A stretch of 20,151 nucleotides of DNA from Paramoeba atlantica (taxonomy: Eukaryota; Protista; Discosea). The position numbers and the translations under genes are program-made. The notes beneath the pieces were generated by a model, which was given only the letters and a program-made list of their open reading frames with translations, was not told where the DNA came from and made no database searches. The stretch is taken from positions 1-20,151 of the forward strand of contig CDRNVI010000214.1 in NCBI GenBank assembly GCA_977017575.1, read 5' to 3'. Positions 1 through 20,151 of this stretch are shown here, one piece after another. The number at the start of each line of letters is the position of its first letter. Position 1 is the stretch's first letter.

Positions 1-2319
<2,319 letters not shown>

Positions 2320-2330
2320 GACTCACGAAG

Positions 2331-2470
2331 TCAAAAGAGAGAGAAGAAAGGGGAGAGAGGAGGAAAAGAGAGAGAGGGAAGAAAAAGAGGAGAAAGAAAG
2401 AGAGGAAGAAAGAGAAAGAGAAAGAGAGGAAAGAGAAAGAGAGAGAGAGAGAAAAGAGAGAGAGAGCTCT
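2331..2470. repeat. Purine-rich (GA/GAA) low-complexity tract upstream of the kinase
   Basis: Almost pure A/G run including (GA)n. It accounts for several spurious E/R/K and S/L/F ORFs in the track. Confidence 0.85.
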
Positions 2471-2892
2471 GAGACACAAAGACAAAAAACACAAATCAGA
2501 AGGGGAACGACCAAAAATAGGGTGGTGCTTCTTTTTTTTTTAGCTTAAAACATGTGCAAACAATCGATTTTTATATTTTTTTCATGTTTGAAAAAAAAAT
2601 GAGGAGAAAAAAGGAAAAAAAACGGTTTTGGAAAAAAGGGGTTTTATTTCTTTTTCTTTGCTTTTTCCAGACAAGCAAAACACCCACAACGACGAGGTAA
2701 AAATAAATAGAACAACAGAGTTTGAAGTGTGTTTGGAGAGGAAGAAAGAAGAAGATACAGGCAGACAGATATGGCGGTGATGTGAGACGTTGTTGATGGT
2801 TGGTCCCACAAAAACAAAAATATACAAAAAAAACACACAATCGAAAGTAGTTGTTTTGTCCCCGCTCAAATTAAGAAAACACCTCTTCTTCT

Positions 2893-4539
2893 TCACTTGG
2901 AGAAAACAAAGTTACCCGACATATTAAAAGATTGAGAAGGAGGAGCCCCGAAAGAAAAGAAATTGTTTGGTTGTTGTGGAGCAAGTGCTGTCGCGGGTTG
3001 TTGTTGTGGTTGTTGTTCAAAGACATTCTCATCCTCTCCTTCAAAGTACTCCTCCAAAAGTTTGGAAGCAATCTCGTGAATCTTCAATTGGGAATGGTTT
3101 TGGAGCTCTTCAATCGCCTCAAGTCCCCCATTCGATTCCATCTCAAGAGCATAAGGATTTGTTTGGTTGGTCTTCGCATTCGCAAGAGTATCACCAACAC
3201 CCATAATCTTCTCAACAGCCTCAAGACAAATGATCAAAAGTTTGGTGTCTTTGTTCGACAAGAATTCAACGATAACCTTCAAACAACCGGCTTGGACCAT
3301 ACGAATGATTTGTTCACTTGTTCCACCGGAGATCGCATTGGTCACTGCCCAAGCAGCTTCTTTTCGAATTTCAAACTCACCCTCCGAACAAAGGGCAATC
3401 AAACGAGAAAGAAACTCGCCGTTCATAATCGCATCAATTTGGGGGGTTGTTCCAGCAGTCACATTCGAAAGAGCCCAGACACATTCTTTGAGCATATTAC
3501 GGTTTGTTTGAGTGTCCATGATGTGTTCAATCGCTTCAAGACCACCGAGGTCGATCACAGCTTGAGTCTGATATTGAGTTCCGGTGACAAGATTTCCGAC
3601 AGTTCGAAGAGCAGGGGTCAAAACAGATGTATTGTCAAGGTAAAGCAAATCAATTAATCGGGGAACAAGACCTTCTTCAATCACAGCTTGCAATTTGTGG
3701 TCTTCACCGTCAGTCAAGTAAGAGAGAGCCCAGCATGCATCACCAAGAACATCTTCATCATCAAGGTTCAACAATCGATAAAGAACACCCAAACATTTTT
3801 TGATACGTGTAAAGTTAGGGGCAGGTTTCCCACGAACCAAATTGGATAAAGTCCAAGTTCCATTGCAGAGGAAAGATTTGTTTGTTGTAGTTTGGAGATT
3901 GTGAAGAAGAGGTTCAAGCGCATTACAAGACAACACATAGTCACGACACTGACAAGAATCACCAGCAATATTTCCAAGAGCCCAAGTAGCTTGTTCTCGA
4001 TTCTCCAAACTCTCCGCATTGGCAGACATCGCGACAAAAGCGGGAACAGCACCAGCGTCAATCACACACTTGGTATGGTCCGAAGTTCCAGAAGCAATGT
4101 TTGTTAAAGCCCAAGCTGCCTCAAATTGGATATCCTTATGAGGAACGCCCAAAAGTTCGACAAATCGATGAACAATCCCACTCGCAATCACAATATCAAT
4201 TGGAGGTTTGGATTCACGAGAGAGGATCTTCCGAATTGATCGAACACCAACAAGAACTTCATTGGGATCAGAGGAACGACTGAGAGAGATAAAACGAGAA
4301 AGGTCAGCATCAGCCTCAGTGGACATCAAAAAAGCATCTTCAGCAGATCGAGGAGCCACAGATGTGGAGGAAGATTCCTCATCGAAAGTGATGTTTCGTC
4401 TCTTCAAAGCCAACTCTTCGCGTTTGTTCTTTCGGATTGAAGCGTGTTTGTCCTCCCTTCTTCGACGAGAATCGGTAACATCAATTCCTTTCTTGAACGC
4501 CTTCCTCCTCTCGTCTTGTTTTGCTCGAACAGACATCAT
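2893..4539 (-). CDS. KPNA: Importin subunit alpha (karyopherin alpha), single exon, about 548 aa
   Basis: N-terminal IBB domain (ERRKAFKKG..SRRRRED...IRKNKREE.ALKRRN) followed by ARM repeats (QFEAAWALTNIASG, EQATWALGNIAGD, DACWALSYLTDG, KECVWALSNVTAG, KEAAWAVTNAISGG) and an acidic/aromatic tail. The start is taken at ATG ATG 4539/4536 rather than the track's non-ATG start at 4575. Confidence 0.96.
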   Translation of the reverse strand: MMSVRAKQDERRKAFKKGIDVTDSRRRREDKHASIRKNKREELALKRRNITFDEESSSTSVAPRSAEDAFLMSTEADADLSRFISLSRSSDPNEVLVGVRSIRKILSRESKPPIDIVIASGIVHRFVELLGVPHKDIQFEAAWALTNIASGTSDHTKCVIDAGAVPAFVAMSANAESLENREQATWALGNIAGDSCQCRDYVLSCNALEPLLHNLQTTTNKSFLCNGTWTLSNLVRGKPAPNFTRIKKCLGVLYRLLNLDDEDVLGDACWALSYLTDGEDHKLQAVIEEGLVPRLIDLLYLDNTSVLTPALRTVGNLVTGTQYQTQAVIDLGGLEAIEHIMDTQTNRNMLKECVWALSNVTAGTTPQIDAIMNGEFLSRLIALCSEGEFEIRKEAAWAVTNAISGGTSEQIIRMVQAGCLKVIVEFLSNKDTKLLIICLEAVEKIMGVGDTLANAKTNQTNPYALEMESNGGLEAIEELQNHSQLKIHEIASKLLEEYFEGEDENVFEQQPQQQPATALAPQQPNNFFSFGAPPSQSFNMSGNFVFSK

Positions 4540-4899
4540 TTTTAATACTTCTAACTTCGAAATCGACTGGTTCAAAAAAAAGTTTTCTGGTTTTTTTGTA
4601 AGAAAAGTTCACAACAAAAAGAAAAAGTGAAAATGTTGTTTTTTTTGAAAAAGACGTTTTTGGGCAAAAGTAACGGCCAGTCGCCCCACGGAAAGGAATT
4701 AATATCTCAAAGTATCAAAAAAAAGTTTTTTAACTGTATAGTTTTTGAACACTCTTCAAATTCAAATTTCAGTTTTTTAGACCTAAAAATCATACTTTCG
4801 ACTTTTCTTTCTAAAACACACCTCACCGCTTTCAAAAAAACACAAACCACCAACAAACAACAACATCAACTCTTCTTTCTATCCTTTCTCTCGAAAAAG
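4540..4899. promoter_or_regulatory. Probable bidirectional promoter between importin-alpha and bL20m
   Basis: The two starts diverge across 360 nt. A GC-richer island (GTAACGGCCAGTCGCCCCACGGAAAGG, about 4669-4697) sits inside AT-rich sequence. Function is inferred from geometry only. Confidence 0.45.
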
Positions 4900-5626
4900 A
4901 TGAACAAACAAAAAGTCTTTGAGTTAGCCAAAGGTTTTCGTGGGAGAAGTAAGAATTGTTGGGTTCTCTCTCGAAATCGTGTTGAAAAAGCACTTCAACA
5001 TCAATACAGGTGATGTTTCTGTGTGATTTGTGATTTGTGTGGAATTTTTTCTTTTTTTTTTCTTCACCCAATTTTTGATTCCCTTTGAAGAGGTCGACGA
5101 TTGAAAAAGAGGGTGATGAGAAGTACTTGGATTCAACAAATCAATGCTGCAACTCGACAGGTTTTTTTTTCTTTTTGTCTTCATCTTTTCTTCATCTTTC
5201 GTTTTGAAACGAGAGTCAGTCCCAATTTTTCTGAGAATCGAGAACAATTGACAAAACTGAATTTTTTTTCTTGGAAAAAGGCAGGAATCCCTTATTCTCA
5301 CTTTATGAGAGATCTATCTCAGACTGAGATTCATCTTGATCGGAGATCTCTTGCGGAACTTGCAAGTTTGTCTTTTTTTTTATGTGTTTCGAGAGAATTG
5401 GAGAAGAGAAGAAGATTTTTTTTTTAAAATCATTCACAAAGAAGAATTTTCATTAAGTCCTATTTTATTCATCGACCAATATTCTTTTTTTTGAAACACA
5501 GTGTCAGAACCATACTCCTTTCGGGCTGTCCTTGACACTGTTCTTGAAATGAAAGAAAATCAAGGAAGTCCCCTTTCTGAATCTCAAGATATTTTTGCTG
5601 CTTCAAGAGTTGTGACATCATCTTAA
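4900..5626 (+). CDS. MRPL20: Mitochondrial ribosomal protein bL20m, 129 aa
   Basis: Exons 4900-5009, 5091-5160, 5281-5365 and 5502-5626 give MNKQKVFELAKGFRGRSKNCW...VEKALQHQYRGRRLKKRVMRSTWIQQINAATRQAGIPYSHFMRDLSQTEIHLDRRSLAELAMSEPYSFRAV..., which follows the bL20 pattern (AKGxRG, YRxRxxKKR..R..WI..INAA, LDR+xLAELA..EP.SF). Confidence 0.93.
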
Positions 5627-6132
5627 AAACTATATTTTTCTGTTTTTTGTTTTTGTTTTTCACAAGAAAAAAGAAACAAAAACGTGTATTTTTCTGTTCT
5701 CATTTTTTTAAAATGAGGAATCACCATCTTATTTTTATATGCCAATCTCCCCAATCCACCCATCATCACATATATTCGAAAAACCACCATCATCTTTTCA
5801 AATAAAAATAGAGGACACAAAGTACAAGCGGGATGAATTCAGAGGTTTTTTGGAGTTTTTTCTTTTTCCTTTTGTTGGTTTTGGATTTTGTTAGTGTTCA
5901 TTTTTGAAAAAGAAACAAATATTTTAATTGAAACAACTTTTTGAGACATCAAACTGAAAAAACAAGGTCACAATTCAGACAAATGGATCCACAAAAAACA
6001 CAAAAGAAGAGGATTGTTTTTTGAAACAAAAATTGTTTTTCTTCATTTTGCACACAAAAAAAACGGGTACAATTCTTTTTTCAAAGAGGAAACAAAAACT
6101 TGTGAAATAACCAAAGTCGTTTGTGTGGATGA

Positions 6133-6483
6133 ATGGAGAATGAGGTATCTATTTTGAGGTTTCTCCTGTTTTCTTTCTTTTTAACTCAACTTTTTTTCAA
6201 GATTTTCGAAAACCCAAAGAGAGAAGAAGAAGAAGAAGAAGAGGGGAGCAGCTCTTTTTCTTCAGAGGAAGAAACCTTTGACGGAAGTCCGAAAGAAGAA
6301 CTCGTTGTGAAAAATGAGGAATATCTCTTGGAAGGTGAACAAGCAACTGGTTTATGGGATGAAATTACAGACAAAGGAGCGAGGATTCTATTCTACTTGA
6401 TCGTTTGTCTCTTTCTTCTTGGGGTGATTCTCTTGTTTGCTGCTTTGTTTCATGATTTGGATATTTTGTCGGTGTTTTTCTAG
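6133..6483 (+). CDS. Small single-pass membrane protein with acidic N-terminus (possible extra 3' exon 6596-6895)
   Basis: Exon 6133-6144 (MENE), a 57-nt GT-AG intron, then exon 6202-6483 with a poly-E/S region and a hydrophobic segment ILFYLIVCLFLLGVILLFAALF. An alternative donor at 6472 and acceptor at 6595 would add 99 aa in frame. Confidence 0.6.
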   Translation: MENEVSILRFLLFSFFLTQLFFKIFENPKREEEEEEEGSSSFSSEEETFDGSPKEELVVKNEEYLLEGEQATGLWDEITDKGARILFYLIVCLFLLGVILLFAALFHDLDILSVFF

Positions 6484-6541
6484 CAAGAAAACCTCGAGAG
6501 GGGAGCCGCTTTTTGTTTTGCTTTGATTACAAAAAGGAGAC

Positions 6542-6565
6542 AATCGCACATGACCCTGTGCGATT
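6542..6565. other. Perfect 9-bp inverted repeat (hairpin) with 6-nt loop
   Basis: AATCGCACA-TGACCC-TGTGCGATT. Confidence 0.6.
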
Positions 6566-7096
6566 CAATTCAATAACGCTCTTTGGGCTTTTCAGGAAGG
6601 TGATTTGGGAACTGTAAATCAAACCGAAAATCGTTCTTCGTTTTTGGCACCCCACATCTCTTTGAAAAGGAAACAGAATTCTTTTCACCAACAACTTGTG
6701 GAGTTGGAGTCTCAAGAAAATACGTGTTGGGTCCTTGGACAAAAAAGGATTCATTCAAGGGGGAACTTTCGACTCACCCAAAAGTGTGGTGCGAGGACCT
6801 TTTTTGAAACCATTTTCCCAAACCAAAAGAACATCTTTCTTGTTTTTGAAGGTGTGAAATCCTCATCAAGACATAAAAATATTTATTCCTCCTAAAAATT
6901 TGAAGAAAATAAAATTTGTTCCTCCCAAAAAGCAAAGCGAACCAAACACCGAAACGATTTTGCTTTTGCTTTTTCCCTTTTTCCCTCTTTTTCCCTCTTT
7001 TTTCCCTCTTTCCTTTTTTCCTTTTTCCCTTTTTGTGTTGGTGTGTTGAGGTGAGGTGACAGAAGAGTGGTGTGGTTCTCAGAGGGTGTGGTGGTG

Positions 7097-8299
7097 ATGA
7101 AGATCAATTATCGTCCCCCAAACCCCCTTTCCCTTGTTGTTTGCTTTCTTCTTCTTTTCTGGATCTCTTTTCTCTTTTCTCCGGTTTCCTCTTCCATATC
7201 TTTTGTTCCTAATGTGATGAACTTTTCTCTTCTTGCCTTTGAGAGTGGAGAAAGGGGTTTTGTCGTTGAAAGAACCTATCAAAGAAAAAAATTTCCTCGT
7301 TTGGCTGTGTTCTTGTTTCATACAACCTCAAGTTTGGAACTTGCTTCGATTCAATTCTCAGCTCTGGTTGATGCTCTTCAAAAAGGCAAAGTGGACTTAT
7401 CTGATGTTTCGATTGAGATTTGGGTTCAGACTAACCGTGAAAGAGAAGCTGTTGAGAAGACTTTGAATTTATCAACATCGAAAATGATGAGACCTCCTCC
7501 TCCTCAGACATTCATCACAACATACCCTCCTTCCGACACTGTTCATCCATCGGAAAGACATGCTGACATCGTAAACTCAGCTTTCCAACGCCGAGGGGGT
7601 TCTTATCTTCTCAACAATACTGCTGTTCTTTTGTTGGATGGTGATATGATCCCAATTTCTCCTTTATCTTTCTCAAATTTATATCTTGGAGACTATCCTA
7701 TCACTTGTTCCAGCAAAAGCACATACTCTCAGGCGCCCGTCCAGCAGCGATATTTTTGTTGGGTTGGATGGATATTGCTGTTCCCAGAACTTGATGAAAC
7801 GATCATCAAAAATTTCTCTGTTTCGACAGGGACAGGTGGAGATACTGGATATGAAACTCTGCAAGTGACTGATATTGTGGGGTTGAATTGGATGAGAAAG
7901 ACTCGCATTCCTCCTAAAATTCGATTTGTCGACGGTGTTCTTGACCAAGACATTAAGTGGATTTCAAAGAAGTCGAAATATGCTCACAAATGTTATTTTG
8001 GTCAAATTTACTCGGTTGGAGATTCACACTTTTATCATATGGGATCTGCAGCTTCAACATGGAAGTTTTCACAAATTTCAATGCGATACAAAGATCTGCA
8101 AGAAAAATTGAATGACAAGAGAATTTCACAGTTTATAATTGATGACATGAAGACAGTTTCTAGTTTGGCTCCAGAGTTACTTGGTTATCCTTATGGACCT
8201 TGTAATCACAAATTTTGTTGTGAAGTGAATGACAAAAAATCACTTAAGATTCAAAGAAAAAAAACTGATTCTGCTGACTCAGAAAAAACCTTGAATTAA
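7097..8299 (+). CDS. Type II membrane protein, putative GT-A fold glycosyltransferase, single exon, 400 aa
   Basis: ATG at 7097; N-terminal hydrophobic anchor (LSLVVCFLLLFWISFLF); beta-strand + DXD motif (VLLLDGDMIPI); later GGDTG and FYHMGS motifs as expected for a nucleotide-sugar-binding GT-A fold. Family not assignable. Confidence 0.65.
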   Translation: MKINYRPPNPLSLVVCFLLLFWISFLFSPVSSSISFVPNVMNFSLLAFESGERGFVVERTYQRKKFPRLAVFLFHTTSSLELASIQFSALVDALQKGKVDLSDVSIEIWVQTNREREAVEKTLNLSTSKMMRPPPPQTFITTYPPSDTVHPSERHADIVNSAFQRRGGSYLLNNTAVLLLDGDMIPISPLSFSNLYLGDYPITCSSKSTYSQAPVQQRYFCWVGWILLFPELDETIIKNFSVSTGTGGDTGYETLQVTDIVGLNWMRKTRIPPKIRFVDGVLDQDIKWISKKSKYAHKCYFGQIYSVGDSHFYHMGSAASTWKFSQISMRYKDLQEKLNDKRISQFIIDDMKTVSSLAPELLGYPYGPCNHKFCCEVNDKKSLKIQRKKTDSADSEKTLN

Positions 8300-8465
8300 A
8301 AAATATTAGGATGTTGGTTTATTTATTTTAAAAGAATGGAGATTGGTTTTTCTTTTGAATTTCTCATTTTTTGTTTTGAGAGAGAATTAAAGAAAAGTGT
8401 GAGAAAAGCCTTTTCAATAATAACACACTTTCAATTTTTTTTTCATCTCCCTTTTTTTTTTCTCT

Positions 8466-9424
8466 TCAATGTTTTGCAGGTTTGAACATTACACCACCCC
8501 CACCTTTTGTTCTCATAATGGCTTGATGACCACCACAAGCAAAACAGACCGCTGGATATAATATTTGTGAAATGTCTTCTTCACTTAATTCAAAGGCGAC
8601 TCCTCGGTCAACTCCATCGTCCAAAAAATGAATTGTTCTGAGAAAAGAGAAGAGAAAGACAAGAACCAAGAGAGAAAAAAACAAGAAAAAAAAGAAATAG
8701 CTGCTCAATTGACAGGGGTTGATCAAGAGAATAAAAAACAGAATGGACCTTGTTTTTGCAAAATATTTCATTTGTACAACATGCATCTTTGGGGAAACTA
8801 GAAAAATCCAAAAAATTTTTTTAAAGAAAACTAAAATTACTGAGAAAGAAAAGAAAGAAGAAAAAAGAAAACTTTCTTTCCATGGCAGGGAAAATGGAAT
8901 TGATTTATCTTTGTGGTTCACATTCCCATTAATATTCCAACCCCAAGAGGTGTATGTTGATCCCAAAAGAAAAGGAGAGCCATTTTCTTGAAATTAATTA
9001 AAATGAAAAGGGAGAATAAAAGAGAAGAGAAGAGAAGAAGAGAAGAGAAGAGAAGAGAAGAGAAAAAGAGAAATCACTGTGAAGGGGTTGATCGGAAAGA
9101 CCAATGGAATAAGCTGTTCGAAAAATTTGGCTGTTGATGCGAACAACAAATTCGATCTCAAAATCTGAAAAGAAATCAAGGGGTTCTTTTCCAATTGCAA
9201 TTTTTGTATGTGCCTAAAAAAAGAGAAGAAAAAGATAATGATTTGTGATTTGAAACAAGAAGAGAGGAAGGAAAAAAAAAAGAAGGAAAACTTTGAAACA
9301 TACGCACCTGATGAAACTCAATTTTTTTATCATCTTCAGCCAAAGTAAAGTAGTTTTTAAATTGTTGCCATTGAAGGCAGTCAGAATCTACTTTCCACTT
9401 TTCAGGGACAAGGAAATTGGCCAT
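8466..9424 (-). CDS. SPRY/B30.2-domain protein, 195 aa
   Basis: Exons 9424-9308, 9213-9078, 8986-8873, 8797-8749 and 8637-8466 splice in frame. Typical SPRY elements: YSIGLS, LLGSTYTSWGWNING, FSLPW, TIHFLDDGVDRGVAF, LYPAVCF. Confidence 0.8.
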
Positions 9425-9598
9425 CTGGAACCTATCAAAAAATTTGAAAAAAAAAAACAACAAAGAGGACACCATGAAAAGGAAGGGACACCGTTCTCTT
9501 TTTCTTTTTTCACTTTTTGTTGAACGAAGAGAGAAGAAAGGAAAAAAGAAAAAGAGATACAAAGAAGAGAGACGAAGAAGAGACAAAGAAAAAAGAAG

Positions 9599-11434
9599 AT
9601 GGAAGAAGAAGAAGAAACTCCAAATGAAGAAACAAAGAAACTATTTGATGGTGTCGAAAAGGGAGATGAAGAACTTGTCAAAGTTCTTCTTGGAAAAGAA
9701 AACAAACAATTCAAACTTGATCTCAACTTCCAATCCAAAGACAAGGTTTTTTTTTTCTTCAAAGCCTTTCTCTCTTCTCTTTTCTTTTTTCCCCTCTCCT
9801 CTTTGTTCTCCTTTCTCCTCTCTTGTTTACCTTTTTTTAAAACTTCTTTTTGGCAAGTGGGGATGGACTGCTCTTCACTTGGCTGCTCAGAAAGGTTTTG
9901 AAGAAATTGTGAAGATTCTTCTTGAACATGGATCCAATGTTGATCTTCAAAATAATGTTTTGATTTTCATTTTTTTTCTTCCCATTTTTATTTGTTGTTG
10001 TTAATTCTTTTGGTTGTTCCTGTTTTGATGAGTTGTGTGATATTTATTTTATTTTTTTCTTTTTTAACAATTTTAATTTGTTAAGTATGAAGAGACCGCT
10101 CTTCACTTAGCTGCTAAGCATGGTTTCAAAGAAGTTGTAACAATTCTTCTTGAACATGGATCCAATATGCATCATCGAGAAAGAGTTTTGATTTTTTTTT
10201 TTTTCATTTTTTATTTGTTGTGGTTCATTCTTGGTTGTTCCTGTTTTGATGTGATATTTATTTTGTTTTGATCTTTTTTGAACAATTTCAATTTGTTTCA
10301 GTGGGGAGAGGCTGCTCTTCATTTAGCCACGAAAAAAGGTTTTGAAGAAATTGTGAAGATTCTCATTGAACATGGATCCAATGTTGATCTTCAAACCAAT
10401 GTTTTGATTTTTCTTTGTTTTCTTTGTTGTGGTTAATTCTTAGTTGTTCATGTTGTTTTGGTGGTTGTGATAATTTATTTTGTTCTTTTTTAACAACTTC
10501 TTTTTGTTAAGAATGGCTGGATCGCTCTTCACTTTGCTGCTTTAACTGGAAAAGAAGAAATTGTGAAGTTTCTTCTTGAACATGGATCCAATGTTGATCT
10601 TCAAAGCATGGTTTGAACAATCTTTTTTTGTTTTCTCATTTTGATTTGTTGTGATTCATTCTTGGTTGTTCATGTTGGTTGTTGATGTGTTGTGTGATAT
10701 TGATTTTATTATTTTTTTAACAATTTCTTTTTGTTCAGTGGGGAGAGACCGCTCTTCACATGGCTGCTCAGCGTGGTTTCAAAGAAATTGTAACAATTCT
10801 TCTTGAACAGGGATGCAATATTTATCTTCAAGATACAGTTTTGATTTTTTTCTTTTCTCATTTTTATTTGTTATGGTTCATTCTTGGTTGTTCATGTTGG
10901 TTGTTGATGTGTTTGTGTGTGATGTTTTATTTTATTTTGTTCTTTTTTTAACAACTTCTTTTTGTTCAGAAAGGCTGGACTGCTCTTCACTTTGCTGCTG
11001 AAAATGATTTTGAAGAAATTGTAAAGATTCTTCTTGAACATGGACCCAATGTTCATCTTCAAACTAAAGTTTTGATTTTCTCTTTTTTTGAGTAAAATAA
11101 CAAAACTGTTGATTGTTCTTTATTATGTTTGGGGAGGGAGTTGTGGAATGGTTCTTTTTTTTTTTTGATCTTTCTTTTTTGTTAGAAAGGGAAAATAGCT
11201 TTAGATGTTGCAAAAGATGAAAGAATTGTTCAACTGATCACCACATTTCAAGAAAGGGTTTTGATTTCTTTTTTCTTTTTCTTTTTACCATATTTTTCTC
11301 CTTTTTCTTTTTCCATTTTTCATTTTTCAGATTTTTTTTAAATTTGGTACATTTTTTTTTGTTTGTATTTTCTTTTTTTGTTTGTACAGGGCAAAAATAT
11401 CAAACCAGCGGTTCAAAAAAAAAATGAAAACTGA
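9599..11434 (+). CDS. Ankyrin-repeat protein ANK-A (N-cap + 6 repeats + C-cap + tail), 285 aa
   Basis: Exons 9599-9745, six 99-nt exons (9858-9956, 10086-10184, 10302-10400, 10512-10610, 10739-10837, 10970-11068), 11186-11257 and 11390-11434. All introns are phase 0. The repeats read xGxTALHxAAxxGxxEIVxILLEHGxNVxLQ. Confidence 0.93.
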
Positions 11435-11960
11435 ACACTCTGAGTTGGTTGAGAGAAAAAGAAAATATTTCAATTTCTTTTTTCATCTCCGTTTTTCATT
11501 TGTTTGTGATTTTTTGTGTTGTGAATAACACACAACATACAAGAAATTGACACTCTTTTCATTCTTTGAGTTTTCTCTGATCATGTTTAAAAACTTTATT
11601 TCTGAGAGAAACTTTTAATTGTTTTTTTATTGTTGATCCACAAATGAAAACGACAATTAAATCTTTTTCTCTTTCCTTTTCTTCTCTCTTTTTCATTCAA
11701 AAAAAGAACAGCTGATTGCCAAAATTCAAAGGAAATTTTATTTTCAGACAATCTGACCTGAACTCCAACTTGTTTCTTCACCCTCTTCTTCTTCTTCTCT
11801 CTTTTCTCCTTGTTGTTCTCCTTTTTGTTCTTCTTGTTTTGTTCTTTTTGTTCTGGTTGTTGTGGAATGATTCTGTTTTTATGTTTGTTGTGAACTTCTC
11901 CTTCCTCTCTCCCTCCCCTACAACAATTCTATTCTATTCTCTTCTCAAATTCTCAAAACT

Positions 11961-12198
11961 TCAATTTTCTTTTATTCTTTGAGCTGGTTTGATTGTTTGT
12001 CCCTGCAAACCAAAGAAAAAACAATATGAGATTTCATTCTTTTCTACAATTCACAAAGATTCAACTCCAACAAAAAAAAATGGAAAAAAATGAAAAGAAG
12101 AAAAAGAAAATTAAAAAAAAGAAATGAAACCTTCAATATTGGATGATCAGTTCAACAACGTTCTGATTTTTTGCAACATCAAGAACTGTTTCACCCTC
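11961..12198 (-). pseudogene. Orphan 3' fragment of an ankyrin gene (C-cap exon + tail exon only)
   Basis: Exon 12198-12131 (EGETVLDVAKNQNVVELIIQY*) is 68 nt versus 66 nt in ANK-B/C; the 2-nt insertion creates TGA. Exon 12002-11961 reads GQTIKPAQKNKEN*. Upstream intron homology stops near 12275 and no 5' exons of its own are present. Confidence 0.8.
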
Positions 12199-12438
12199 CT
12201 AACAAAAAAAGAAAGTTAAAAAAAAAAAAGAAGCACTCCACACTCTCCCCCAAATAACAAAATAACAATCAATGATTTTGCAAAGAGTTGTTTTTCCCTC
12301 AGTTTCACAGTTTTTCAAGTTTTTTCGATTTTGTTCCTTCTTATTTTCAATTGAAAAATTTGTTCAATCTTGGTTCCTCAAAAATCTCAAAAAAAAAAAA
12401 TAGAATTGAAGAGAGAAGAAAAAAAGAAAGTCCTCTTT

Positions 12439-13269
12439 TTAATTTTCTTTTTTTATTTGAGCTGGTTTGATTGTTCGTCCCTACAAACCAAAAAGAAAAA
12501 CAACATGAGAATTGAAAGAAAAAATGCCAAAAAAAGAAGAGAGAGAAAAAAATGAAACCTTCAATTGGATGATGGATTCAACAATGCTCTGATCTTTTGC
12601 AACATCAAGGACTGTTTCACCAGCCTAATAAGAAAAAGAAAGAAAAGAAAGTATAAGAACCACTCCAACCCCATCCTTCTCCTCAATTCTCCCAATTTCC
12701 CCACCCTCCCACAATCCAACAAGTCAATAAATCAAAAAAAGAAAATCAAAACTTCATTTTGAAGATGAATACTGGCTCCATGTTCAATCAGAATCTCCAC
12801 AATTTCTTTTGAACCTTTCTTAGCAGCAAAGTGAAGAGCGGTCCATCCTTCCTTAACAAAAAGAAGTTGTTAAAAGAATAAAACAAAATAACTCTCACAC
12901 AACTCTCTTTCAAAAAAAAATAAAAATCAAATCAAAACTTTATCTTGAAGATCAACATTGGGTCCATGTCCAACAAGAATCTTCACAATTCCTTCTTTTC
13001 CAGTGAAAGCAGCAAAGTGAAGGACAGTCCATCCAAACTTAACAAAAAGAAGTTTGAGAAAAAAGGGGGAGAGAGAAAGATAAAAAAAAGGAAAAGAGAG
13101 AAAAAAGGTTCCAAAAAAAAACCATCTTTTTGAATTGAAAGTTGAGATCAAGTTTGAATTGTTTGTTTTCTTTGCCAAGAAGAACTTTGACAAGTTCTTC
13201 ATCTCCTTGAAGAATAGCATCAAATAGTTTCTTTGATTCTTCATTTGGAGTTTCTTCTTCTTCTTCCAT
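12439..13269 (-). CDS. Ankyrin-repeat protein ANK-B (N-cap + 2 repeats + C-cap + tail), 150 aa
   Basis: Exons 13269-13123, 13037-12939, 12851-12753, 12624-12559 and 12480-12439; all phase 0; open frame ending GRTIKPAQIKKEN*. Confidence 0.9.
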
Positions 13270-13542
13270 CTTCTTTTTGTGTGTGTGTTTTTGTGATGGT
13301 TCACGCGACAAACTTTTGAAAAAGAGAAAAAAGGAAAAGGATTCATTTTGGTCAGAACTTTTCCTCTTTATTTTCGAGTGAAGGAAGGGGAGTTGGTATT
13401 TCCCTTTTAACAGTTTTTCAAGTTAGTTTTTTGATTTTATTTCTTCTTATTTTCAATTGAAAAATTTGTTCAATCTTGGTTCCTCAAAAATCTCAAAAAA
13501 AAAATAGAATTGAAGAGAGAAGAAAAAAAGAAAGTCCTCTTT

Positions 13543-15482
13543 TTAATTTTCTTTTTTTATTTGAGCTGGTTTGATTGTTCGTCCCTACAAACCAAAAAGA
13601 AAAAAAATATGAGATCATTCTAGACTCAATTAATATTCAACAAAAAAAACTTAAAAAGAAAATTGAGAATTGAAAGAAAAAGAGAAAAAATGTTAAAAAA
13701 AGAAGAGAAAAAAAATGAAACCTTCAATTGGGTGATGAATTCAACAATGCTCTGACTTTTTGCAACATCAAGGACTGTTTCACCAGCCTAATAAAAGAAA
13801 GAAAAGAAAGTATAAGAACCACTCCAACCCCATCCTTCTCCTCAATTCTCCCAATTTCCCCATCCTCCCACAATCCAACAAGTCAATAAATCAAAAAAAG
13901 AAAATCAAAACTTCATTTTGAAGATGAATACTGGCTCCATGTTCAATCAGAATCTCCACAATTTCTTTCGAACCTTTCTTAGCAGCAAAGTGAAGAGCGG
14001 TATCTCCATACTTAACAAAAAGAAGTTGTTAAAAGAATAAATAAAATCTCACACTAAAAATGAGGAAATCAAAACTTTAGTTTGAAGATGAATACTGGCT
14101 CCATGTTCAATCAGAATCTCCACAATTTCTTTCGAACCTTTCTTAGCAGCAAAGTGAAGAGCGGTATCTCTATACTTAACAAAAAGAAGTTGTTAAAAGA
14201 ATAAATAAAATCTCACACTAAAAATGAGGAAATCAAAACTTCATCTTGAAGATCAACATTGGATCCATGTTCAATCAGAATCTCCACAATTTCTTTCGAA
14301 CCTTTCTTAGCAGCAAAGTGAAGAGCGGTATCTCCATACTTAACAAAAAGAAGTTGTTAAAAGAATAAATAAAATCTCACACTAAAAATGAGGAAATCAA
14401 AACTTCATTTTGAAGATGAATACTGGCTCCATGTTCAATCAGAATCTCCACAATTTCTTTCGAACCTTTCTTAGCAGCAAAGTGAAGAGCGGTATCTCTA
14501 TGCTTAACAAAAAGAAGTTGTTAAAAGAATAAATAAAATCTCACACTAAAAATGAGGAAATCAAAACTTCATTTCGAAGATGAATACTGGCTCCATGTTC
14601 AATCAGAATCTCCACAATTTCTTTCGAACCTTTCTTAGCAGCAAAGTGAAGAGCGGTCTCTCCATACTTAACAAAAAGAAGTTGTTAAAAGAATAAAACA
14701 AAATCTCACACTAAAAATGAGGAAATCAAAACTTTAGTTTGAAGATGAATACTGGCTCCATGTTCAATCAGAATCTTCACAGCTTCTTCAAAACCTTTCT
14801 CAGCAGCACAGTGAAGAGCGGTCCAGCCATCCTTAACAAAAAGAAGTTGTTCAAAAAGAAAAAAACAAAATCTCACACAAACACATCAGAATAAACAAAA
14901 AAAACAACCAAGAATGAACAACAACGAAAACAAAATCAAAAAAAAAGGAAATCAAAACTTTAGTTGGAAGATCAACAAAGGATCCACATTCAAGAAGAAT
15001 CTTCATAATTTCTTGAAAATCTTGGTTCGCAGCACAGTGAAGAGCGGTCCAGCCATCCTTAACAAAAAGAAGTTGTTAAAAGAATAAAACAAAATAACTC
15101 TCACACAACTCTCTTTCAAAAAAAAAATAAAAATCAAATCAAAACTTTATCTTGAAGATCAACATTGGGTCCATGTCCAACAAGAATCTTCACAATTCCT
15201 TCTTTTCCAGTGAAAGCAGCCAAGTGAAGAACAGTCCATCCAAACTTAACAAAAAGAAGTTTGAGAAAAAAGGGGGAGAGAGAAAGATAAAAAAAAGGAA
15301 AAGAGAGAAGAAAAAAGGTTCCAAAAAAAAACCATCTTTTTGAATTGAAAGTTGAGATCAAGTTTGAATTGTTTGTTTTCTTTTCCAAGAAGAAGAACTT
15401 CAACAAGTGCTTCATCTCCCTTCTCTACACCATCAAATAGTTTCTTTGTTTCTTCATTTGGAGTTTCTTCTTCTTCTTCCAT
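13543..15482 (-). CDS. Ankyrin-repeat protein ANK-C (N-cap + 8 repeats + C-cap + tail), 349 aa
   Basis: Exons 15482-15333, eight 99-nt exons (15244-15146, 15057-14959, 14831-14733, 14666-14568, 14502-14404, 14338-14240, 14174-14076, 14010-13912), 13787-13722 and 13584-13543; all phase 0; open frame. Confidence 0.92.
13912..14732 (-). repeat. Five tandem 164-bp units (99-nt ankyrin exon + 65-nt intron)
   Basis: Exon starts at 14010, 14174, 14338, 14502 and 14666 (period 164). Four introns are identical; the fifth is 66 nt with 1-2 changes. Confidence 0.97.
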
Positions 15483-15771
15483 CTTCTTTTGTGTGTTTTT
15501 GCGGTGGTTCAAGCGACAAACTTTTGAAAACGAGAAAAAAGGATGCCAGAAAAAGGATTGATTTGGTCGGGACTTTTTCCTTTGATTTTCGAGTGAAGGA
15601 AGGGTTTGAAAAAATGTCCTTGTTTTTTGTTTTTCTCTTTCGGAAGGACACTTTTTCTCTCTTTTGAAATCTCTCTTCAACAAATTTGGTCTTTCAAAAA
15701 AGATTTACCTTCTTCTTTCTTCTCTCTTCTCTTCTTGAAAGCATCACAAAAAAACACACACAAAATCAGAG

Positions 15772-15813
15772 ATGGAAGGAGAAGAAACTTCAACTTCCAA
15801 GACGGAAGACAAG
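15772..15813 (+). pseudogene. Internally deleted copy of the ankyrin-family exon 1 (MEGEETSTSKTEDK) with its donor site
   Basis: ATGGAAGGAGAAGAAACT joined to TCAACTTCCAAGACGGAAGACAAG|GTTTTTTTTTCTTCAAAACCTTTCTCT matches both ends of ANK-A exon 1 and the start of its intron 1, with about 105 nt missing. No ankyrin exons follow. Confidence 0.75.
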
Positions 15814-15835
15814 GTTTTTTTTTCTTCAAAACCTT

Positions 15836-15880
15836 TCTCTCTCTCTCTCTCTTTTCTCTCTCTTTCTCTCTCTCTCTCTC
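15836..15880. repeat. (CT)n microsatellite
   Basis: Interrupted CT dinucleotide run. Confidence 0.85.
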
Positions 15881-16265
15881 ATAATCAACAACATCCAAGC
15901 AATCTTGTATAATGTTTGTTATGCAAATAGTCTTTTGAAACCGTTGCACAGGGTGAGCAAGAAATACCAAAACTTTGAGTTTAAGACAAACAAAGAGTTT
16001 TTACCCCAGGTGGTTGATTTTCTTTCTGTGGCAACAGCCAATCTCTTTTTTATGATGTCAGCAAAATTTGGGGTGTTTTTGTTTGAGATTTCTCTGGATT
16101 TGTTATGCTTTTCTCAGAGATATTTTGAGATTTCCCAAAATGATCTCAAATCTCTTGACTTCTTGAGAAAGAAAGATTTCTTGAGAAATAAAGATTTCTT
16201 TGAACTATCTTTTATTGTGTGACACAGAGAGGAGATTTTTTCATTTTTTAAAATCCTTGTTTGCA

Positions 16266-16551
16266 ATGGATCCAGTTCGATCATCTGAGAGAATGAGAGA
16301 AGAAGAAGAAGAAAGAAGAGAAAAAAGAAGAGAAAAAAGAAGAGAAAAAAGAAGAGAAAAAAGAAGAGAAAAAAGAAGAGAAAAAAGAAGAGAAAAAAGG
16401 AACCCTTAAAAGAAAACGAACTGCCTCTCAGGCACCTGACCCCCCCCAACCTGTCCTGTCACCAGAACCAGACAGCCCTCTCCATGTTGACCATTGTGAA
16501 ACAACTGATGATGATGATGACATCTGCATGGTGGCAGAAATTCTGCCCTGA
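16266..16551 (+). pseudogene. Possible frameshifted small ORF (MDPVRSSERMREEEEE / KEEKKEE...GTLKRKRTASQAPDPPQP...DDDDDICMVAEILP*)
   Basis: The ATG-16266 frame stops at 16409. The +1 frame is open from 16297 to 16551 and reads like a disordered protein with a KRKR basic patch, but has no start of its own. Confidence 0.3.
16312..16392 (+). repeat. 12-nt minisatellite (AAAAAAGAAGAG) x6 plus a partial unit
   Basis: Exact units from 16321 to 16392; they encode KKEE or REKR depending on frame. Confidence 0.95.
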
Positions 16552-17988
16552 ATTCCACCCCGAATTCCTCCAAACCCATCACCTCCATGAAAAAGAACCT
16601 GTTTTTTGGAAGCTGGGAATGCGATGCTCTTCTCCACTTTCTCCTCTCTTGTGAAAAAGAAAGAGAAGCCAAAAAAAGAGATGTGGTCACGAATTTGATT
16701 GGTTATTTGGGGGTGTGAAAATGATCAATTAACCTTTTTTTCAATTTTAAATTTTCAATAAAAAATTCTGTTTGTGGATTTTTCAAAAAAGTTGGTGAGA
16801 ATAAAATCAACTGGAATGAAACCTGAGCTTGTGATGAACAGTTTTTGTGGATCTGTAAATTGGGGGTAAGGGAGGTGTGGAATTTGGATCAGTTTCTTGA
16901 ACTTTGTGAGAAATGATTATAAACTTCCTCATGATAGGGGATTATAATTTTTGTCAAGATCATTGATTCCTCAAGGCCAAATAAACTGGGAAAACAGAGA
17001 ATGATTTATTATTGTGAAGAGATTGCTTTGTGACAACCCTCACAATAAGATGACTGCATTGTTGGTTCAGTGTAAGTTCAGTGAAGATGTGAATGTCAAA
17101 AAGGAATGTATGCATTGTTCATCATATGGAATATTCAGTGAATTGTCAGACTTCAATGCTTCCCCCTATTCCTGTGATTGAACAATGTGTTCAGAGTCAC
17201 ACATACAGAAGGATAATTTCATGTCTTTATCCAGCTAAGAGATGCCATCTGTTCAGAAATGGACTTATAACTTTCCTGCCTTTGTTTCCTGCACTGGGTC
17301 AATGCCTTTATGCACTCTATTGTTTATGAATTCAAAGAAAAGAGAAGCCATCAGTTTCATCATATGTTTCATTGTATGCTTCTTGTATAAGATTCATCAT
17401 TTCATTCTCAGTTTCAGGTTCTTCTTTTTGTTTTTCTTGTTTGTCTTCTGCAAAACCCTTTCTAAAAGCTTTGTCAATCCTTTTTTGAATTGTTTCTTCC
17501 ATTTGGGCTCTCCAGGGTGCATCATGATTAGAAAGATGGAAACCAAGCTTTTCATCAGCTCATTGAATACTGCATTTGAATCAAGAGTGTTCTAATTTAC
17601 AATAATATTGGCAAATATGTTTGTTGAGTTTGTTTCAATTTTTCCCACCAATTCAAAGAATAGAGTCAGAAGGTTGAGAGAAGGAGGATGAAAATCATTT
17701 GGTGAGTTTTCTTGCATTTGTGATATTGTATTGTTTATTTACAATCAAATTTTAACAAACACCTTCAAGGGAATTAGGGAAAGCTTTGAGGAGATGAAGG
17801 AAACAAATGTTGTTGTCTTGGGGCAGTTCAATAGCACAAAGGCAGTTTACAAGAAATCAAAGTGAATGAGAAATGATCCTACATCTTCACCTCCTTTGTG
17901 TTAAAATTAATAAACTTTTCATTAAGATCAAGTTGGTTAGAAAGTGTGTTTCAATTAAACTTGATTTGTATGTGGTTTCAATGTCAGA

Positions 17989-18640
17989 TTGTGAAAGTGT
18001 TTCAACTTTTGAAGATGCTTCTTGATTTGGTGTTGTTTTGTTGTTTCCTCTATATTTTTCTAATTAAAGAGTGTTTTGTTTTGTTCAAATTTGTGTTTCA
18101 TCATAAGCTTGGTTTGTATTGCTTTTGTTGTACTTTGAGCAGAAGTTGTAGAAATCATAGTAAATTTAGGAGATTTAAACTGAACTGTTTTTTGGTTCCC
18201 TTTGTATTAATAGTAGAGATGCACCACTCTATACTTTTTTTTTGAAAGTTTGCTTTGCTTCTATGTTTTGATTCTTTTTCCATTTATTTTTAGTTGTACA
18301 TTAGCTGTGAGTAATGATATTTCTATGTTGCTTTATTTTCAAGAGGAAATGTTTTGGTTAGGTCTTCTTATAAGGATGTGGGAAGATGTGAGGGAAAGAG
18401 ACTTTAATTATATTTTTTCTTGAGTAATGTTTTTCCTATTATTTTCCTTAAATTTGTACTATGAGATTTTTTATTTTCAGAAGAAAACAGAAAATAGTTA
18501 TTGTTGAATGAATTTTCTACTTGATGTGAGTGTTGGAAGATCTTGTTTAGAAAATAGTAGTGTAGGTAGGTGTTAGGTTGTGAAAGTATTTTAACTTTTG
18601 AAGATGTTTCTTGATTTGGTATTGTTTTGTTGTTTCCTCT
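17989..18640. repeat. Dispersed 63-bp direct repeat (17989-18051 and 18578-18640)
   Basis: TTGTGAAAGT.TTT.AACTTTTGAAGATG.TTCTTGATTTGGT.TTGTTTTGTTGTTTCCTCT; four mismatches, all transitions. Confidence 0.9.
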
Positions 18641-18970
18641 GTGTTTCCCTTGTAAAATGATAGATTTTACAGTGAATAATAAAAGCAATTAAAATGTTGT
18701 TGTGCAATTTGAGAATTTGAAAAATGAACATTGGACTGTTTCAGAAATTGGTGGTTCCACATCAGCACTCATTTTCCTTTATTTAATAAATCAAAAAAAT
18801 ATAAATGTCTTTATCAAGGAGTTGTTGATTTCTCTGTTGCATCCTCCCACATGGTACAAGCAGCAAAGTTGATAGTTGCTGTTGTTCAAAAGTTGCTTCA
18901 ACTTTTCATCAACCCTTATCCTTTTAAAACAACACAAAAACAATGCAATTCTTTTTGTTAAAAAGAAAAA

Positions 18971-19088
18971 ACTTTTTTTGAGACTTTGATGACTAAATAA
19001 TAAGAGTTATTTTGAAGTTGTTGAAAAAAACTTTTTTTGAGATTTTGATGACTAGATAATAAGAGTTGTTTTGAAGTTGTCAAAAAAA
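18971..19088. repeat. Telomere-adjacent tandem duplication, 59-bp period, two copies
   Basis: ACTTTTTTTGAGA.TTTGATGACTA.ATAATAAGAGTT.TTTTGAAGTTGT at 18971 and 19030; five mismatches, all transitions. Confidence 0.92.
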
Positions 19089-19212
19089 AGAAAATTGATT
19101 TTTAATTCATTCCAAAATTCTTTTTTTTATTTTTTCCATTGCTTTCTCTTCTTCTTTTTTCCCTGCCACTTCTAATCTCAGGAGGAAGACAATCAACTTT
19201 TCAATTTCTCTC

Positions 19213-20151
19213 TTAGGGTTTAGGGTTTAGGGTTTAGGGTTTAGGGTTTAGGGTTTAGGGTTTAGGGTTTAGGGTTTAGGGTTTAGGGTTTAGGGTTTAG
19301 GGTTTAGGGTTTAGGGTTTAGGGTTTAGGGTTTAGGGTTTAGGGTTTAGGGTTTAGGGTTTAGGGTTTAGGGTTTAGGGTTTAGGGTTTAGGGTTTAGGG
19401 TTTAGGGTTTAGGGTTTAGGGTTTAGGGTTTAGGGTTTAGGGTTTAGGGTTTAGGGTTTAGGGTTTAGGGTTTAGGGTTTAGGGTTTAGGGTTTAGGGTT
19501 TAGGGTTTAGGGTTTAGGGTTTAGGGTTTAGGGTTTAGGGTTTAGGGTTTAGGGTTTAGGGTTTAGGGTTTAGGGTTTAGGGTTTAGGGTTTAGGGTTTA
19601 GGGTTTAGGGTTTAGGGTTTAGGGTTTAGGGTTTAGGGTTTAGGGTTTAGGGTTTAGGGTTTAGGGTTTAGGGTTTAGGGTTTAGGGTTTAGGGTTTAGG
19701 GTTTAGGGTTTAGGGTTTAGGGTTTAGGGTTTAGGGTTTAGGGTTTAGGGTTTAGGGTTTAGGGTTTAGGGTTTAGGGTTTAGGGTTTAGGGTTTAGGGT
19801 TTAGGGTTTAGGGTTTAGGGTTTAGGGTTTAGGGTTTAGGGTTTAGGGTTTAGGGTTTAGGGTTTAGGGTTTAGGGTTTAGGGTTTAGGGTTTAGGGTTT
19901 AGGGTTTAGGGTTTAGGGTTTAGGGTTTAGGGTTTAGGGTTTAGGGTTTAGGGTTTAGGGTTTAGGGTTTAGGGTTTAGGGTTTAGGGTTTAGGGTTTAG
20001 GGTTTAGGGTTTAGGGTTTAGGGTTTAGGGTTTAGGGTTTAGGGTTTAGGGTTTAGGGTTTAGGGTTTAGGGTTTAGGGTTTTAGGGTTTAGGGTTTAGG
20101 GTTTAGGGTTTAGGGTTTAGGGTTTAGGGTTTAGGGTTTTTAGGGTTTAGG
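19213..20151 (+). repeat. Telomeric array (TTTAGGG)n, about 134 units, G-rich strand running towards the end
   Basis: Uninterrupted TTTAGGG heptamers to the window end. Only two T-length variants occur (near 20080 and 20140). The orientation is that of a right chromosome end. Confidence 0.99.

Follow-up and report, generated by a model that had tools for sequence, protein, structure and literature searches.

Exon-intron cassettes and a variable surface in a family of putative ankyrin-repeat binders from Paramoeba atlantica

Three genes in a stretch of 20,151 nucleotides from the poorly studied protist Paramoeba atlantica (contig CDRNVI010000214.1, referred to below as the window) carry ankyrin repeats with one repeat per exon. 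The locus raises the question of whether this arrangement is a dedicated system for generating diversity in recognition, as a preliminary description had suggested, or a familiar way of building repeat proteins. The analysis presented here indicates that the family is a vivid case of a known building mode for repeat proteins and not a new diversity machine. It is probably a fast-evolving, lineage-specific germline family of putative binders, built from cassettes.

Genes A, B and C share a common plan: an N-cap exon opens the gene, exons of exactly 99 nt follow (6, 2 and 8, respectively), and a C-cap exon and then a short tail exon close it, with all introns being GT..AG and phase 0. Gene A (9599-11434, forward strand), with AG/GT and phase 0 at every boundary, comprises an N-cap exon (9599-9745), six 99-nt ankyrin exons (9858-9956, 10086-10184, 10302-10400, 10512-10610, 10739-10837 and 10970-11068), a C-cap exon (11186-11257) and a tail exon with a TGA stop (11390-11434), giving a spliced product of 285 aa. 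Gene B (13269-12439, reverse strand; about 150 aa) has its N-cap at 13269-13123, two 99-nt ankyrin exons at 13037-12939 and 12851-12753, the C-cap at 12624-12559 and the tail at 12480-12439. Gene C (15482-13543, reverse strand; about 349 aa) begins with an N-cap exon at 15482-15333, continues through eight 99-nt ankyrin exons (15244-15146, 15057-14959, 14831-14733, 14666-14568, 14502-14404, 14338-14240, 14174-14076 and 14010-13912) and ends with the C-cap at 13787-13722 and the tail at 13584-13543. Each of the 16 repeats in the window (16/16) is thus a 99-nt AG..GT exon in phase 0.

These maps bear out the three-gene architecture of the preliminary description, whose lists of hairpin and helix-1 residues are correct. 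Its statement that the reading frame survives whichever repeat exons are combined also holds, because the 99-nt exons are symmetric and in phase 0. The homology that it had noted between the introns flanking the repeats is found as conserved intron ends across the family: on the donor side GTTTT[G/C]ATTT is shared by 71 of the 95 introns, and the acceptor ends read ..TTTTTGTTAAAG or CTTTTTGTTAAG. Two details have to be amended. A naive reading of the N-cap exon ends in genes B and C is one codon too short (..FKKM followed by GT; the exons measure 147 and 150 nt), and the tails, described as 14-15 codons long, have 13-14 codons plus the stop, the tail exon itself being confirmed.

Regarding the identity of the repeats, exon residues 1-33 fall on positions 1-33 of the Pfam Ank profile (PF00023), with 32.3-45.7 bits in the five exons tested (gathering threshold, 21.1 bits). 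Little or no variation is seen at T4, L6, H7, A9, V18, L21 and G25, and the repeats are stacked in tandem, 2-15 to an array, with the T-x-L-H motif. The internal repeats are flanked by dedicated N- and C-capping repeats conserved family-wide. As judged from profile alignments with hhalign, these caps correspond to shortened ankyrin repeats that keep the register of the internal ones, N-cap residues 14-33 aligning to repeat positions 5-24 (45% identity) and C-cap residues 1-18 to positions 1-21, although the E values are weak (2.5e-4 and 4.8e-4). The N-terminus is acidic and constant. The tail is basic and conserved (G-R/K-T/N-I-K-P-A..KKEN), its motif G-R/K-T/N-IKPA being constant in all 20 tails that were recovered. 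For the N-cap and first repeat of paralogue L005, a single-sequence AlphaFold2 model shows helices as expected, at a mean pLDDT of 66, too low a confidence to count. The predicted proteins consist of a constant acidic N-terminus with an N-capping half-repeat, 2-15 consensus-like 33-residue repeats, and a constant C-capping half-repeat with a conserved basic tail. They are small, ankyrin-repeat-only and probably intracellular, the one indication of that location being the acidic N-terminus, which is unlike a signal peptide.

The growth of these genes can be followed in gene C, which contains a young tandem array (13902-14878, reverse strand) of about six 164-bp modules, each made of a 99-nt exon and a 65-nt intron, covering repeats C4-C8 (TRF: period 164, 5.9 copies, 94% matches). 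The modules are 97-98% identical and their introns are identical save for one indel, while the exons have 11 variable sites, 11/11 of them non-synonymous. Several of these differences are blocks copied from other repeat types, for example C6 codons 26-32 and C7 codons 32-33. The contig L002, from another sample and 98.5-99% identical to the window, has exactly one 164-bp unit fewer; the resulting difference (7 vs 8 repeats) comes from two assemblies, with the array not spanned by reads. The L002 haplotype is real, because its SNPs at 11002, 11387 and 11652 recur in runs X2 and X3, being absent from X1. DNA-run contigs were considered as an array-spanning check and discarded as too short, the joints listed in them being repeat collapses and not biology. 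Gene B, for its part, looks like a gene C that has lost an internal stretch without a change of frame, through recombination between C2 and C8: its intron 2 equals the intron upstream of C2 (87/87 identical), its intron 3 matches the intron downstream of C8 at 123 of 124 positions, and exon B2 is C8 from codon 4 on.

Cassettes turn over in the germline, and the exon with its short intron is the unit that is gained, lost and recombined there by unequal crossover or gene conversion. The preliminary description had already named exon plus intron as the unit of amplification and had proposed comparing repeat number between strains or clones. The 164-bp array, the one-unit indel between haplotypes and the derivation of gene B from a C-like gene by recombination and deletion support the former, and a comparison between samples gives 8 vs 7.

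This mode of construction has precedents. In the scheme of Street, Rose and Barrick (2006, J Mol Biol 360:258), as summarised in PMC4585158, all exons of class 2 genes have lengths that are multiples of the repeat; the introns keep one position and phase from repeat to repeat, and the genes arose as intron/exon modules were duplicated locally. The family agrees with them in having one ankyrin repeat per symmetric 99-nt exon, introns at the same point per repeat, homologous intron ends, and local duplication, seen here as 164-bp modules with a one-module indel. It differs from them in that the duplications are very recent, with modules 97-98% identical and one-module polymorphism between samples. 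The membrane-binding domains of vertebrate ANK1/2/3 are an example of class 2, each within one large and ancient scaffold protein, unlike the tiny ankyrin-only products of this protist multigene family. The growth of a repeat protein by exon-intron duplication is thus caught in the act, through identical introns, the presence or absence of a single module, and a sister gene arising from recombination of two repeat exons, for a mechanism otherwise mostly inferred from ancient genes.

If the cassettes explain how the genes grow, the distribution of substitutions bears on what their products do. Changes were counted in 41 independent nearest-neighbour exon pairs, with the face defined a priori by the positions of designed ankyrin repeat proteins (DARPins), the dN/dS units being 33 codons that recombine and convert. 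With the caveats of recombination and saturation, the face gives an omega of 2.76 (CI 2.2-3.5, global dS) or 1.95 (CI 1.34-3.19, own dS), versus 0.73-0.77 outside it, as expected of diversifying selection on a ligand-contact surface. In the packing core (L6, H7, A9, V18 and L21), pN is 0-0.04 vs a pS of 0.13. Positions 2, 3, 5, 13 and 14 are hypervariable (pN/pS 2.1-3.5), with aromatic and charged residues enriched at the hypervariable positions. Statistically, and with the same caveats, hairpin and helix-1 surface codons outpace synonymous sites, in contrast to a conserved helix-packing core; the claim that variation concentrates on the canonical binding face therefore stands, with dN/dS above 1 there.

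The most serious competitor, although an unlikely one, is neutral birth-and-death with concerted evolution. The family would then be an ordinary expanding one without adaptive diversification, and the elevated omega would result from a scaffold made uniform by gene conversion, with dS lowered, from mosaic exon edges and from saturation. Four hypervariable codons border the exon ends; mosaic conversion may exaggerate divergence there, and site-level pS is raised. Whole-exon omega is ~0.9, and the differences within the young array are partly copied blocks, as described above. In addition, maximum-likelihood codon models with 6- or 7-codon face partitions are unstable and saturated (omega 25 and 3.6, the 6-codon partition reaching omega 25 at a tree length of 108). 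From these models only the direction (omega above 1) was used, together with the likelihood ratio test, which gives 49 for the face codons relative to omega=1; the main reliance was on the pairwise counts. Intron divergence was dropped as a neutral yardstick because T-rich family introns align at ~84% even between non-partners. Against the neutral explanation, the face omega of 1.95 is measured relative to synonymous changes in the same codons, with 0/2000 bootstrap replicates <=1, and the helix-1 central positions 8, 11 and 12 are elevated as much as the edge positions. Moreover, strong constraint acts on the core, and caps and tail alike are conserved; the genes are therefore under selection and not drifting.

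Taking into account the variable surface, the conserved core and the constant termini, the likely function of the germline family is that of a binder repertoire, made up of putative stoichiometric binders with differing specificities and identical N- and C-terminal handles. DARPins, reportedly developed by Binz, Kohl and Pluckthun in 2003-2004, show a comparable design of consensus-like repeats between N- and C-caps, with variability at the hairpin and helix-1 surface. The family departs from them in that position 33 is conserved and nearly fixed as Q (pN/pS 0.44), positions 1 and 10 vary too (2.1 and 2.8), and the proteins have in addition a conserved acidic N-terminus and a basic tail encoded by its own exon; being natural, it is no member of a synthetic DARPin library. 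The overlap with DARPin positions that had been pointed out holds at 2, 3, 5, 13 and 14, but since library positions were picked for their variability in natural ankyrin repeats, the argument is partly circular and the overlap largely expected.

Another comparison is with the small ankyrin-only regulators INK4/p16, IkB, myotrophin/V-1, NRARP and gankyrin, which are single conserved genes of fixed repeat number. Like them (2-8 repeats), the family has ankyrin repeats as sole domain, a presumably cytosolic or nuclear location and probably stoichiometric binding through the concave face; unlike them, it is expanding, clustered and polymorphic, with fast-evolving contact residues. The combination of constant scaffold and termini with contact residues apparently under positive selection, in ~20 or more paralogues, provides a tractable candidate binder repertoire, whose invariant tail is a concrete handle on what the putative binders plug into.

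The extent of the family was estimated from the 10 other contigs that could be fetched (L001 and L003-L011). Their N-r(n)-C units amount to at least ~20 genes, each carrying 2-15 repeats, and among 113 repeat matches in the family, 95 are intact 99-nt AG..GT phase-0 exons. An hmmsearch with the N-cap against 1.84 billion representatives gave 58 matches at E<=0.001, ~30 of which cover most of the N-cap, and 11 of 11 matches looked up came from one ENA assembly. A homology search with the P0009 N-cap for spliced, transcript-derived family proteins gave nothing but ORF calls, unspliced and again from that assembly. The literature search for a prior description of such a protist family found none, returning general work on repeats and exons only.

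The preliminary description had called the family subtelomeric and had proposed looking for paralogues and mapping them relative to telomeres. Paralogues were found; their telomeric placement was not. The window does end in a (TTTAGGG)n tract of ~134 copies (19213-20151, forward strand), and therefore its cluster lies 3.7-9.6 kb from the chromosome end in this haplotype. However, the sister haplotype L002 runs on into unique sequence 2.7 kb beyond the point where the telomere starts in the window, and no telomere repeats were found at the 10 other family loci. On contigs of 36-58 kb, L003, L005, L006 and L007 are set in from the contig ends by 5.8-23 kb or more, and at least three of them (L003, L005 and L006) are well inside contigs of 43-58 kb. 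Thus, members are not mostly at chromosome ends, as those of a subtelomeric contingency family would be, and both the label and the suggestion of a special diversity mechanism call for correction.

In its strong form, such a mechanism would be a dedicated recognition system directed at viruses, symbionts or prey, with a repertoire multiplied in transcripts as exons are combinatorially skipped or shuffled, or else through programmed recombination at subtelomeres; this is quite unlikely. The in-frame symmetry of the phase-0 repeat exons, the binding-face omega above 1, the polymorphic copy number and the one cluster next to a telomere would all fit it, but many paralogues are internal to long contigs, and the symmetric exon=repeat layout is a known by-product of cassette duplication (PMC4585158). 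Combinatorial exon skipping also failed to appear in RNA: in a small run that carries the label 'RNA?' and whose assembled contigs are short, the sole junction is canonical, joining 11068 directly to 11186 in gene A, and none is skipped or shuffled. A second contig of the run covers gene C exon 14404-14501. Nothing points to somatic or transcript-level diversification.

Plant NLR LRR domains, lamprey VLR cassettes and subtelomeric contingency families such as var and VSG are fast-evolving germline recognition families made of repeat cassettes, with which this one shares a solenoid scaffold, hypervariable exposed positions, tandem clusters, copy number shifting through unequal recombination and the location of at least one cluster at the end of a chromosome. 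Unlike them, it has no signal peptide, membrane anchor, effector or signalling domain, many members are not subtelomeric, and there is no sign of somatic assembly or of mutually exclusive expression. It is quite unlikely that dozens of cytosolic 'natural DARPins', with binding faces under arms-race pressure from viruses, endosymbionts or prey, form an innate recognition repertoire, which would share a downstream machine through the C-cap and the G-R-T-I-K-P-A tail and multiply its diversity by in-frame cassette skipping or mitotic unequal exchange.

Finally, decay of the array into pseudogenes or subtelomeric duplication debris is very improbable. Fragments D and E are truncated, and D frame-broken, but genes A, B and C and their L002 counterparts keep frames and splice sites over up to 11 exons, most repeat exons are intact family-wide, core residues are under purifying selection, and a spliced RNA junction exists. 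These fragments are two remnants that the preliminary description had not separated. Fragment D (11961-12198, reverse strand) has no N-terminal part and consists of an orphan C-cap exon (12198-12136) and a tail exon (12002-11961), with a 2-nt insertion breaking the frame in the window copy. Fragment E (15772-15813, forward strand) has no ankyrin exons after it, no repeat match being found beyond 15482 in the window; it is a 14-codon N-cap exon remnant with a GT donor and intron start, head-to-head with gene C. An importin-alpha gene is a neighbour of the locus.

The best-supported reading of this locus is that of a germline family of many genes for small putative binder proteins with ankyrin repeats only, in which unequal exchange of cassettes (one 99-nt ankyrin exon plus its intron) turns over repeat number and composition, contact residues diversify under selection, and the scaffold and both termini are held constant. 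The eukaryotic DNA of the window is rich in AT (GC of about 0.30-0.35 across the locus), and exon maps of three intact genes were drawn from its translation and exon mapping. Gene A (9599-11434, forward strand) comprises exons of 147, 6 x 99, 72 and 45 nt; gene B (13269-12439, reverse strand), exons of 147, 2 x 99, 66 and 42 nt; and gene C (15482-13543, reverse strand), exons of 150, 8 x 99, 66 and 42 nt, encoding in each case an N-cap, the ankyrin repeats, a C-cap and a tail. AG and GT are present at all exon boundaries of these genes, and their introns, 65-137 nt in length, are all in phase 0. The 99-nt exons tested match the Pfam Ank profile over their full length (exon residues 1-33 against profile positions 1-33, 32-46 bits, cut-off 21.1), and therefore each corresponds to exactly one canonical repeat. 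The cut between repeat exons falls directly before the start x-G-x-T-A-L-H, a point which in established ankyrin structure is the hairpin between adjacent repeats. The cap exons gave no match in Pfam. Profile-profile comparison aligned N-cap residues 14-33 to repeat positions 5-24 (45% identity) and, with a gap of 3 residues, C-cap residues 1-18 to repeat positions 1-21. The two caps are thus shortened ankyrin repeats, such as commonly terminate natural arrays. Exon maps and Pfam matches bear out the architecture given for the intact genes in the preliminary description, save for details such as two remnants: D (12198-11961, reverse strand), a C-cap and tail whose frame is broken by a 2-nt insertion, and E (15772-15813, forward strand), an N-cap stub of 14 codons with its donor site kept.

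The proposal that exon plus intron is the unit of amplification is directly shown by gene C and by the recombinant origin of gene B. A 164-bp period, equivalent to a 99-nt exon and a 65-nt intron, was detected by TRF at 13902-14878 (5.9 copies, 94% matches), and this tandem array makes up repeats C4-C8 of gene C. Its introns are identical but for one indel, and its exons vary at 11 sites, all of them non-synonymous. In C6 (codons 26-32) and in C7 (codons 32-33), the differences form blocks matching other repeat types, which suggests conversion tracts and not separate point mutations. Gene B derives from a C-like gene by recombination: intron 2 of B is identical at 87/87 positions to the one upstream of C2, intron 3 at 123/124 to that downstream of C8, and the second repeat exon, B2, matches C8 from codon 4 on (one synonymous difference), with codons 1-3 of the C2/C3 type. 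The B2 junction is the footprint of an unequal exchange within the conserved T-A-L-H stretch, by which six cassettes were removed or added in frame.

A near-identical counterpart of the window, contig L002 (ENA assembly ERZ24900291), was reached via the N-cap profile search. It is collinear with window positions 5005-19214 at 98.5-98.9% identity, and its counterparts of genes A, B and C contain 6, 2 and 7 repeats, respectively. The alignment displays one clean 164-bp indel, and the adjoining units differ at codons 3, 32 and 33. The suggestion that repeat number might vary between samples is thus supported for gene C (8 versus 7 repeats), a count taken from two assemblies, since the array was spanned by no read or contig. 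The gene A SNPs that distinguish L002 from the window (11002, 11387 and 11652) are present in sequencing runs X2 and X3 and absent from X1; therefore, the two haplotypes come from separate samples of one organism, and the L002 version cannot be put down to a single assembly error. These three runs, which belong to one study, differ in haplotype (X1 carries that of the window, X2 that of L002, and X3 both alleles at 11002), and the culture or isolates are therefore genetically non-uniform.

Among the 16 repeats of the window, entropy is highest at exon positions 1, 33, 11, 32 and 12, followed by 26, 8, 14 and 3. The positions randomised in libraries of designed ankyrin repeat proteins (DARPins) are 2, 3, 5, 13, 14 and 33, which we take to be exon positions 33, 1, 3, 11, 12 and 31. 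With these six fixed before testing as the face positions, synonymous and non-synonymous changes were counted over independent nearest-neighbour exon pairs (95 distinct exons, 41 pairs). Omega at the face positions was 2.76 (CI 2.2-3.5) with family-wide dS and 1.95 (CI 1.34-3.19) with dS from the same codons, compared with 0.73 and 0.77, respectively, at the remaining 27 codons, values to be read taking into account that the units recombine, that four hot codons lie at exon edges and that conversion may homogenise synonymous sites. All 2000 bootstrap replicates of the face set gave values above 1, and the core residues L6, H7, A9, V18 and L21 had a pN of 0-0.04 versus a pS of 0.13. Hypervariability extends to exon positions 8 (DARPin 10) and 32 (DARPin 1), but not to position 31 (DARPin 33). 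In a codon model on a fixed tree, omega=1 was rejected both for the face codons (LRT 49, with omega above 1, in a saturated partition whose point estimate is meaningless) and for the rest (LRT 17, omega 0.62). The location of variation on the binding face, as originally noted, agrees with these ranges (1.95-2.76 versus 0.73-0.77), which support, but do not prove, that the canonical binding surface is under diversifying selection.

The termini are kept across paralogues. This applies to the N-cap and the acidic N-terminus, as well as to the C-cap, with consensus x-G-K-T-V-L-D-V-A-K-D-Q-x-I-V-E-L-I-I-Q-L-K. The last exon carries the nearly invariant motif G-R/K-T/N-I-K-P-A-(Q/R)..KKEN despite the differing faces of the paralogues, its G-R/K-T/N-I-K-P-A part being found in 20/20 recovered tails (window 11390-11434, 12439-12480 and 13543-13584; contigs L001, L003-L008 and L010). 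Such invariance suggests a shared partner or address, and the motif may be a docking or address peptide common to the family. A putative intracellular location is proposed because the acidic N-terminus is unlike a signal peptide.

Outside the window, the N-cap profile gave 58 matches among 1.84 billion representative proteins, about 30 of them covering most of the N-cap; the remainder were generic ankyrin proteins matched in the helical part alone. The full-length matches were unspliced ORF calls, and 11/11 looked up came from one ENA assembly, so the family appears lineage-specific. HMMs made from the window's exons revealed, on the fetched contigs, N-cap/repeats/C-cap units with 2 to 15 repeats, frequently in tandem clusters (two genes in L004, two in L010 and four in L007). 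Intact 99-nt exons flanked by AG and GT accounted for 95/113 repeat matches. Intron ends are conserved in the family, with the start GTTTT[G/C]ATTT present in 71/95 introns. The most conserved exon words reach a read depth 50-80x the single-copy level, in agreement with a large family. An exception to the cassette rule is L005:10001-10234, where the N-cap and first ankyrin repeat are joined in one exon, through intron loss or as an ancestral state. On ctg3805c (L008/L009, ENA, 31.6 kb, marked as circular by the assembler), one gene of the family occurs twice together with its neighbours; segmental duplication in tandem or an artefact of assembly may account for this.

The family had been regarded as subtelomeric, a view that the loci found beyond the window do not fit: those in L003, L005, L006 and L007 lie well within contigs of 36-58 kb, with neighbours such as PGK, a kinase and an EF-Tu-like GTPase, and telomere repeats were absent from all 10 other loci checked. 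In the window, about 134 copies of TTTAGGG extend from 19213 to its end, starting directly after ..TTCAATTTCTCTCTT, with a T microhomology of 2-3 nt at the junction. L002 runs on from the exact base at which this telomere starts into 2.7 kb of unique, telomere-free sequence (window 19200-19220 versus L002:2640-2720), and the window haplotype therefore appears truncated. Judging from this comparison, the event resembles a terminal deletion that was then healed, in a single haplotype or sample, through de novo addition of a telomere, and the subtelomeric position of the gene A-C cluster may be recent and haplotype-specific.

Small ankyrin-only proteins include INK4, IkB and myotrophin, and by analogy with them the products of this family would most likely work by binding other proteins stoichiometrically. 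That any subset of exons stays in frame, as the preliminary description stressed, is real, yet it is an automatic consequence of the origin of such genes. Street et al. 2006, as summarised in PMC4585158, already described genes with exons that are multiples of the repeat unit, originated by duplication of intron/exon modules, the same plan as in this family. Both the gene architecture and the pattern of variable face and fixed scaffold are already known for ankyrin genes; new are the family itself, the recency and polymorphism of its cassette duplications, an omega above 1 on the binding face and the conserved terminal handles. A stronger reading, in which these genes would form a natural immune-like repertoire, is considered improbable; no evidence was found of exon skipping, somatic recombination or dedicated diversification machinery, the RNA contigs being uninformative on isoforms. 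Two contigs from a run labelled 'RNA?' lend minimal support to transcription and the exon model: in one, 11068 is followed immediately by 11186, as predicted for the splice from the last repeat of gene A to its C-cap, and the other covers exon 14404-14501 of gene C.

Two further features of the window have to be mentioned. An uninterrupted importin-alpha ORF of 560 aa (2893-4575, reverse strand), with an IBB domain, 8 Arm repeats and an atypical Arm repeat, lies in otherwise intron-rich surroundings and could represent a retrocopy or a gene without introns. At 16300-16399, the purine-only 12-mer AAGAAGAGAAAA is repeated in 8.2 copies within a possible coding region, with an (EKRR)n-like reading.

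Follow-up and report, generated by a model that had tools for sequence, protein, structure and literature searches.

Hypervariable arrays of near-identical ANK, TPR or WD repeats, which vary in number within a gene and are exchanged within and between family members, are carried by the NOD-like receptors (NLRs) of fungi (Dyrka et al. 2014, PMC4986451). Concerted evolution of fungal repeats was reported by Paoletti et al. 2007, as far as that work is cited in PMC4986451, and recombination gives false positives in site tests (Dyrka et al., PMC4986451). In the brown alga Ectocarpus, the LRR and TPR candidate receptors have one repeat of constant length per phase-0 exon, and exons are gained, lost and shuffled in large, fast-evolving families (Zambounis et al. 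2012, PMC3341825).

The locus described here is an ankyrin-repeat gene of Paramoeba atlantica, termed gene A. With the fungal NLR arrays it shares internal repeat identity, variation in repeat number and exchange among members. The fungal proteins, however, have a NOD (NACHT/NB-ARC) and an N-terminal effector, whereas gene A encodes only caps and repeats. Its cap exons have no Pfam match, and neither NACHT/NB-ARC nor an effector domain was found in the gene, which has no room for one; gene A is therefore not an NLR. Unlike in the fungal arrays, each repeat of gene A is an exon of its own with a co-amplified intron, and the host is a protist with (TTTAGGG)n telomeres. As in Ectocarpus, the exons of this family are phase 0, constant in length (99 nt, with AG before and GT after) and encode one repeat each. 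The Ectocarpus repeats are LRR or TPR, found together with ROCO or NB-ARC, whereas here the repeat is ankyrin and there is no partner domain; the pieces that move here are both complete exon-intron units and sub-exonic patches of ~20-75 nt. Judged from its sequence, the gene A family appears to work like both of these groups of arrays while belonging to neither. A literature search found no description of the family.

Two further comparisons are useful. The designed ankyrin proteins known as DARPins resemble gene A in having a small N-cap, n repeats of 33 residues and a C-cap, but they are designed, whereas the repeats of gene A are natural and inherited. Interlocus gene conversion that mimics positive selection is the same general phenomenon as the case reported here, and nothing essential is different: patches imported from diverged paralogues inflate the apparent non-synonymous divergence between young duplicates. 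The youngest part of gene A provides a clear case of patch copying that imitates divergence of the 'only amino-acid-changing' kind, and adds a dated snapshot with bounded conversion tracts.

Organization of the locus

The window, i.e. the whole stretch of DNA that was analysed, is the complete contig C214 (20,151 nt) from an assembly of 45.7 Mb in 248 contigs. It is AT-rich (G+C ~29-43%) and bears no sign of being human DNA, and the repeat array of gene A lies ~4.5 kb from the telomere repeat. On the minus strand, gene A looks like an intact ankyrin-repeat gene with a predicted product of ~349 residues. It starts with an N-cap exon, continues with eight exons of one repeat each and ends with a C-cap and a tail exon; every intron is GT..AG and phase 0. 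The features are as follows.

15333-15482, minus strand: gene A N-terminal cap exon, 50 codons, phase 0, ATG at 15482-15480 (sequence reading)
15146-15244, minus strand: gene A ankyrin exon 1, F-type, with 2 differences from the gene B exon 12939-13037
14959-15057, minus strand: gene A ankyrin exon 2; the upstream 50 nt of intron are those upstream of the gene B K-type exon
14733-14831, minus strand: U0, an older hybrid ankyrin exon (Pfam Ank, 40.9 bits)
14667-14732, minus strand: fifth array intron (66 nt), which has the ancestral form
13912-14666, minus strand: five K-type units, E1-E5, with 99-nt exons and four 65-nt introns; the youngest part of the array
14568-14666, minus strand: exon E1
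14404-14502, minus strand: exon E2
14240-14338, minus strand: exon E3
14076-14174, minus strand: exon E4
13912-14010, minus strand: exon E5
14503-14567, 14339-14403, 14175-14239 and 14011-14075, minus strand: identical 65-nt introns (GT..AG, phase 0)
13722-13787, minus strand: gene A C-terminal cap exon, 22 codons, with 4 non-synonymous differences from gene B (sequence reading)
13543-13584, minus strand: gene A tail exon, with the stop codon (sequence reading)
12439-13269, minus strand: gene B, paralogue in tandem with gene A, shorter (two repeats), same caps; used as outgroup
13123-13269, minus strand: gene B N-cap
12939-13037 and 12753-12851, minus strand: gene B ankyrin exons
12559-12624, minus strand: gene B C-cap
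12439-12480, minus strand: gene B tail
9858-11068, plus strand: convergent family gene, at least five one-repeat exons
19213-20151, plus strand: telomere repeat (TTTAGGG)n, read as TTAGGGT x ~134 (TRF)

Pfam and PDB searches were carried out with the exons one by one. E1-E5 and U0 scored 37.1-41.2 bits against Pfam Ank PF00023 (cut-off 21.1) and covered profile positions 1-33 or 3-33. The PDB search with the exons gave strong matches to ankyrins and DARPins; the N-cap exon of gene A, searched alone against Pfam, gave none.

Several other features were seen in the window. The last ~2.3 kb before the telomere (16960-19200) consist of pieces that are 85-96% identical to dozens of other contigs, i.e. 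dispersed or subtelomeric repeats. Directly upstream of gene A, eight copies of a 12-nt unit (AAGAAGAGAAAA) stand in tandem at 16300-16399, and a (TC)23 tract is at 15836-15880. At 7067-8299 (plus strand) there is an open frame of 410 codons, without Pfam match. An intronless ORF of 560 codons at 2893-4575 (minus strand) corresponds to importin-alpha, with an IBB domain, 8 Arm repeats and an atypical Arm; it is an ordinary housekeeping gene, 15 kb from the telomere. Purine-rich low-complexity runs are many and occur across the whole contig.

Variation among the five youngest units

The anatomy of the array was read directly from the sequence. TRF gives a period of 164 with 5.9 copies and 94% matches. 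Pairwise, the exons E1-E5 show 2-8 differences per 99 nt. Eleven sites vary (exon offsets 0, 3, 8, 75, 79, 81, 84, 91, 93, 94 and 96), and at all 11 the change is non-synonymous. The variable codons are 1-3 and lie in the range 26-33, and codons 4-25 are identical at the nucleotide level. At the exon start, codon 1 is TAT or CAT, codon 2 GGA or AGA and codon 3 GAT or GAG. Codons 26-29 read TCC AAT GTT GAT in E3 as against GCC AGT ATT CAT in the other four units. At the exon end, codon 31 is CAA or CGA, codon 32 AAT, GAT or ACT, and codon 33 GAA or AAA. Each of the five new hairpin junctions is unlike the others.

What a preliminary description had stated as seen in these units was confirmed: the four 65-nt introns are identical on the minus strand, the central codons agree in all five exons (codons 4-25), the exon starts and ends were given accurately for every unit, and the five exons contain no synonymous difference. 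Its statements on identical introns and on the lack of synonymous differences stand, but the span for which they were made, 13912-14732, also contains the fifth intron, which differs. Compared with the four 65-mers, this intron (14667-14732) shows one G>A substitution and one 1-nt deletion, and its state is that of gene B and of the first inter-repeat intron of gene A. As the fifth intron differs and has the older state, silent changes are present in the recent history of the array. The matching exon of gene B also has a synonymous difference, TCA as against TCG in the E units. The 65-nt intron gave no match in an exact-pattern scan of metagenome contigs.

Origin of each variant

The variants were compared with a family sample of 163 exons (152 unique) from 40 regions and the window; a pattern scan of the genome gave ~202 family exons. 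The features concerned are:

14230-14274, minus strand: maximum extent of the possible conversion in E3, 45 nt that agree exactly with an exon on contig C200; changed sites 14263, 14259, 14257, 14254 and 14245
14078-14080, minus strand: end of E4, with two changed sites; its ACT AAA is also how U0 ends
14499-14502, minus strand: start of E2, CAT AGA (Tyr1His, Gly2Arg), a string unique in the genome
14575, minus strand: CGA in E1 (Gln31Arg), unique in the genome

A 27-mer of E3 is matched exactly at C200:30307-30333, and its first 21 nt are present in about two dozen other exons. Around the changed sites, exact identity extends at most over 45 nt, starting at exon offset 64 and ending at intron +10. 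All five patch states are carried by 13 of 150 distinct family exons, and the patch is the majority family state at its codons. The five differences fall within 19 of 229 nt, for which the chance probability is 1.6e-4. The exact family match, the clustering and the majority state together indicate that the patch was copied from a template. The plus-strand exon 9858-9956 contains TCC AAT GTT GAT CTT CAA and carries four of the five patch states, in agreement with an earlier remark that the sequence behind SNVDLQ occurs in another repeat exon.

The end of E4 equals that of U0 over at least 74 nt. The ACT AAA of U0 is likely the template or the ancestor of the E4 end; the latter was copied or inherited and is no new mutation. 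Templates were therefore observed for 7 of the 11 sites, five in E3 and two in E4. The templated micro-conversion proposed in the preliminary description is supported by these two matches.

The other changes are single. AGA is present in E2 and also in E4, at 14171. GAG (Asp3Glu) in E1, at 14658, is found in 15 of 128 family exons and is ambiguous, i.e. it may be templated or new. For CAT, AGA and CGA no donor was found within 2 mismatches across the 45.7 Mb assembly, and Tyr1His, Gly2Arg and Gln31Arg would be either new transitions or errors. Two of these three unique substitutions alter residues that are near-invariant in the family (Gly2 in 122 of 128 exons, Gln31 in 115 of 128), and both Arg2 units, E2 and E4, score ~4 bits lower against Pfam Ank. 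RIP-like deamination was considered, since all three unique changes are transitions, but was rejected: only Gly2Arg is C>T at CpA (plus strand), and the others are A>G or T>C.

Proposed history of the array

The array was probably formed by very recent amplification through unequal crossover, followed by short gene-conversion patches and three or four point substitutions. The last five repeats of gene A would have arisen very recently by unequal homologous recombination of the 164-nt exon-plus-intron unit. After or during this growth, tracts of ~20-75 nt may have been copied non-reciprocally from other ankyrin exons, replacing the 3' ends, which encode the hairpin, in two units: E3 would have received its end from a paralogue, and E4 from U0, unless it shares it with U0; three or four ordinary point substitutions would have been added. 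The order of the events, the identity of the donors and the recombination mechanism are inferred from the present sequences.

Conserved sequence flanks the variable exon ends. At the start it comprises the last ~25 nt of the preceding intron and, beyond the variable codons, codons 4-10; at the end it comprises codons 20-25 and, beyond the variable codons, the first ~11 nt of the next intron. The conserved framework codons and intron ends would provide flanking homology that could seed short tracts. With homology on both sides of the variable ends, visible patches tend to stay there. That silent and intron differences are lacking among the four newest introns follows from how young the array is and how few independent events it has had. 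E1-E5 are young enough for single events to be readable, namely unit growth, two sub-exonic patches with bounded tracts and three new substitutions.

Do the counts indicate selection?

Counted over the five exons and four introns, the sites available for change are 387 non-synonymous, 108 synonymous and 260 in introns. If the 11 variable sites are taken as independent, the probability that all are non-synonymous is 6e-4. With six or seven events it is 0.018-0.009, and with the new substitutions only it is 0.13 (3 events) or 0.069 (4 events). The increase from 6e-4 to 0.13-0.07 is due to multi-site templated patches being counted as single events and taken out. When the fifth intron is included, two silent events stand beside 3-4 non-synonymous ones, which is compatible with neutrality. 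In simulations of untargeted micro-conversion with random family donors, 14-35% of the visible tracts were without silent or intron change. The only-non-synonymous pattern is real, yet by itself it is no proof of selection. The contrast drawn earlier, of change confined to the exons against the expectation of neutral drift, exists as a pattern, but its weight is reduced to 3-4 independent new events.

Diversifying selection on the beta-hairpin, such that duplicates are kept only if their hairpins differ and neutral changes are too recent, is unlikely to be the main cause. This explanation can draw on the 11 non-synonymous sites in hairpin or loop codons, on five junctions that are all different and on nominal residual P values. 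New substitutions all fall in hairpin codons with P ~0.006-0.001 over all sites, or ~0.02 if framework non-synonymous sites are forbidden; zero silent changes gives a Poisson P of 0.058-0.022; and the per-site S:N of 0:11 in E1-E5 against 10:17 in other young pairs gives a Fisher P of 0.037. All three are post hoc tests, and the first two rest on three or four events. Against selection, 7 of the 11 sites are templated and the remaining 3-4 events give P = 0.13-0.07, while Gly2Arg and Gln31Arg affect conserved residues and the Arg2 units lose ~4 bits. Diversifying selection, the other alternative of the preliminary description, is not demonstrated from these five units: the new changes number three or four, too few for a test, and two of them are at family-conserved residues and not at hypervariable ones.

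A second part of the selection argument concerns ligand contact. The list of randomised DARPin positions is reportedly that of Binz et al. 2003. In the alignment, codons 1, 2, 3, 11, 12, 31, 32 and 33 correspond to DARPin positions 3, 4, 5, 13, 14, 33, 1 and 2. Across the family the hypervariable codons are 1, 3, 8, 11, 12, 32 and 33. Five of these (1, 3, 11, 12 and 33) coincide with positions 3, 5, 13, 14 and 2, which we take to be randomised in DARPins, and this coincidence favours selection. Among the variable codons of E1-E5, 1, 3, 31 and 33 are presumably at randomised (contact-type) positions, 4 of 10, and positions 13 and 14 are invariant; codons 2, 26-29 and 32 belong to the loop framework. 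The changes are thus all in the hairpin/loop segment, as had been claimed, but a focus on the ligand-contacting loop holds only for codons 1, 3, 31 and 33, and the hypervariable helix-1 codons 8, 11 and 12 are constant in E1-E5, which counts against selection as the main cause. The family-wide diversity peaks overlap the variable sites of E1-E5 only partly.

Young pairs, diversity and recombination in the wider family

One 50-nt flank served to select unit pairs, and divergence was then measured in the exon and in the opposite flank. Such pairs show dS of 0.06-0.07, dN of 0.054, other-flank divergence of 0.08-0.09 and dN/dS of 0.8-0.9. Eight other young pairs, in which both flanks are near-identical, have S:N = 10:17 and dN/dS of 0.47. 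This value of about 0.5 speaks against selection, and the presence of silent changes in these pairs means that a rule of no silent change is not general; this outcome of the larger sample is the one that the preliminary description had itself named as refuting its selection reading. A stretch of 8 kb is 99.8% identical between C207:1-8000 and C178:93336-101337 (8 mismatches, 6 gaps), with ten family exons inside; of the 8 mismatches, two fall in a single ankyrin exon and are non-synonymous. Such a stretch points to a haplotig or else to segmental duplication in the very recent past.

Nucleotide diversity in the family is 0.58 at hypervariable codons and ~0.5-0.6 in intron interiors, as against 0.17 at the remaining codons and 0.19 at 4-fold sites. 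The excess of 0.58 over 0.19 is in favour of selection, as is the position of codons 8, 11 and 12 a few bases from near-invariant 4-fold sites, because tract boundaries cannot account for these codons. On the other side, the interiors of introns roughly match the hypervariable codons in diversity, so how large the excess appears varies with the neutral yardstick. At framework 4-fold sites the mean diversity of 0.19 includes several sites below 0.05, far below the intron interiors (163 exons). Silent exon sites, being either homogenised or under constraint, are doubtful as a neutral measure for the family. Diversifying selection across the family as a whole is plausible. The array calls for caution with dN/dS claims at other loci of the family in this genome, and with inferring selection from patchy duplicates.

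Mosaicism of the family was observed directly: in many pairs one 50-nt flank is identical and the other differs by 12-21 edits. A PHI test with site-order permutation detected recombination in the family (P = 0.002-0.014). It was preferred to a Sawyer-type run test, which spatially clustered rate variation would bias.

Assembly artefact and programmed diversification

An error of assembly or polishing, with the array collapsed, expanded or chimeric and some variants being consensus errors or a mixture of haplotypes, is distinctly improbable. The contig is of 20 kb, subtelomeric and repeat-rich, no allelic second copy of the locus was found in the assembly, and the three singleton changes, all transitions, are unique in the genome, which would be in keeping with such an error. 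However, each variant has more than 60 nt of identical context on both sides, so that a context-dependent error would be expected in all units. No variant disrupts the reading frame, AGA occurs in two of the units, and the E3 patch is an exact, real family haplotype. 

In programmed systems such as the lamprey VLR and chicken Ig pseudogene conversion, silent cassettes serve as donors for somatic copying into a single expressed gene. A programmed, hairpin-targeted templated diversification that uses subtelomeric ankyrin exons as donors, possibly somatic or combined with cassette-exon choice, is highly improbable: the short patches on hairpin-coding exon ends with conserved sequence on either side, the many donors at chromosome ends and the identical phase-0 introns, which would make any unit skippable in frame, fit with it, but the donors are exons of apparently intact genes and not silent cassettes, neither somatic variation nor a dedicated enzyme is in evidence in the one consensus assembly, and ordinary ectopic conversion suffices, as simulated untargeted tracts often look alike.

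A related and very speculative idea is that the hairpin exon ends are a preferred target of fast templated patch-copying, possibly in clonal cultures, which together with skippable cassettes would give a rapidly renewable repertoire of ankyrin binders from subtelomeric donors. If the family is a recognition repertoire, the locus would lend itself to measuring, in culture, how fast units are gained and lost and patches are converted.

Comparison of gene A with gene B

Gene A has 8 repeats and gene B 2, and from its parts gene B resembles gene A with six repeats removed or, the other way round, gene A resembles gene B with six added. In the K-type exon of gene B (12753-12851) the body is like that of the E units, and the upstream 50 nt of intron are like those of the gene A exon 14959-15057. 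U0 is a three-part hybrid: its 5' third is like exon 14959-15057, its codons 20-31 are identical to those of the K-type units, and it ends in ACT AAA. A change in unit number by crossover within the conserved framework appears to be directly visible from the gene B exon and the hybrid U0. In the comparison of 12753-12938 with 14959-15145, the whole upstream intron end is common to both, and the junction is in the conserved TALH codons.

Divergence of exons with identity of introns was also considered between genes A and B and was rejected as a general pattern: compared base by base, the genes show two near-identical blocks (~15384-15058 and 14000-13790), and their surroundings are 10-20% diverged. 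As the near-identical blocks lie inside diverged surroundings, the differences in the cap exons mostly mark block edges. Only the C-cap exon shows a marginal excess between the two genes (4/66 vs 1/125, P = 0.049).

Between the N-caps, at 13198-13224 in gene B and 15411-15437 in gene A, 8 bases differ within 12 nt, giving GVEK in B and AILQ in A. No donor for the gene B patch was found within 3 mismatches in the whole assembly. The gene A version is near the family norm, and that of gene B is a dense patch.
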